NCBI GenBank assembly: GCA_963729715.1
Contig: CAVSPA010000007.1
Span: 384,001-448,000, forward strand
Source of the DNA: an uncultured delta proteobacterium
Lineage (GTDB): Bacteria; Desulfobacterota; Syntrophia; Syntrophales; UBA2185
DNA length: 64,000 nt
Direction: 5' to 3'
Each line of letters starts with the position of its first letter. Position 1 is the stretch's first letter. The position numbers were made by a program, and so were the translations under genes. The notes beneath the pieces were generated by a model, which was not told where the DNA came from, made no database searches, and worked only from the letters and a program-made list of their open reading frames with translations. Below are positions 1 to 64,000 of this stretch, piece after piece.

Positions 1-397
1 CTTGGGTAAGTTGTGCTTCAAACGGGCGCGGGTCGATTTCCACGAGGAGAGCGCCTTTATCCACGACCTCTCCCTCCTTGAACAAAACCCTCATCAGCTG
101 TCCGTCGACACGGCTCTTCACAGTCACCGTATTGAGCGGCGTGACTGAGCCGAGGCCGGTGAGGTAAATATTGATGTCGCCCTTTGCCGCAATCGCCGTG
201 ACAACCGGAACAGCGCGCGCCGGAGGCGCAATCGCTTGTTTAAGTGCGATAGACGGCATCCGACCCGAGTAGGCAAGGTACGCGTAAACCACGGCGGCGA
301 GGAGACAGGCAAGCAGCAGCCAGAGCCCCCTGCGTCCGGAGAAGACATGGAGAATTTTTTTAAATGGGGCACTCTTTTCCGCTTCCGTATCAACCAT
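1..397 (-). CDS. mdtA: RND efflux periplasmic adaptor subunit, MdtA/MuxA family (5' part; runs off the window)
   Basis: Not in the ORF track. Manual translation from ATG at 397: MVDTEAEK...[17 protein letters not shown]...[70 protein letters not shown]. This gives a TM anchor plus lipoyl-like motifs typical of MdtA. GAGG RBS upstream. Confidence 0.85.
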
Positions 398-692
398 CGC
401 GTGATAACCTCTTGGAGTCTGTATTTTTCTATCAAGCCCTTGCAAGCGGACTGAAACAATCTAAAAGCGAGAATATGCCGTTTATCCGGCGGAAAGGGAA
501 CTAAGACAAGGACGGCACTCTAAGCGCCCTCCTTGTCCCCAACCTATGCATTTTTGTTACAACAAACAAAAAAATCAGAGAGTTCCGCAAATAGTTAACA
601 TCTTGAAGATATAATTATCAAGAAAAATTGTATGTTGTCTTGGCGATGATTATTGCCGTCGTTATCCGTCTGCATGCTACACCCGCTTTAAC

Positions 693-741
693 GTAGTGCA
701 GGACTTTAGTCTGCTTATACAGCAGACCTGAAGGTGCGTAC
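693..741. repeat. Degenerate GTAG-type REP doublet
   Basis: GTAG-TGCAGGAC-TTTA-GTCTGC followed by an inverted, decayed partner GCAGACC-TGAA-GGTGCGTAC. Confidence 0.5.
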
Positions 742-1021
742 TTCTTTGTCCCATGATCGCTGGAGAATATTTGTCAATGCGATAGTAGCCGCCCTGCAAC
801 GACAACTCCAAGGACATTAACTGTCCCTCTTATACGTTTATCTTCTTTTGAGCAAAGTACCGTCTGCTGAATTTAGCAAGAAATATACCGGGGGGGCGAT
901 GAGCGGCAAATATGCCAAATAAAAACAATTTTCTGTAATTGGCGGCGGGTTGATCCGGCAAAAGTGGATAAAAAGTATGCGGCCTCGGTATCCAGTAGAT
1001 TAAAAAGTATCCAGGCGATTG

Positions 1022-1090
1022 TTTAACCAATATCCTCCGGTAAAGCCGGAGGTTCTATGCTTACCGGCCCTCTCGAAGGGACCTGATCGC
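1022..1090. mobile_element. IS200/IS605-type palindromic end remnant
   Basis: TTAACCAATAT-CCTCCGG-TAAAG-CCGGAGG hairpin followed by a second small hairpin. Resembles subterminal hairpins of Y1-transposase elements; no transposase follows. Confidence 0.4.
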
Positions 1091-1134
1091 GAGCGACAAC
1101 CAAAAAACATCAGTGTCAAGGTTCTGGTAACACC

Positions 1135-1288
1135 TGTCATTCCCGCCTACGATGAGAAGATTGAAGCTCTCCGCAGCAAGCCGCGGGGAATGCGCTCACT
1201 ACCGAATTCGGGGCAGGCCTGAACTGGAATCCAGACTCTGTCCGGTTGTTAAAAGCTAAATACCCGATAAAGGCATCCGGGTATGACA
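1135..1288. repeat. TGTCAT...ATGACA palindromic (REP/MITE-like) element with a nested repeat
   Basis: Terminal inverted repeats TGTCATTCCCG / CGGGTATGACA (10/11 match) and an internal GGAATCCAG. It contains the 1161-1209 repeat. Confidence 0.5.
1161..1209. repeat. Dispersed palindromic repeat, copy 1
   Basis: TTGAAGCTCTCCGCAGCAAGCCGCGGGGAATGCGCTCACTACCGAATTC. Near-identical ends recur at 24158-24239. Confidence 0.75.
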
Positions 1289-1324
1289 AAAGCGTCTTGG
1301 TCGATTAGTGCTTGCATTAACAAA

Positions 1325-1333
1325 TGGTATAAT
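1325..1333 (+). promoter_or_regulatory. Extended -10 sigma70 promoter for livK
   Basis: TGGTATAAT (TGn-TATAAT) about 45 nt upstream of the livK start. Confidence 0.5.
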
Positions 1334-1376
1334 TTAAATAATCCAACTACATCTCAAGACGCGTGAGGGAAATTCC

Positions 1377-2510
1377 ATGAAAACACGTTTCACGAGGATT
1401 CTGCTTGTCTCAGTTATCGCAATCACGTGCCTGAATTTTATGATGCCCGTTGCAATCCCCGCCGCGGACACGATCAAGCTGGGGGTCGCCGTCCCACTCA
1501 GCGGCGATATCGCTTCCTACGGTATCCCCAGCGCCAGGGCAGCGGAGCTGGTGGCAAAGGACATCAATGAAAAAGGAGGCATCCTTGGCAGGAAAGTAGA
1601 GGTCCTCGCCGAGGACGACGTCTGTAAACCAGAGGTCGCTACCAACGCCGCAACGAAACTTGTTTCCAAAGGCGTTAATGTAGTCCTTGGGCATATCTGC
1701 AGCGGCGCCACCAAGGCAGCCCTCGGCATTTACAAAGAAGGTCATGTAATAGTGATGTCGCCGTCGGCTACAAATACTGAGCTGACATTAAGCGGCAAAT
1801 ATCCCAACTTTTACCGGACAATCGGTTACGATAAGAACCAGGCGAAGCTGGCCGTAGATTTTACCGTCAAGAATCTCAATCTGAAGAAGATAGCGATCCT
1901 GCATGACAAAGGCGACTACGGCAAGGGATTCGCGGAAGAAGCAAAAAAGAATATTGAGGATTCGACAAAAGCCCATGTCGTCCTCTTTGAAGGAATCACC
2001 CAGGGTGCTGTTGACTACTCCGCAGTGGTGCAAAAAATCAAGCAATCGGGTGCGGAAGCCGTTATCTACGGTGGCTATCACCCGGAGGCCGCCTCGATAG
2101 TGACGCAGATGCGCAAGAAAGGTTTGAAGACGCTCCTTATCTCCGATGACGGCGTCAAGGATAACACCTTTATCAAGGTGGCCGGGAAATATGCCGAAGG
2201 GGTCTATGCGACGAGCCATAAGGACACTTCGAAAAATCCCCTCGCGATCGCCGCCGTAGAGGCGCATAGAAAAGCATACGGCTCCGAGCCCGGCGCCTTT
2301 TTCCTGAACGGCTACGCAGGCGCGCAGGCGCTTCTTTATGCTATCAAGAATGCCGGCTCTACAGATTACGAGAAGATAAGAAAAGCCCTCCGCACATATT
2401 ATGTGGACACACCTCTCGGAAAAATTAAATTTGATAATAAAGGAGATGCCATAGGCGTTGGCTTTTCCGTATACCAGGTCAGGAACGGGGCATATGTGGA
2501 AGTAAAATAG
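1377..2510 (+). CDS. livK: Branched-chain amino acid ABC transporter substrate-binding protein
   Basis: Signal peptide; IKLGVAVPLSG, DDVCKPEVA, GHICSGAT, HDKGDYGKG, YGGYHPEA motifs; upstream of livHMGF. Confidence 0.92.
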   Translation: MKTRFTRILLVSVIAITCLNFMMPVAIPAADTIKLGVAVPLSGDIASYGIPSARAAELVAKDINEKGGILGRKVEVLAEDDVCKPEVATNAATKLVSKGVNVVLGHICSGATKAALGIYKEGHVIVMSPSATNTELTLSGKYPNFYRTIGYDKNQAKLAVDFTVKNLNLKKIAILHDKGDYGKGFAEEAKKNIEDSTKAHVVLFEGITQGAVDYSAVVQKIKQSGAEAVIYGGYHPEAASIVTQMRKKGLKTLLISDDGVKDNTFIKVAGKYAEGVYATSHKDTSKNPLAIAAVEAHRKAYGSEPGAFFLNGYAGAQALLYAIKNAGSTDYEKIRKALRTYYVDTPLGKIKFDNKGDAIGVGFSVYQVRNGAYVEVK

Positions 2511-2698
2511 ATTTTGTCTCTCCGCGGAGCCGCACGGTCATAAAGCATTTTACCGATATCGCACCAATAAGCCCCTCCCTAAATCCCTCCCGCCGGGAGA
2601 GCGAAGTGCAAGAAGCTTAAGCCCACAGTCTTGCCGAGGGCGGGAGAAATAAATTGAACTCTGAGATGCTTCGGCAGTGAAATAAAAGAGGGGAATGC

Positions 2699-3016
2699 AT
2701 GATAATAACAGCCGATAAAGGTACGAGAAAAACTTTTCTGGGCGTGGCTTTTGTGGTTCTGTCCCATGGGCCGGATACTATGATAACTAAAATGCTTTAC
2801 AAGAAGGAGGATAATGTCCCGTTTCATAAACATCCGAATGAACAAAGCGGATACGTGATATCAGGGAAATACAGAATCCGCTTTGGTGCTCACGATCAGA
2901 TTATAGCACCGGGAGATACATATTCGATTCCTAAGAACGTTGAACACAGGATAGAAATAATCGAACCCGGTCACGTTTTGGATTTCTTCTCTCCGCCAAG
3001 GGCAGATTATTTGTAA
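2699..3016 (+). CDS. Cupin domain protein
   Basis: Cupin metal motifs PFHKHPNEQSGYVISG and YSIPKNVEH. Confidence 0.85.
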   Translation: MIITADKGTRKTFLGVAFVVLSHGPDTMITKMLYKKEDNVPFHKHPNEQSGYVISGKYRIRFGAHDQIIAPGDTYSIPKNVEHRIEIIEPGHVLDFFSPPRADYL

Positions 3017-3072
3017 CTTCTGAAAGCCCGCTTAGTCGAGTCGGAAGACATTGTCATTCACGGCGTATTAAG

Positions 3073-3975
3073 ATGGATTATTTTCTTGAACTTCTTATCG
3101 GCGGGCTCACGCGCGGCAGCATCTATGCCCTCATTGCCCTCGGCTACACCATGGTCTACGGCATCATTGAGCTGATAAATTTTGCCCATGGTGAGATCTA
3201 TATGATCGGCGCCTTTACAGCCCTGATTGTTGCGAGCGTCCTCGCCATGTCGGGGATGAGCGGCATTTCCGTCCTGATCCTTGCCTCCGTTGTCGCTGTA
3301 ATCTACTCCGCTGCCTACGGCTTCACTGTAGAGAAAGTCGCCTACAAGCCTCTCCGCCAGGCGTCCCGTCTTTCGCCTCTGATGAGCGCCATCGGCATGT
3401 CCATCTTTCTTCAGAATTACGTCCTTCTCGCCCAGACCTCGGACTTCCTCCCCTTCCCTAATCTATTGCCCGATCTCCCCTTCATGGCGAATTACGTCGG
3501 CTTCATAGGCTCAACGGAATTTATCATTATTGTAACTACGGCAGTTGTCATGGTCCTCCTGACCATGCTCATCAAATTCACCAGAATGGGGAAAGCCATG
3601 CGGGCTACGGCACAGGACAGTAACATGGCCATGCTGGTGGGCGTTAACGTCAACCGCGTAATCTCCAACACATTCATTATCGGCTCGGCATTGGCCGCTG
3701 TAGGAGGGGTATTGATTGCGTCTCATGTCGGACGGATCAACTTCTACATCGGATTTCTTGCGGGGATTAAGGCCTTTACCGCCGCGGTTCTTGGAGGGAT
3801 AGGCAGCATCCCCGGCGCGGTTCTGGGCGCCTTGGTATTGGGTTGCACAGAAAGTTTCGCCACGGGTTATGTATCGAGCGATTACGAAGACGTGTTTGCT
3901 TTTGTCCTTCTTATCCTTATTTTGATAATCAAGCCCTCAGGGCTCTTAGGCCATAAACCAACGCAAAAGGTATGA
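3073..3975 (+). CDS. livH: Branched-chain amino acid ABC transporter permease
   Basis: GSIYALIALGYTMVYGIIELINFAHGE and KAFTAAVLGGIGSIPGA motifs. Confidence 0.95.
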   Translation: MDYFLELLIGGLTRGSIYALIALGYTMVYGIIELINFAHGEIYMIGAFTALIVASVLAMSGMSGISVLILASVVAVIYSAAYGFTVEKVAYKPLRQASRLSPLMSAIGMSIFLQNYVLLAQTSDFLPFPNLLPDLPFMANYVGFIGSTEFIIIVTTAVVMVLLTMLIKFTRMGKAMRATAQDSNMAMLVGVNVNRVISNTFIIGSALAAVGGVLIASHVGRINFYIGFLAGIKAFTAAVLGGIGSIPGAVLGALVLGCTESFATGYVSSDYEDVFAFVLLILILIIKPSGLLGHKPTQKV

Positions 3976-5195
3976 GCACATTGAATAACAAAAAATACAT
4001 GGAAGGCATGAAACAATCCGTCGTCGTTTCGTTGTGGTTCATGTTTCTCACCTTCCCCATCATGGTAATACGGGTCAATACCATTGAGAACATCATCGAA
4101 TGGCGCTGGACGAACATGATGTATGTCGGCGGCGGCAGTTTTATCCTTTCCTTTGTCTGGCGCTATCTGTCAGGAAAGGGCATATCCGGAAGGAAGGAGA
4201 GCATCGATGCACAGGGAGGACGCAAGTCTTACCTGCAGCGGCTCGTGAGCGAGAAGAGGCTGTCTCTTCCTGCGCTTGGCATTGTAGCGGTTATCGCTCT
4301 CTTCTTCCCCTTTGTCTCATCCATTTACCAGACTAATATAATGACCACCGCCCTCATGTATGTCGTCCTGGGCCTCGGCCTCAATATCGTTGTGGGTCAG
4401 GCGGGACTTTTGAATTTGGGCTATGTGGCCTTCTATGCGGCAGGCGCTTACACGTATGCGCTTCTCTATCACCATTTCGGAGTCGGTTTCTGGCTTGCCT
4501 TGCCCCTGGGCGCCCTTGCCGCTACTATTCTGGGCGTCCTCCTCGCTTTGCCCGTGCTGCGGCTTCAGGGCGATTATCTGGCTATCGTAACCTTAGGCTT
4601 CGGTGAAATCACCAGATTGGTCCTGGAAAACTGGAACGAGTTTTCCTATGGCCCCAGCGGCATCTCCGGGATACCGCGGCCCGGTCTCTTCGGCATGGAG
4701 ATGGACATGCACGAGGCTACAGTATATCTCTATTTTCTCATGATACTCCTTTGCATCATCACAATCTTTGTCGTAAACCGGCTGCAGGATTCGCGGATAG
4801 GAAGGGCGCTCCTCGCCCTTCGGGAGGACGAAATCGCTTGCCAGGCCATGGGTATCAATAAGACCATGGTCAAGCTGACTACCTTTGCCTTGGGTTCTAC
4901 ATGGGCTGGCCTTGTCGGTGTCATCTTTGCGGCCAAGACCACCTTCGTCAACCCGGCAAGCTTCACCTTTCTCGAATCGGCCATGATCCTCTCCATCGTC
5001 GTTCTGGGCGGAACGGGTTCTATCATCGGCATTATTATCGGCGCCCTCCTTCTCATATTGCTCCCGGAATACCTCCGTGCCTTCAGCGATTACCGGATGC
5101 TGCTCTTCGGAATCATCATGGTGATCATGATGATCTTCCGTCCTCAGGGGATTGTAACGGGCGTCCGCAAGACCTACGAATTTCACACGGAGTAA
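3972..5195 (+). CDS. livM: Branched-chain amino acid ABC transporter permease
   Basis: GLNIVVGQAGLLNLGYVAF, LRLQGDYLAIVTLGFGEI and ALREDEIA motifs; ATGA overlap with livH. Confidence 0.95.
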   Translation: MSTLNNKKYMEGMKQSVVVSLWFMFLTFPIMVIRVNTIENIIEWRWTNMMYVGGGSFILSFVWRYLSGKGISGRKESIDAQGGRKSYLQRLVSEKRLSLPALGIVAVIALFFPFVSSIYQTNIMTTALMYVVLGLGLNIVVGQAGLLNLGYVAFYAAGAYTYALLYHHFGVGFWLALPLGALAATILGVLLALPVLRLQGDYLAIVTLGFGEITRLVLENWNEFSYGPSGISGIPRPGLFGMEMDMHEATVYLYFLMILLCIITIFVVNRLQDSRIGRALLALREDEIACQAMGINKTMVKLTTFALGSTWAGLVGVIFAAKTTFVNPASFTFLESAMILSIVVLGGTGSIIGIIIGALLLILLPEYLRAFSDYRMLLFGIIMVIMMIFRPQGIVTGVRKTYEFHTE

Positions 5196-5258
5196 AAATA
5201 AAAAGTGCATTTAATTTTTATCGTCAGTCCCGTGCATGCGGTAAGCAAGAAATAAATT

Positions 5259-6047
5259 ATGAACCCTATTCTTGAAGCAAAAAAGCTCAGCATGAATTTC
5301 GGCGGCCTGAGGGCACTGCACCACGTTGACATCAACGTCCTGCCCGGACAGATTACCGCCCTTATCGGACCCAACGGTGCGGGCAAGACGACTTTCTTCA
5401 ATTGCATTACCGGCATTTACTCTCCCACGACGGGCGATATCTTCATTACCTCTCCGGGAGGCAGGCGGAAGAGGATCACCGGTTTCAATATTCACAGGGT
5501 GACGGAGAGCGGCGTTGCGAGGACGTTTCAAAATATACGGATATTTCCTGATATGACGGTTCTCGAAAATGTCATGATCGGCCGTCACTGCCGTACGGAT
5601 GCCGGTGTCCTCGGCGCCATCCTAAGGGACAAGGGCACGATGGCGGAGGAAAAAGCCATTGTTGCGAGAAGCTATGAAATCTTGAAAAAGATCGGCCTCA
5701 CGGAGCACGTGAATCTACTCGCGAGAAACCTCCCTTACGGCGCCCAACGCCGCCTGGAGATCGCAAGGGCTTTAGCAACCGATCCTTTTCTGCTCCTCCT
5801 CGACGAGCCCGCGGCCGGCATGAATCCCCAGGAAACAAGAGATTTGGAAACGCTGATTATCAGCATCCGCGACGAATGGGAGATTTCCGTTTTTCTCATT
5901 GAGCACGATATGAGACTGGTCATGGGACTTTCGGACTCCGTCTACGTCATGGACTATGGTGAGATGCTCGCCAGCGGGACGCCGCAGGAAATCAGACAGA
6001 ATCCGGAAGTGATAAAGGCATATTTGGGGGAAGACGTCAGTGCTTAG
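5259..6047 (+). CDS. livG: Branched-chain amino acid ABC transporter ATP-binding protein
   Basis: GPNGAGKTT, ARTFQNIR, LPYGAQRRLEIARALA, LLDEPAAG, C-terminal VIKAYLG. Confidence 0.95.
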   Translation: MNPILEAKKLSMNFGGLRALHHVDINVLPGQITALIGPNGAGKTTFFNCITGIYSPTTGDIFITSPGGRRKRITGFNIHRVTESGVARTFQNIRIFPDMTVLENVMIGRHCRTDAGVLGAILRDKGTMAEEKAIVARSYEILKKIGLTEHVNLLARNLPYGAQRRLEIARALATDPFLLLLDEPAAGMNPQETRDLETLIISIRDEWEISVFLIEHDMRLVMGLSDSVYVMDYGEMLASGTPQEIRQNPEVIKAYLGEDVSA

Positions 6048-6747
6048 ACTCCACAACATCCAGACTTTTTACGGCAACGTCCAGGTATTGAAAGACCTCT
6101 CCATAGAAGTCTCCGAGGGAGAGATCATCACCCTGATAGGCACGAACGGCGCCGGCAAGTCCACCACCCTCATGTCCATCTCCGGCATAGTGCCTCCGAG
6201 AACAGGTGAGATTCTGTTTGACGACAAACCTATCCACACTTTGAGTCCGGATGATATCGTCGCAAAGGGAATTTCTCTCGTGCCGGAAGGCCGCCGCATA
6301 TTCCCCCGCCTCACGGTCATGGAAAATCTGGACATGGGGGCCTTTCTCAGGAGAGATAAGAGAGAAATAGAAAAAGACATCAATCATATCTTCGAACGGT
6401 TTCCCATACTTGCGGAAAGACGCCATCAACAAGGCGGCACGCTGAGCGGCGGAGAACAGCAGATGCTGGCCATCTCGCGGGCGCTCATGGCAAGGCCGCG
6501 CCTGCTCCTTCTCGACGAGCCTTCCTTGGGTCTTGGTCCTATTTTCGTCAAACTGATTTTTGACATCATCAGAAAAATCAACACCGAAAGCAGAACAACA
6601 ATTTTCCTGGTGGAGCAGAACGCACACATGGCGCTAAAGGTCGCCCACCGCGGCTACGTCATGGAAAACGGCCGCATCACCCTCGAAGGCTCTGCCGACG
6701 CCCTTCTCCACAACGAGGACGTTAAGAGGGCGTATTTGGGAATTTGA
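6040..6747 (+). CDS. livF: Branched-chain amino acid ABC transporter ATP-binding protein
   Basis: GTNGAGKST, VPEGRRIF, LSGGEQQM, LLDEPSLGL, VEQN. Confidence 0.95.
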   Translation: MLRLHNIQTFYGNVQVLKDLSIEVSEGEIITLIGTNGAGKSTTLMSISGIVPPRTGEILFDDKPIHTLSPDDIVAKGISLVPEGRRIFPRLTVMENLDMGAFLRRDKREIEKDINHIFERFPILAERRHQQGGTLSGGEQQMLAISRALMARPRLLLLDEPSLGLGPIFVKLIFDIIRKINTESRTTIFLVEQNAHMALKVAHRGYVMENGRITLEGSADALLHNEDVKRAYLGI

Positions 6748-6818
6748 TGCGAGGGAAGCGCGAAAACGCTTTTAGAAAAATCTTGACTTGACGCCCCCGC
6801 GCATATATAAGCACACAT

Positions 6819-6975
6819 CGGTTTTAGCATACCGGAACACGGTGCAAATCCGTGGCGGACCCGCCGCTGTAATCGGCGAGGCTCTTCACAATAGCTGGTC
6901 ACTGCCGGGGTTCACCCCGTTGGGAAGACGGTGAAGAGCCCTTGACCCGAAAGCCAGAAGACCTGCGCAAACCGA
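6819..6975 (+). ncRNA. Cobalamin (B12) riboswitch aptamer upstream of the peptide/radical SAM pair
   Basis: P1 TCGGTTT/AAACCGA; GGAA; P4 CACGG-TGCAAAT-CCGTG; GCGGACCCGC-CGCTGTAA; GTCACTG...GGGAAG; B12 box AGCCAGAAGACCTG. Confidence 0.9.
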
Positions 6976-6996
6976 GATAACCGGAATCCGATGGTA

Positions 6997-7040
6997 AAGG
7001 GTTCCGACTGACGCCAGTCGTCCGTCGGAACCCTTTTTTT
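6997..7040 (+). terminator. Rho-independent terminator (riboswitch expression platform)
   Basis: AAGGGTTCCGAC (6997-7008) / GTCGGAACCCTT (7024-7035) perfect 12-bp stem ending in a T7 tract. Confidence 0.85.
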
Positions 7041-7073
7041 ATTGTCCAAAAATTACAGGAAAGGAGAATGTAC

Positions 7074-7181
7074 ATGAAGAAAAAGAAAGCAAAAAAAGAT
7101 GTTATCGCGTATCGGAAGGGCTGCAAAGCCAAAGGAACCGGGCTTTCCCACTACATTCTGATGGACAGGAAAGCGAAATAA
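7074..7181 (+). CDS. cbpA: Modified-peptide (RiPP) precursor, CbpA-like, 35 aa: MKKKKAKKDVIAYRKGCKAKGTGLSHYILMDRKAK
   Basis: Below the ORF-track cutoff. AAGGAG RBS 7 nt upstream; its TAA overlaps the rSAM ATG (TAATG). The IAYRKxC..GTGLSHYILM core matches my recollection of the TIGRFAM CbpA family (not verified by search). Confidence 0.8.
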   Translation: MKKKKAKKDVIAYRKGCKAKGTGLSHYILMDRKAK

Positions 7182-8602
7182 TGGCGGTCACGAAAAAGAA
7201 GGTAATCAAGGACGCGGCGGCCCCCTCGCGGGGCCGCTTCGTCAACACGGGTAACGGTCCCACATTTCAACCAATCGATATCGGCCACCGGCAATATTTG
7301 GCCGTCATCGAACCGGATACGGCTTTCTGGTCCCTCATGAAGCGCGAAAAAATCGCCGACGTCTTTTCCGCAGGCGAGCTCACAAGAGCCTTTGCCGGAA
7401 AATCCCGGCAGTTCGCGCGGGAGATAGATAAACTGCGGTTCGGGCTCACGCCCTCTGCGGTCTACTTCAATCCTACCGAACGGTGCAACATGAACTGCAC
7501 CTACTGTTACATACCTGAGAAGATGAGAAAGAAGGGCAAACACATGCCCGAAAAGAAACTTCTTGAGGCGCTGGAGCTCCTGAAACGGCACTTCGGCAAG
7601 ACCCTGTCTAAGGGTTCCATGCCTCAGATCATCTTCCACGGGGCGGAGCCCCTGCTCAATCGTGATGCTGTCTTCGCCGGCATCGAGAAATACGGGAAGG
7701 ATTTTCTCTTCGGCATCCAGACCAATGCAACACTCCTCGACGATGAGGCCGCCAAGTTCCTTACTAGCCGCAAGGTGAGCATCGGACTTTCGCTCGACGC
7801 TCCCACCGCACAGATTGCCGATCGCACCCGGAAGAACTGGGAAGGCCAGGGAACTTTCAAGCACGTGCTTGCAGCCATGAAGCGGCTTGGTGGCTACGAA
7901 GGCTGGAGCGTTATCTGCACCGTCACCGCCGCAAACAAGCGGCATCTTACCAGGCTGGTGGATTTTTTTCACGAGCGAGAGGTGCCCACATGCCTGATGA
8001 ACATCCTTCGTTGCACACTTCCGCCCTCACGCAGCCTGAAGCCGGACGATGCAGCAGCGGCCAGGCATTTCCTCGCCGCTTTAGACCGCACCTACGAACT
8101 CTATAGAAAGACCGGCCGCAGACTGACGGTGGGAAATTTTGCCAATATCATCCTTGCCATCATCGCGCCCGCGGCGCGCAGGCTCATGTGCGACATCTCT
8201 CCCTGCGGCGGCGGCAGATGTTTTTTTGCATTGGCACCCAACGGCGATATGTTTCCGTGTAGTGAATTCATCGGTCTCGACCGCTTCCGCGCGGGAAACC
8301 TTTTTGAAGATGATATTTCGCGGCTGATGGACTCCGAACAGTTCCGTCTGGTGACAGGCCGCAAGGTTGAGGACATCGAGCCATGCCGGCGCTGCGCCAT
8401 CCGGCACTTCTGCGGATCTCCATGCCCGGCCGAGGCCTACGAGATGAACGGCGGCATGGACAAGACTGGCGCCTTCTGTGAGTTCTACGAAGAGCAGGTG
8501 CGCTACGCTTTCCGCGTTATCGCCGATGGAAAGGTGGACGCCTACCTCTGGGACAACTGGGACAAGGGGATGAAAGAAACCTTCAATATAGGAAGCTCTT
8601 GA
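7181..8602 (+). CDS. cbpB: Peptide-modifying radical SAM/SPASM enzyme, CbpB-like
   Basis: CxxxCxxC motif (CNMNCTYC), FHGAEPLL, SPASM cysteines CGGG..C...PC...CRRC..RHFCGSPC...C; translationally coupled to the peptide ORF. Confidence 0.85.
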   Translation: MAVTKKKVIKDAAAPSRGRFVNTGNGPTFQPIDIGHRQYLAVIEPDTAFWSLMKREKIADVFSAGELTRAFAGKSRQFAREIDKLRFGLTPSAVYFNPTERCNMNCTYCYIPEKMRKKGKHMPEKKLLEALELLKRHFGKTLSKGSMPQIIFHGAEPLLNRDAVFAGIEKYGKDFLFGIQTNATLLDDEAAKFLTSRKVSIGLSLDAPTAQIADRTRKNWEGQGTFKHVLAAMKRLGGYEGWSVICTVTAANKRHLTRLVDFFHEREVPTCLMNILRCTLPPSRSLKPDDAAAARHFLAALDRTYELYRKTGRRLTVGNFANIILAIIAPAARRLMCDISPCGGGRCFFALAPNGDMFPCSEFIGLDRFRAGNLFEDDISRLMDSEQFRLVTGRKVEDIEPCRRCAIRHFCGSPCPAEAYEMNGGMDKTGAFCEFYEEQVRYAFRVIADGKVDAYLWDNWDKGMKETFNIGSS

Positions 8603-8624
8603 GGATTTGTAGTCAGAGAAACGT

Positions 8625-9368
8625 TTACTTTAGCTTCTTTTCTATCTCTTTCCAATTCTCTACGACTTCCGCGTCCTCCATGGAATCAAAACTAAAGGCA
8701 AGCGGCTTATACTCCTGGGCGGATTCAATAACGTCCGGCCCCCCGATTATCGCCTTAATCTGCAAATCCCTTTCTTTGATTTCCCTGAATACTTCGCCCT
8801 GACCCCAGGGGAGCACAGGTGCAACAGGAAAATTATTTTTCTTCAGCCATGATCTCACAGATTCCAGACTCAAAAGACCTTTCAGGAGATAGACGATGGG
8901 AAATCTTTTATGGATTCTTGTCACGGCCTTACTGCTTTCCGGTCTTTCTTTTTCTCCAAACGGCCCTTCCAGCAGCGAGCCCCCAACATCAATAAAGACT
9001 ATCCGCGTTTTTTTCTCCAGTGCCAAGAGTATCCCGCTGTTCTTGTCTTCGCCGGATCTCACATTTATTTTGTGGAGACCCGTTCTTGCCGGGACAAATG
9101 TCTTGACGGCAAAGCCATCTCTCCCTGATAGGTTCTTCCCGATAGACCTTCCATCAACGATGAATTCCACAATCTCTCCGCTCTTGCTGAGAAGCGTTCC
9201 CCTTGTTTCCGCTCTGAGCATGACCTCCCGGCCCTTCAGAGCCACATCATCATAGACAAAGACCCGGGATAGCGCCGCATCCGGACAGATAACGAAGAGA
9301 AAAACAGATAAAATGAAAGCAAAGAGAATTCTCATACGATGCCTCGCCTGTACAAAAAAATGGGCCAT
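8625..9368 (-). CDS. Exported hypothetical protein, Ig-like N-domain plus HAD-like C-domain
   Basis: Signal peptide; IVFIDVGGSL resembles a degenerate HAD motif I. Confidence 0.6.
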   Translation of the reverse strand: MAHFFVQARHRMRILFAFILSVFLFVICPDAALSRVFVYDDVALKGREVMLRAETRGTLLSKSGEIVEFIVDGRSIGKNLSGRDGFAVKTFVPARTGLHKINVRSGEDKNSGILLALEKKTRIVFIDVGGSLLEGPFGEKERPESSKAVTRIHKRFPIVYLLKGLLSLESVRSWLKKNNFPVAPVLPWGQGEVFREIKERDLQIKAIIGGPDVIESAQEYKPLAFSFDSMEDAEVVENWKEIEKKLK

Positions 9369-9476
9369 ACCCTTATTTTTATATTAGATAATGCAGGTTC
9401 AGGCAAGGTGAATTTGGGAAGGGCATTGACATTGGTCGATTTCTGTAATAGATTTCTTTGTCTATATTATTTGATT

Positions 9477-10217
9477 ATGAAACAGTTAATTGTAAGAAAT
9501 ATAATCGAGCCGAACGGCAGCAAAAAAGGCAGATGCCTTGCCTGCGGCGCTACGCTGAAGACGGCCCGGCGCAAATACTGCTCCATGGAATGCCGGAAAC
9601 GTCTCCTTTACAAGTTGGATGTAAGAACGGGTCTGATAAGAGCCCTGAACGCGAAGTACGCAACATTCTATTTCTCCGAAGTCATGATAATAATGGACAT
9701 GCTCCCCTACGGGTCTGAGCAGATATTCAGCTTCTTCTATCCGCGGTCTCCCGGAAGCAAACCTGCCGAGGACTTCAGCAGGATGGCCGACATGCTGGGA
9801 AATATCTGGTGGAATGAAAGAAAGCGAACAAACAAGAGATACCTCGCGTCATTCCACCTTCTCGGAAAAGCCATCAAGACCGGCGCGCCATTAATCTCTG
9901 TTAAACCATCAATGGTAAAAGTCCCTTCCATTAAGGCGGCGCACTTATCTCATCTTAAACTTGACAAAGCCCAATTGAACGCGGCGGAACTGCAAAAAAG
10001 CGTTAAAGAAGCATATCGCAGGCAGGCGAAGGTACATCACCCCGATCTCGGAGGTGATGCGGCGACGTTCAGAAAACTCCACCAAGCGTACAGAGAGTTG
10101 ACTTCATGGGCGAGGAGACCCTCTTTCACAAAACGTCGTGGATTCCCCGATAAGTGGTTTTACGATGGGCGTACGAACAAATGGGTGCAGCCGATACCCT
10201 CGCAAATGCAAAGATGA
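9477..10217 (+). CDS. J-domain protein with N-terminal zinc ribbon
   Basis: CLAC...YCSMEC zinc motif; C-terminal KEAYRRQAKVHHPDLGGD J-domain (HPD). Start moved to ATG 9477 to avoid overlap with the divergent gene. Confidence 0.8.
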   Translation: MKQLIVRNIIEPNGSKKGRCLACGATLKTARRKYCSMECRKRLLYKLDVRTGLIRALNAKYATFYFSEVMIIMDMLPYGSEQIFSFFYPRSPGSKPAEDFSRMADMLGNIWWNERKRTNKRYLASFHLLGKAIKTGAPLISVKPSMVKVPSIKAAHLSHLKLDKAQLNAAELQKSVKEAYRRQAKVHHPDLGGDAATFRKLHQAYRELTSWARRPSFTKRRGFPDKWFYDGRTNKWVQPIPSQMQR

Positions 10218-10315
10218 CGCACTCGTAAGAGAACATGCCCCTGGTTTTTCAAACTGCGGGTGATGGAAAGTGATGTCGCTCTGTGTCATGGTTTTTTCTT
10301 TCCTTGATCCGGCAT

Positions 10316-10343
10316 TAAAGTTTTTTCACCAAAGAGCCGATAT
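10316..10343 (+). promoter_or_regulatory. Sigma28 (FliA/SigD)-type promoter
   Basis: TAAA-N16-GCCGATAT directly upstream of the flagellar-rod-like gene. Confidence 0.7.
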
Positions 10344-10374
10344 AGGTATACCATTATTGCTTGGAGGTGAAAGC

Positions 10375-10722
10375 ATGTCAGACGCATCTAATGCAGCCCT
10401 TTCCGCCCTCGGTTCTCTTTCCCGTAAAATAGATGTCACAGCCAATAATATCGCTAACGTAAATACTAATAGCTTCAAGAAGAGCCGGGCAGAACTCGAG
10501 GATGTCTACCCTTCAGGCGTCAAAGTCTCCATAAGCCAGGTCGATACGCCGGGCGATGCATTGCCTCCCGACGAAAAGGGCAAAGAGCAGGAATCATCGA
10601 ACGTTAACCTGTCCGAGGAACTTATAAATCTGATTACTACACAGCATGCCTATGCCGCAAATATCAAGACGATTACAACGGAAGACGAGATGAGGAAAAC
10701 TCTTCTCGACACCATCGCCTGA
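10375..10722 (+). CDS. Small flagellar basal-body rod domain protein (FlgC-like orphan)
   Basis: ANNIANVNT N-terminal rod motif and SNVNLSEELINLI...YAAN C-terminal rod motif; GGAGG RBS before ATG 10375. Confidence 0.8.
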   Translation: MSDASNAALSALGSLSRKIDVTANNIANVNTNSFKKSRAELEDVYPSGVKVSISQVDTPGDALPPDEKGKEQESSNVNLSEELINLITTQHAYAANIKTITTEDEMRKTLLDTIA

Positions 10723-10793
10723 TGCCTGTCAATTATATCTTGACAAAGAAACCCTCCTTTGTTACTCATCACTTGAAATGACAAAAGAATACG

Positions 10794-10957
10794 GATGGAT
10801 GTGTGGAAGAGGGGTTAAATGCCCCCGCTGCCCCGCAGCCGTGAAGGGAACGAAAGCCTCAAAAAGCCACTGTCATGAAAAGTGCATGCCGGGAAGGCGG
10901 GTGAGTAGGCAGCCCGAAGCCGGAAAACCAATCCATCGCGGTTCCTCGAGGGGGGAT
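10794..10957 (+). ncRNA. Cobalamin riboswitch upstream of the cob operon
   Basis: P1 GATGGAT/ATCCATC; GGAA-GGGG-TTAAATG-CCCC; GCTGCCCCGCAGCCGTGA; AAGCCACTG...GGGAAGGCG; AAGCCGGAAAACC; P13-like GTTCCTC-GAG-GGGGGAT. Confidence 0.88.
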
Positions 10958-11155
10958 TTTTACGGCTACATTACTTTTCTCAATTATTCCATTCTTACTT
11001 TACCAGCCCGCCATCCCGGTTTGCAAAGATGCCTGCGGTTCGTTCAAATCTGCCAGTTCGCGTGACCATGCCGGAATATCCCCGTCAGCATCCCGTTGCC
11101 ATAACGCTCTTGCCGGAGTGTGTGGCGATAAAGGAGCCTGATACAGGAAAAAGAA

Positions 11156-13729
11156 ATGACACCAAACAAACACGGTGGAAACCTGATAAAATTGGCATCA
11201 GCGGCGGGGCTTTCCCCGGACGATATCCTGGACTTTTCCGCCAATATAAATCCTCTCGGTCCACCGGAATGGGTCAGGCCCCTCATGAGCCGGACGATTT
11301 CCTCCCTCACCCATTATCCTGACCCGGACTGTGGAGCGCTTATTGGTGCCATCTCCGCCCGTTATGGGGTCCGGGAAGATGAGATTGTTGCCGGGAACGG
11401 TTCTACAGAACTCATCTACCTCATACCACGGGAACTTCACGTGAGACGCGCCGTCATTCCCATACCCGCCTATGCAGACTATGCGCGAGCCTCGGAACTC
11501 GCCGGGCTGACGCTGGAAAAGACTATTTTGAAAGAAGAAGACGCCTTCCGGCCCAATCTGGCAGCCATTGAAGCGCGGCTCCGTGAAGGCGACATGATGT
11601 TTATCGGCCAGCCGAGTAATCCAACAGGGTTGGTCTGCAATGCGGATGCCCTGAGAGGCATGGCCATGAGGAATGCGTCCGTCACCTTCGTCATAGACGA
11701 GGCGTTCGCCGCATTTGTGGAAGGCATGGACAGCCTCACGCGCAGGCGTCCCTCCAATGTCATCGTGCTTCTCTCTTTCACCAAGTTCTTTGCAATTCCA
11801 GGCCTGAGACTGGGTTGCGCTATTGCCGACCCTGCCGTCATCTCGCAAATACGGGCGATGATGCCGCCCTGGTCGGTCAATACCCTCGCCCAGGTCGTCG
11901 GGGAAAAGGCCATGGCGGATGAAGAATATGCGAGGAAGACGAAGGCATACTGCCATGCGGAGCGGAAGACGCTTATGGAGCAATTGCAGTCCATCCCCGG
12001 GCTTTATGTGTATCCAGGAGAGGCGAATTATCTCATGGTGCGGATTGACCGAAAAGGGCTGAGCGCGTCTGCGCTCGCAGAGAAGCTCCTGCCCGTGGGA
12101 ATCGCCATCAGGATCTGCGAGAATTTCGATGGACTGGATGCAAGGTTCTTTCGCGTTGCTGTGAGGACTGCTGAAGAAAATGAAATTCTCTTACACAAGC
12201 TCCGCCACGCTCTCGGCGTTACTCACGTCTTGAGTAGAAAGAAAACGAAACCTGCTCTCATGATCCAGGGGACAAGCTCCAACGCGGGAAAGAGTGTCAT
12301 GGCTGCGGCCCTCTGCCGCATCATGCTCCAGGACGGTTACAGCGTCGCGCCCTTCAAGGCGCAGAACATGTCTTTGAACTCCTGCGTCACGCGGGACGGC
12401 GGCGAGATGGGCCGTGCCCAGGTCGTCCAGTCCCAGGCCTCCCGGATCGACCCGGATGTAAGGATGAATCCCATCCTGCTCAAACCCGGCAGCGATACGG
12501 GCGCCCAGGTCATCGTAATGGGAAAGCCTGTAGGGAACATGGATGTGGGACAGTATATCCGCTACAAGCCCGAAGCGTTCCGAAGGGCGTTGGAGGCATA
12601 CGATTCCCTCGCCTCCGAGCACGACGTCATCATCCTGGAGGGAGCGGGCAGCCCCGCGGAAGTTAATCTCAAGCACCACGACATAGTCAACATGGCCATG
12701 GCCCGTTACGCCCGTTCGCCGGTCATTCTGGTCGGTGACATCGACAGAGGCGGAGTCTTTGCTTCATTCGTAGGGACGATGGAGGTCCTTGCCGAATGGG
12801 AAAGGGCGCTGGTCGCGGGGTTTATAATCAACCGTTTTCGGGGGGATGAATCGCTGCTTGATGATGCCATAAATTATGTGGAGCGCCATACAGGGCGTCC
12901 CACTTTCGGCATCGTCCCCTATCTCAAAGGCCTGGGACTCCCGGAAGAGGACTCCGTCACCTTCAAGAACGGCCCGAATGAAGGAACCCGCCCTCCCGGA
13001 GATGCGGTGGAGATCGCACTTATCGACCTTCCCCATATATCAAACTTCACGGATTTTGATTCGCTCCGCTTGGAACCAGACGTGCACCTGCGCGTTGTCC
13101 GGTCATCCCGCGATATCGGGCACCCTGACGCCGTCATCCTGCCAGGGAGCAAGAACGTCATCGGCGACCTGGAATATCTCACGAAGGACGGCCTCGCGGA
13201 AAGGATCGCAGACCTAGCCCATTATGGAAAAACAGAGATTGTCGGCATCTGCGGCGGGTTTCAGCTCCTCGGAGCGGAGATCGCCGACCCGCACGGTATC
13301 GAGTCCGGAGGAAGGACCATCAAAGGACTGGGACTGCTGCCGGTCACAACGACGCTGGCCCCGGAGAAGACCCTCGAATGCGTCTCGGCGCGTCACGCCG
13401 ATTCGGGCATTGCCTTGAAGGGATATGAGATACACCATGGATTGACAAGCGGCATGAACATGCCTGCCGCCGTTGTGCGCGAAGACGGCGCCGTAGTCGG
13501 CGTAAGATCGGAAGACGGACTCCTGTGGGGAACATACCTCCACGGGATATTCGATGCCGATGAATTTCGCCGGTGGTTTGTCGACAGGTTGAGGACCCGC
13601 CGCGGCCTGGCCCCTGTGGGAAGGGTCCTTGCCGCTTATGACCTGGAGCCAGCCTTCGACCGCCTGGCCGATATCGTCCGACGGTGCCTGAATATGGATG
13701 CAATCTATCGGTTGATGGGATTGAGGTGA
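11156..13729 (+). CDS. cobQ: Fused L-threonine-O-3-phosphate decarboxylase (CobD) and cobyric acid synthase (CobQ/CbiP)
   Basis: N-half [33 protein letters not shown] (PLP enzyme). C-half [49 protein letters not shown]. Confidence 0.93.
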
Positions 13730-13742
13730 GAGGGTTGTCAGT

Positions 13743-14270
13743 GTGAAAGATAAGAAGCGGATACTGCTCTTTACGGGGGACGGCAAAGGAAAGACGACAG
13801 CCGCCCTAGGCATAGCCCTCCGCGCGTGCGGGCACGGCATGAAGACCATGATAATCCAATTCGTTAAGGCGGATCCCACAACGGGAGAGCTTGCGGCATG
13901 CAGGCATCTGCCCGGTTGCGAGATCGTGCAGACCGGCAGGGGGTTTGTCCCGGAGCGGACCGACCCGGCATTCAGGGAACACCTGATGGCGGCTGCGGAA
14001 GGCCTGAAACGGGCCGCAGAGGCCCTTTCGTCAGGCGGCTACGATCTTATTATTCTCGATGAAATATGCACCGCCATAGGGAAGGGACTTCTTGACGAGG
14101 GACAGGTCATCGAAGCCGTCCAGGGAGGAGCACCAAGGATGTGCGTCGTCATGACGGGCCAGAACGCCACGGCGGGGCTGATATCCCTCTCCGACACGGT
14201 AACAGACATGCGCGTGGTCAAACACGGTTTCCAAGAAGGAATAGAAGGGCAAAAGGGAGTGGAATACTGA
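13743..14270 (+). CDS. cobO: Cob(I)yrinic acid a,c-diamide adenosyltransferase (CobO/BtuR)
   Basis: FTGDGKGKTTAALG, IQFVK, LDEI, KH.F..G..GQKGVEY. Confidence 0.92.
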   Translation: MKDKKRILLFTGDGKGKTTAALGIALRACGHGMKTMIIQFVKADPTTGELAACRHLPGCEIVQTGRGFVPERTDPAFREHLMAAAEGLKRAAEALSSGGYDLIILDEICTAIGKGLLDEGQVIEAVQGGAPRMCVVMTGQNATAGLISLSDTVTDMRVVKHGFQEGIEGQKGVEY

Positions 14271-14272
14271 AT

Positions 14273-14978
14273 ATGCACTTGCCCCGGATTGTCATAGCGG
14301 GCACGCAAAGCGTCTCGATGGCGACAGAGATTTCGCTGGAACTGGATGCGCATCCCGACATCAGCCGGCGAGCGGGAAGGCTCGATGAGAAGGGATGGCC
14401 CGCCTGATCAGCGAAGGCGGCATCGACGCGATCGTCGATGCGACACACCCTACGCAGTGCTTGTCCGAAAGACGGCGAGTCGCGTATCCAGGCGCCTTAA
14501 TATTCCCTACTTTGCCCTCCGCCGCCCGACGGGCATCCACGGTAGGGAGAGAATTACACTGGCGGCAAGGATCGCCTGCACTGCGGGTCGGACGGTATTT
14601 CTCACCACAGGTGTCACGAACCTCAAACCATACGTAGATGAAGCACGGAAAATGGGAAGCATGCTGATCGTCCGTGTCCTTCCCGCAAAGTCGTCCCTCA
14701 ATGCCTGCCGCGCTCTTGGCATCAATGAAGAATTTATCATCGCGAAGAGGGGGCCATTCTCTGTCGACGAAAACAGATCAGCCATGAAGAGTTTCGGCGT
14801 AGGCGTGCTCGTCACCAAGGATAGCGGCCCTGCCGGGGGAACACCAGAAAAGCTGGAGGCGGCGCGTCTTGAAGGCTGCCCCGTTGTTGTTGTCACGCGA
14901 CCGCAGGAGCCCGCTCATGCTTCCTTCGAGAAACATGCCGACCTGATATCCGCTGTCAGGGCTCGTGTTCCTATATAA
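14273..14978 (+). pseudogene. cbiJ: Chimeric remnant: first 13 codons of cobB/cbiA joined to a 5'-truncated, doubly frameshifted cbiJ/cobK (precorrin-6A reductase)
   Basis: MHLPRIVIAGTQS (CobB-like start) then VSMATEI...RRAGRLDEKG / MARLISEGGIDAIVDATHP / YA...VFLTTG...RVLP...RGPFS..EN...LVTKDSG..GGTPEKLEAA...VVVTRP spread over three frames. Confidence 0.8.
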
Positions 14979-15002
14979 GATGGTTCTCAAACATTCCGGC
15001 GT

Positions 15003-16853
15003 CTAATCTTTATTATCTTCCCTGCGCTTCGATCCCCGCTTATTGTAATCAAGCTCCATCTTCCTGAGGCGTATGTGCTGCGGAGTTATTTCCACAAGCT
15101 CATCCTCAGCGATAAATTCAATTGACTGATCGAGGGAGAGTGGGCGCGGCGGCCTTAGGGTCACAGTTGCTTCCGCCGTTGAACTCCTGATATTTGTGAG
15201 TTTCTTTTCCTTCGTTATATTCACCGGCATATCACCGGTGCGATTGCGTTCGCCGATAATCATCCCACCGTACACCTCGGTCCCCACCTCCACGAAGAGT
15301 TCACCGCGGTCCACCATGGCCAGACTGGCATAGGTCGTGACCCTGCCGTTTCTATCGGCCAGGAGAGCGCCGCTTGCCCGCTGCGGGATCGGTCCGAACC
15401 ACGGTTGATAGTCTTCAAAGAGCGTATTCATCACACCCGCACCTTTGGTATCCGTCAAAAAATGACTGCGGAAACCAATCAGGCCGCGGCAGGGAACAAG
15501 AAACTCCATGTTGACCCGGCCGCTTCCCTTATTGATCAGATGGACCATGCGTCCTTTTCTCACAGCAAGTTTTTCCGTCACAATGCCGACGACCTCTTCG
15601 GGGATATCGATAAAAACGCGCTCCACGGGCTCTAAGGTTTTGCCGTTTTCTTTTTTCGTGATGACGTTTGGCTTCGATACCATGAGCTCATAGCCTTCCC
15701 GGCGCATGGTCTCGATCAGCACGGCCATCTGCAGCTCTCCCCGCCCGCAGACCTCAAAGGCGTCCTTGCGCTCCAATGGTTTAAGTTTCAGCGCCACGTT
15801 CCGGAAACTCTCCTTTTCCAGACGCTCAAGAAGATGACGCGTAGTTAGATACTTCCCTTCCCTGCCGGCAAAGGGACCGTTGTTGACATAAAAGATCATG
15901 GAGACAGTCGGCGCGTCGATAAATATCCGGGGAAGCGGCATGGGGGTTTCCTGCGATGTAATCGTATCGCCGATACTGATGGCCGGGACACCGGCAACAG
16001 CGACAATGTCACCGGCCTCTACAACATCCACCTGTTTTTTCTTCAAGCCGTAAAACGTGTAGAGGGCGGAGAACCTGACTCCTTGCGTGATTGCATCTTC
16101 TCCGCAAAGGGCATATGTCTGATTCATCGCGAGGCTGCCGTTGATCAAACGCCCGATGCCAATCTGCCCCACATAGGGATCGTAATCGAGATTCGTAACA
16201 AGAAACTGGGGAACCTGTGCGTCATCGGCAGCAGGACCGGGTATGGTAGAACAGATGGCGTCAAACAGGGGCTTGAGATCTTCCGATGGATCGTCTGGCT
16301 TCAGATGGGCAATGCCCCGTTTTGCATTGGTATAGAGGATGGGAAACTCGATCTGCCGCTCATTTGCGTCGAGATCGATAAAAAGGTCGTAAATCTCATC
16401 AATGACCTCTTCGATCCGGGCGTCACCGCGGTCGATCTTATTGATGATGACCACAATGGGCAGTTTCTTGGCGAGGGCTTTCTTAACGACAAATCGTGTC
16501 TGCGGCAGCGGTCCCTCGCTGGCATCTACGAGCAGGATGGCCCCATCAACCATATTCAGGCTCCGCTCCACCTCGCCGCCGAAATCCGCATGACCGGGTG
16601 TATCGACGATATTGATCTTGATATTTTCGTACCATATGGCTGTATTCTTCGCCATGATGGTAATCCCCCGCTCCTTTTCGAGATCCATCGAGTCCATCAC
16701 CCGTTCTACGATCTCCTGATTCTCCCGGAATGTGCCGGTCTGCTTGAGCATGGCATCAACAAGGGTCGTTTTGCCGTGATCAACGTGGGCGATGATAACG
16801 ATATTTCTGATGTTCTTTTTTCTCACTCGTGTTGCTGCTCCTTCAAAAGGCAT
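15003..16853 (-). CDS. typA: Translational GTPase TypA/BipA
   Basis: [47 protein letters not shown]. Confidence 0.97.
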
Positions 16854-16927
16854 CCCCCCTTATCCGCAGTAATCAGTTTGTATCAGGGCAAGGGGGGATG
16901 ATTATAACGTATTCTTTATATATATGT

Positions 16928-19111
16928 TCAACTATTCATTTCGGTAATTTTAGTTTGCGTTTCCTGATTGAGGAACTCCCATAACCCGACCTGCTTCAGG
17001 GTCTCCACTTTCGGCACCCCTCGCACATTCCAGCCCCGCTCGCGATAGTACGTCTCTATCAATTCTCGCAGCTGTTCTTTCCTGAAGTTCATCAGGATTT
17101 CCCTCTTATCTTTCGTAAGCATCTTCTCTACGTTTGCGAGAGGCTTCCCCGATATTTTGCTTACCTCCGCGTCATGGAAATCCTTCTCGGCATCATAAAG
17201 ATCATTGTCTGTAGGCCCTATCGCCCGGTCAGGTACCCAGTCATACTCGCCTGTTTTTTCACCAAAGATCACCGCATTCATGACCCTCTGCAAATTTATG
17301 TCTCTGTCTGTCCGTTCGTAGATCTTCTCCCATGTGAGGTCCGCACCCAGCATGCCGTTATAGAACTCCGCATACATCTCCTGCGAGGCAGGGTTTATGT
17401 ATATATCGGTGTTCTTCATTTTTTCCGAATCCGGATTGAACACATCCACCCACGGGAGCTTGCAGAGCCCCAGGTTGTCATTGCCGAGACGAACCCGCGG
17501 ATAGGTTATAAGGGCCTTGGCCTTGTCTTTGAAAGAAGGAAAAGCGCCGAGGAGGTCTGCTTTAATAAGCCACGCCGCTGCGTGATGCGCCCCTATGTCA
17601 CTCGCCGCCGCATACGACGCCTGCATAGAAAGAGACCTGTGCGTCCTGTAAAGAGAAAAGGGAAGACCCTTCACCTGCATGGCAAATTTCATGAGCTCCT
17701 TCTTGGGATTTTCGCGGCCCGTTCTTTTGACATACTTCTCGGAGACCCAGTCCAGCAAGCTTCGCATCCCTTTTCCCGCTTCCCTCGCGCACTCCGTTTC
17801 GCCATAGCTAATCTGACGCAGGAAAGTGAGCAACGCCTTTTCATTTCCCCATTGGAGTTCCAGACCGCCCGTATCGTCCTTGGTGAGATAACCCCTCTGA
17901 AAACACTCCATCAAGAACGCGATGATAACAGCAGCTGTTATGGTATCGATCCCTAAGTTATCGCAATGCCAGTTGGCTTCTATGACGGTCTCTGCATTCC
18001 ATATGCCTAAATTTGAGCCGAAACCGCACGCCGTCTCATATTCGGGTCCATCGACCCAGACCTTCGTGCCCTTTTGATCACCTGCTGACAAAGTAACCCA
18101 GCCGCCTTTGGTGCACCGGAGAGAACAGCCGGGATAACACCCGTCCATTCCTCTGTGATCGAAGATATTATCCGCGTAAAATTTACCGCTGATCTGTTCA
18201 GCTCGGGGATCGGAGCCATACTGGTAGTTCTTAACCGGCAGAGATCTATAATTTTCTTTATTCATGAAACTGATGAGTCCCGCACTCCCCTTGCGGTGCA
18301 TTTTCAAGGATACCGGATCAACCTCCCTCACGACCTTGGAAAGCTTTGAGCCCGCTCTTTTCGCCTTTTCCCAGTCTGCTGCTCCATACGGATTGTCGCC
18401 GTGCGGATATTCGGCAAGGATGATGACGGATCGTATTTTTTTATCCACCATCACCGAGCCAAGGCCGGTTCTGCCTGCCTGCTTTGTCCTGAATAATCCT
18501 TTCTGGCCATCACTTGTCTTCGTCGGGTCAAAATAATGACTGTTGATACATCCATATGTCGTACTTGCCGCGCCGATACCGGTTGTGACAAAGGCCATAT
18601 CCTTTTTGTCATAACCTTCCTTTGTAAATTTATCGGCAATGAATTTCTCGAGCTCAAAGACGCGTTCTATCCTCGGCGCTTCAACAATCGTTACTTCATT
18701 TTTAAACCCATCGATGACAATGAAAACGTCTTTTCCCGATTTTCCCGTGATCTCAATTACGTCGAACCCGGCGAATTTCATGTGAGCCCCGAAATGCCCG
18801 CCGAAATTCGATACCCCCGGGATTCCTGTGTGCGGGGACATAGAGAGCGCCATGCATTTGCTCGTGCCGGGAAAATTGGGAACGCCCGCCAGCGGCCCCG
18901 GGGAGAAGATCAAGGGATTCTCCGGAGCGTAGGGGCTCGTGTGCAGGGTCACGCGCCTGTAGAGCAGATACAAGCCCAGAGCCCTACCCCCGACGAAATA
19001 ATCCCTCGCGCGCGGATCAAGATCTTTCGCATCTATCGCTCCGTTATGAATATCGACATTAAGAATCTTGTTTGCGTATCCACGCGTCAATTTTGATTTC
19101 GTATACTTCAT
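16928..19111 (-). CDS. Aldehyde:ferredoxin oxidoreductase family protein (W-pterin)
   Basis: GGRALG, SNFGG.FG...KFAGFD, AGRTGLGSVM, C..C...C cluster, GPEYE, CDNLGIDTI, YYRERGW...GVP. Confidence 0.9.
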   Translation of the reverse strand: MKYTKSKLTRGYANKILNVDIHNGAIDAKDLDPRARDYFVGGRALGLYLLYRRVTLHTSPYAPENPLIFSPGPLAGVPNFPGTSKCMALSMSPHTGIPGVSNFGGHFGAHMKFAGFDVIEITGKSGKDVFIVIDGFKNEVTIVEAPRIERVFELEKFIADKFTKEGYDKKDMAFVTTGIGAASTTYGCINSHYFDPTKTSDGQKGLFRTKQAGRTGLGSVMVDKKIRSVIILAEYPHGDNPYGAADWEKAKRAGSKLSKVVREVDPVSLKMHRKGSAGLISFMNKENYRSLPVKNYQYGSDPRAEQISGKFYADNIFDHRGMDGCYPGCSLRCTKGGWVTLSAGDQKGTKVWVDGPEYETACGFGSNLGIWNAETVIEANWHCDNLGIDTITAAVIIAFLMECFQRGYLTKDDTGGLELQWGNEKALLTFLRQISYGETECAREAGKGMRSLLDWVSEKYVKRTGRENPKKELMKFAMQVKGLPFSLYRTHRSLSMQASYAAASDIGAHHAAAWLIKADLLGAFPSFKDKAKALITYPRVRLGNDNLGLCKLPWVDVFNPDSEKMKNTDIYINPASQEMYAEFYNGMLGADLTWEKIYERTDRDINLQRVMNAVIFGEKTGEYDWVPDRAIGPTDNDLYDAEKDFHDAEVSKISGKPLANVEKMLTKDKREILMNFRKEQLRELIETYYRERGWNVRGVPKVETLKQVGLWEFLNQETQTKITEMNS

Positions 19112-19336
19112 TTAATTCTCCTTACGCCGGGCTCCTGCGTCTGCTGCGGTTTTAGGACTTAACGACTACTTGAAGAAAGCGAGAGCCCATTTTTTTAGAA
19201 GGGGCACTATAAGCCAAAGCAAATTAACTTGTCAATTGGAAAAGTTAAGTAGCTTGACATTCGCGGCAATTCATGGTTTAGCCTGCCTTCAGTTAATAGT
19301 TGCTTTTGGGATGGCAGGAGCGCACAGAGAGTCAGC

Positions 19337-20230
19337 ATGGAAATCAATCACCAATGGGTCTGGATCGATACACAGGCACGAATGGATGAGGCAGAAAGAG
19401 ACATCGCCAACGCATCCATCATTTGTGTTGATACGGAGTATGATTCCTTCAGGTATTTTCGCGAAGTCCTCTGTCTGATCCAGATAGATGCAGATGGACG
19501 TACTTACCTTTTCGACCCTCTGGGCAAGCTTGATTTTCCCTTCCTCGGAACGTTTTTCACAGATCCCGCCGTCCTCAAAATATTGCATGCAGGTGATAAC
19601 GATATCCGGCTTCTAAAAAGGGACTACGGTTTCGAATTCAAGAATGTTTTTGACACACACCAGGCTGCGTCCATCCTCGGTTGTAACCATCTTTCTCTCT
19701 CGACATTGATAAGCCAGTATCTCGGCACGGAGCTCAAAAAAGATAAGAAAATGCAGCGCTCCAAGTGGGAAACACGCCCCCTGACGGAAGAACAGATGCA
19801 CTATGCAGTAGAGGACACGGCGCACCTCACGGCCCTGTATCGGAGGCTGGAGTCTGAGATCCAGTTGAGGGGTCTCAAAAGGAAAGCGGCAAGGGCCTTT
19901 GAGAAGATCGCCGCCGTGACATGGAATGAGAAAGTCTTCAATCCTCAGGGATGCAAAGGTATCAAGGGGTACGAGTCCCTTTCAGCGCAACAGAAGCATT
20001 ATTTGCTTAACCTCTACCGATGGCGTTTCCAGAAGGCAAAAAAGACAAACATGGCGCGCTTCAGGATATTTCCCGATCAGGCCCTGCTTGACATAGCAAG
20101 AACCGAGGCATCCTCCATGGAAATGCTGAGGGAGACAAATATGCTTTCGCCTGAAAAGATAAGGGTCTATGGACGGGAAATTATCGAGGCCATTACTGAC
20201 GGCAGAGCGTCGGAACAGGACCTTCGATAA
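19337..20230 (+). CDS. rnd: Ribonuclease D
   Basis: VDTE, CLIQI, KILHAGDNDI, FDT, YAVEDT exonuclease motifs and an HRDC-like C-terminus. Confidence 0.88.
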   Translation: MEINHQWVWIDTQARMDEAERDIANASIICVDTEYDSFRYFREVLCLIQIDADGRTYLFDPLGKLDFPFLGTFFTDPAVLKILHAGDNDIRLLKRDYGFEFKNVFDTHQAASILGCNHLSLSTLISQYLGTELKKDKKMQRSKWETRPLTEEQMHYAVEDTAHLTALYRRLESEIQLRGLKRKAARAFEKIAAVTWNEKVFNPQGCKGIKGYESLSAQQKHYLLNLYRWRFQKAKKTNMARFRIFPDQALLDIARTEASSMEMLRETNMLSPEKIRVYGREIIEAITDGRASEQDLR

Positions 20231-20319
20231 AAGAGCGCTCTACATCGGGAACAGATTTGTTTTCAGGCGACGCGCAGCAAGAGCTGCAGGCGGATGGATA
20301 GAACCGCAATGCTTCGTCT

Positions 20320-22023
20320 TCACCTTTTAAATTCCTCGCGCGTCAGATAATCCTGTGCCGCTTTGAGTCCCAGCCATGCTGCGGATATCATGTCATCGAG
20401 GGCTTCATCAAAGGCCCACAGTTCCTCGTACGCCCGCGCACGGATGTAGTAGGCCATGGCCTCTTTCCTGTTTATGGCGATCGCCATGCTGCAATACTCA
20501 ACAGTCTCGGAAAAATTCCCCAGTTTCCCATAGGCTATGCCGCGGTAGATATAGGGTCTGGTGTCTTTCGGGGCCAGTTTCATGACCTTGTTGAAATCCT
20601 CGACTGCCCTTTCATACTCCCCCAATTCCCAGAGGGCTATCCCATGATAGAGGTATCCTGTAGCATCGGCGGGTTTCATCTCCTTTATCTTTTTGAATTC
20701 GCGAACGGCGCGCACATAGTTTTCTCCGTCTCCGTAAAATTTCGTGAAGGAACCGTAGTTCAGGATTTCACGCGGGTTTGTCGCTAAGGCCTTCTCGTAA
20801 TTGCTTAGAGCTTTTTTATAATTGCCGAGATGGCCGTAAGCAATCGACCGGAGCAGATATACCCTTTCATCCCGCGGATTCATTTGCAGGACGATGTCGT
20901 AGTCCCTGATGGCATTATCATAGCGGCCTGCAACCCATTCAGCCACGCCGCGGCCATAATAGGCGCTCACCTGTTTCGGATTACGTGTGATGAGACTGTC
21001 ATAGTACTCCGTGGGTGTTTCTCTTTTTCCGAGCTTCTGATAAGCCTGTTCAAGACTCGCTTTGGCCTGCGGATCTTTCTCATTCTTTTCGAGAGCACGG
21101 TGATAATCATTGATGGCAATGGGAAGGTTGCCGGTTTTCTCATAAATCCTCCCCCGCTGATAGTAGGCCTCGGAAGATCCGGAATTGATTTCGACAGCCC
21201 TTGTGCAATCCGCGAGCGCCTGATCAAGATTTCCCGTTTTCTCTTCGAGAGCGGCACGCTTGAGGTACGATGTCTCATCCCGGGGGCTGAGTTCAATGAG
21301 TCTGTCTAAATCCGTCTTGGCCTTTTGGTAGTCGCCTGTCTTCTCAAAGATCCTCTCCCGGAAAAGGTAGAAGAACTTTTCTTCCTTCTGAAGGTCAACG
21401 GCCTTAGTGAAGGCCTCTGCCGCTTCCCGGTCATTGCCCGAGATGAGGAGCCTGTATCCCTCGAGGCATAATGTCCAGGCAATCATATCATCTATAGCTC
21501 TACGATATTGCTTTGCCGCAGACGCATCGGCGTCTTTGGAAGAGAACTTCTTCCGCAGGTCCTCGATCTTGATAAGCGCCGCGGCCACCTCTCTTCCGAT
21601 CTCCGCCACGTCCTTGCTCTTTTGAGAATCTTTGCGGAGCGCGTCCAGAGCCTTCACAAGGGCCGGTGGATCAGTTGCTATTTTTACGGTTAAGGTAAAA
21701 GATTTTCCATCCTGACTCTCTGAAACCGTGTCCGGCCTAACCAGCGCCGATACCATGGATCGGATATCTTTGGGGCCGAGGAGAAAGAGCTTTGCATCTG
21801 TATGCTCTGCGAGATAATTTCCCAGCTCCGTGTAGAGAAGACCTTCTGCCTGTGCACGGCCGACGGCCTTTGAGGATGCTTCATTGTCCAGATCACTCAC
21901 CCGATATGTGTATCTCTTTTCAAAGGTCTTGACTTCAGCCATGGCGGGGCTAATGACGAACTGGAGCAGCGGTATGATGATTAGAACGGCGCACTTGATA
22001 TTAATCGGAGTCTTCCACTTCAT
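20320..22023 (-). CDS. Exported tetratricopeptide repeat protein
   Basis: Signal peptide followed by many TPR units (AYYQRG..Y...G...AI.DY..AL). Confidence 0.88.
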   Translation of the reverse strand: MKWKTPINIKCAVLIIIPLLQFVISPAMAEVKTFEKRYTYRVSDLDNEASSKAVGRAQAEGLLYTELGNYLAEHTDAKLFLLGPKDIRSMVSALVRPDTVSESQDGKSFTLTVKIATDPPALVKALDALRKDSQKSKDVAEIGREVAAALIKIEDLRKKFSSKDADASAAKQYRRAIDDMIAWTLCLEGYRLLISGNDREAAEAFTKAVDLQKEEKFFYLFRERIFEKTGDYQKAKTDLDRLIELSPRDETSYLKRAALEEKTGNLDQALADCTRAVEINSGSSEAYYQRGRIYEKTGNLPIAINDYHRALEKNEKDPQAKASLEQAYQKLGKRETPTEYYDSLITRNPKQVSAYYGRGVAEWVAGRYDNAIRDYDIVLQMNPRDERVYLLRSIAYGHLGNYKKALSNYEKALATNPREILNYGSFTKFYGDGENYVRAVREFKKIKEMKPADATGYLYHGIALWELGEYERAVEDFNKVMKLAPKDTRPYIYRGIAYGKLGNFSETVEYCSMAIAINRKEAMAYYIRARAYEELWAFDEALDDMISAAWLGLKAAQDYLTREEFKR

Positions 22024-22206
22024 TAATTCAATCTTTCAAGGCCGGATGGCGATTCTTCTCCGGAACCCGTGTGGATGGCGTTTGTCTTTCTGAATATAAG
22101 GGCCAAACTAAGCCGCTTGAATACCCTCTAACGTCTCAATATGGCCGCAGCATGATTCAGGAAGGGTTCGACAGTCGGTAGGCTTTTTACTCTGCTTTGT
22201 GGAATA

Positions 22207-22587
22207 TCAGGACTTAAGTTTGCAAACGTCGTTTTCTACGAGCAGCTCTGTTGCCCTTTTAAGCCTCAGGGAGAGTGTTCTTAAGATTACCTGAAAATGT
22301 TGCGACAGCTTGTTGTACTCTGTATCCAGGAAAGCGCGGTCGATAAGCCCGACCGTCGTTTCTCCCACCGCCCGTGCTGTGGCAGTTCTTGGAATACGGG
22401 CAAGAAAGGCTATTTCCCCGAAGACATCACCGGACTGTAATACCGTGATGACGGCCCTGCCACTGGCAGCTGTCTTGGAAAGTTCCACAGCACCTGATTC
22501 TATCGCATATATCCAATCACCATGACTCCCTTCCTCAAAAATAATCTGCCCATCCTGATAGGTTTCGTATGTTGCGATAGGTAACAT
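22207..22587 (-). CDS. Stand-alone cyclic nucleotide-binding domain protein
   Basis: IFEEG, Y.I.SG.V, GDVFGEIAFL...PRTATARA. Confidence 0.88.
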   Translation of the reverse strand: MLPIATYETYQDGQIIFEEGSHGDWIYAIESGAVELSKTAASGRAVITVLQSGDVFGEIAFLARIPRTATARAVGETTVGLIDRAFLDTEYNKLSQHFQVILRTLSLRLKRATELLVENDVCKLKS

Positions 22588-22713
22588 TTTTGCATACTCC
22601 TTGAAAGTTTCCCAAATTTCTTTATTTTATAAGAAATAATGGTTGAGAAAGTTCATCTGTGCAAGCCTGCCTTCCTGCATGCTATTGAGGAAGACGCCAT
22701 TTGACTTTTCAAT

Positions 22714-23103
22714 TCACTGACTCTCTTGGTCGGGTTTCGCCGGGATCTCTTTTTCATCACCCATGTCGGGAAAACCTTTTTTCCCTATTTTATAGGCGTC
22801 TACCACAGAAAAGAGCCAACAGCATAAAACAAATAATAGGATAAAGTTAAGATTAATCCCGCTGTGTACGGAATCAATCTTGGCGAGATTGGAGACTGTC
22901 TCCATGTCGGCGATTCCGCCCCCACTCTCTATTGCTCTAAGACTTTCCAGGGCGCTTGCAACCACTGTTCCGACAATTATGCCTAAACACAATAATACGG
23001 GTAGCAGAATTGCAAGACCCCGCGTGTACCTCTTGAGATATATCTGACCTAGGCCGGGAAACACAATGCCTGATAATAGGGCGGCCTTAATAGCGCTTTT
23101 CAT
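22714..23103 (-). CDS. Hypothetical membrane protein
   Basis: AALLS..FPGLGQIY and W.FSVVDAY membrane motifs. Confidence 0.75.
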   Translation of the reverse strand: MKSAIKAALLSGIVFPGLGQIYLKRYTRGLAILLPVLLCLGIIVGTVVASALESLRAIESGGGIADMETVSNLAKIDSVHSGINLNFILLFVLCCWLFSVVDAYKIGKKGFPDMGDEKEIPAKPDQESQ

Positions 23104-23206
23104 ATGTCATCTTCTTTCAGTATCACTGATCGGACTTCGGGATTCATCATACCATATTCCTTAAGGCGAATGTTGCTATTTTCTTGTCAGGAAAATACAA
23201 CTCAAC

Positions 23207-24079
23207 TTACTCATTGGGTTTATAGGTTCGTTCCTTCTGCGGTGTTAACCCCTTTTCTTTTGACCTCGTTTTTACAAACCAGTCTATCAACTCACGGGCA
23301 ATACTGATCTTACCTGGTATGGTCGGAAGTTTTTCTGGATCAAACCATCCTGCATCAGCGATCTCCGTTTCGTCAATCCTGATCTCGCCGCTCTCATATT
23401 CTGCGGTAAAACCTATCATCAGGGAATCAGGAAAGGGCCAGGGCTGGCTTCCGAAATAACGGATATTCTTGACCCTGATACCCACCTCTTCTCCTATCTC
23501 GCGTTCTACCGCTTCTTCGAGCGTTTCGCCGAGTTCGACAAAACCCGCGAGGACGCTGTACAGCTCTGAAGTGAATCTCTTAACCCGGGCTAGGAGCACC
23601 CTGTTCTCTCTTTCTACAAGAACGATTATAGCGGGTGAGATGCGGGGGAAAATCAATAGTTCGCAACACGGGCACTCCTTGGCGATCATACCCCTTGTGC
23701 GGATCGTCTCCATTCCGCAGTACCCGCAATATCTTGTGGTCCTGTCCCACTCAATCATATGCACCGCTTTCATTGCTACCCTGTGGAGGAATCCTTCCAG
23801 GCGTCCGTAAAGGTGCCTCAGGCCGCGAAAGGTCATTTTCTCGGGAACCGATGCGTTTTCGGAAATCTCGGCACAATAGCAGTGACGACCGGCAATGGTC
23901 CCGAGATACCATTCCCTGATCGGTTCCAATCCAAGCTCCGCCGGATCTGTGAAACACGGGAGAGAAATTTTTTCACCCGCCTCTGCAACCATCAACCTGT
24001 CTGCCATAAACACGAACCAACATGCCGGTTCCAACTTTGTGGGCGGCGCTTCTACTGAGGGTATAAGTTTATTTTCCAT
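23207..24079 (-). CDS. nudC: NAD(+) diphosphatase (Nudix)
   Basis: YCGYCG...CPCC zinc site, AGFVE.GETLEEAV.REI.EEVG Nudix box, SQPWPFPDSLM. Confidence 0.93.
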   Translation of the reverse strand: MENKLIPSVEAPPTKLEPACWFVFMADRLMVAEAGEKISLPCFTDPAELGLEPIREWYLGTIAGRHCYCAEISENASVPEKMTFRGLRHLYGRLEGFLHRVAMKAVHMIEWDRTTRYCGYCGMETIRTRGMIAKECPCCELLIFPRISPAIIVLVERENRVLLARVKRFTSELYSVLAGFVELGETLEEAVEREIGEEVGIRVKNIRYFGSQPWPFPDSLMIGFTAEYESGEIRIDETEIADAGWFDPEKLPTIPGKISIARELIDWFVKTRSKEKGLTPQKERTYKPNE

Positions 24080-24157
24080 AGTTTAAATCTTAGCCTTTTT
24101 CTATTTAGTTGTAAAAAAGTTGCGCAGGTTCAGATGCAGATAATTAGTTTTACTGCA

Positions 24158-24239
24158 TTGAAGCTCTCTGCAGCAAGCTGCGGAGAATTTTCGATTCTTA
24201 AGGAACAGTATCGTTCGTCATGCGCTCGCTACCGAATTC
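24158..24239. repeat. Dispersed palindromic repeat, copy 2 (long form)
   Basis: TTGAAGCTCTCTGCAGCAAGCTGCGGAGAA...TGCGCTCGCTACCGAATTC; same ends as 1161-1209 with about 33 extra internal nt. Confidence 0.75.
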
Positions 24240-24852
24240 CGATCAGTACTTTCGAGAACACGAGCTTATCATCACCGATCCGGTAAAAATCCTTGATACG
24301 CGCCGCCAGTTGGTAACCGCTCTTCTCATAAAACCGTATCGTTGCGCCGTAAGATTCCTGCGATGACGTCTCAATTAGGAGCATGCGGCCACCTTGCTTT
24401 TTGATTTCACGCTCGACATATCCCAAAAGATAGCGTCCAATGCCCTTCTTCTGGGCCGCCGGATCTACTGCGATCCAGTACAAATCATATACGCCCTCTG
24501 TCAGGGGAGTCGGACCGTAACAGGCGAAGCCCTGTAACACGGGATGCCTCTTTCCGTATTCAAGGACGGCGAAGATATAGCCGCTCGCATCCCCATCTTT
24601 AATGGCCTCATCTACCAGTTCCAGTGCCGTCTCTATCTCGACATCATTGAAATTGCCCGATGAAACAACCATTTCTTCGATGCGGGATCTGTCGCGCGGT
24701 TCCAGTTTACGAATGCGTTTCTCTCGATCCACTTTTTTTCGCTCCGATACCGTGGCATCATCTACACAGCTAAAGCTATATTTGACGATCACACATATAT
24801 TATTTCCGCGATCCTTGTACCATATTTTAAACAAGAAAGCTTCGGTCATCAA
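24229..24852 (-). CDS. GNAT family N-acetyltransferase
   Basis: YDLYWIAVDP..QKKGIGR.LL, IETSS, FYEKSGY. The true start is probably downstream of 24852. Confidence 0.85.
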   Translation of the reverse strand: MMTEAFLFKIWYKDRGNNICVIVKYSFSCVDDATVSERKKVDREKRIRKLEPRDRSRIEEMVVSSGNFNDVEIETALELVDEAIKDGDASGYIFAVLEYGKRHPVLQGFACYGPTPLTEGVYDLYWIAVDPAAQKKGIGRYLLGYVEREIKKQGGRMLLIETSSQESYGATIRFYEKSGYQLAARIKDFYRIGDDKLVFSKVLIGIR

Positions 24853-24882
24853 AGGCAGACCATTGCTAATGTCACGGAGGGA

Positions 24883-25398
24883 TCAGTCCTTCACAACTTC
24901 ACAAGAGAGATCTATCTCATCCGCTCGGGACTTCGCGGGGCTCCAGAGCAGCCTCCATTGATGCTTTGGTGTTTGCTGCTGCACGGCCACATCCGCAGTG
25001 CTATATTCAGCCCAAGCTGCAAAATCCAACCACCAGTCAAGTACCGCCTTGTAACCCCAGAGATGAACCTTGCCCGCCACACCCGGGTGCGCAACAAGCA
25101 GCAAGTCATATACGTCCCATTTGACTGTCTCTCCGGGCTGCACTGATTCCACGATTTTTGACCGGGAGAGGGCCTCGGTGGCATCATGAATGAGACCGCG
25201 TTCCTGCGCAAACGTGGCATGCGGCACTACACCGACCAATGCCGCATGGCCAGTATTCATCATCGAGAGCATCGCCCGTGTAAACGCAATCTCCCTGCCC
25301 CCGCTCACCTCCAGCTTTGAAGGAACAGCCTGCAGGGAAATGTCCAGGCAGCCTTCCTGAATTTTCGAATTTGTTTCCAGAGGCTTTGTGTCCGGCAT
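24883..25398 (-). CDS. Hypothetical protein
   Basis: 171-aa ORF with a purine-rich RBS (AAGGGGGG), co-oriented with neighbours; no motif recognised. Confidence 0.6.
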   Translation of the reverse strand: MPDTKPLETNSKIQEGCLDISLQAVPSKLEVSGGREIAFTRAMLSMMNTGHAALVGVVPHATFAQERGLIHDATEALSRSKIVESVQPGETVKWDVYDLLLVAHPGVAGKVHLWGYKAVLDWWLDFAAWAEYSTADVAVQQQTPKHQWRLLWSPAKSRADEIDLSCEVVKD

Positions 25399-25758
25399 AA
25401 TTGTATCCCCCCTTCCGGCTCATTTCCGATCCGCGATTTTGTTTACAGTGTTAGTAAAGAAATCTACGATAATTATCGGCATGGCTTAGCCGAGGCGCTA
25501 CCCATCTCTCAATTATACAACCCCTTCTAACTAATCTTACCACATTTTGAGAGAGACTCATGATATTTTATTCCATCGCGCAAGTCTTTTCTCATTTGCC
25601 GGAGGTGCAATTTCTCTTCTTATCTTCTGCAGATATGTTGAATGGATTTGGAGAGTTTAGAAAAGCGGTGGAAGGAAGTAACCTGGAACTCGCCCTTGAG
25701 ATCGCAGGCGAGTTTATTTTCGTTCATGACCGGAAAATATTTTTCCTCAATGTTCAAT

Positions 25759-26301
25759 CTAACTGCATGAGCATGCCGAGGAGCCTTTCGCACCGGGTGA
25801 TAGGGGACAGCACATTTCTTGCCCGGCGGACTCAAAGCTCCCCACGTTGTCGGAGATTTCCTGATCGGAAAATATTCCGGCATTTTTTCTCACCATCTTG
25901 GCGAGTGAGACACACATCTGTATCTGGTCGGGTGTCACATTTTGCTCTTTCGCTTTTTGTATTTCAGAAACGACATCTGGGGCAGAATTCGCGGCAACGA
26001 ATGAAGCGATTCTTGCCAGTACTGCAAGCTTTACTAAAGACACATCGGTGCCTTGTGCGTCAATCCCCTTGTCATTGCCCATAAGCTCGGAAATTTTCAT
26101 TCTCATTGTCCCAATGGCTTCGGCCTTTGCGTCGAGTCCCCATTGAAGGGCTTTTAGCATTTCCTTTTTCGGAATTTTGAGCGACGTGGCAACGCCGTAT
26201 AATTTGTCGGCGCATTGCCGGCATCCTGCGCCCATGGCGGCGCTCATGGCGATAAGATTCTTTTCCTGGTTCGTCAAATGATTTTCCTGATTATTGTCCA
26301 T
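25759..26301 (-). CDS. Carboxymuconolactone decarboxylase/AhpD-like protein with a Cys-rich tail
   Basis: EKNLIAMSAAMGAGCRQC (AhpD-type CxxC), a second CMD-like repeat, C-terminal CC...CSCS; GGAG RBS. Confidence 0.7.
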   Translation of the reverse strand: MDNNQENHLTNQEKNLIAMSAAMGAGCRQCADKLYGVATSLKIPKKEMLKALQWGLDAKAEAIGTMRMKISELMGNDKGIDAQGTDVSLVKLAVLARIASFVAANSAPDVVSEIQKAKEQNVTPDQIQMCVSLAKMVRKNAGIFSDQEISDNVGSFESAGQEMCCPLSPGAKGSSACSCS

Positions 26302-26736
26302 TTTTTATTCTCCCTCGGTTCAGTTCTTGTGCGTTTTTTTGGCTTTCACAAACTAAGACGAACCAGGAGCCAAAAAGGATACAAGAAATGTTGCCCCTTG
26401 CAAATGTCTCTATTGCCCTATTGTGGGAAGTCGCTCCGCCGATGCATATGCATCGCATGAAACGAATTTGCGCAGCAGGGCGCAAGTACCGGCTGGGGAA
26501 AGGAAATTACGAGGGAGGAAGCCTGGGATATCTCCGGTGATGTTCTTTGCGCCATCATCGGCGTCACGGACATTGCAACTACGCTCAGGTGTACGAAGGG
26601 AGCAAACCGGGTAGGCGCGGTCGTCGTCGACTAATTGATGATCTATCTGGCCTTTGAGGATTACAAGAACGTTAAGGCTAACAATAAATCGAGAGACGTA
26701 AATGCCCCGGATAAGCCCGCAGTCAGCATGAAAATT

Positions 26737-27555
26737 TTATTGCGTTCTGGCAAGGCGAAAACCTATGTAGCGGGCCATGTTGGTCGGTTTGAAGTATAGA
26801 CGATGCGCAGAACGGCTGTACTTAGCGCCGTCGCTCCAGCAGCCGCCCCGCATTACTTTGTCCGTACCCGATGAAGGGCCGGAAGGATCGGACAGGCGGC
26901 TCCTCCAGGAGTATTCGTCGAACCAGTCCTGGCACCATTCCCATACATTGCCGTACATGTCGTAGAGACCCCAGGCGTTGGGGGCGAAACTTCCCGCACG
27001 CACTGTCTTGTCCCTGAATTCCCCTTTAGGGCAGCCGGTAAGAGGGAAATTGCCGTTATAGTTCGCCTGATCCGTGGAAAGACACTTCCCCGTATAGAAG
27101 GGTGTTGTCGTCCCGGCCCGTGCCGCATACTCCCATTCCGCCTCCGTGGGAAGCCTGTACTTATTTGTTCCCTCCATCTTGTTGAGCTTCCCAATAAATT
27201 CCTGGACGTCATTCCAGGAGACGTGCTCCACAGGACAGCCATCACCGCAGTCCTTAAACTCTGAAGGATTGTTCCCCATGACCTTCTTCCATTGTTCCTG
27301 GGTGACCTCCGTCGTCTGCATGTAAAATGGTTTGCTGATCTTGACCTTGTACTGCTCCTCGTTACTCGACCGATCCGGTTCGTCGGGAGGCGATCCCCTC
27401 ATGTAGGTCCCCGCAGGGATGAGGGCAAACTTGGCTCCGAGGGTGGGGCTCGTGAAGACCTGTTCATCGGCCGCCAAGCATGGGAGAGTGATGAACAAGG
27501 CAAAGACAAATGAGATCAGTGTAATTCGCAAGAGGGCATATTTCATCGGCTTCAA
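26737..27555 (-). CDS. Formylglycine-generating enzyme (FGE/SUMF1) domain protein, exported
   Basis: TEVTQ, PVE.VSW, RLPTEAEWEYAARAG, NAWGLYDMYGNVWEW, RGG.W, GFRL. Confidence 0.9.
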   Translation of the reverse strand: MKPMKYALLRITLISFVFALFITLPCLAADEQVFTSPTLGAKFALIPAGTYMRGSPPDEPDRSSNEEQYKVKISKPFYMQTTEVTQEQWKKVMGNNPSEFKDCGDGCPVEHVSWNDVQEFIGKLNKMEGTNKYRLPTEAEWEYAARAGTTTPFYTGKCLSTDQANYNGNFPLTGCPKGEFRDKTVRAGSFAPNAWGLYDMYGNVWEWCQDWFDEYSWRSRLSDPSGPSSGTDKVMRGGCWSDGAKYSRSAHRLYFKPTNMARYIGFRLARTQ

Positions 27556-27674
27556 CCTTTACTCTGAAATTCCATGCCCCTTTTATACATTACCCGTACA
27601 GAAATCACAAGACCTGTTGTAAATCTCCATTTGAGATGTTTAATTGCTTGACGATTACCTTCAGTCAACTATCA

Positions 27675-28877
27675 TCAATTCATGCTTTCATTAAATTGAG
27701 TTTCATTGGTCAACATAGCAAACATTGTCCTGATGAGCTTATGTGCTGTAGCCAGCACAGCCATTTTGTAGGGCAGCCCGTCCTGCTTTCGCTTCAGGTA
27801 ATATTTCTTGAATCTAGCGTTAAACTGGATGACCTTAGTCGTCATTACCCAGATCACCCGCCTGAGATGCCTGTTGCCTCGTTTGGTAATCTTTCCCTTT
27901 CGATCTATCTTCCCTGACTGGTACAGGGCTGGATCGAGGCCTGCCATGGCTATCACCTTTTTGTGACTCTCAAACTCCTTGACATCCCGTCCTACCTCAA
28001 TCAGGAAATTCATGGCCGTCTTTTTTCCTATGCCTCTCATAGAAGTAAGGATGTCCATATCCCTCCTCATCTTCCCCTTACACTGTTCGGTGAGTATATC
28101 CGTAAGCTCCTGGAGATGCTGCTCCAGTTGCATCAGTAAGGATACTTTCTGTTTGAGAATGATCTCTTTGGCAGAACTTGACGTTCCTATGGACGTTTCG
28201 GCTGCCTTGACAATACGCTCAACCGATGTATCCGTTTGTTTACCGTATGATCCCGGTATCAGTATCCTGGCTATCTTGGAACGCTTTGCCTGTCTTATCG
28301 AAGCAGCAGAAGGATATTGACAGAGCAACCGAAGCATGGATTTGGTAAATATACAGGCAATGTGTTCCAACTCAGGGAAAGTCATGGTCAACAATCGCTT
28401 GATTTCAATCTTGTTCGAAGTCATCTGGTCCACAAGGCTTTCCCGTTGCCTGGAGAGATCCCTGATATCGGTAAAATCAGATGATCCGACGGTTCGACCA
28501 AGGGAATCACGGTTCAAAAGAAGAAACTGCGCAATCACATAGGCATCTTTCTTATCCGTCTTGGTTTTCCTCAATTGGAGTTTAACAAAATTAGAAATAA
28601 GCAGGGGATTAATCACGATCACGGTATACCCTTTCGAGATAAGAAAAGAATATAGATTCACGTGGTAGCAGGCCGTCGACTCCATACCGACCAGTACAGA
28701 CTCTTTAGGAGCTGATAGTGAAGAAAGCTGTTTAATCAGCTCCTCAAATCCTTCCCTATCCATCGACGTCGAGATGCTGAAATGCTTTTCCCCTTGAACG
28801 CTGATACAACACGCATCGAATGTCTCCTTGGAGATATCGATGCCAAGAAACCATCTAAAACCCTTTCTTTCATCCAT
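27675..28877 (-). CDS. IS110 family transposase/recombinase (DEDD)
   Basis: GIDISK, MESTACY, KTDKKDA (DEDD); LYQSG catalytic Ser; GNRHLR; A.AHKL. GGAGG RBS before ATG 28877. Confidence 0.93.
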   Translation of the reverse strand: MDERKGFRWFLGIDISKETFDACCISVQGEKHFSISTSMDREGFEELIKQLSSLSAPKESVLVGMESTACYHVNLYSFLISKGYTVIVINPLLISNFVKLQLRKTKTDKKDAYVIAQFLLLNRDSLGRTVGSSDFTDIRDLSRQRESLVDQMTSNKIEIKRLLTMTFPELEHIACIFTKSMLRLLCQYPSAASIRQAKRSKIARILIPGSYGKQTDTSVERIVKAAETSIGTSSSAKEIILKQKVSLLMQLEQHLQELTDILTEQCKGKMRRDMDILTSMRGIGKKTAMNFLIEVGRDVKEFESHKKVIAMAGLDPALYQSGKIDRKGKITKRGNRHLRRVIWVMTTKVIQFNARFKKYYLKRKQDGLPYKMAVLATAHKLIRTMFAMLTNETQFNESMN

Positions 28878-28889
28878 ATACGCACCTCC

Positions 28890-29055
28890 AATTAGTACAC
28901 GGCAAAAGCAGGATCCGCCTCCCAACCAATCCTCCATCGTTACAAGGATTCTCCGATCCCATCAACCTATTATGGCTTGGGAGGCAGGGGACAGACTGTA
29001 GTAAGGATTCTTCGACCCGGGAAGAACTGAGTCCTCCTGCCTTTCCATATTCAGT
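28890..29055 (-). ncRNA. Putative IS110 bridge RNA
   Basis: Two consecutive stem-loops (GGCAGG.GGAC/GTCC.CCTGCC and TCCCAA.CCA/TGG.TTGGGA), each with an internal loop capped by the same hairpin GG(G/A)T-CG(A/G)AGA-ATCC-TT; lies downstream of TATAAT. Confidence 0.6.
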
Positions 29056-29107
29056 TGTTAATTATATACCCTATACCTGAATTGCTGGTAGGAGGAAGGA
29101 CTAACCG

Positions 29108-29140
29108 AAAAATCCAATCGCTGCTTTTTTCAGGATCTCC
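29108..29140. repeat. Imperfect direct repeat, left copy
   Basis: AAAAATCCAATCGCTGCTTTTTTCAGGATCTCC; 29 of 33 positions match 33996-34027. Confidence 0.65.
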
Positions 29141-29307
29141 GACTCAGCGGAATCATGCCTTACTCAATTTAAGAACCAGCGAAAGCCGCGCATAAACCAG
29201 CCGTTATTTGCCAAGAGGCGGGTCACGACATAGGTCAGTATGATGTAGACCGGTGTGAGGGCAACAGAAACCCATAGGTCATGGCTAAAGGCTGCAATGC
29301 GGACCTG

Positions 29308-29550
29308 CTATCGAAGGTTAGCTACCGTTTCCCCCTGTGCTTCCTGAGACTTGGCCACGGCTGATTCTCTTGCTTCTTCAGACGCAGTCTTGCCCGATAG
29401 CTTCGCCGCCATATCTTTTGCCGTTTCGGAAAGTGTAACATCATCTTGTTTCTTGGGCTGTGGCGCCTGCGCAGGTGCCCTTTCTTGTTTTGTAACGGCC
29501 TGGACAGCTTCGGCGGTAACGTTCTTTTGGCTGACCGGATCAATATTCAT
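29308..29550 (-). CDS. Small hypothetical protein with an FlgM-like D-x-V-x-L-S motif
   Basis: AAGGAG RBS; MNIDPV...QDDVTLSETAK low-complexity helical protein; sigma28-like promoter upstream. Confidence 0.65.
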   Translation of the reverse strand: MNIDPVSQKNVTAEAVQAVTKQERAPAQAPQPKKQDDVTLSETAKDMAAKLSGKTASEEARESAVAKSQEAQGETVANLR

Positions 29551-29596
29551 CTTCTTATCTCCTTTTCAGATACTCAGTCGCACCTATGTTTTAATG

Positions 29597-29624
29597 ATAT
29601 CGTCAGAAATGGAGAATAACTTAA
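29597..29624 (-). promoter_or_regulatory. Sigma28-type promoter
   Basis: Minus strand TTAA-N16-GACGATAT, same spacing as the 10316 site. Confidence 0.55.
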
Positions 29625-29772
29625 GTTTTTTTTGTGAGAGGCTGTCAGTTTGTGGGTTATCAGCGAATGAGAGTTTGTAAGGGTATGATTATTCGGAAAA
29701 ACAAGGTACCGGGATGGACTAAACAAAGATCCATAAGAAGAAATACCTAACTCGAAGACGGTTTCTTTTCAA

Positions 29773-31161
29773 TCAGAGAGCTGGCTCCCCGCCTATTTGT
29801 GTGTGTGATGAAAGCAGTGAAAAATAGAACGTCGCTCCCTCATCTACCTTTCCTTCCGCCCATACCCTGCCGCCATGCCTCCGTATGATGCGCTGGACGG
29901 TTGCCAGGCCGACGCCCGTGCCTTCGAACTGGTCCGTACTGTGAAGTCTCTGAAAGACGCCAAACAGTTTATCGTAATAGGCCATGTCGAAGCCCACGCC
30001 GTTGTCCTTTACATAATACACTATTTCATTTCCCTCGGCGTAGCCTCCCACAACGATCTCGGCGGCATCTTTGTATTTTGTAAATTTTGCGGCGTTGGAC
30101 AGAATGTTGATCAAGACCTGCTTGATGAGCGCCCTGTCTCCGTAGCACGGAGGCATGCTCTCCACTGCGGGCTTTATCTTCCTCTCGGGGTCGCTCGCCT
30201 GCACTTCTTTCCATGCATCTTTCACGAGGATATTCACGTCTAAGAGCGCTAAAGAGATCTCCTTCCGCCCTAAGCGTGAGAAGGTCAAGAGGTCATCGAT
30301 AAGCTGGCCCATCAGGTGCGTGCTCGATCTGATCACGTTAAACTTATCGAGGGTGTCCGCGTCAAACTTATCTGCCTGTTTCTTTAGGATCAGGCGCGCA
30401 TACCCGTCTATGGCGCGGAGCGGCGCGCGCAGATCATGGGAGACGGAGTAGCTGAAGCTCTCCAGTTCCTTGTTCAATTCTTCAAGTGCTACCGCGCTTT
30501 TCTCAAGGGCCCTATGATCCTCTTCCAATCGCTGCTGAATGGCCCGAAACTCCTCGTTCTGCACCTTCAGCTCTGCCGTAATATCCTCTAACTCGGCCGT
30601 CCGCTTTCTGATTTCAAAGTCCAGCCGATCTTCTCTCTTCTTCTGTTCGGTGAGATCGGTAATGACCATGCTCACCGACAGTTGTTCTTCAATTTGGAGA
30701 GGGTTTGTGGAGACAGCGACGGGAAGATACTCACCCCTCGCAGTACTGAGCAGGAACTCACTCTTTTGTTTCCCGGCTAAGCTAAGCGCCAGAAGTCTGA
30801 CAAAGTCCTTTTCCCCGCTTTCGTGGACGAAGGAGTGAAAGAAAGAACCCACTATCCTTTCGAGGACAAGACCCAGCATATCTGCAAAGCGCTGGTTCGC
30901 ATAGATGACTGTTCCATCGGGCAGAAGTGTGACGGTGCCTTCATTGATATTCTCGATGATCATCTGGTAAGGATAGTCGGCGCCTTTCAGTGTAAAGATC
31001 TGCGGACCTGTCGCCGTTTCGATTGCGAGGGCGTCCACTTCACCGTTGCGAATCGCACGCAGGGTCTCTTCCGCTTCCGCCAGCCGCGACTCCAGGTGTT
31101 CCACTTTGGCCCGGAGATCTTCTCGTTTCGGTTTTTGGGGTTTGCGCACAACCTTCTTCAT
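29773..31161 (-). CDS. PAS domain sensor histidine kinase in the kai operon
   Basis: Coiled coil, PAS, SYSVSHDLRAPL H-box, N/G1/F/G2 boxes; ATGA overlap with kaiB. Confidence 0.92.
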   Translation of the reverse strand: MKKVVRKPQKPKREDLRAKVEHLESRLAEAEETLRAIRNGEVDALAIETATGPQIFTLKGADYPYQMIIENINEGTVTLLPDGTVIYANQRFADMLGLVLERIVGSFFHSFVHESGEKDFVRLLALSLAGKQKSEFLLSTARGEYLPVAVSTNPLQIEEQLSVSMVITDLTEQKKREDRLDFEIRKRTAELEDITAELKVQNEEFRAIQQRLEEDHRALEKSAVALEELNKELESFSYSVSHDLRAPLRAIDGYARLILKKQADKFDADTLDKFNVIRSSTHLMGQLIDDLLTFSRLGRKEISLALLDVNILVKDAWKEVQASDPERKIKPAVESMPPCYGDRALIKQVLINILSNAAKFTKYKDAAEIVVGGYAEGNEIVYYVKDNGVGFDMAYYDKLFGVFQRLHSTDQFEGTGVGLATVQRIIRRHGGRVWAEGKVDEGATFYFSLLSSHTQIGGEPAL

Positions 31162-31508
31162 GATTTCTTCGGCCTCAAATCTATTCCCACCAGGAACCTT
31201 TCCGTATCCGACATGTCGCCGATGAGCCTGCGAAGCGGCAGGGGCAGCTTCTTAATCAATGTGGGGGCCGCAATAATCTGCTCACCTTGGGCAAGTTTGG
31301 GCTGCTGATAGATATCGATGACCTCGAGCTCATAACGTCCTGTGAGATATTTTTCGCAGATATCTTTGACATTCGCGATCGCCTTTGTCGATCTGGGGGT
31401 CAGCCCTGTAATATAGAGGCGCAAAATGTACTTTTCCTCTTTGGACCTTTTTACAGCCTTTTGTAATTCCTGCTCACCTGTTGTGGTCTTCTTCTTAGTC
31501 ATCAGCAT
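31158..31508 (-). CDS. kaiB: Circadian clock KaiB family protein (copy 2)
   Basis: YILRLYITG.TPRS..AI.N...ICE..L.GRY.LEVIDI, IIAAPTLIK.LP.P.RR.IGD.S. Confidence 0.93.
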   Translation of the reverse strand: MLMTKKKTTTGEQELQKAVKRSKEEKYILRLYITGLTPRSTKAIANVKDICEKYLTGRYELEVIDIYQQPKLAQGEQIIAAPTLIKKLPLPLRRLIGDMSDTERFLVGIDLRPKKS

Positions 31509-31520
31509 TGCCCCACGGAT

Positions 31521-31862
31521 TTATTTGACGGCCTTTGCAGCAGGCTTGATGTCGAGTCCGATTAATACGCGCTCCGTGTTGGCCAGATCTCCGATGAGCT
31601 TTTTCACCGGCGGGGGAAGTTGCCTCACCAGTGTCGGGATGGCAAGGATCTGGTCTCCTTTTGCGAGCATGGGATTCTTAAGGAGGTCTACGATCTCGAT
31701 CCGGTACTTGCCGGCAAGGTGCTTTTCACAGATCTCTTTGAGATTGGCGAAGGCCGCAATCGACTTTGGCGTCTGCCCGGCTACATACAGCTTCAGTATC
31801 CATATCTCTTGGACGGGAGCCGGTTTTGCTGGTTTCTTTTTCTTGGTTGGCTCGTTCTTCAT
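31521..31862 (-). CDS. kaiB: Circadian clock KaiB family protein (copy 1)
   Basis: [46 protein letters not shown]. Confidence 0.93.
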
Positions 31863-33598
31863 TTCACGCCCTTCTTCTTCCCTTCTTTCCGGGAACCCTT
31901 TGAACGATCCGCTTTGCGCAGACGCCCCATCTCGGCCCGGTCTGCGATCACACCGTTTCGCTTTTTCTTCTCATGCGCAGCCATAAACCTAAGTTCCTCG
32001 GACTCCATGTTAAACTCAGCGCGCATCCCCTCGATCTTAGCCTCCAGGACTTTGCGTTTGCGTTCGTGCTCGCGCATCATCCGGTCCGCCTCATGCTGGT
32101 AATACCTTGCCTCTCCATGCTCCTTCGCTTCCTGCGCCGCACGGGCGCTCCCTGTGAGTACACCTCCCGGACCGAGATAAACATCGACAAGCTCGATGCC
32201 ACGGTCGCTGAGTAGGACTTCGCGGATCTGGTTGGAGTGGGCCATGCCACGGGATTTCAGGATGTACAGGCCGCGGTTCCGCTCCCCGTTGATTTCGATA
32301 TCGCGCAGCAGGATCCAGGTGTCGATGAGCGATGAAATCTCTTCATTTGTGCTCTCCAAGTTGTTTCCAAAATGGACCAAGTCCGTAAGAAGCGTGGTGA
32401 CATGGCTCGCCTTCAGGTAATCGAAGAGCCGGGTGAGCACCGATTTAACCTCGACGGAACTACCCACGGCAGTCAGGTTGCTTACCGGATCCACGATGAC
32501 GATCTGGGGTTTAAACTCGGCGATCAGGTTATGGATCGTGACTAAGTGCATCTCCAAGCCGTAAAGGGAAGGACGGCTCGCGTGAAACTTGAGTTTCCCC
32601 TTTTTCACCCAGGGGGCGAGGTCCGTGCCGATGGACTTCATGTTACGTATGATCTGGTCGGCCGATTCCTCGAAGGCAAAGTAGAGGCAGCGTTCACCGC
32701 GCCTGCAGGCGGACTCGGTAAACTTCGCCGCAAAGCTGGTCTTTCCTGTGCCTGCCGTGCCGGAGATGAGGATGGTGCTTCCGCGGTAGAAGCCTTTCCC
32801 GGCAAGCATGTTGTCCAGGCGCGTGATGCCGGAGGCGATGCGTTCGTTGGAAACGGTATGTTCGAGGCCGAGCGATGTCACCGGCAGGATGGAAATGCCG
32901 GTATTCTCGATGAGAAAGGGATACTCGTCTGCGCCGTGGGAAGAGCCTCGGTACTTGATGATGCGCAAACGCCGGGTGGAGATCTGCTCTCTGACCCGGA
33001 AGTCGAGGAGGATCACGCAATCGGCAACGTATTCCTCAAGGCCATAGCGTGTGAGGGTCTTTTCCCCGCTTTCTCCCGTGACGATGGCCGTGATTCCTCG
33101 GTCTTTCAGCCGGTGGAAGAGCCTGCGAAACTCCGCCCGCAGAATGCCGACATTGGAAAACCCGGAAAACAGGGATTCGATGGTATCGAGAACGATCCGT
33201 TTCGCCTTGATCGAATCGATGGCATGGGCGAGGCGGATGAAAAGACCTTCAAGGTCGTATTCGCCCGTCTCCTCAATCTCGCTCCTCTTGATATAGACAT
33301 GGTCCATGGCGATGAGCTTGCGGGCGATCATGTCGTTCAGGTCGTAACCGAGGGAGGCGAAGTTCTGGGCCAGGTCTTTGGGCGTTTCCTCGAAGGAAAC
33401 GAAGACACCTGGCTCCTTGAACTGGATCGCGCCCCGGAGGAGAAACTCCATGGCAAGCACGGTCTTCCCGCAGCCGGCGCTCCCGCAGATCAAGGTGGAA
33501 CGGCCCTTCGGCAGCCCGCCGCTGCTGACTTCGTCAAAACCCCTGATACCGGTCGGGCACTTCTCCAAGACAACGGCCCGCTGATGCTTTGCCATCAT
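31859..33598 (-). CDS. kaiC: Circadian clock protein KaiC (double ATPase)
   Basis: Two Walker A motifs ([16 protein letters not shown]), two FEE motifs, [28 protein letters not shown] phosphosite loop. Confidence 0.95.
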
Positions 33599-33995
33599 GC
33601 GCCTCCATTATGGCTGAGAGGTTTATAGGGGGACCATATGGAACATCCATTGGATGGAAGATGTCGGGATAATGAGAGCATCCTGTCTGGACAGCTGACC
33701 ATTTCTTGTATCTATAATTTAAGAGAAACGCAAGAGAAAAGGCTGGCTTAAGATGCCGGAAAATCTTAGAAAATGCTGCAACTGCTTATCAATCTTATCA
33801 ATGCATCACATTGCGATTAAAACTTAACGATTGATTGGAGGGAGAAATATTTGATGGGAAAGCGGCCGACATTTCGTTTAGCAAAAAGATTTATATTTTG
33901 CGATATATCTTCTCTTATTGAGAACGGCCAATAAATCTTACTGCATGTAAGAAAGGATGCACGTCAAAATTGCCTGACGCTTGCTTTAAGGAACA

Positions 33996-34027
33996 AAAAA
34001 TCCAATGGCTGCTTTTTCAAGATCGCC
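33996..34027. repeat. Imperfect direct repeat, right copy
   Basis: AAAAATCCAATGGCTGCTTTTTCAAGATCGCC; matches 29108-29140. Confidence 0.65.
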
Positions 34028-34080
34028 CATCCGCCCAATCGCTCTTTGCGACTGTAAAACGCGAGCGGAGATGTCCCTTT

Positions 34081-34737
34081 TCATAGCGAATGCTGGAGGA
34101 CAATGATCTCCGGTTCTTTGGGGAGGGCCGCAGCCGTAACCTTCACTTCCGATTTCGGCAGAACCTGAACGTTCTTTTTGCCCCGCGTAAATTCGGCGAC
34201 GGTAGTAATCGGAAAGCTGCATTTTTCCGTCTTGTAGTGCATGGGTATGGTGATAGACGGTCTGATGTTGTTCATGACTTTCGTGGCCGCCTGTGCATCA
34301 ATGGTGTAGAAACCACCCACGGGCAAAAACAGTACATCCACTTTGCCGATTTTCTTCAGCGTCTGTGGGTCGAGGTCATGCCCGAGGTCTCCCATGTGTA
34401 ACAGCTTTATGCCGTCTGCGGAAATAAGCGTAAGCAGGTTATTTCCCCTTTCCTTCCCCGAGGCAGCATCATGGAAGGTCGGAAGTGTCTCAAGCTTCAC
34501 GTCTTTGATCTCGTAGCTCCCTTGTTGCTTTATGTGATCATATTTACCCCGAATGCTTTTTGTGTAGTTGTGGTCTCCGTGATCGTGGCTTGTAATGACG
34601 ATGTCGGCTTCGTCATCGATTGTACGATAGGATAAGGCACCGTTTGAAAATCCGTGTTCATAAGGGTCGATGATGATCCTTGTCCCATTCTCAGTCGTTA
34701 TCTTAAAAGCTGCATGACCATACCATTCTATATTCAT
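34081..34737 (-). CDS. MBL-fold metallo-hydrolase
   Basis: WYGHAAF, IDPY, TSHDHGDH, HMGDLG, PVGG, IPMHY. Confidence 0.9.
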   Translation of the reverse strand: MNIEWYGHAAFKITTENGTRIIIDPYEHGFSNGALSYRTIDDEADIVITSHDHGDHNYTKSIRGKYDHIKQQGSYEIKDVKLETLPTFHDAASGKERGNNLLTLISADGIKLLHMGDLGHDLDPQTLKKIGKVDVLFLPVGGFYTIDAQAATKVMNNIRPSITIPMHYKTEKCSFPITTVAEFTRGKKNVQVLPKSEVKVTAAALPKEPEIIVLQHSL

Positions 34738-34819
34738 GGCGATACCTCCTTATGCTGGGAATGTTTATTTCTCTTATCCAGAAGAATAAGTCCACCGACA
34801 TGTATGGAGCAAGATGTGC

Positions 34820-35509
34820 CTATCGACCGCGCTTGGGATATCCGACCGACTGCGCCAGAATGATTTTCTGATCCGCCCTCAATTTCATGGCCTTTGCGAG
34901 CGCCGGTTTGTCTATATACGCGCGCACGACCGTCGCCAACCCGGTGGAGGCGCAATAGAGATACACATTTTCACTTATGAAACCCGTGTCTGCCGCAGCA
35001 TACAGTTCTCGATCTGGAGACGAACTCATTCGAGAAAGATCGGCCACATATATAAGATTAACTGCAGCCTCTTTGACATAGTCCTGCTTGCCGGCAAGCG
35101 CTCTCAGGTCTCCTGCAGCGATCATCTTCAACGAGTGTGATTTTGCCTCGTAGAGGTAAATACCGCTTTCAGTGGCAACATAAACGTCAATTTCCTGTTT
35201 ATTCATTGCAGTAGGCGCTGTCCGTCTGCCCGAATCAGGACGATTGATTCCTGCAGCAGCCCAGAGCATATTTGAAAGAATATTCTCCGGTAATGCCTCC
35301 GAGCCGAATTCGCGGGAAGAGCTTCTCTTTGCCAGAACCTCCATCAGCGGATTGCCGGCGATCTGCGGCTTTGTAAGCTGAATCGATTTCTGTTTCTGCG
35401 CCATGGTAATATCCTGACCCATAGCCGGGATGATGATGACAGAAGTTAGAATAACGGCTGCAATTACGGGCGTGATGTTAAAACCCCTGCTTCTTGATTT
35501 CGTCTTCAT
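34820..35509 (-). CDS. SagB/ThcOx-like nitroreductase family protein, with signal peptide
   Basis: KRSSSREF, LWAAAGINR..GRRTAPTA.N, DTGFISENVYL, QSVGYP. GAGGAG RBS before MKTKS. Confidence 0.85.
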   Translation of the reverse strand: MKTKSRSRGFNITPVIAAVILTSVIIIPAMGQDITMAQKQKSIQLTKPQIAGNPLMEVLAKRSSSREFGSEALPENILSNMLWAAAGINRPDSGRRTAPTAMNKQEIDVYVATESGIYLYEAKSHSLKMIAAGDLRALAGKQDYVKEAAVNLIYVADLSRMSSSPDRELYAAADTGFISENVYLYCASTGLATVVRAYIDKPALAKAMKLRADQKIILAQSVGYPKRGR

Positions 35510-35567
35510 ATGTGTAAACTCCTCTTGGTTTGTAAGTGCCACGGTGTAAATCATCTCATTGTTAGGG

Positions 35568-35642
35568 TGTCGTATCGACCGCAGAGAGATATCTTTTAGT
35601 ATTACCTTCCACGACTAAGATTTCTCGCTTCTCGAAATGACA
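35568..35642. repeat. TGTC...GACA palindromic (REP/MITE-like) element
   Basis: Outer IR TGTCGTATCGA / TCGAAATGACA (9/11) and inner IR GAGATATCTT / AAGATTTCTC (9/10). Confidence 0.5.
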
Positions 35643-35707
35643 ATAGCATATGGGAATTCCCGAAGTGTCGCATAAAATGCGTAAACCGAATTTATGAACT
35701 AGTGCAC

Positions 35708-36109
35708 TTAGCTGGTTCCGTCCCGATTGTTTTCGCTGCCGTCATCGGACATTGAGTGTGACGGCAGGTGCCTGGCAGTAAAGAAACCGGCAAAAGATAC
35801 AAAGATGGTAATCACAGCTACCGTGAATGCGAGTGATTTACCGTGCCATAACCCGTTAAACCAACGCCGGAAGTCATCTGCAAGCACGGCTGCCTTTCCG
35901 CCGTAGACTTCCAGATCATGTCTATAGATCTTCGTATTTTCCGGCATGATCGGATAAATAGTACCGCCGATTATCTGGTAACCGAGAGCACCGCTCGCAT
36001 CCATATCGGCTGTCTGATAAATGAAGATGGCCGTACCCAGACCAACCAGCAGGATAATCGTGCTTAAGAGATTAATGCAGATGAGCAAGCCTGCGCCTTT
36101 CCATTTCAT
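35708..36109 (-). CDS. Hypothetical two-TM membrane protein
   Basis: Two hydrophobic helices flanking ...YRHDLEVYGGKAAVLA...WF.GLWHGKSLA. Confidence 0.7.
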   Translation of the reverse strand: MKWKGAGLLICINLLSTIILLVGLGTAIFIYQTADMDASGALGYQIIGGTIYPIMPENTKIYRHDLEVYGGKAAVLADDFRRWFNGLWHGKSLAFTVAVITIFVSFAGFFTARHLPSHSMSDDGSENNRDGTS

Positions 36110-36244
36110 GTTGTACCTGTTTTCGCTGTTGTGTCTCTACAACTTTGGAAACGCTAGGACATGAGCGCTGTCCGAAAGTTTGACTCCTCTGGAGACAGTA
36201 TAAGAAGAAATGCATCGTGTGTCAATGAGTCATTGAAGAGCGAA

Positions 36245-37571
36245 TTGCCTCACATTAAATGTTACCCAAGGGGGTGAATAAAAGAGATCGTTGACTCATA
36301 ATTCGATGTTACCGAACATCGACTTCCAAAAGGGAGGGATAATCATGAGTCCACGGTCCAAAAGAGAGTATTGGGAGGCAGTACATTTACGGTATAAAAA
36401 TGCCACCCGTCGTGAGAAAACCGCCATTCTGGATGAATTCTGTGCCACCTGCGGATGTCACCGCAAACATGCCATCAGGGTCCTCAAGAGATTCAAACGC
36501 TTTACCAAACCAAAGGCAAAGAAAAGAGGGAAACCGTCGGTTTATCAGAATGAAGCAGTCCGTAAACCACTTAAAGAAATCTGGCTTAAAGCTAATCTCC
36601 CCTGCTCAAAGCGCCTTAAAGCCATCCTGCCGATCTGGCTGCCCGGATATGTTCAACTCTTCGGCCAACTCTCTGTGGATGTTACCAATGCCTTACTGAA
36701 AATCTCCCCTCCAACAATAGACAGGATTCTAAAGCCTATCCGAATCCATTACACAAAACGGGGACGGAGTACCACAAAGCCAGGCACCCTCTTACGAAAA
36801 CAAGTACCCATCAAAACCAACCAGTGGGACGAATCACGTCCAGGATTCCTCGAAGCCGATACGGTTGCTCATTGCGGCGATTCCATCTCCGGAATGTACG
36901 CCAATACCATTGGCTTCGTAGATATTGCCACCGGCTGGACTGAACAGCGTGCCGTATGGGGAAAGGGTGAAACAGGTGTCCTGGAACAAATTAAAAACAT
37001 AGAAATAACACTCCCGTTCCCTATGCTCGGCTTCGATTGTGATAATGGGGGTGAGTTCCTCAACTATCACCTCCAGAGACACTTTACAGAAAGAAAACAA
37101 CCCGTCCAGTTCACCAGGAGCAGAGCCTATCACAAGGATGACAATGCCCATATAGAACAGAAAAACTGGACTCACATAAGACAGTGGCTCGGATATGAAC
37201 GTTTAGACAATCCCAGGGTCGTGCCCCTGCTGAACAACCTCTATGGTAAAGAATGGAGACTCTTCCACAACTTCTTCTGCCCCTCAGTAAAACTCATCGC
37301 CAAAGAAAGGATCGGATCTAAAACCATCAAACGCCATGACTCTCCTAAAACACCTTACCGGAGAATCATGGATTCTCCTCATATCCAGGAATCCGTCAAA
37401 CTCTCCCTCTCCAAACAACTTGAAAACCTGAACCCTTTTCTGCTAAGAAATACCATGGATAAGAAATTGAAAATAATCTTCTCCATAAACAACAAACCCG
37501 GGTAACATTCTTTATGAGGCAACGTTACCTTCCAACACTCTCCCTTCGGTAACATTTATTTATGAGGCAAC
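36245..37571 (+). mobile_element. Insertion sequence with rve-type (ISNCY/IS481-like) transposase and duplicated terminal inverted repeats
   Basis: Left TTGCCTCACATTAAATGTTACCCAAGGG and CGTTGACTCATAATTCGATGTTACC; right GGTAACATTCTTTATGAGGCAACG and CCCTTCGGTAACATTTATTTATGAGGCAAC. Confidence 0.8.
36345..37505 (+). CDS. Integrase-core (DDE) transposase
   Basis: K..ILDEFC...G.HRKHAIR.L, PGFLEADTVAHCG, DCDNGGEFLN, FTRSRAY.KDDNAHIEQKN. GGAGG RBS before ATG 36345. Confidence 0.9.
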   Translation: MSPRSKREYWEAVHLRYKNATRREKTAILDEFCATCGCHRKHAIRVLKRFKRFTKPKAKKRGKPSVYQNEAVRKPLKEIWLKANLPCSKRLKAILPIWLPGYVQLFGQLSVDVTNALLKISPPTIDRILKPIRIHYTKRGRSTTKPGTLLRKQVPIKTNQWDESRPGFLEADTVAHCGDSISGMYANTIGFVDIATGWTEQRAVWGKGETGVLEQIKNIEITLPFPMLGFDCDNGGEFLNYHLQRHFTERKQPVQFTRSRAYHKDDNAHIEQKNWTHIRQWLGYERLDNPRVVPLLNNLYGKEWRLFHNFFCPSVKLIAKERIGSKTIKRHDSPKTPYRRIMDSPHIQESVKLSLSKQLENLNPFLLRNTMDKKLKIIFSINNKPG

Positions 37572-37699
37572 TGGAGAGAGGTGCATAGAATCTCCATGTT
37601 TGTAGAAGTTACATGGTGACGGCAACAGTCCCGATCCGCTCAAATCAAAGAGCGGATAATAAAGAATATCAAAACACCTATTCTCTTATCTCCTGACCT

Positions 37700-38344
37700 G
37701 TGCTAAAATTCGTAGGGGTTGTATCCGGCCCTGCAGGCTCAAGCTGCGGAAAGCGAATAACCGAAGGGAATCCTCTCAACGTGACATTTCTCTCTTTCGA
37801 CAGCATCGAAAAAATAGAGTGCGAGACAGAAATAAGGGCGGCGACCTCAGATACTGTCCATGATTTCAAGGTCACTTGGGAACCATACGTGGACGACAAA
37901 ATTATATGGCAAAAGGACAGAGATTTTGACTACCGCTGTTTCGAATGGGATAGAATAATCAATATGTCGCTCAGTTCTGTGTTCATTGATAAGTGCTTTG
38001 CAGCGTATACCGGCACGCGGCTGGATGGTTTATTGTCTTTCAGGCATCACCGCTTATTGTATCTGGATTTTTTTGCCACGGCTCCCTGGAATTATTACGG
38101 CACCGCCGGCAGAGTGCAGCGCATAGGATCGGGTCTCGTTTATTTCACTATTAAGACGAGCCTCTCTCTATCACTGAATGGAGAATTTGTCCTTTATGCA
38201 TTGGGCGGATCCGAGCAATACTGTGAAAGAATCGGGATGGTCCCTACAGGTGACTACAAGTTCGGCCTGAAAAAGTATCACATGGCGAAAGACAAGGCGG
38301 CGGCTTTTGGAAGAAGTTTCCGGAAGTACGTGATTAACGAATAG
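37700..38344 (+). CDS. Hypothetical protein with GNAT-like C-terminal half
   Basis: LYLDFFATAPWN...RIGSGL.......S......G...LYAL..SEQYCERIGM resembles GNAT motifs A/B; start uncertain. Confidence 0.6.
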   Translation: MLKFVGVVSGPAGSSCGKRITEGNPLNVTFLSFDSIEKIECETEIRAATSDTVHDFKVTWEPYVDDKIIWQKDRDFDYRCFEWDRIINMSLSSVFIDKCFAAYTGTRLDGLLSFRHHRLLYLDFFATAPWNYYGTAGRVQRIGSGLVYFTIKTSLSLSLNGEFVLYALGGSEQYCERIGMVPTGDYKFGLKKYHMAKDKAAAFGRSFRKYVINE

Positions 38345-38485
38345 ATGGCGGCCGCTCACTTGAAGATTTGGTTGAGGGCCAATATACCGCCCAAGATTAT
38401 GTCTGGAAATGTTTAACCATATGGTGTAAGATTTTACAGAGTAGAATATTTTTCTTCATCATGAAGGCATAAGGATCTTTCAGAT

Positions 38486-40459
38486 ATGAGAGATAAAGAC
38501 AAGTCGAAAGAGCAATCGACGAAGAGATCAAAAAATATACGTAGGCCTGAATCGAAATCGGGAGCGGGCAAGTCACAGCGGACCCAGCCTGAGAGATTGC
38601 AGACAGAAACTGCACCCTACATTCTGATTGTTGAAGACTCAGCAAAGATTCTTAAGCCTCTGACGGATATTCTTGTCAATCGCGGCTATCGGGTATGCCA
38701 TGCCGCAAGCGGACAAGCGGCGCTAACATCAGTTACGGGAGAAACCCCCGATCTGATCCTGCTCAATACGCAATTGCCGGACATGGAGGGCCATGAGGTC
38801 TGTCGTCGTTTGAAATCCAACAAGAAGAGCCGCATGATCCCCGTCATCTTCATCGGCCTTCTTGAAGAAGTATCCATCAAGATCAAGGGCTTCGATGCCG
38901 GGGCCGTCGATTACATCACTAGGCCGTTCCGACAGGCGGAGGTCCTGGCCAAAGTCAAAACACATCTGAATCTGCGGCGCCTGCAAGATCAACTGGATGC
39001 GCAAACGCTCGAACTCCAGCGGGAGATGAACATTCGCAAAGAGACGGAAGCGGCCCTGCGTGTGGCTGAGCGACTGGCGTCCGATACCCTTGATTTTATG
39101 CCTGATGCGACATTTGCCATTGATCGGGAAGGGATAGTCATTGCATGGAACCGGGCCATGGAAGAGATGACCGGGATCCGGGCGGAGGATATGCTTGGGA
39201 AAGGGGATCATGAATATTCACTGCCGTTTTACGGAACAAGGAGACCGAAACTGATTGATTTCGTATTCCAGGCGGATGAGGCAATCGAGAAGCAATATCT
39301 CTTTGTCCGGAAACAGGGCACCGCCCTTCTCGCCGAAGCAATGGTGACACTAAATGAGGAAAATATTAAGGTCTGGGAAAAGGCAAGCCCATTATATAAT
39401 GAGACGGGCGATATCATCGGCGCCATTGAGTCGATTCGCGACATTTCGGAGCACACGCTGACCGAGGAATCCCTGCGCCAGGCCGAGGCCGAATATCGAG
39501 GCCTTTTCGAAAACGCCCAGGAAGGCATCTTCCGGTCAACCGTCGAAGGACGGTTCATTATAGCAAATCAAGCTCTGGCATCCATGCTCTCCTACAGCTC
39601 TCCCAGAGAACTCCTTAACGCCATCACCGATATCCCTCAGCAGCTCTATGTCAATCCGGACGAGCATGAAGTACTAAAGCAGATGATTAGAGACTACGGT
39701 CCCACGAAGGGATTTGAGACTCAGTATTACCGCAAGGACGGCACCAAGATATGGGTTTCCGTCAACATGCAAGCCGTTCGCGATACAGCCGGTCAGACGC
39801 TATACTACGAAGGCATTCTCGAAGATATTACAGTGAGTAGGAAAGCTGAAGAGGAACGCAAATGGAATCTTCAGCGGTTGCGTCAGACGGTGCGGGCGAC
39901 CATCCAGGCCATGGCCATGGTCGTGGAAGCGAGGGATCCATATACGGCCGGCCACCAGAGGCGAGTTTCGAACCTTGCCCGTACCATTGCCACGGAAATG
40001 GGCCTTTCACGCGACAGGATAGACGGAATTCGCATGATGGGCGCCATCCACGATATCGGCAAGATATCCATTCCCGCCGAGATCCTCAGCAAGCCCACGA
40101 AACTTAATGACATGGAATTCGGTCTGATAAAAGCACACGCGCAGGCCGGTTACGACATATTGAAGGAGATAGAGTTTCCCTGGCCTGTCGCGGAAATCAT
40201 ACTTCAACATCATGAAAAGCTAAACGGTTCAGGATATCCCCAGGGGCTGAAGGGTGATGAGATTCTTCTCGAGGCAAGAATCGTAGGCGTTGCCGATAAG
40301 GTGGAAGCCATGGCATCGCACCGTCCATACAGGCCGTCCCTCGGTTTAGAAGAAACCCTGGCAGACCTCTATGAGAACAGAGGCACCCTTTACGATGCTG
40401 ACGCTGTGGATGTCTGCATGAAACTCTTCCATGAGAAGCATTATCAGATGAATGGATAA
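38486..40459 (+). CDS. (Pseudo)receiver-PAS-PAS-HD-GYP phosphodiesterase
   Basis: REC fold, two PAS/PAC domains, RDPYTAGH, HDIGK, HHEKLNGSGYP, HRPYR. Confidence 0.92.
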   Translation: MRDKDKSKEQSTKRSKNIRRPESKSGAGKSQRTQPERLQTETAPYILIVEDSAKILKPLTDILVNRGYRVCHAASGQAALTSVTGETPDLILLNTQLPDMEGHEVCRRLKSNKKSRMIPVIFIGLLEEVSIKIKGFDAGAVDYITRPFRQAEVLAKVKTHLNLRRLQDQLDAQTLELQREMNIRKETEAALRVAERLASDTLDFMPDATFAIDREGIVIAWNRAMEEMTGIRAEDMLGKGDHEYSLPFYGTRRPKLIDFVFQADEAIEKQYLFVRKQGTALLAEAMVTLNEENIKVWEKASPLYNETGDIIGAIESIRDISEHTLTEESLRQAEAEYRGLFENAQEGIFRSTVEGRFIIANQALASMLSYSSPRELLNAITDIPQQLYVNPDEHEVLKQMIRDYGPTKGFETQYYRKDGTKIWVSVNMQAVRDTAGQTLYYEGILEDITVSRKAEEERKWNLQRLRQTVRATIQAMAMVVEARDPYTAGHQRRVSNLARTIATEMGLSRDRIDGIRMMGAIHDIGKISIPAEILSKPTKLNDMEFGLIKAHAQAGYDILKEIEFPWPVAEIILQHHEKLNGSGYPQGLKGDEILLEARIVGVADKVEAMASHRPYRPSLGLEETLADLYENRGTLYDADAVDVCMKLFHEKHYQMNG

Positions 40460-40569
40460 TGGCTCGTTGCGATCTCGAGCTTGCTATGAGGTAGGCCGTT
40501 GTCTGACTATTAGCAGCAGTCAATATTAATTTCGACCATCCAATCATGATCTTGGTGGTGCAGTTATCT

Positions 40570-41295
40570 CTAATCTTCTTCCATTTTATATTTTTTCTGA
40601 CTAAAAAGCCCCAAACAGGTATCAACAACTTCCGGGTCATAGAGTATGCCCCTGTTTCCTCTAATGTCATACAATGCTGCATCAATTCCCAGGGCCGGCC
40701 TGTAGGGCCGGTGGTAAGAAATACCATTCACCACATCGGAGACAGCCAGTATCCGTGACTCCAGAAGAAGTTGATCTCCATTCGTCCCATGCGGATATCC
40801 TGAACCATTTATCCTCTCATGATGCTCAAGAACCATCCTTGGGATGGGCCACGGAAATGCAATGTCCTTCAGCATTTCATACCCCGACTGCGCATGAATT
40901 TTCACCAGCTCGAATTCAGACTCCGTCAATCTCCTCGGTTTATTGAGGATGTCTGCGGAAACTGATATTTTGCCGATATCGTGAATCAGGCCTGCTATGC
41001 GGATGCCCTCATTCTGATCACTCTTAAGATTCATTTCTATTCCAATCGCATTGGCAAGGCCGGCCACCCTCCGATGGTGATCCGCCTTGTATGGATCTCT
41101 CGTTTCAATAATCTCAGCTATGGACTGAGCGGCTTCCATGAGCTGTCTGTACGCGGTTTCCGTTATGGCAGATGCAGATAAGCCAAGCTTCATTTCAGGC
41201 CCTGATCTTTTCGCTTCGATGAGGAGCAAACGCATTTCTTCCAATTTATAAAAAATCCTTTGTTTCGTCTTGTCCTCGTCGTTCATTTGCGTCAT
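40570..41295 (-). CDS. HD-GYP domain protein
   Basis: RDPY, HDIGK, HHERINGSGYP, HRPYRPALG. Confidence 0.9.
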   Translation of the reverse strand: MTQMNDEDKTKQRIFYKLEEMRLLLIEAKRSGPEMKLGLSASAITETAYRQLMEAAQSIAEIIETRDPYKADHHRRVAGLANAIGIEMNLKSDQNEGIRIAGLIHDIGKISVSADILNKPRRLTESEFELVKIHAQSGYEMLKDIAFPWPIPRMVLEHHERINGSGYPHGTNGDQLLLESRILAVSDVVNGISYHRPYRPALGIDAALYDIRGNRGILYDPEVVDTCLGLFSQKKYKMEED

Positions 41296-41400
41296 CTTAA
41301 TTCACATAAATCAAAAAACTGCCTTGATGTACAGAATTTGGTTCCCGATTTCTTGGCATTCTGTCGGCGAAAAATTTGAAATATCATCGAGGCCGATTGA

Positions 41401-42339
41401 TCAAGTCACATTAGCTGAATCGTATTTTGCTTCAATCTTTTTGATCAAATCGAATAGTCTCTGATTTACCGGTGTGGGAACGTTGTACTGTCTCCCCAGC
41501 GCGATAACCTTGCCGGCAAACATCTCCACCTCTGTTTTCCTGCCGGCCTCCACATCTTGAAGCATGGAGGTCTTTCCCTGCGGATTCAAATCGAGGAGAA
41601 TTTCATTAAACCTTTTGATGTCCTCATGGGTGAGATTCACCTGCGCCTTCCCAGAAAGCTTTATGACCTCCCGCATGGCGGATTCCATCAGGTCTCTGGC
41701 CTCCGCAGAGGTTTGAAATACTGAGAATGGCGCACGTAGTACGGCTGATGCCTGATTGATCCCGACGTTGATCATGAACTTCCACCACATGATGCGCATC
41801 ATATCAGGCGGCGTTTCATAGATGATCCCCGCCTTATCGAAGAGGGCCTGAATGCGTTTAACCCGGTTTGTAGGAGATGCATTTTTTGCTTCTCCAAAGA
41901 ATATTTTCCCCTGGTTGCTGTAATTGATCCGGTTCCCTTCTCTGAGCGCATCGATGCCTACGGAAACTGCGAAGAGAACCTTTTCCATCCCGTAGACGGC
42001 TCCAATCCGATCCTCGCTCTCTATGCCATTCATAACGGATATGATGGCGGTTTCCGTCCCCACCCTGTTCTTCATGTCCCGTATGGCGTCATCGAGATGA
42101 TGGTATTTTACAGCGACGATAATGAGGTCGGCAGGCGCCGACAGATCTTCCGGCGGGATAACAGGAATGAAGTAACGCTTGCCGTTGACAATCAGTCCCT
42201 CTTTACGGAGCCGCTCCAGACGCTCACCTCCGGCAACAAATGAGGCTGCACGCGTATCCATGTCATAGAGGAGACAGCCGTAGGCGGCCCCCAATGCCCC
42301 TGCCCCGATAATGGATATTGTTTCAATCGCTGGTTTCAT
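41401..42339 (-). CDS. panE: 2-dehydropantoate 2-reductase (PanE/ApbA family)
   Basis: IIGAGALG, AVK, MNG, W.KF..N.GIN, SMLQD..AGR.TE. Confidence 0.88.
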   Translation of the reverse strand: MKPAIETISIIGAGALGAAYGCLLYDMDTRAASFVAGGERLERLRKEGLIVNGKRYFIPVIPPEDLSAPADLIIVAVKYHHLDDAIRDMKNRVGTETAIISVMNGIESEDRIGAVYGMEKVLFAVSVGIDALREGNRINYSNQGKIFFGEAKNASPTNRVKRIQALFDKAGIIYETPPDMMRIMWWKFMINVGINQASAVLRAPFSVFQTSAEARDLMESAMREVIKLSGKAQVNLTHEDIKRFNEILLDLNPQGKTSMLQDVEAGRKTEVEMFAGKVIALGRQYNVPTPVNQRLFDLIKKIEAKYDSANVT

Positions 42340-42463
42340 GTTCTCTCCTATATAATGCGGCAGCAGTTATAATGATGTGATTCGTATCACGCTCAGCGCT
42401 TAGACCGCCTGCACATCATATTCCGTTTATGAGGCTAAAACACCGGAGAAAAAATTTATCGCG

Positions 42464-43240
42464 CTAATCCTCAATAATGGCGATGGGGCGGCACCATCCC
42501 GCCGAGGCGCGTTTTATCTTTACGGGAAAACAGCAGACGCTGAACCCGTGGAATCGGCCTATGGCGCTGAAGTTGGCCATCTTCTCCATGTGGCAATATC
42601 CCATGTCGATGCCGGCGAAGTGGGCCTCCCAGATGACCTTGGGATTACCCGTCTCTTTGAATTCTTTCGCCAGATAAGGCAGAGGACGATCCCAGCTCCA
42701 GGCATCGATCCCCACAACACGCACGCCTTTTTCAATCAGGAACAGGGTGCTTTCACGGTCCATGCCCGCTCCCCGGGTAAGATACTCCGGCTTTCCCCAG
42801 GCCGCGTCTGCACCCGTCCAGATGAGGACGATGTCGAGAGGCTTGATCTCATACCGGATGCGCTCCAGTTCCTTTTTGACATCTGCTACGGTGATCCTCT
42901 CACCATCGCCCTTGAGGCGGAGGTCGAGGAGGACGCCGCTGCTGAAACACCACTCGAGAGGCACCTCGTCGATAGTCGTGGATGGCTTTCCCCGATCCAT
43001 CGTGGGGTGGTAGTGATAGGGGGCATCCATGTGAGTCCCGCTGTGCGTCGTAAGATTGATGAACTCCAGGGCCCAGCCCACACCGCCGGGGAGCTGGTCC
43101 TTTCGGATGCCTGGAAAGAAGTCGAGCATCTGGTCGGCGCCCATGCCGTGATCGACATAGTCAATCTTCGGCATCATCATCGGCGGATCCGATGGCAGGC
43201 CGGATTCGATACTGATACTCAGGTCAACGAAGCGTTTCAT
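42464..43240 (-). CDS. Cyclase family protein (kynurenine formamidase-like)
   Basis: HSGTHMDAPYH, VGIDAWSWD, C-terminal P.KI...S.GW.R. Confidence 0.9.
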   Translation of the reverse strand: MKRFVDLSISIESGLPSDPPMMMPKIDYVDHGMGADQMLDFFPGIRKDQLPGGVGWALEFINLTTHSGTHMDAPYHYHPTMDRGKPSTTIDEVPLEWCFSSGVLLDLRLKGDGERITVADVKKELERIRYEIKPLDIVLIWTGADAAWGKPEYLTRGAGMDRESTLFLIEKGVRVVGIDAWSWDRPLPYLAKEFKETGNPKVIWEAHFAGIDMGYCHMEKMANFSAIGRFHGFSVCCFPVKIKRASAGWCRPIAIIED

Positions 43241-43325
43241 AGGAACTTCTCCTTTGATGATAGTCGCTCGTCCCGGTATTTTTCATCACCCTGAAAATTT
43301 TCCGCAGTCGTTACTTACGCGAACG

Positions 43326-43592
43326 CTACGGCTTCTGCGCCGGCGCTGGTGCTTGCGGGACTGCCCGTTTTTCCATTGTCTCCCGCTGTTTGTCGGAATA
43401 TTTCATCACCTTTTCTATCCCCATCTCATCCGGGGACAGCCATTCACATTTCCCTGTATAATGGTCACAGGCAAGCCCGGTAAGACTATTGGTAATATGA
43501 AAGAACTGGTATCTATTCGCCATCCCGTAAATGAAAATAGCGAGCGCAAACAAAACAAGAACCGCTACTCTGAAAAACTTTTCAAAATTCAT
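43326..43592 (-). CDS. Small membrane-anchored hypothetical protein
   Basis: AAGGAG RBS; TM helix then RYQF...D.YTGK. Confidence 0.65.
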   Translation of the reverse strand: MNFEKFFRVAVLVLFALAIFIYGMANRYQFFHITNSLTGLACDHYTGKCEWLSPDEMGIEKVMKYSDKQRETMEKRAVPQAPAPAQKP

Positions 43593-43662
43593 GTAAACTC
43601 CTTTCCTGGATGTTAAAGTATTTGTAATGCATCTTCAGCATGCTTCTTTGCCATTATTTTTT

Positions 43663-46600
43663 TTACGTGCGCGACAAAAGCTCTTTTCTGATCGCCGTTC
43701 CAATCTTCTCAAGTATGTACGGTTTCCTGACATAGGCGCCCGCCCCGAGCTCCAGGGCCTTCTTTACACGCTCCGTCTCCGAAAAACCGCTCACTATTAT
43801 TGCCTTCTGCTTCGGGTTGATGGCGAGAATCCGCCGGTACGTCTCCAGTCCGTCCATCCCGGGGTCCATGATCATGTCCAGTACAATGAGATCAGCCTTA
43901 TGCGAACTGAGGTAGGCAACCGCCTCCTCTCCGCTCGAAACAGCCTCTACCCTGTAGCACAGCCTCGTCAACATGCTACCTGCCACCTCACGCTGCTCCT
44001 TCACATCATCCACCACCAGAATCGTTTCACCCTTGCCCATGTAATGCTCAGGAGATGTCTTCTGCTCTTCCCCGGTCAGCTCCTCCCTCGTGGCCGGCAG
44101 GTAGATCGTGAAAGTGCTCCCTCTCCCATCCTCGCTTTGCACATCTATGTACCCGTCATGATCCTTCACCGTTCCCCACACAACTGCAAGTCCCAAGCCT
44201 GTCCCGCTTCTCCCCATGACCTTCTTCGTATAGAAGGGTTCGAATATCTTCTTGATGTCAGAAGCGGAGATACCCCTGCCGTTGTCCGATACCGTCAGAA
44301 CCACATAATCCCCTTCCCGCACATCATCATAGCCCCCGATGGGTTTATCGATGTAGCAGTTCTTCGTCCGAATTATCACTTCCCCCTCGTCGGATATGGC
44401 CTCTGACGCATTCGAGACAAGATTCATTATGGTCTTCCCCAAGTGAACCTGAGACCCTTTGATATTCAATAGACCCTTCTCAAGATCGGCCTTGAGACTC
44501 ACAGATGGATGATGCGCCTTAAGCTTCTCAAATTCCGGGGTCTCCAAAAAGTCCTCAATCACGCGATTGAGATTTACAACCTCCGAAACAGCCACACCCC
44601 GTCTGGCCAGTGTCAAGAGGTCCTGAATGATCGCAGCCGCCCTCTGGCTGGACAGCATGATATTGGAAATGTGCCTCCTCCACGGATTCCCTTCCGGGAT
44701 CTCCATAAGAAGCAGCTCGGAGTACCCCACAAGAACCCCCAGGACATTATTGAGGTCATGAGCTACACCGCCTGCGAGGGTTCCCAATGCCTCCATCTTC
44801 TCCGAACGATGCAAACGCTCCTCCAGCTTCTTTCGCTCCGTGTTGTCACGTATACACTCTATAGCGGCAATAATATCGCCCCTCGAATCCCTCAAGACAG
44901 AGGCGGTTGCGGAAAGATGGACATTGCCGGGAGGCAAATTCGGCGTAAATGATTCACCAAAGAGTATGTCTCCCATCCTCTGGATTGATGTGTAATGCTT
45001 TTCCATCTCCCGATTGGGATGGAGCGCAAGATCAATAAGAATAGGCCTTCTGTCCCCGTAGAAGGGCAGGGCGTATTCATAATTCCCCTTGCCGAGCATC
45101 TTCTCGGCCCTGATTCCCGTCATTGATTCTATGGCCCGATTCCAGGCCATCACCTTCCCATCCTTATCAATGACAAGTGTGGCGTCGGGCAGGAACTCTA
45201 TGATCTCCGAGAGTCTCATCTGGGATTCCCTTAACCGCTCATCCATCCGCGCGCGTTCCGTTACATCACGGAAGCTCCAGACCCTTCCCACAACTTCATC
45301 TCCCATCTTCTGCGGTTGTGAGTATCGTTCAAATATCCGGCCATCTTTAAATTCCAGTACGTCAAAGCTCTGGGCTTCGGGTCGAGAATACAGAAATTTC
45401 ACTTTTTCGATAAAACCCTTGTAATCTTTCAGTTGATCCAGCACGAAGGCTAATATTTTATCGTCATTTCCCGAGGCGCCGAGCGACCGGGGAATACGCC
45501 ACATGGAGAGAAATTTATTATTAACGCTGGATACTCTGCCGTCTTTATCAACGACAAGAATGCCGTCGGCAGTAGATTCTAATGTTGCCGTCAAAAGGGA
45601 AATGGACTGTCGCAGCTTCTCGTCAGTATGTTTGCGCTCGGTAATGTCGCTTATGAAATTCAGAAGCGCCGGTTTATCTCTCCAGGAAATTGGAGTTGCA
45701 TGGGCCTCCACCCACTTGACGGTTCCATCCTCAGCAACAACCCTGAAGGAGAAGCTGAGGGGGTCTTTTTCGCCCTTTATCCTCTCCGCATAGAATCCTA
45801 GTACTGCCTCACGGTCATCGGGGTATATGAACTCGATAAAAGGCCTCGATGTTAATATCTCTTCAGAATAACCTATAATATCCACTGCCTCACGGTTGAC
45901 AAATTTCAGCATGCCATCCCGGGCAATACAAATTGCCTCCCCTGCGTTCTCCACCACCAGACGATACTTTTCCTCGCTCTCTATCAGGGCTTTCTCGGTT
46001 CGTTTGCGGTCTGTGATGTCTTGGAGGGTTTCCACGGCGCCAATCAGATTGCCTTGCGTGTCCCGGATAGTCGCTGCCGTGAAGCGAAGCCAGCTGCCGC
46101 CATTACTCAAGTCCGGAAAGAAATCTGACGCCTCATAAGCTTCTTCGAGGAGGTTCGATTTTTCGTATCTCCCGGCGTACAATTCAGGAATTTCGTCGAA
46201 ATCCTCCTCTACCAGCAGATCCGCCATACATGGCCGTTCGTCGTTGTAAAAAGCCCTGCAGTGACCAGAGGTACCTATCACTTCATCGGCCCTGATCCGG
46301 CTCAATTCTTCAAGAGCCCTGTTCCAGTAGACGACCTTGTGTTCTTTGTCGATAACGAAAGTGGAAATGGGGGAACCCTGGACGATGCTGTGCAATCTGT
46401 CCTCGCTTTCCCGGAGCGCCGATTCCGTTCGTTTGCGTTCTGTAAGATCGCGGCCGATTCCATAGCGGCCGATGGGCTCTTCATTTGCGTCACGCAATGT
46501 GGTTACATTGAATTCCACGGGAATCCTCCTCCCGCTTTTATGGATAATGTCGACTTCATAGGGAGCGCTTTTCTCACCCCTGATTCCCCTTTTGAATTGG

Positions 46601-46908
46601 GCAGCGGCTATCTTCTTGGCTTCATGGGCCAGTATATCTGTGAAGGGCCGGCCGACGAGTTCAGAAGACGTACGCCCTGTGACCATTTCAAACCTCGGGT
46701 TAACATAGGTGTAGAGGCCCTTTCGGTCTACTGTAAAGACAAAGTCCAGCGTCGATTCAATCAGTGTCCGATATTTTTCTTCACTTTCTCTAAGTGCTGT
46801 TTCCGTCTTTTTGCTCTCAGTACCCAATCTCTCCAGTTCTGTAATCCTCTGCTGCAATTTTCCCAGTTCATCAATAAGCTGCTGCTTCGTCCTTTTGTCT
46901 TCTGTCAT
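43663..46908 (-). CDS. Multi-PAS hybrid sensor histidine kinase
   Basis: Five PAS/PAC units, LAGGVAHDLNN, FEPFYTKK..G.GLGL, C-terminal REC with intact DD/D/S/K. Confidence 0.93.
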   Translation of the reverse strand: MTEDKRTKQQLIDELGKLQQRITELERLGTESKKTETALRESEEKYRTLIESTLDFVFTVDRKGLYTYVNPRFEMVTGRTSSELVGRPFTDILAHEAKKIAAAQFKRGIRGEKSAPYEVDIIHKSGRRIPVEFNVTTLRDANEEPIGRYGIGRDLTERKRTESALRESEDRLHSIVQGSPISTFVIDKEHKVVYWNRALEELSRIRADEVIGTSGHCRAFYNDERPCMADLLVEEDFDEIPELYAGRYEKSNLLEEAYEASDFFPDLSNGGSWLRFTAATIRDTQGNLIGAVETLQDITDRKRTEKALIESEEKYRLVVENAGEAICIARDGMLKFVNREAVDIIGYSEEILTSRPFIEFIYPDDREAVLGFYAERIKGEKDPLSFSFRVVAEDGTVKWVEAHATPISWRDKPALLNFISDITERKHTDEKLRQSISLLTATLESTADGILVVDKDGRVSSVNNKFLSMWRIPRSLGASGNDDKILAFVLDQLKDYKGFIEKVKFLYSRPEAQSFDVLEFKDGRIFERYSQPQKMGDEVVGRVWSFRDVTERARMDERLRESQMRLSEIIEFLPDATLVIDKDGKVMAWNRAIESMTGIRAEKMLGKGNYEYALPFYGDRRPILIDLALHPNREMEKHYTSIQRMGDILFGESFTPNLPPGNVHLSATASVLRDSRGDIIAAIECIRDNTERKKLEERLHRSEKMEALGTLAGGVAHDLNNVLGVLVGYSELLLMEIPEGNPWRRHISNIMLSSQRAAAIIQDLLTLARRGVAVSEVVNLNRVIEDFLETPEFEKLKAHHPSVSLKADLEKGLLNIKGSQVHLGKTIMNLVSNASEAISDEGEVIIRTKNCYIDKPIGGYDDVREGDYVVLTVSDNGRGISASDIKKIFEPFYTKKVMGRSGTGLGLAVVWGTVKDHDGYIDVQSEDGRGSTFTIYLPATREELTGEEQKTSPEHYMGKGETILVVDDVKEQREVAGSMLTRLCYRVEAVSSGEEAVAYLSSHKADLIVLDMIMDPGMDGLETYRRILAINPKQKAIIVSGFSETERVKKALELGAGAYVRKPYILEKIGTAIRKELLSRT

Positions 46909-47055
46909 GGCAATGCCCCACTCGGCTAAACGGTTTCTTACTTACATGTTCATTCGCTGATGGACTTTGATTGCCTTTCTGTAACAGGGGATTAGCGCGG
47001 ATATCGCCAGGCGTGCTTTGGGGGGTTCGGGAAGATTCTTTGATCTTTCGTTCCG

Positions 47056-48756
47056 TCAATCACCGATCCTGAATATCCTCAAGCCGCAGGGTTCAATGTC
47101 AATCTCAATGTCACCACCCTGCGCTTCATGCCGGTCTCCGCCAATTCTGTCCTCCATCCAAATCTGCTTTGCACCCTTTAGAAACGGCGAAAGGTCAATC
47201 TGCAAATGGTAGCCATTATGTACATCGAGATTTGCAAAGATCAGATACCCATTGTCCGTTTCTTTATTAAGGCGGCGCAAGGCGCCCAGCACTGCACCGT
47301 GGCCGTTGTCGATAAATTCGAGATTCCCGTCCTGATGAAACACGGGTGACTCTGTGAGCACACGGTTTATATTTCTTATGCCTTCGGCAATATATAAATT
47401 GTCCTTGAATTTATATTTCTCTTTCCTGCCGATAAAATCTATTTTTTCAGGATGCCCATATTCAACCCCCTGGACTATGCCGGTCTGCCCCGTACCCATG
47501 AGAGTTGTAATCGCATACCGCGGCACGGCGGCCTCGGCCTTGCCAAAAAGCTGGGCTGGAGCGCCTGTATCATGCGTGGTGATTGGTATATGGAAACGCA
47601 CCTTCCGCGCGATGTAATGAATGTAATTGAGGTAGCTGCGAAGATTATAGGCATAAGGGTATTCCCACTGGTTGGCAAGAAAGAGGTTGATCTGCCCTTC
47701 GGCCGCTCTTTTCATGATAGTGTTAGAATCTGTAAAGTACTCGGCCATAATAACGAGGTTAGGGTAGGCTCCGCGCAACTCTTCAAGGAGACTCGCAACA
47801 AACCCTTCGTGGCTTGAATGCAGGTTGTCGAGACGGATTATGCCGCCCGTAAGCTCAGCGAAATACGACCAGAACAGGGAATATTTTTTCATATAATCCC
47901 AGATGTCGTTGCGGATGTCAGAATGCGGATGGTCATAATATATTTTTACAAGGTCCCCCCATTTCAGCCAGGAGTTCATATGCCAGCAGCCCGCACGCTT
48001 CAGTCCATCTTTCTCACTCTTGTCAGGAACTATCCACTCCGGACACATCTGCACCATCTTACTCCTGACCCCTATGTGATTGAACACGAGGTCAAAACAA
48101 AGCCGGATCCCCAGCTCTTTCGCTTTTTCAACAAATTTTTCAAAGTCGGCAAAATCGTATCCGTTCTCTTTTCCACCGTAGGCCTTATCAATAGAAAATA
48201 GATCGTGAGCTGAATAGGGGCTTTCAGAAATATCAAGGCTGGTAATGGGCAGGAGATGAACGGCGTTAAAACCAAGCCCTGCGATGTGAGGCAGAAGCTC
48301 AATCCAGTCGCTGATGGTACCTGAGACCGGTACTATCATGGTGTACATCCTTATATCCTTCGAAGCCTCCGGATCTACGATCACGTGGCTGAAAGGGACT
48401 CTGTCCCAGTACCAGGTCTTGCCATCATCGAGAGAATATTTTAATTTGAATTTGTAGCTGCCGCAGAGCTTTGCTTTATATGACAGGCTGTAGATATTGT
48501 CCTTTTCCCGTTTAAATTCAAGCTCCCGCCATTCATCCTCCGGGCAGTCGATATTCGTATATAGAAAAACCTTGGCGCGGGTATTTTCCTGCTGGAATTC
48601 TACCTCCAAATAGAAGTCGTCATTCTGATAGATTCTGAAAAATTCATTGGGAACTACGGGGAAGGAACGGTGCAAAAGGCCTTCTTTGCCTATCCTCATA
48701 TTTCGGGATTTGAGCTCGGGAATTTCAAAAGGAAGGAAAGATGGCTTTGCATCCAT
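47056..48756 (-). CDS. GH13 alpha-amylase family glycosyl hydrolase/glucanotransferase
   Basis: GFNAVHLLP, SPYS, DLVFNH, WGDLVK, RLDN.HS, AEYF, THD catalytic regions. Confidence 0.85.
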   Translation of the reverse strand: MDAKPSFLPFEIPELKSRNMRIGKEGLLHRSFPVVPNEFFRIYQNDDFYLEVEFQQENTRAKVFLYTNIDCPEDEWRELEFKREKDNIYSLSYKAKLCGSYKFKLKYSLDDGKTWYWDRVPFSHVIVDPEASKDIRMYTMIVPVSGTISDWIELLPHIAGLGFNAVHLLPITSLDISESPYSAHDLFSIDKAYGGKENGYDFADFEKFVEKAKELGIRLCFDLVFNHIGVRSKMVQMCPEWIVPDKSEKDGLKRAGCWHMNSWLKWGDLVKIYYDHPHSDIRNDIWDYMKKYSLFWSYFAELTGGIIRLDNLHSSHEGFVASLLEELRGAYPNLVIMAEYFTDSNTIMKRAAEGQINLFLANQWEYPYAYNLRSYLNYIHYIARKVRFHIPITTHDTGAPAQLFGKAEAAVPRYAITTLMGTGQTGIVQGVEYGHPEKIDFIGRKEKYKFKDNLYIAEGIRNINRVLTESPVFHQDGNLEFIDNGHGAVLGALRRLNKETDNGYLIFANLDVHNGYHLQIDLSPFLKGAKQIWMEDRIGGDRHEAQGGDIEIDIEPCGLRIFRIGD

Positions 48757-48853
48757 AGTTCAGATCCTGACCTGGATATCCGTATTTGTCGAGAACGTAA
48801 TTACTAACATATAAAGCCCTTCATATCAACAGTGTTGCAGATATTGTTGGCTC

Positions 48854-48882
48854 TTGACATACAATCACCTTTCTTCTATATT
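48854..48882 (+). promoter_or_regulatory. Sigma70 promoter
   Basis: TTGACA-N17-TATATT. Confidence 0.6.
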
Positions 48883-49015
48883 TCATCCGCGAAACGACGA
48901 GTCTCCCTCGAATGAGATTAAACTTAATGAACCGATAAGATGGACGTGATATGAGGTATTAGTAGGCTGGCCGCCAAGCCTGATATCATCAGTTGCCGCA
49001 TCAAGGAATTTCCAA

Positions 49016-49219
49016 ATGCCCATTTATGAATTCGAGTGCTGTAAATGTAAGACCGTGTATGAACAATTGATGAAGGTCGACGAAAGATACGATATCCTGG
49101 AGTGCCCTTCATGCGGGGCAAAAAACCCCAAAAAGTTGGCTACCGCATTCCGGACCCACGCGTGGTCGACTTTTCTCGATAACATGGAAAAGAAGATCAG
49201 CCCCCATAAATTCAAGTGA
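49016..49219 (+). CDS. FmdB family zinc-ribbon protein
   Basis: MPIYEFEC..C......CPSCG. Confidence 0.85.
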   Translation: MPIYEFECCKCKTVYEQLMKVDERYDILECPSCGAKNPKKLATAFRTHAWSTFLDNMEKKISPHKFK

Positions 49220-49237
49220 CAGGTATCTTTACGGCGC

Positions 49238-50029
49238 CTACATGACCCCTTTATACCAGCCGCCATCGATCTGAATGGCAGCGCCCGTGATATAGCCGGC
49301 GATCTCTGAGGCTAAGAATGCGACCAAGCCGGCTAATTCTTCCGGCTTGCCCAGGCGCCCCATAGGAATTTCAGACTCCCATCTCTTGACAATCGCTGCC
49401 GGTGTAGAGCCCTCTCTTGCAGCTATTGCTTCGGAGACACTGCGAACCCGCTCCGTCATGGTATAGCCGGGACACACGTTGTTCACGGTGATGTTGAACT
49501 GCGCCAGCTCGTTGGACAGGCTCTTGGCAAAACCGATGACGCCTGCGCGAATTGTATTGGACAAGATAAGGCCGTCGATTGGCTGCTTGACGGAGATGGA
49601 AGTCATATTGACGATGCGCCCCCAGCGCTTGGCTTTCATCACCGGAACCGCTTCACGGGTCATGACAATAGTAGAAAGGAGGTTGAGGTGGAAACCAAAT
49701 TCCCAGAGTTTGTCATCAATATCGAAAAACTCTTTCGATGGCGGCCCTCCGGCATTATTGACTAAAATATCCAGCGTCCCGTAATGATTGATAGCGCTGC
49801 GGACAAACTTCTTTGCCTGTTCTGCGTCGCTTACGTCGGCAGCGATGGCAACGACATCTCCCCCGGTTTCTTTTATGATCTCCTCTTTTGCCTGCGGGAG
49901 ATAGGGGTCATCCAGGGCGCATATGGCAACACGGGCGCCTTCTTTCGATAGCCTCTTTGCTACAGACAGCCCCAAGCCTGTGCTTCCTCCAGCCACCAGG
50001 GCCACTTTATTCTTTAATCCCAAATCCAT
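49238..50029 (-). CDS. SDR family oxidoreductase
   Basis: GGSTGLG, ILVNNAGGP, SNTIR in place of YxxxK, NVCPG, IDGG. Confidence 0.9.
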   Translation of the reverse strand: MDLGLKNKVALVAGGSTGLGLSVAKRLSKEGARVAICALDDPYLPQAKEEIIKETGGDVVAIAADVSDAEQAKKFVRSAINHYGTLDILVNNAGGPPSKEFFDIDDKLWEFGFHLNLLSTIVMTREAVPVMKAKRWGRIVNMTSISVKQPIDGLILSNTIRAGVIGFAKSLSNELAQFNITVNNVCPGYTMTERVRSVSEAIAAREGSTPAAIVKRWESEIPMGRLGKPEELAGLVAFLASEIAGYITGAAIQIDGGWYKGVM

Positions 50030-50231
50030 GTCTTCCTCCTTGATTGGTGTTGGCCGTATTTTTTCATCACGTTAGCCAGTGGTTTTTCTCATCCTTAACC
50101 TCTACCACATTTTAGGTTGGAGTTCTGCCATTTTCCATCCTAATGCACAAACGGCAATGCCTAAAGGAGCTGCATCTCTTATCCTGAATTGCGTTTACTT
50201 CTCCCCTTTATGGCTTTGCGGTTGCCATAAC

Positions 50232-50969
50232 CTATTTTACTTTTTCCTGAAATGCTTGCGATGCTTTCTTCAGAAGAAATTCCTGGAAGGCCTTGTCATG
50301 TTCGACTGAGAATGCCTCCTCGAAACCGCGATTCGCGTGATCCAGCATGTATGTCTTGATAAAGCGAAGGGCCGACAGGGGAGCCTCCAGGATCGTTGCG
50401 GCCATCTCTCTTGCCCGCTCCAGCAATTTATTGCCGTCGATAACCTCGCTGACCAGACCTGCGCGATGCGCCTCCGCGGCGTCGATCCTTCTGCCCGTGA
50501 GACAGAGGTCGCGGGCCAGTCCTTCACCTATAATCCAGCGAAGAGGTGTTAGGAGCGGAGGAATTCCGAATTTTATCTCTGGATGACCGAAGAGGGCGGT
50601 CTTTGAGCATAACCTGATGTCGCAAAGTTTTGCGAGATCAAACCCTCCCGCGAGAGCCGGGCCGTTCACCGCGGCTATCGTCGGCTTGGGAAAATACCAG
50701 ATGTCACGGTGATACCTTGCCGATGTTTCGTAAATTTCATTATACAGGGCCGGTTGTTTGAATTCGCCGAGATCAAAGCCGGCGCTGAATGCCTCGCCGT
50801 TGCCGGTCAAGATTACGGCGCCCACTGTTTCGGATTCCCGCCAATCTTTCAGACATATGGATATCTCTCTACGCATCTCAATAGAGATTGCATTCCGTCT
50901 CTCGGGGCGATTCAGAGAGATCATGCCGATTCTGCCCTGCACATCGGCATTTATGGTACTGAACTCCAT
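50232..50969 (-). CDS. Enoyl-CoA hydratase/isomerase family protein
   Basis: LNRPERRNA, FSAGFDL, IAAVNGPALAGG, FGHPE. Confidence 0.9.
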   Translation of the reverse strand: MEFSTINADVQGRIGMISLNRPERRNAISIEMRREISICLKDWRESETVGAVILTGNGEAFSAGFDLGEFKQPALYNEIYETSARYHRDIWYFPKPTIAAVNGPALAGGFDLAKLCDIRLCSKTALFGHPEIKFGIPPLLTPLRWIIGEGLARDLCLTGRRIDAAEAHRAGLVSEVIDGNKLLERAREMAATILEAPLSALRFIKTYMLDHANRGFEEAFSVEHDKAFQEFLLKKASQAFQEKVK

Positions 50970-51188
50970 GGTGTTCCTCCTTTAAAAATCATCGTTGACA
51001 TGTAAAACCATTCCCGGGAAAAAAGAACTTATATCTGCAGCAAGAATGCAGGAAACGAACCATCTGTCGACTTTTTCTTGTTACGCTTTTATAATCGGGC
51101 GCAAGCTGATAATAAAAATGCGCATGGTCGCAATCGCATCCATTACACTATTCATATTTCCGGAATACGTGCCAGGCCTTGCAAGTCT

Positions 51189-52082
51189 TCACTTACGAGG
51201 GTGCCGATCGTCTCTGGGGTCTTTGACTCTCTTGACTATCAGGCGACAGCAACCGAGAATATTCTCCGCCGAATAAAGAGTGAGCTCATCGCGATAATAT
51301 TCTCTGAATATGTCCTCCACGACAGCTTCGTCATCCCGCCCGTCGTGGAGGATGCGAGTCATGATACCCTGAGCGGCTGCGCGTGCCTCCTGAAGCGTCT
51401 TCTTTACATCCGGCCCTTGTGCGATGCAGTTATGGGCCAGTCCAAGGATTTCCGGCTTGAGGCCTTCTATGATGTCTATTGTCGTCATGTAGTCGGCATA
51501 TCCGGTAAAAAAAATTGGGAAGAACCCCGGCCCTGATAACCGGTATCCCAGGCTGTCAGAGGCCAATACGGCGCTTAAGGCTGGGATATGCATGATAATA
51601 TTGCCGGGTGAATGCCCTCGCGCATCCAAGAAATTGATCTTTATATCTCCAAGATCGAGCTCATCCCCCTCGTTGACGACTTTGGAGCCGGATAGCGAAG
51701 GGGAATGCAGGATAGCGGGCCGGCTGGAAACGAGACCGCGATCCAGCATATAAGAAGACATATGCCGGTCTTCCTGGATCAGCGATTCGACCGTCTTCGG
51801 ATGGTCAAGAAACGCCGCCGCATCCTGTCCTGCCATGACAATAGCATGAGGGAAGGCCTGTCTTAAGGCATCGAGACCCCCAATGTGATCACTGTGGGGA
51901 TGGGTGACAATCAGATAATCAGGAATTACGCCTAATGATGATAGTTGCATAATCACCGTATCAGCCATAGCTGAAATACCCATTTCAACCAGGGCTGATG
52001 CCTTCTTCCCTCTTATCAAATAGATGTGAAAATAGGGATGACCCAGAATAAATAGACGTTTAGTCACGGATTGGGGATACAT
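51189..52082 (-). CDS. MBL-fold metallo-hydrolase
   Basis: THPHSDHIGG, GHSPG, SDSLG, LAH. Confidence 0.88.
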   Translation of the reverse strand: MYPQSVTKRLFILGHPYFHIYLIRGKKASALVEMGISAMADTVIMQLSSLGVIPDYLIVTHPHSDHIGGLDALRQAFPHAIVMAGQDAAAFLDHPKTVESLIQEDRHMSSYMLDRGLVSSRPAILHSPSLSGSKVVNEGDELDLGDIKINFLDARGHSPGNIIMHIPALSAVLASDSLGYRLSGPGFFPIFFTGYADYMTTIDIIEGLKPEILGLAHNCIAQGPDVKKTLQEARAAAQGIMTRILHDGRDDEAVVEDIFREYYRDELTLYSAENILGCCRLIVKRVKDPRDDRHPRK

Positions 52083-52200
52083 ATCTCACAACGTATCTTT
52101 GTCATTTTGTCGGTCTCTGTTGTCATGTGCCTTGTAGCACATTTTAGAGAAGAGTTCCGCCATTTTTTAGCTATGGTTTGCTCAGCATACACATCGATGC

Positions 52201-52237
52201 AAAAAAAGAGCCGCCCCACCGGAAGGCGAGGCGGCTC
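52201..52237 (-). terminator. Rho-independent terminator after the Cache gene
   Basis: Minus strand GAGCCGCC...GGCGGCTC stem followed by T7. Confidence 0.75.
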
Positions 52238-52294
52238 GGAGACTGTCTCTCGATAGTTTTTACATTCTACATTATTTTGGAGGAACGCAGAACG

Positions 52295-52705
52295 CTACAA
52301 TAGATCCTGCCACATTTCTGCGTAGACGCCGCTGCAGATGATCACGTCATCAACTTTCTCAAAATACACATGCTTCACCAGATCTTCTTTGGTAAGCGGG
52401 TTGTACCATTTGTAATCGACAAAGCCGCTGCCCTTGGTGTTGGCGACTTCAACGATCTCTCTGATAAAGCTCCTACCATCGGAATCTTTAACATCACAGA
52501 AGTCCATGCCTATATATTTTTCGTTGACTCCATGCGCCAGCATTGTCCCTTTGAGATTCAGCACGAAAACATACTGTTCGCCTTCTACAAAGGGTCCCTT
52601 CGGATTTGTAAACTCCGCCATAGCAACCGCTTTACCCGCTTTCTTATAAAATGCTATTGCCTTCTTCACGAACTGTCTTGCCTCTTCCCCTGCTGCTCCG
52701 TACAT
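52295..52705 (-). CDS. Stand-alone single Cache domain protein
   Basis: YVFV....GTMLAH, KDSDG..FI, GSGFVDYKW.NP, K..Y, CSGVY; GGAGG RBS. Confidence 0.88.
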   Translation of the reverse strand: MYGAAGEEARQFVKKAIAFYKKAGKAVAMAEFTNPKGPFVEGEQYVFVLNLKGTMLAHGVNEKYIGMDFCDVKDSDGRSFIREIVEVANTKGSGFVDYKWYNPLTKEDLVKHVYFEKVDDVIICSGVYAEMWQDLL

Positions 52706-52875
52706 AAGCCCCTCCTCCTTCAGTTAGTTATTGCCCGGTCAACTTCAAATGTCAGCCGGTTATGGATTTAAGCCTAATTAACTGTTACGCAGGATACTAA
52801 TATAGTATGACTTTTGACAATTGCAATTGCGAAAAACCGGGAAGAGTATGAGGGAAAATCTTATTTTATTCTAAG

Positions 52876-53556
52876 TCAAAGGAGTAGATTTAATTCCGTA
52901 ATGATCCTGTCACTCGTGGTCCTTATGATCCATGAACGCATAACTTCAAGCGCCTGTTTATGCAGGTCCGGACTCCATGATCCCACCGCGTCCTCCGGCA
53001 CGATCACACGATAACCTGCATCGGCCGCGCCGATACAGGTGGAGATCACGCAGTGGTTCGTGTACATCCCCGCCGCAACGATTGTATCAATTCCCTTCTG
53101 CGTTAAGACATGATCAATTACGGAGGAATTAAATGCCCCTTGGGCCGTCTTGCTGATAACAGGCTCATTGGGCAAGGGAGAGATAGCCGGCATGATCATA
53201 TACCCGGGATCTTTGACGGAGACAATTGCGGGAACACCGAGTTTCTCCCTGCACTTCCTGTTCCATAAGCGGACATACGGAACGAGGTCTGATCCGTCTT
53301 CCGTGAGAGAACCGAAGGCCGTAAATGCAACACATGCTCCGGCCTTCCGGAATGATGAAAGCAATCTCCCGATAACCGGAAGGAGTTCCTTCCCCCGGCG
53401 GACGGCACCCTCTTTCGCCTCTGGCCCGTTGACGACGCCGAAGTAGCGAGGCAGATTTCCCCCCTCGCCTGCTTGATATACCTGCATGTCGATTATCAGA
53501 AGGGCCGTTTCCTTTTTGCTCTTTATCAGTACATTCCCGATAGCGTTCTTGGCCAT
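52876..53556 (-). CDS. Isochorismatase/cysteine hydrolase family protein
   Basis: TALLIIDMQ, VISK, AF, AGMYTNHCV.ST...A.D.GY. Confidence 0.88.
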   Translation of the reverse strand: MAKNAIGNVLIKSKKETALLIIDMQVYQAGEGGNLPRYFGVVNGPEAKEGAVRRGKELLPVIGRLLSSFRKAGACVAFTAFGSLTEDGSDLVPYVRLWNRKCREKLGVPAIVSVKDPGYMIMPAISPLPNEPVISKTAQGAFNSSVIDHVLTQKGIDTIVAAGMYTNHCVISTCIGAADAGYRVIVPEDAVGSWSPDLHKQALEVMRSWIIRTTSDRIITELNLLL

Positions 53557-53593
53557 GTGTATATCCGTGTTCCTTGACACCCACGATGGGGCC

Positions 53594-53986
53594 TCATTTA
53601 ATGGGCCATTCTCCCCGTTCTTTGAGAACATCCCGATAAACTTCAAGGGCCTCATTGACGGCGGGCATGCCCGCGTAGGTCGCAACCTGGAAAAAAATCT
53701 CCGCCAGCTTCTTGGGATCACAACCTACATTCAGCGCCGCGTTCACGTGAAGCTTAAGTTCGCCTGTTGCCCTCAGAGCCGCGAGCATGGCGCAAGCAGC
53801 CATCTGCCTTTCGGGGAGGGTTAAAACAGTCCGGGAATAAAGGTTGCCCGTTATGAACCGGGAGAAGTCATTGGCAAGGTCCTTGTCAAACTCCCTCCAC
53901 ATTAGATAAGGCGGAGCTATCTTGATCCCTTTGCCGAAGAGGGTATTCGCGGTTTCCTGAGTTCTTTTCTTGATTTCGTCGCTCAT
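53594..53986 (-). CDS. Carboxymuconolactone decarboxylase family protein
   Basis: LYSR.VL...ERQM, ELKLHV.AALNVG, YAGMPA. Confidence 0.88.
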   Translation of the reverse strand: MSDEIKKRTQETANTLFGKGIKIAPPYLMWREFDKDLANDFSRFITGNLYSRTVLTLPERQMAACAMLAALRATGELKLHVNAALNVGCDPKKLAEIFFQVATYAGMPAVNEALEVYRDVLKERGEWPIK

Positions 53987-54006
53987 GATCTCATTCCTTA
54001 AATTTT

Positions 54007-54231
54007 TCATTCATGGTCATCGTTAAGCTTGCCGCCGTAAGGGTTTACCTTAATGTCATCAAAGCAGGTATGGCAGAATACTTTTGTATCCACGTGGCCG
54101 CATCCATAGCCCCAAAGGTCAAATTTACGGCACTCTATGCAGAGAGGAACCTGGCAACCGTCACAGAAGATGACAGCAGGGATTTTCCCGCAACGCATGC
54201 AGGCTAGACCTGTTTCTGTTACGATGATCAT
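54007..54231 (-). CDS. Small Cys-rich (zinc-finger-like) protein
   Basis: CxxC-x8-CxxC-x4-CxxC...GCGH...CxxC; overlaps the next gene's upstream ATG. Confidence 0.7.
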   Translation of the reverse strand: MIIVTETGLACMRCGKIPAVIFCDGCQVPLCIECRKFDLWGYGCGHVDTKVFCHTCFDDIKVNPYGGKLNDDHE

Positions 54232-54308
54232 GGAATATCAGGCTAACACAAGCAATAAAAATGGACAAGATGAAACGGGAGGGCATTTCATCAGCTTATC
54301 CGGAAAAT

Positions 54309-54989
54309 TTATTTCTTTTCTGCTCTCGCTTCTTTTTCGAAATCATGAGCTCTCACATTATCATGATGTTGAAAAAATGCGGGGTAGCATTCCCGGAAGT
54401 AGGCGACAATCCTTTCATAGGGTACGTCGGTAAAAGGACCGTGATCCCTAACGTATTCCATATGCTTCTTTCCTTCCCCGTCATATGGATGAAAGAGGCT
54501 GTCATTTCTGCCATCGAAGTTGAGAGGATTTACGCCAAACTTGTCACACAGGGATAGGTTGAACGTTGGTGTAGCCTTGACCCAGCGGTCGCCGAGGAAG
54601 AGTTCCGTATAACCGTGAAAGATGAAGGTATCCGTTTTCATCAACTGCCGGAGCCTTTCCGTGGTAAGGTGGTTGCGCACATCGGCAAAGCCGAGCCGGG
54701 CGGGAATACCGGAGGCACGGGCAACAGCAACAAGCACAATTGCTTTGGCCACGCAATAACCATAGCCCTTTCCTATGATGACGCTCGCTTTGAAAGCCTC
54801 TCTTTTTTCCAAATCGATCCGGTACGGGTCATACCTGATCTTGTCTCGAACTGCATAAAAGAGGGCTATGCCTTTCTCCATTGAGGTCTTGATGCCGCCC
54901 GCGGCATCTCCGGCGAAGGCTGTGACCTCCGATGCATCACTGTCAATATAGTACGTGGGCCGGAGGTATTGTTCGTGATCATTTGCCAT
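54309..54989 (-). CDS. Transglutaminase-like domain protein
   Basis: VRD.IRYDPY, GYCVAKA, R.SGIPAR, HGYTE, WVKATP. Confidence 0.9.
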   Translation of the reverse strand: MANDHEQYLRPTYYIDSDASEVTAFAGDAAGGIKTSMEKGIALFYAVRDKIRYDPYRIDLEKREAFKASVIIGKGYGYCVAKAIVLVAVARASGIPARLGFADVRNHLTTERLRQLMKTDTFIFHGYTELFLGDRWVKATPTFNLSLCDKFGVNPLNFDGRNDSLFHPYDGEGKKHMEYVRDHGPFTDVPYERIVAYFRECYPAFFQHHDNVRAHDFEKEARAEKK

Positions 54990-55239
54990 ATTAGTCTGAT
55001 AGGAATTTTCCGTTGTCCGTCTGGAGTATATGAGAAAGGAAATGGCTTATCAATTGCAAGTGAGTAGAAAACAATACGGATACCGGCAAACAATATCAAT
55101 CGACGGATGAAAGTGATTTTCTGTATCTCTCGCCGACTCAATTATTTATTTCCGGCCGCGCTCTAAGCGCCAAGAGCGCCACGAGTGCTGAAAAGATTTC
55201 ACGCAGTTAAGCAAATATTACTTGTCAAAAAATATGTTC

Positions 55240-55773
55240 TTAATCTTCAGACCGAAGCAGGACAGAAACATGGCTGACGTCTTCCAGATCATCCCTCCAA
55301 CTCTTGTTTTCGAGGATTCTTTTCTTCTTGACAAATGTCCATAACTCATCAAGCTGGGCCTCAGTCATTTTCAGTGAATAGAGAAGATTTGACAATACGG
55401 ACTCACAATGTTCTCCCGCACGGAGGATTACGCGCTGCACAATGCCTTTATCGATTTTCAATGATCGCGCGGTCGATTGAACTCCATCACCTTCTGCCGC
55501 ATGGTGAAGAATCTGTCTGATAATATCTTCGGACAAATGCATCCTGTAAAAAGCTGTTGACGTCGATGCGGCGAAACGTTTTCCGCAGGTTCTGCAATAT
55601 AATAGTTTTCTGTTCTTATTTTTGCCGTAGTTACCGCGTACGCCAACATTACCGTTGTCCCTCAGACCGTAATCTTTACAGCCTCTGTTGGGGCAGTATA
55701 TATATTCAATTTCCAACACGTTGAAATACCTCCGATCAGTAGTTCTTAGTTTGTCAATTAGAAAGTTTGTCAA
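55240..55773 (-). pseudogene. IS1-family transposase remnant (InsA-like zinc finger/HTH; InsB part dead)
   Basis: CPN..C...YG...LYCRTCGKRF, HTH, QLDELWTFVKKK. The -1 frame after the Lys run stops within about 10 codons. Confidence 0.7.
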
Positions 55774-55897
55774 TTCTATTCGAACTCAATTATCAAAACA
55801 ATATTAAAAGATTAATAAATAATATTAAGAATTAATTAATTAGAAATTTGCCGCAAAATTGTATTCCGGAAATAGTGGTTTTATTGTGAGCTTTAAC

Positions 55898-55926
55898 TTG
55901 CATCCACTATGCTATCGGTGTATATT
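55898..55926 (+). promoter_or_regulatory. Sigma70 promoter
   Basis: TTGCAT-N17-TATATT upstream of the molybdopterin oxidoreductase. Confidence 0.45.
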
Positions 55927-56049
55927 AATTGCGCTTTTGAAGAAAATGATTAAGTCGATAATTTGTCTCATAATATCCTTCCTCGATGAATTTTCGATCT
56001 GAATCTATCTGATGGCATGATATAAATAGAAAGAAGTTAACTCAAAGGG

Positions 56050-58143
56050 ATGTATAACCATATGGAAGATAACATTCGCTGGACGAAGACACATTGCGCC
56101 AGGATGGACCATGGGGGCTGTAGCCTTCTGGTCGGCGTGAAAGATAATCAGATTGTCAGGGTGAAGGGGGATCCGGAGGGCTACCTGAGTAAGGGTTATA
56201 TATGCCCTAAGGGCGTAGCATCGCCGGATAGACTGACACACCCGGACCGTCTCAGGCATCCCCTCAAGCGGGCAGGAATGCGCGGCGAAGGCAAATGGCA
56301 GCGCATAACCTGGGAAGAGGCCTTGCAGGAGGTCGCCGGAAATCTCCTTGAGATCAAGGAAAAGCACGGTGCGAGGGCAGTTGCATTTGGCGTCGGCATG
56401 CCCAAAGGCCTTGAGCATTTTGTCCTCATTCGTCTGGCCAATCTTTTCGGATCTCCGAATGTGGTCGCTTCTCAGGATGTCTGCCACGCACCCCGTGAGA
56501 TCACGGGCATCCACACATGCGGCTTTTACCCGGTCGCAGATTTTCACCATCCGAGCAAGCTCGCCGTCCTGTGGGGAAGCAACATTACCTCCACGAATGA
56601 AGAGGGTGAAATCAACAGCATGTTCCTCGAACAGATGAAGAACGGGATGGAGTTGATCGTAATCGATCCGCGCCGGATCGACACAGTTAAGAAAGCGCGG
56701 ATGTGGCTGCAGATCAGGCCCGGCACGGACAATGCCTTGGCCCTGGGATTCCTGAATGTCATTATTTCCGAGGGTCTGTACGACAAAGAATTTGTGGAAA
56801 AATGGACTGCGGGTTTTCCCGATCTGGTGGAACATGTAAGACAATTCACGCCGGAGCAGGTCTCCACAATCACCTGGGTCGCACCCGAACTCATAAGAGA
56901 CGCCGCCCGCTGCTATGCCACGGCAAAGCCGGCAGTCATCCAATGGGGAAATCCCATAGAACACAATATTTTCACCTTCGACACCGCAAGAGCTCTTATC
57001 TGCCTCATGGCCATAACGGGAAATCTCGATGTGCCCGGTGGCAACGTAGAGGCGAAAGACCCACAGATCGTGGGGCTGGGTCCCTTTGTCCGGGCCGATC
57101 TCATGCCTGATAAGTACAAGAACATGATCAGCGCCCACCACAGCGTAATCCCGCGCCTGATGACAATTGCGCCCGCGTATTTCCGGAAGGCAGTTTTGGA
57201 AGGAATTCCCTACCCGGTGAAGGGATTTTACGCCATGTGCTGCAATCCCCTATTGACCTACGCAGACAGCCGTCAGACTTATGAGGCCCTCATGAAACTG
57301 GACTTCCTCGCCATAGCTGATATCTTCATGACCCCGACTGCGGCCCTGGCGGATATCGTTCTGCCCGCAGCCACACAGTTCGAATTTGATGATATCGGCC
57401 ATCTCGGAATCGGTCACGGTTACCTCCTGGCAAGGCCCAAGGTCGTGGAACCGCCGGAGGAGTGCTGGCCGGATATGAAGATTATGAATGAGCTGGGTAA
57501 ACGCATAAGTCCGCCGGAACTCTGGCACGACGATTACCGTATGTTCCTCGAAGACGTCGTCAAACCGGCAGGACTTACGTATGCCGAGTTTGCGGAGAGG
57601 GGATACCTGAAAGGACCGGACCGTTTCAAATCCTACGAGAAGAAAGGATTTAGGACCCCATCTGGAAAGGCCGAACTCGCCCTTAGCACAGCGGAGAAGT
57701 TTAAATTAACTTCCCTGCCGCAATACAAGGGTCTGCCGGAAGACGACGACCCCGATTATCCCCTGCTCCTCACCAGCGCCAAGAGCCGCTTCTTCCTCCA
57801 TTCGTCCTACCAATGGCTGGAAAAGCTCAGGAAACTGAGACCTCATCCGCGGCTGGAGATCCACCCGGAGACGGCACAGAAATACGGCATCAAGGAAGGT
57901 GATGAGGTTGTTATCGAAACGAAATACGGCAGGATCACCCAGATGGCCAACCTGACAGACGGCATTGATCCCCGCGTGCTATGCGCTACCCATGGATGGT
58001 GGTTCCCGGAAGGTAGGCCGGACACGCAGTACGATTGGGAAAGATCCAATTTCAACATGCTTACCTCTACGGGCAAGCTCGGCAGGGAGTACGGCACGCC
58101 CAATCTGAAGGGCCTGCCCTGCAGGATCAGCAGGAAGACCTGA
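56050..58143 (+). CDS. Mo/W-bis-pyranopterin oxidoreductase, acetylene hydratase-like
   Basis: G.ICPKG, HPDRL.HPLKR.G.RGEGKW.RITWEEAL, VIDPR, IRPGTD.AL, FMTPTA.LADIVLPA, HPETA C-domain; no Tat signal. Confidence 0.9.
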   Translation: MYNHMEDNIRWTKTHCARMDHGGCSLLVGVKDNQIVRVKGDPEGYLSKGYICPKGVASPDRLTHPDRLRHPLKRAGMRGEGKWQRITWEEALQEVAGNLLEIKEKHGARAVAFGVGMPKGLEHFVLIRLANLFGSPNVVASQDVCHAPREITGIHTCGFYPVADFHHPSKLAVLWGSNITSTNEEGEINSMFLEQMKNGMELIVIDPRRIDTVKKARMWLQIRPGTDNALALGFLNVIISEGLYDKEFVEKWTAGFPDLVEHVRQFTPEQVSTITWVAPELIRDAARCYATAKPAVIQWGNPIEHNIFTFDTARALICLMAITGNLDVPGGNVEAKDPQIVGLGPFVRADLMPDKYKNMISAHHSVIPRLMTIAPAYFRKAVLEGIPYPVKGFYAMCCNPLLTYADSRQTYEALMKLDFLAIADIFMTPTAALADIVLPAATQFEFDDIGHLGIGHGYLLARPKVVEPPEECWPDMKIMNELGKRISPPELWHDDYRMFLEDVVKPAGLTYAEFAERGYLKGPDRFKSYEKKGFRTPSGKAELALSTAEKFKLTSLPQYKGLPEDDDPDYPLLLTSAKSRFFLHSSYQWLEKLRKLRPHPRLEIHPETAQKYGIKEGDEVVIETKYGRITQMANLTDGIDPRVLCATHGWWFPEGRPDTQYDWERSNFNMLTSTGKLGREYGTPNLKGLPCRISRKT

Positions 58144-58217
58144 GCCTCTGTTTTGCTGTGAGATGGAAAGAGAAATAGCAGTTACTTAAATCAACCTACG
58201 CAGAAAGGAGCAACGCA

Positions 58218-58508
58218 ATGATCAAGCATATAGTCTTCATGAAATTCAAGGCAGGTGTTACAGAAAAAAATATCGAGGATCTGGAGAAGGCCATGGCAAA
58301 GCTACCTGGAAGAATTCCGGAAATAAAAGAGTATCAATTCGGCCGCGATATCGTTCATTCCTCAAGGTCATACGATTTCGCTCTGATTTCCGCCTTTGAA
58401 GACCTGGAGGCACTGAAGCGTTATCAACCGCATCCCGACCACCTTCCCGTTCTCACAAAGGTGAAGGAAATATGTGAAAACATTCTGGCAGTGGATTTCA
58501 AGGTGTAA
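58218..58508 (+). CDS. Dabb family stress-responsive A/B barrel protein
   Basis: MIKHIVFMKF...IPEI...G.D...Y..HP.H...VDF; AAGGAG RBS. Confidence 0.88.
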   Translation: MIKHIVFMKFKAGVTEKNIEDLEKAMAKLPGRIPEIKEYQFGRDIVHSSRSYDFALISAFEDLEALKRYQPHPDHLPVLTKVKEICENILAVDFKV

Positions 58509-58664
58509 CTTCATCCGTAAAGTGCCAACAGCTTTTCTCGGAGGAATCACCAAATCTTCCGAATCCTTGATGTTCATGCATTATCCTCTTGTGCTGCAGT
58601 GCACATGGAAACAGATAGAAACGCATCTGCATATAAGAATCCTATCCAATCATCGGTGATTGCT

Positions 58665-59450
58665 ATGAAGGCGGCCTTTGTACAGTTCAACCCTCAATTT
58701 GGGGAAATAGAAGCAAATGTCAAGAAAGCCGTAAAGCACATCAAGAGAACTGAGGCTGAAATTATCGTTCTTCCGGAACTGTTTAATACAGGTTATCTCA
58801 TAACATCAAAGGACGAGGCATTTGACCTCGCGGAGCCGCTACCTGACGGCAAGACAACAGAAGCGTTATGTGCGGCGGCGCAGGAAAGAAAAGTTCACAT
58901 CATCGCCGGTCTGATCGAAAGGGAGGATGAGAATCTTTTCAATGCGGCCGTTGTTATATCTCCCTCGGGTTATCTGGGAAGGTACAGGAAGGTTCATCTG
59001 TTCAACGAAGAAAAACTCTGGTTTCAGCGTGGAGACCTCGGGCTTAATGTCTTTGACATAGGGATATGCAAGATAGGGGTGATGATCTGTTTTGACTGGT
59101 TCTTCCCTGAATCCATGCGCACCCTCGCACTCAAGGGAGCCGATTTGATCTGCCACAGTGCAAATCTGGTTCTCCCTTTCTGTCAGGATGCGATGAAGAC
59201 CAGATGCTTGGAAAACCGTGTTTTCGCCGTTACGGCCAACAGGACAGGCGAGGAGAACAGAAACGGAAAGAGTTGCCGCTATACAGGCAGAAGCCAGATA
59301 ACGGGACCGGATGCAAGAATTCTGTACCAGGCAGGCGCTGAAACCGAAGAGATCGGTATAGCCGAGATTGACATTGATTTGGCGCGGAACAAGAATCTGA
59401 ATCCTTACAACCATGCCCTTCTGGATAGAAGGGAAGAATTCTACAGTTGA
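58665..59450 (+). CDS. Carbon-nitrogen hydrolase (nitrilase superfamily)
   Basis: LPELF (E), YRKVHLF (K), MICFDW (C) triad. Confidence 0.9.
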   Translation: MKAAFVQFNPQFGEIEANVKKAVKHIKRTEAEIIVLPELFNTGYLITSKDEAFDLAEPLPDGKTTEALCAAAQERKVHIIAGLIEREDENLFNAAVVISPSGYLGRYRKVHLFNEEKLWFQRGDLGLNVFDIGICKIGVMICFDWFFPESMRTLALKGADLICHSANLVLPFCQDAMKTRCLENRVFAVTANRTGEENRNGKSCRYTGRSQITGPDARILYQAGAETEEIGIAEIDIDLARNKNLNPYNHALLDRREEFYS

Positions 59451-59528
59451 TCTGTTCCAAAGGCGAAGTTCAGTATTTCAATATTCTTGCAATACCAGCT
59501 AATGCTCTGTTCCTGAAGATGGAGAGGA

Positions 59529-60428
59529 TTAGCGTGCAAGGTGGGATACCATGGAAGGAAATTTCTGTCCCATGTAGCGTTCAAACTGCAAGCTCGCTTC
59601 GATGAGCATGTCCAGGCTTATGCCGGTCTCTATACCTGTCTCATGGAGCATATTGACGGTGTCTTCCGTGGCGATGTTTCCTCTGGCGCCAATGCTAAAA
59701 GGGCAACCACCCAGCCCTCCGAGAGACGCATCGAAGATGGAGACCCCCTCGTTGATTGCCGCCCAGACATTAGCCAGTCCCAAACCACGCGTATTGTGAA
59801 GATGAAGGGAAAGAGGCACCTTCTCCGCGACATCCTGCACACGTTTCACAAGCTTTCCAACTTGCGCTGGATTAGCCATGCCCGATGTATCGGCAAGACA
59901 GATTTCGTCCGGTTCTTTTTTCAGGAGACCCTTCACCAGCTTTATGACTTTATCTTGAGGAACATTTCCCTCGTAGGCACATCCGAAGGCGTTCATCACT
60001 CCCGCTCGCACTTCCATGCCCGCACCGTGCGCCTTCCCCATGAGCAGCCCCGCTTCCCTCATCGCCTCCGCAATGGACGCATTGCTATTTTTCCTGCTGT
60101 GCGTTTCGCTTGCGGACACATAAATACCTACCTGCTGCACCCCGCACCGCATAGCTCTCCCCAGACCCCTCTCATTTAATACAAGGGCCGCATATACGGC
60201 GCCTTTCCTTTGACTGACCATGCTCCAGAGTTTCTCTGCATCCGCCATCTGCGGCACCAGGCGCGGATTGACAAAGGATGACACCTCGATGCGCCGTACT
60301 CCGCAACCGGTCAATGCATTGACGAGCTTTACCTTGTGCTCGGTGGATACGAGCTTCTTCTCGTTCTGGATGCCATCCCTAAGGACGACTTCGTGGATTT
60401 CAATCTTTCGCGGGAGGCGGCTTTGCAT
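59529..60428 (-). CDS. Hydroxymethylglutaryl-CoA lyase
   Basis: EVVLRDGIQNE, SFVNP..VPQMAD, LADTSG.ANP, HLHNTRG, GLGGCPF..GARGNIATED. Confidence 0.9.
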   Translation of the reverse strand: MQSRLPRKIEIHEVVLRDGIQNEKKLVSTEHKVKLVNALTGCGVRRIEVSSFVNPRLVPQMADAEKLWSMVSQRKGAVYAALVLNERGLGRAMRCGVQQVGIYVSASETHSRKNSNASIAEAMREAGLLMGKAHGAGMEVRAGVMNAFGCAYEGNVPQDKVIKLVKGLLKKEPDEICLADTSGMANPAQVGKLVKRVQDVAEKVPLSLHLHNTRGLGLANVWAAINEGVSIFDASLGGLGGCPFSIGARGNIATEDTVNMLHETGIETGISLDMLIEASLQFERYMGQKFPSMVSHLAR

Positions 60429-60495
60429 AGGCTTGTTCGGTATGCAAAAAGAAACAGGGGGAGAATAACTCCTCCCCCTGCGCGAGACAATGATT

Positions 60496-61674
60496 CTATT
60501 TCTTCCAGGCTGTGGGTCCCCATTTTTCACCTAGAACAGCTTTGGGGGACCATTCGGGCGGCACCAACTGGCCGGGTTTTTCACCCACTTTCTGGATGAG
60601 TTTGGCAAGACCGGGACGGGCGTGTTCCGGATGCCCTTCTTTCAATGTCCGGCCGTTGATGACGGCCTCGGAACGGAGCCTCCGGCCGATCGTCTTCTCC
60701 ATCTTTTTTCCGAGCGACAGGACACGGTCCACATTGTACCCGTGCTCGATACCCAGCTCATCGATCATCACCAGGAGATCCTCCATGGTAATGAGACCCA
60801 CAAACCGAGGATCGTAATAGTAATCGCCCGTTCCTCTTACGGGACAGTCATCGAGGAAATTTGCCGGCTGTCCGCCCAGACCACCCAAGGTTCCTTCAAA
60901 GCGGGTGATTCCGGCCTGAAGGGCCGCAAGGATCGAGGCGGAAGCGACACGCTTCGTTTCATGGAGATGGCAGAGATGAGCATCAGGATTCGGCATGGCG
61001 TCGAGCACCATGGAGAAATAACGGTAGACCTGGGCCGCGGACGCGGAGCCATCATGGTCAGCATGCTCGATGTCATGGGCGCCGATAGATAAGAAGCGCT
61101 TCGTAAACTCCACGGCATCCTCCAGCTTCGTGGCGCCGGTAATGGGGCTCCCCCAAATGGTGCTCACGGTGCCGCACATTTTCATGCCATGGTCGGCGGC
61201 TTTCTTGATACAGCGCTCTGCCTCTTTCCAGTACTGGGTCAGCGTCGTTCCTGAATTGGCAAAATGGTGTTCCGGATCGGTGGAAACCATCATCAGTATG
61301 CGGTCCGGACCTATCCCTTTTTTCCTGAGCTCGATGGCCGTATCGACAGCGGGTTCGCGGATCGTCACAGCAGTCATGACAAGCTCATCGTATTTGACCC
61401 CCGCCCTCTCGCAGCGTTTCTTGAACGCATCACCCCTGAGGGCTGTAAGGACCTGCTCTGCATCCCTGAACTGAGGAATGCCAGCCGGGTTTCCCAGGTT
61501 GGTAACCTCAATCTCCTTTGCACCCGCCAAGATCATTTCCTGGGCGTAAAAGATCTTGGCATTAGTAGATATGAATTTTTCTTCGTGCTGGAAACCATCG
61601 CGCACGGTTATGTCTCCGATGGTTACCTTCTTTGGCATTTTGGGAAAGATTTTCCAATAATCATATTCCGTCAT
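60496..61674 (-). CDS. HMG-CoA lyase-like (DRE-TIM) protein, divergent paralog
   Basis: ITVRDGFQHEE, HLHETK, GGLGGQP; lacks the GGCP cysteine. Confidence 0.85.
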   Translation of the reverse strand: MTEYDYWKIFPKMPKKVTIGDITVRDGFQHEEKFISTNAKIFYAQEMILAGAKEIEVTNLGNPAGIPQFRDAEQVLTALRGDAFKKRCERAGVKYDELVMTAVTIREPAVDTAIELRKKGIGPDRILMMVSTDPEHHFANSGTTLTQYWKEAERCIKKAADHGMKMCGTVSTIWGSPITGATKLEDAVEFTKRFLSIGAHDIEHADHDGSASAAQVYRYFSMVLDAMPNPDAHLCHLHETKRVASASILAALQAGITRFEGTLGGLGGQPANFLDDCPVRGTGDYYYDPRFVGLITMEDLLVMIDELGIEHGYNVDRVLSLGKKMEKTIGRRLRSEAVINGRTLKEGHPEHARPGLAKLIQKVGEKPGQLVPPEWSPKAVLGEKWGPTAWKK

Positions 61675-61740
61675 AGAACAGTAATGACCTCCTCAATTTT
61701 ATTATTTATTAAGTTCAACGTATCGCCGGGTGAAAGAGTG

Positions 61741-62541
61741 TTATTCCCCTTTGAATACGGGTTTACGTTTCTCGGCAAAGGCCGCCAGTGCCTCCAGTCG
61801 ATCCTTCGTCGGGATGGTAACCTCATAAGCCTTGGACTCAAGCGGGAGCGCCACTCCGAGGCTCGCCTCGGAGCCGTAGTTGATGGCGAACTTCGCCTGG
61901 GCAACGCCGATGGGGCCGTTCTTGGCGATCTCTCTTGCCAGTTCGAGCGCCGCTTCCATGAGCTTATCGGGTTCCACAACCCTGCTGACAAGACCGATCT
62001 GTAGAGCCGTCTCCGCATTTATTCTTCTCGCCGTAAAGACCAACTCCTTGGCTTTTGCCACACCAACAATCCTAGTCAGTCTTTGAGTTCCGCCTGCGCC
62101 GGGGATAATCGCCAGAGAGGTTTCGGTTAATCCCATGAGGACGTTGGACGAACAGATACGGATGTCCGAGGCAAGGGCGAGTTCCGTGCCGCCGCCAAAG
62201 GCAAATCCGTTTATGGCTGCAATCACGGGGACACGGACCTGCTCTACGGCCGTGAAAGTGTTGCGTATCGTGAAAATGAAGCGGCGAACCTGGTCGTCTG
62301 ACAGCGTCCGTCTTTCCTTCAGGTCTGCGCCTGTAGAGAAGGACCACTTCTTGGGATCGTCTCCCGCCTTTGCGCCGGTAATGATGATGCAGCGGAGACC
62401 CATGTCAAAATTTGCTTCCCTTACGGTGTCGGCCAGTACGGCCAATAGATCAAAGTTAAAACAGTTCATAGCCTCAGGACGATTCAGCGTGAGAATAACG
62501 ATGCCCTCATCAGTCCTTTCTTTTAAAAGTATATCTGCCAT
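61741..62541 (-). CDS. Enoyl-CoA hydratase, probably methylglutaconyl-CoA hydratase
   Basis: FSTGADLKER, INGFAFGGGTELAL, GLTET.LAIIPGAGGTQRL; context with carboxyltransferase and HMG-CoA lyase. Confidence 0.88.
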   Translation of the reverse strand: MADILLKERTDEGIVILTLNRPEAMNCFNFDLLAVLADTVREANFDMGLRCIIITGAKAGDDPKKWSFSTGADLKERRTLSDDQVRRFIFTIRNTFTAVEQVRVPVIAAINGFAFGGGTELALASDIRICSSNVLMGLTETSLAIIPGAGGTQRLTRIVGVAKAKELVFTARRINAETALQIGLVSRVVEPDKLMEAALELAREIAKNGPIGVAQAKFAINYGSEASLGVALPLESKAYEVTIPTKDRLEALAAFAEKRKPVFKGE

Positions 62542-62577
62542 AGGAATACTCCTCCTTATTTCACTCTTCAAGCGGGA

Positions 62578-64000
62578 TTAGACCTTCAGATCACCCCAGT
62601 CTGACTTGTCTATAGGTACGCGATAGCAAAGTTCCAATGACCTGCCTAGCTTTTCTCGCGCTTCGCTGTAAGTGATTACACCGTCGTGGAACAAGAGCGA
62701 ACCTGTCAGGAAGGGATGCCCTTCGTTATCATAACGATCTATCATCATCTGGCGGAATTTGGCCATTTCTTCCTCGTTAACCGTTTGTCCTCTGTCGACG
62801 ATATTCTTCCTGCGGACGCTCTCCACGATGAAACCCGCTGTGCGGCCGGACATAACCGTAGTGCGGCCTCTCATATTTGTAAAGCAGAAGACCGGCCTGA
62901 AGGCCCTCCCGCACATACCATAGTTTGCCGCTCCGTGATCTGGACCAATGACGTACTGGATTTTCGGAACGTTCAGCACGCTGCACGTACGGACCATGTC
63001 GGACCCGTATTTCCCGATGCCTCCCCATTCCTCGGCCTTTCCGACCATGTAGCCAGGAGAGCCCTGGAGAAAGATAACCGGCAGCTTCGAGTTTCCGCAA
63101 CGGATCATCCACTCCGTCGCTTTTCTTGCCGCTTCAATATATATGACGCCTGTCCCATTGGAAGCGATGACGCCTACGGGCATGCCTTTCAGCCACATCT
63201 TACCGGCAACGACACTTTCACCACGGTTGAGGCCGTATGTCGGTTTGTATTCATGGAAATAGCTGTCATCAGCAATACACTTTAGGGTGTCCCTGATGTT
63301 GATTGCGTTATAGGTATTCATGGGGGCGGAGCGCATCATGTCCCTGTAGTCATATCTTGGTTCCAGGGTTTGTACGCGGTCGCAGTGAATCGACTGGCTT
63401 GGTTCAAACTCAATGATGTCCCGCAGCTTCTGGATACCCTCTGCCTGGGATGTCACGAAATGGTCGCAACCGCCGGAGTGCTGGGTGTGAACATAGGCAC
63501 CTCCCAGGTCTTCCATGGACACGGTCTCGCCAATGGCGGACTTCACCATGGGGGGGCCTGCCAGAAAGGCAAACGCCAGCTTTTCTATCATGATTGACTC
63601 GGAAGCGAGATAAACGATGTAGGCGCCGCCCGCCGTGTTTCCGCCGGTTGACAGAGTGTATTGTTTGATTCCCATGGCGGACATGCGGCACATGTTGTAG
63701 AACATGCTGCCAAAGTGCCCGTCGTCAGCGAAACAGCCCAACTGCAGGGGAAGGTTGATGCCACCTGAGTCGGCAATGTATACGCAGGGTAATCGGAGGC
63801 GTTCGGCAATCGCTTGGGCCCTCATATGCTTCTTTAGGGTGATCGGGAAATAGGTTCCCGCCGCATAGCGGTTTTCATTGGCAAAGATCATGCAATCCTT
63901 TCCATGAATGACGCCTACGCCGGTGACCAGTCCGCCGCCGGGGATATTACCCCTTTTCTCTGATTCGTAGATCTCTCCCCCGTAGAGTTTTATCTGTCCG
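62578..64000 (-). CDS. Acyl-CoA carboxyltransferase subunit (methylcrotonyl-CoA carboxylase beta-like); 5' end outside the window
   Basis: GGGLVTGVG, KHMRAQ.IA, DSGG, TAGGAY, FLAGPP.VK, LGGA.VH, GAANYGMCGR. The frame stays open to the window edge. Confidence 0.88.
   Translation of the reverse strand, partial: GQIKLYGGEIYESEKRGNIPGGGLVTGVGVIHGKDCMIFANENRYAAGTYFPITLKKHMRAQAIAERLRLPCVYIADSGGINLPLQLGCFADDGHFGSMFYNMCRMSAMGIKQYTLSTGGNTAGGAYIVYLASESIMIEKLAFAFLAGPPMVKSAIGETVSMEDLGGAYVHTQHSGGCDHFVTSQAEGIQKLRDIIEFEPSQSIHCDRVQTLEPRYDYRDMMRSAPMNTYNAINIRDTLKCIADDSYFHEYKPTYGLNRGESVVAGKMWLKGMPVGVIASNGTGVIYIEAARKATEWMIRCGNSKLPVIFLQGSPGYMVGKAEEWGGIGKYGSDMVRTCSVLNVPKIQYVIGPDHGAANYGMCGRAFRPVFCFTNMRGRTTVMSGRTAGFIVESVRRKNIVDRGQTVNEEEMAKFRQMMIDRYDNEGHPFLTGSLLFHDGVITYSEAREKLGRSLELCYRVPIDKSDWGDLKV

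Follow-up and report, generated by a model that had tools for sequence, protein, structure and literature searches.

A Cobalamin Riboswitch, a Precursor Peptide, and a Radical SAM/SPASM Enzyme Form a Conserved cbpAB Unit That May Assist the Cobamide Lower-Ligand Step

Results

The window analyzed here is a 64,000-nucleotide stretch of DNA from an uncultured delta proteobacterium, on whose forward strand a cobalamin riboswitch is followed by two genes, cbpA and cbpB. A candidate sigma-70 promoter can be read directly from the sequence at 6783..6811 (+), with a −35 box at 6783-6788, 17 nt, and a −10 box at 6806-6811, each with five of six consensus matches; a consensus scan whose −10 box needs a final T does not report it. 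Transcription from this promoter would start near 6818. The cobalamin (corrinoid) riboswitch aptamer spans 6818..6975 (+) by its match to RF00174 and its fold: the Rfam match, at 6834-6962, scores 77 bits against a gathering threshold of 31.5, the P1 arms fall at about 6818-6824 and 6969-6975, and loop L5 is 6859-6863. The P13 hairpin follows at 6982..7006 (+; arms 6982-6989 and 6999-7006, loop L13 6990-6998; −12.6 kcal/mol), and then an intrinsic terminator at 6996..7040 (+), a hairpin at 6996-7036 of −27.1 kcal/mol with 7 T behind it, which is absent from the output of a simple terminator scan. The leader as a whole (6810-7080) folds with a z score of −4.06, and none of 200 shuffles folds as well. 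Because strand 6999-7006 is both the 3′ arm of P13 and the 5′ arm of the terminator, the two hairpins cannot coexist; P13 is the predicted antiterminator, held by an L5-L13 kissing loop.

A ribosome-binding site read from the sequence, AAAGGAG at 7060..7066 (+), ends 7 nt before the ATG at 7074, and the same purine run lies 5′ of the peptide in many homologous loci. Another ATG, at 7068, sits just 1 nt behind this site, which makes 7074 the likelier start. From there cbpA (7074..7181, +) encodes a 35-aa precursor peptide that matches TIGR04164 with 57.5 bits (cut-off 35), and its TAA (7179-7181) overlaps by 1 nt the ATG at 7181 of cbpB (7181..8602, +), which encodes a 473-aa radical SAM/SPASM enzyme matching TIGR04163 over model positions 1-428 of 428 with 694 bits (cut-off 375). 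The original prediction, made from the letters of the window, had named the aptamer, the terminator, the ribosome-binding site, the overlapping peptide ORF, and the CbpA/CbpB identity of the pair, and all of these are borne out, the last by both proteins exceeding the curated cut-offs. The pair therefore belongs to a catalogued NCBIfam family, TIGR04164 (cobo_pep) and TIGR04163 (rSAM_cobopep), from which it shows no sequence-level difference; on a Methylovirgula plasmid it is annotated cbpA-cbpB. In the openly accessible literature searched, we found neither a chemistry or role for CbpA/CbpB nor any combination of a cobalamin riboswitch with a radical SAM enzyme and a RiPP precursor peptide.

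The peptide gene lies upstream of the enzyme gene in 77 of 80 homologous loci, and the three in which no peptide was found have 120 nt or less of upstream sequence, in keeping with the proposal that the peptide is the partner and likely substrate of the enzyme. Riboswitch, cbpA, and cbpB are one conserved, translationally overlapping unit. In an alignment of 63 peptides, R14, C17, G21, G23, L24, S25, and H26 are invariant and I11, T22, and Y27 nearly so, Tyr27 being replaced by Phe once, and the core is near-invariant across many phyla. Of the Cys/His/Tyr/Met core named in the original prediction, C17, H26, and Y27 hold; Met, found in 43 of 61 unique cores, does not belong to the conserved core. 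Of 82 cores, 79 have T, V, or I immediately before GLSH; the distance from Cys to GLSH is 5 residues in 63 cores, 6 in 6, and 7 in 13. The Cys-x-Ala-Lys-Gly-Thr stretch of CbpA may resemble the cap helix of HgcA.

CbpB matches Pfam PF04055 and PF13186, and its radical SAM cysteines (C102/C106/C109) and eight conserved SPASM cysteines (337, 342, 360, 402, 405, 411, 415, and 433) are kept in 49 of 49 sequences. Its structure model (pLDDT 91) has an RRE-like N-terminus of three strands and two helices. The closest solved enzyme, also by fold, is the SCIFF ranthisynthase CteB (PDB 5WGG/5WHY; E 1.9e-49, about 20% identity), which likewise combines RRE, radical SAM, and SPASM. C337 is an extra conserved SPASM cysteine compared with the seven of the ranthisynthase CrpC and the open AuxI site of CteB, although CteB also shows an upstream Cys when aligned with CbpB. 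Every NCBIfam family nearest to CbpB is a peptide or protein maturase. After its own family PapB comes next (140 bits, cut-off 340); the SCIFF maturase scores 103 bits (cut-off 425) and MftC 58 bits (cut-off 265).

A model of the CbpA-CbpB complex scored 0.83 versus 0.01 for the best control, passing a mark reached by 116 of the 157 solved pairs and by 2 of the 215 mismatched ones; its runs share at least 52% of contacts, with a partner pLDDT of at least 49. In this model, CbpA lies with residues 10-12 docked on CbpB strand 49-54 and residues 13-17 running past the AuxI cysteines, and the stretch up to residue 30 extends as far as the barrel. The model supports binding of CbpA by CbpB, although the pass may reflect likeness to CteA-CteB. 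CteA has six Cys and CbpA one, and only the cbpAB pair is under predicted B12 control. The Cys to Thr i+5 spacing of CbpA is that of CteA Cys32-Thr37, a link reported in vitro (PMC8326336); in CteA expressed in E. coli, Cys32 was linked to Thr34 and not Thr37.

The overlap of P13 and terminator bears on the direction of the switch. The cobT riboswitch of A. halodurans, with L5 GCCCG and L13 UGGC, is activating, is induced by cobinamide, and forms a P13 exclusive with its terminator; it is the first and single natural case of an activating corrinoid riboswitch in that study (PMC10653944). The leader described here, from another phylum and before another target gene, shares with it the five-base L5, UGG-N in L13, and the P13 3′ arm common to the terminator, and such a platform stands before cobT itself in 7-8 sampled genomes. 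The activating type calls for L5-L13 complementarity with one bulged C, and here L5 ACCCG and L13 UGGU could form four pairs, as in that study; the first of them is A-U in this leader, and relatives often leave it unpaired. From this likeness, it is likely that corrinoid turns cbpAB ON. Against that one natural case, we find the overlapping platform, with compensatory changes, in 58 of 81 loci, where selection for at least 6 P13 pairs sets the percentage paired partly by construction. Six of the eight P13 pairs change on both sides among 41 distinct sequences, giving 19 cells with both-side changes compared with 4.7 ± 1.8 in shuffles, none of 500 of which reaches 19; slid controls are 8-64% paired, and within the terminator the shared strand is paired at 96-100% per position (46 unique platforms). 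The two central L5-L13 G-C pairs never vary among platforms. Covariation of the first L5 base with L13 was rejected, none being seen in 58 platforms (A-U 25, U-U 12, U-C 8, A-C 7, U-A 1, L5 not read 5). The terminator is more stable than P13 by 14.5 kcal/mol, so the ON state would need the kissing loop and kinetics.

A scan of 401 genomes gave 46 matches to a platform pattern versus 1 in the reversed control, and 33 of the 46 have aptamer, P13, and overlapping terminator. All 33 precede cbpAB (20, a count partly by construction since the pattern was designed on cbpAB leaders), cobT (7), bza operons (2), or a dehydrogenase/TrpD-like pair (4, with cobT-cobS next in one). Outside cbpAB the full-platform targets are lower-ligand genes, and by this pattern cbpAB would share a regulon with cobT and bza. 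Five matches with aptamer and P13 and without overlapping terminator precede cbiL, cbiC, btuC, and cbiM (2), and classical, separate P13 hairpins are seen before divergent cobC operons. Neither the direction of the switch nor the lower-ligand regulon had been noticed in the original prediction.

As first described, the next gene (8625-9368, −) is convergent and cob genes lie farther downstream. At 2.2-2.5 kb from cbpB come a second cobalamin riboswitch (10780-10950), cobD-cobQ, cobO, and a partial cbiJ. The host genome (100% complete, 6.5% contaminated) encodes btuBFCD-type uptake, cbiZ, cobC-U-T-S-cbiB, cobDQ, and cobO and contains none of the cobalt chelatases CbiK, CbiX, and CobN, none of the core ring-synthesis proteins CbiC, CbiD, CbiG, and CbiH, and no BluB; by its gene content, it is a corrinoid salvager. 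Its CobT carries Tyr80/Met88, the benzimidazole-preferring type (PMC4657239), and its ThiC-family genes are true ThiC only, in two identical copies. A CbiA-like match was rejected as a B12 gene because it sits among dsrAB/dsrC genes and is more likely the siroheme amidase DsrN; a CbiM-like transporter of the genome lies beside nickel-insertion genes.

The commonest neighbor of cbpAB is cobT, which occurs near it in 25 of 94 loci and follows it directly in 9; cobT is found in 47 of the 50 genomes with CbpB and in 22 of the 30 that lack it. About 10 loci have cbpAB after cbiC inside a cob operon, and in 3 of them cbiM is the very next gene. BluB is above cut-off in 2 of 50 CbpB genomes. For BzaF, a direct test with TIGR04386 was rejected because a single genome out of 330 exceeds its cut-off, and ThiC copy number was used instead; a second ThiC stands in for Bza only by proxy, with 5 such copies from 4 genomes examined. 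A second ThiC-like gene occurs in 0 of 29 CbpB genomes and 58 of 301 others (Fisher p = 0.004, with kin genomes not independent), or in 1 of 29 (p = 0.039) if the identical host copies count as two; among 34 CbpB genomes outside the 330-genome sample, 2 carry a pair of long ThiC-family matches and 2 have BluB. CbpB and a second ThiC-like gene alternate inside two families (G031 vs G315, G320 vs G369), and cbpAB and bza were not found together in the 330 sampled genomes. The majority of cobT genomes lack both cbpAB and a second ThiC. A ThiC-like gene in a cbpAB-containing cob operon (G352) was rejected as a Bza enzyme, since its sequence clusters with true ThiC and is 86% identical to a ThiD-adjacent copy. 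CobT residues 80/88 failed as a marker of CbpB genomes, being hydrophobic with and without CbpB alike, and CbiZ failed as an alternative to cbpAB (17 of 50 vs 6 of 30, no exclusion).

Discussion

Taken together, cbpAB probably helps finish B12-type cofactors, and our tentative proposal is that it is induced by corrinoid and assists the cobamide lower-ligand step. Without ligand, the terminator would form and cbpAB would be off; upon corrinoid binding, L5 would kiss L13, P13 would keep the shared strand, and cbpAB would be transcribed, two steps that we jointly regard with good confidence. The inducing corrinoid would most likely be base-less cobinamide, imported or released by CbiZ. The balance tips slightly toward CbpB then forming one SAM-dependent cross-link in CbpA, most likely a CteB-like S-C(γ) thioether from Cys17 to Thr22, the β-branched residue before GLSHY. 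It is reasonably probable that the product works at the lower-ligand step once corrinoid lacking a base builds up. How it would act is more speculative: an uncut, cytoplasmic, very basic product might bind base-less corrinoid via the invariant His26 and hold it for CobU/CobT/CobS where cells cannot make benzimidazole of their own. Peptide-derived cofactors such as PQQ and mycofactocin also arise from a short, invariant peptide and a SPASM enzyme and serve metabolism rather than defense; cbpAB is like them in its pairing and unlike them in having no accessory oxidase, protease, or chaperone genes. The bza route to benzimidazole in anaerobes (bzaAB/bzaF-cobT-bzaC-D, described in PMC6461909), whose operons carry the predicted ON platform in 2 genomes, would act at the same step as cbpAB with unrelated enzymes.

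The same regulon evidence would fit a less favored reading in which CbpA is itself the raw material for the lower base, activated by CobT, with cbpAB replacing bzaF. CbpB would cleave or cross-link the Ser-His-Tyr core, and a small imidazole- or benzimidazole-type base would come free, either directly or, as happens with PQQ, through housekeeping proteases. The scarcity of a second ThiC-like gene (0/29 vs 58/301) with the alternation in two families, cobT as the very next gene in 9 of 94 loci, the modeled reach of the core into the barrel, and a host CobT of benzimidazole-preferring type, yet without BluB and with true ThiC only, all lend it support, as do the 42% of predicted producers that have no known base genes (PMC6461909). 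Against it stand the single enzyme with no recurring tailoring gene or protease, the thioether chemistry of the closest enzymes, the one Phe in place of Tyr27, and the fact that cells without bza can import bases. Moreover, we know of no route from Ser-His-Tyr residues to a known base. If this reading were true, one portion of a coenzyme-B12-type cofactor would have come out of a ribosomally made peptide, and the route would replace bzaF in many anaerobes, switched by cobinamide through widespread activating riboswitches.

It is unlikely that the switch represses or that cbpAB has some other B12 task, such as general help in biosynthesis, corrinoid reduction, or B12-enzyme maturation. CbiD (36 of 50 CbpB genomes vs 9 of 30) and CobQ (42 of 50 vs 14 of 30), about a dozen cbpAB copies in cob operons without a switch of their own, and the failure of platform models for one of two S. 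ovata riboswitches (PMC10653944) point that way; the strand shared by P13 and terminator, where compensatory changes occur on both sides, the separate P13 hairpins of the cobC operons, and the lower-ligand identity of the other platform targets point away. The original prediction had placed the peptide in cobalt or corrinoid handling. Its corrinoid half fits our data, whereas a cobalt chelator or a chaperone for cobalt insertion is improbable: the invariant Cys and His, cbiM directly after cbpB in 3 of 94 loci (cbiM/cbiQ near in 7), and cbiX following in G352 would suit it, but the host has neither chelatase nor core ring-synthesis genes, CbiD is missing from 14 of 50 CbpB genomes (in some perhaps because the genome is incomplete), the platform before cbiM genes is the non-overlapping one, and a cobalt-scavenging gene would need a switch of the opposite sign to an ON layout. 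That CbpA is a small subunit or leader peptide rather than a substrate, with CbpB acting on corrinoid or free base, we consider very improbable; the variable Cys-to-core spacing, the eighth SPASM cysteine, and the lack of processing genes agree with it, while the RRE-like domain, the leader docked as a strand with the core in the barrel, and the maturase families nearest to CbpB argue for a substrate. An exported antimicrobial or signaling RiPP, suggested by a general resemblance to ranthipeptide clusters, is hardly credible given the predicted corrinoid control, a core near-invariant across phyla, and, as predicted for protease and exporter, no recurring exporter, protease, or immunity gene among the clustered neighbors of 94 loci, even if a dedicated protease or exporter is not required for every RiPP.

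For the helper of the lower-ligand step that we propose, the value of the finding lies in the role of the cassette and not in the family itself, which is already catalogued. Our results suggest that activating corrinoid riboswitches are common in anaerobes and mark lower-ligand genes, and the platform can be used to find more of them. The predicted place of cbpAB in the regulon and its occurrence where bza is absent turn an orphan family into a two-gene, testable candidate for the lower-base gap or for a cobinamide carrier.

Riboswitch-Peptide-Enzyme Cassette in the Window

The cassette is real. Its cobalamin aptamer (6834-6962, 77 bits, Rfam) is followed by a long terminator hairpin (6996-7036) with seven T at its end, a ribosome binding site (7060-7066), and the 35-codon cbpA ORF (7074-7181). 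The cbpA stop codon and the start codon for a 473-aa enzyme overlap. All of this is as the original prediction had described, and that prediction had also named the CbpA/CbpB families. The peptide scored 57.5 bits against TIGR04164 (cutoff 35) and the enzyme 694 bits against TIGR04163 (cutoff 375), so the pair belongs to this catalogued family. The small ORF expected upstream of homologous enzymes is found in 77 of 80 loci from many phyla, the other three all lying at contig ends. Of 11 loci from these 80 that were scanned with Rfam, 10 have a cobalamin aptamer directly before the cassette. The family is named but uncharacterized; our literature search found no paper on it. In Verrucomicrobia-rich loci (L023-L025, L027, L061, L063, L065), cbpA appears to start with TTG and mostly follows cbiC with no riboswitch of its own.

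Direction of the Switch

The P13 hairpin lies 3′ of the aptamer (arms 6982-6989 and 6999-7006, 9-nt loop, −12.6 kcal/mol), and its 3′ arm is the same strand as the terminator 5′ arm (6999-7006; −27.1 kcal/mol). This layout is found in 58 of 81 loci (the window plus 80), the remainder being mostly copies within cob operons or at contig ends. In 53 of the 58 (41 distinct sequences), six of the eight P13 pairs have changed on both sides, giving 19 such cells vs 4.7 ± 1.8 after shuffling (0/500). Slid registers are 8-64% paired; the 91.5% paired figure is partly circular because loci were selected by at least six P13 pairs, and the compensatory changes are less so. The first L5-L13 kissing pair shows no covariation among the 58 loci. 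The A. halodurans cobT riboswitch, reported from mutation analysis to be induced eightfold by cobinamide, has L5 GCCCG, L13 UGGC, and a P13 exclusive with the terminator (PMC10653944). The cbpAB leader of the window has ACCCG in L5 and UGGU within L13. Its riboswitch is quite probably an ON switch, with corrinoid turning cbpAB on.

A classical P13, apart from the terminator, is found in three divergent cobC operons adjoining cbpAB. At locus L148 in the window's genome (G000:C7, 12008, minus strand, before cobC), the riboswitch of the cobC-U-T-S-cbiB operon has such a P13 along with another hairpin (−10.1 kcal/mol) that overlaps the terminator.

Other Targets of the Platform

Searching 401 genomes of the phylum with a pattern of the aptamer end and L13, built from cbpAB leaders, returned 46 matches, spread over 42 genomes; the reversed control returned 1. 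The 33 matches with aptamer, P13, and overlapping terminator precede cbpAB (20), cobT (7), bza operons (2), and a zinc dehydrogenase with a TrpD-like gene (4); two more, one cobT and one cbpAB, fall just short of the platform rules. All 13 ON-type matches outside cbpAB thus belong to cobT, bza, or the dehydrogenase/TrpD-like pair. Five matches have the aptamer and P13 and lack an overlapping terminator; they lie before cbiL, cbiC, btuC, and cbiM (twice), so the other layout is the one found at genes for ring synthesis and for uptake of cobalt and B12. Six matches have no aptamer. The same platform precedes cobT in a Firmicutes-type genome (L162).

The two bzaF-type operons under an ON-type platform (L200 and L201, in G148 and G141) comprise ThiC-like, cobT, and O-methyltransferase genes in one and ThiC-like, O-methyltransferase-DUF2284, and BzaD-like genes in the other; their place under such a platform suggests that benzimidazole synthesis is corrinoid-induced in these genomes. 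The zinc dehydrogenase and TrpD-like phosphoribosyltransferase (L199, L243, L244, L245; G030, G320, G369, G141) are followed by cobT-cobS in one of the four loci, that of G030, and are a candidate for an undescribed lower-ligand module.

B12 Metabolism of the Window's Genome

No CbiK, CbiX, or CobN and no CbiC, CbiD, CbiG, or CbiH was found in the window's genome (marker-based completeness 100%, contamination 6.5%), which has riboswitch-led uptake genes, CbiZ, cobC-cobU-cobT-cobS-cbiB, cobD-cobQ, and CobO. Its gene content is that of a cobinamide salvager as defined in PMC6461909. BluB was not found in it either, and every ThiC it carries is a true ThiC. Its CobT (Tyr80/Met88) is of the hydrophobic type, which PMC4657239 links to benzimidazole preference and which also occurs in genomes without CbpB. 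A second cobalamin riboswitch in the window leads a cobD-cobQ fusion, cobO, and cbiJ (10780-14978); this cbiJ matches only positions 73-231 of the 234-position Pfam model, and the region is probably the remnant of a lost ring-synthesis operon. The window also encodes a 292-aa protein (9339-10217) that is conserved in close relatives only; its beginning resembles a zinc ribbon, and its C terminus has a weak DnaJ-like domain. Elsewhere in the genome (L151, G000:C7:490000-505050), a CbiA-like gene sits among dsrAB, dsrC, and neighboring membrane-complex genes.

Neighbors and Co-occurrence

Across 94 cbpAB loci, two of them duplicated, the commonest neighbor is cobT, present at 25 loci and immediately downstream at 9 of them. 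Late cob genes lie close by at 36 loci, ring genes at 15, and cbiM/cbiQ at 7. Comparison of 50 CbpB genomes (two handles being one genome) with 30 lacking it gave CobT in 47 vs 22, CobQ in 42 vs 14, CbiD in 36 vs 9, CbiZ in 17 vs 6, and BluB above cutoff in 2 vs 0.

CbpB is present in 29 of 330 genomes of the phylum. A second ThiC-like gene, our proxy for BzaF/BzaAB, occurs in 0 of these 29 vs 58 of the 301 others (Fisher p = 0.004, kin genomes not being independent); p becomes 0.039 once the two identical ThiC copies of the window's genome count as two. These copies (G000:C12:4440-5696 and G000:C15:3010-4266) have identical scores on two contigs and are probably an assembly duplicate or contamination. 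The alternation recurs inside two families (G031/G315 and G320/G369), and in the tree the ThiC genes of CbpB genomes stand apart both from three BzaF-type copies (100/100), which are linked to a switch or to cob genes, and from the G369 BzaA/BzaB pair. Both cbpAB and a second ThiC are missing from most cobT genomes, and beyond the 330-genome sample, 2 of 34 CbpB genomes have two long ThiC-family matches.

A cob operon of G352 that contains cbpAB has a true ThiC between cbiM and cbiQ (L266 4503-5786). In Omnitrophota loci (L058, L062, L064, L080), an ATP pyrophosphatase resembling diphthine-ammonia ligase turns up repeatedly between the cob and btu genes. On a Methylovirgula plasmid cbpAB adjoins pqqA-pqqD-pqqE, and no annotated cob gene lies closer than 12 kb (L272 11804-16753).

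CbpA, CbpB, and Their Predicted Chemistry

In an alignment of 63 peptides, R14, C17, G21, G23, L24, S25, and H26 are invariant and I11, T22, and Y27 seldom change. Among 82 unique cores, the Cys-to-GLSH spacing is 5, 6, or 7 residues in 63, 6, and 13, and in 79 of them GLSH directly follows a Thr, Val, or Ile. Variant peptides (L137, L139, L142-L145, L260-L265) have a linker two residues longer, often with Val for Thr22. In the predicted CbpB structure (pLDDT 91), three strands and two helices at the N terminus come before the barrel. Among solved structures, the ranthisynthase CteB matches CbpB best in both sequence and fold, followed by anSME. Eight SPASM cysteines of CbpB are kept in 49/49 close relatives. 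In a distant CbpB-like group at 23-30% identity (P0025, P0037, P0039, P0043, P0046, P0049-P0065), the N-terminal motif is retained, as are both upstream SPASM cysteines.

The modeled CbpA-CbpB complex scored 0.83 vs 0.01 for the best control, against a mark reached by 116/157 solved and 2/215 mismatched pairs; runs have at least 52% of contacts in common, with partner pLDDT at least 49. The model lays CbpA residues 10-12 along CbpB strand 49-54 and places residues 8-30 against the AuxI region and barrel strands, although its pass may come from resemblance to CteA-CteB. CteA is reported to form a Cys32-Thr37 thioether in vitro, five residues apart, with Thr34 found instead after E. coli expression (PMC8326336). 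Cys17 and Thr22 of CbpA have the same spacing, so we take a thioether as a first guess by analogy. Against it count the variable Cys-to-GLSH spacing and the eight cysteines of CbpB, compared with seven reported for the ranthisynthase CrpC (PMC13692751).

Proposed Role and Alternatives

In the mechanism we propose, accumulating base-less corrinoid would cause the riboswitch to read through, synthesis of CbpA would keep pace with that of CbpB, the peptide would receive a single cross-link, and the product would act at the lower-ligand step. We favor, tentatively and by a narrow margin, a product that stays intact and donates a His to cobinamide, carrying or buffering it, because no processing genes accompany the cassette: no recurring protease or exporter was found near the 94 cbpAB loci. 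With that same survey in view, an exported RiPP is scarcely credible. A bolder possibility, which we consider doubtful, is that the Ser-His-Tyr core gives the base for CobT, replacing BzaF. The tuning of cobT regulation to distinguish cobinamide from complete cobamides, as reported in PMC9600662, fits either a carrier or a base source.

We consider it unlikely that the product serves another B12 task or that the switch represses. Cobalt chelation by the modified peptide, the cobalt-handling option of the original prediction, is less likely still: a chelator would be of little use to a cell that never inserts cobalt, as the missing CbiK, CbiX, and CobN indicate, and the predicted ON switch has the wrong sign for it. 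That CbpA is a non-substrate subunit seems very improbable. The CbpA/CbpB family already had its name; what is new is its placement in a lower-ligand regulon, probably an activating one, together with its exclusion with bza. If the peptide does serve as the base source, a cobamide base would be peptide-derived.
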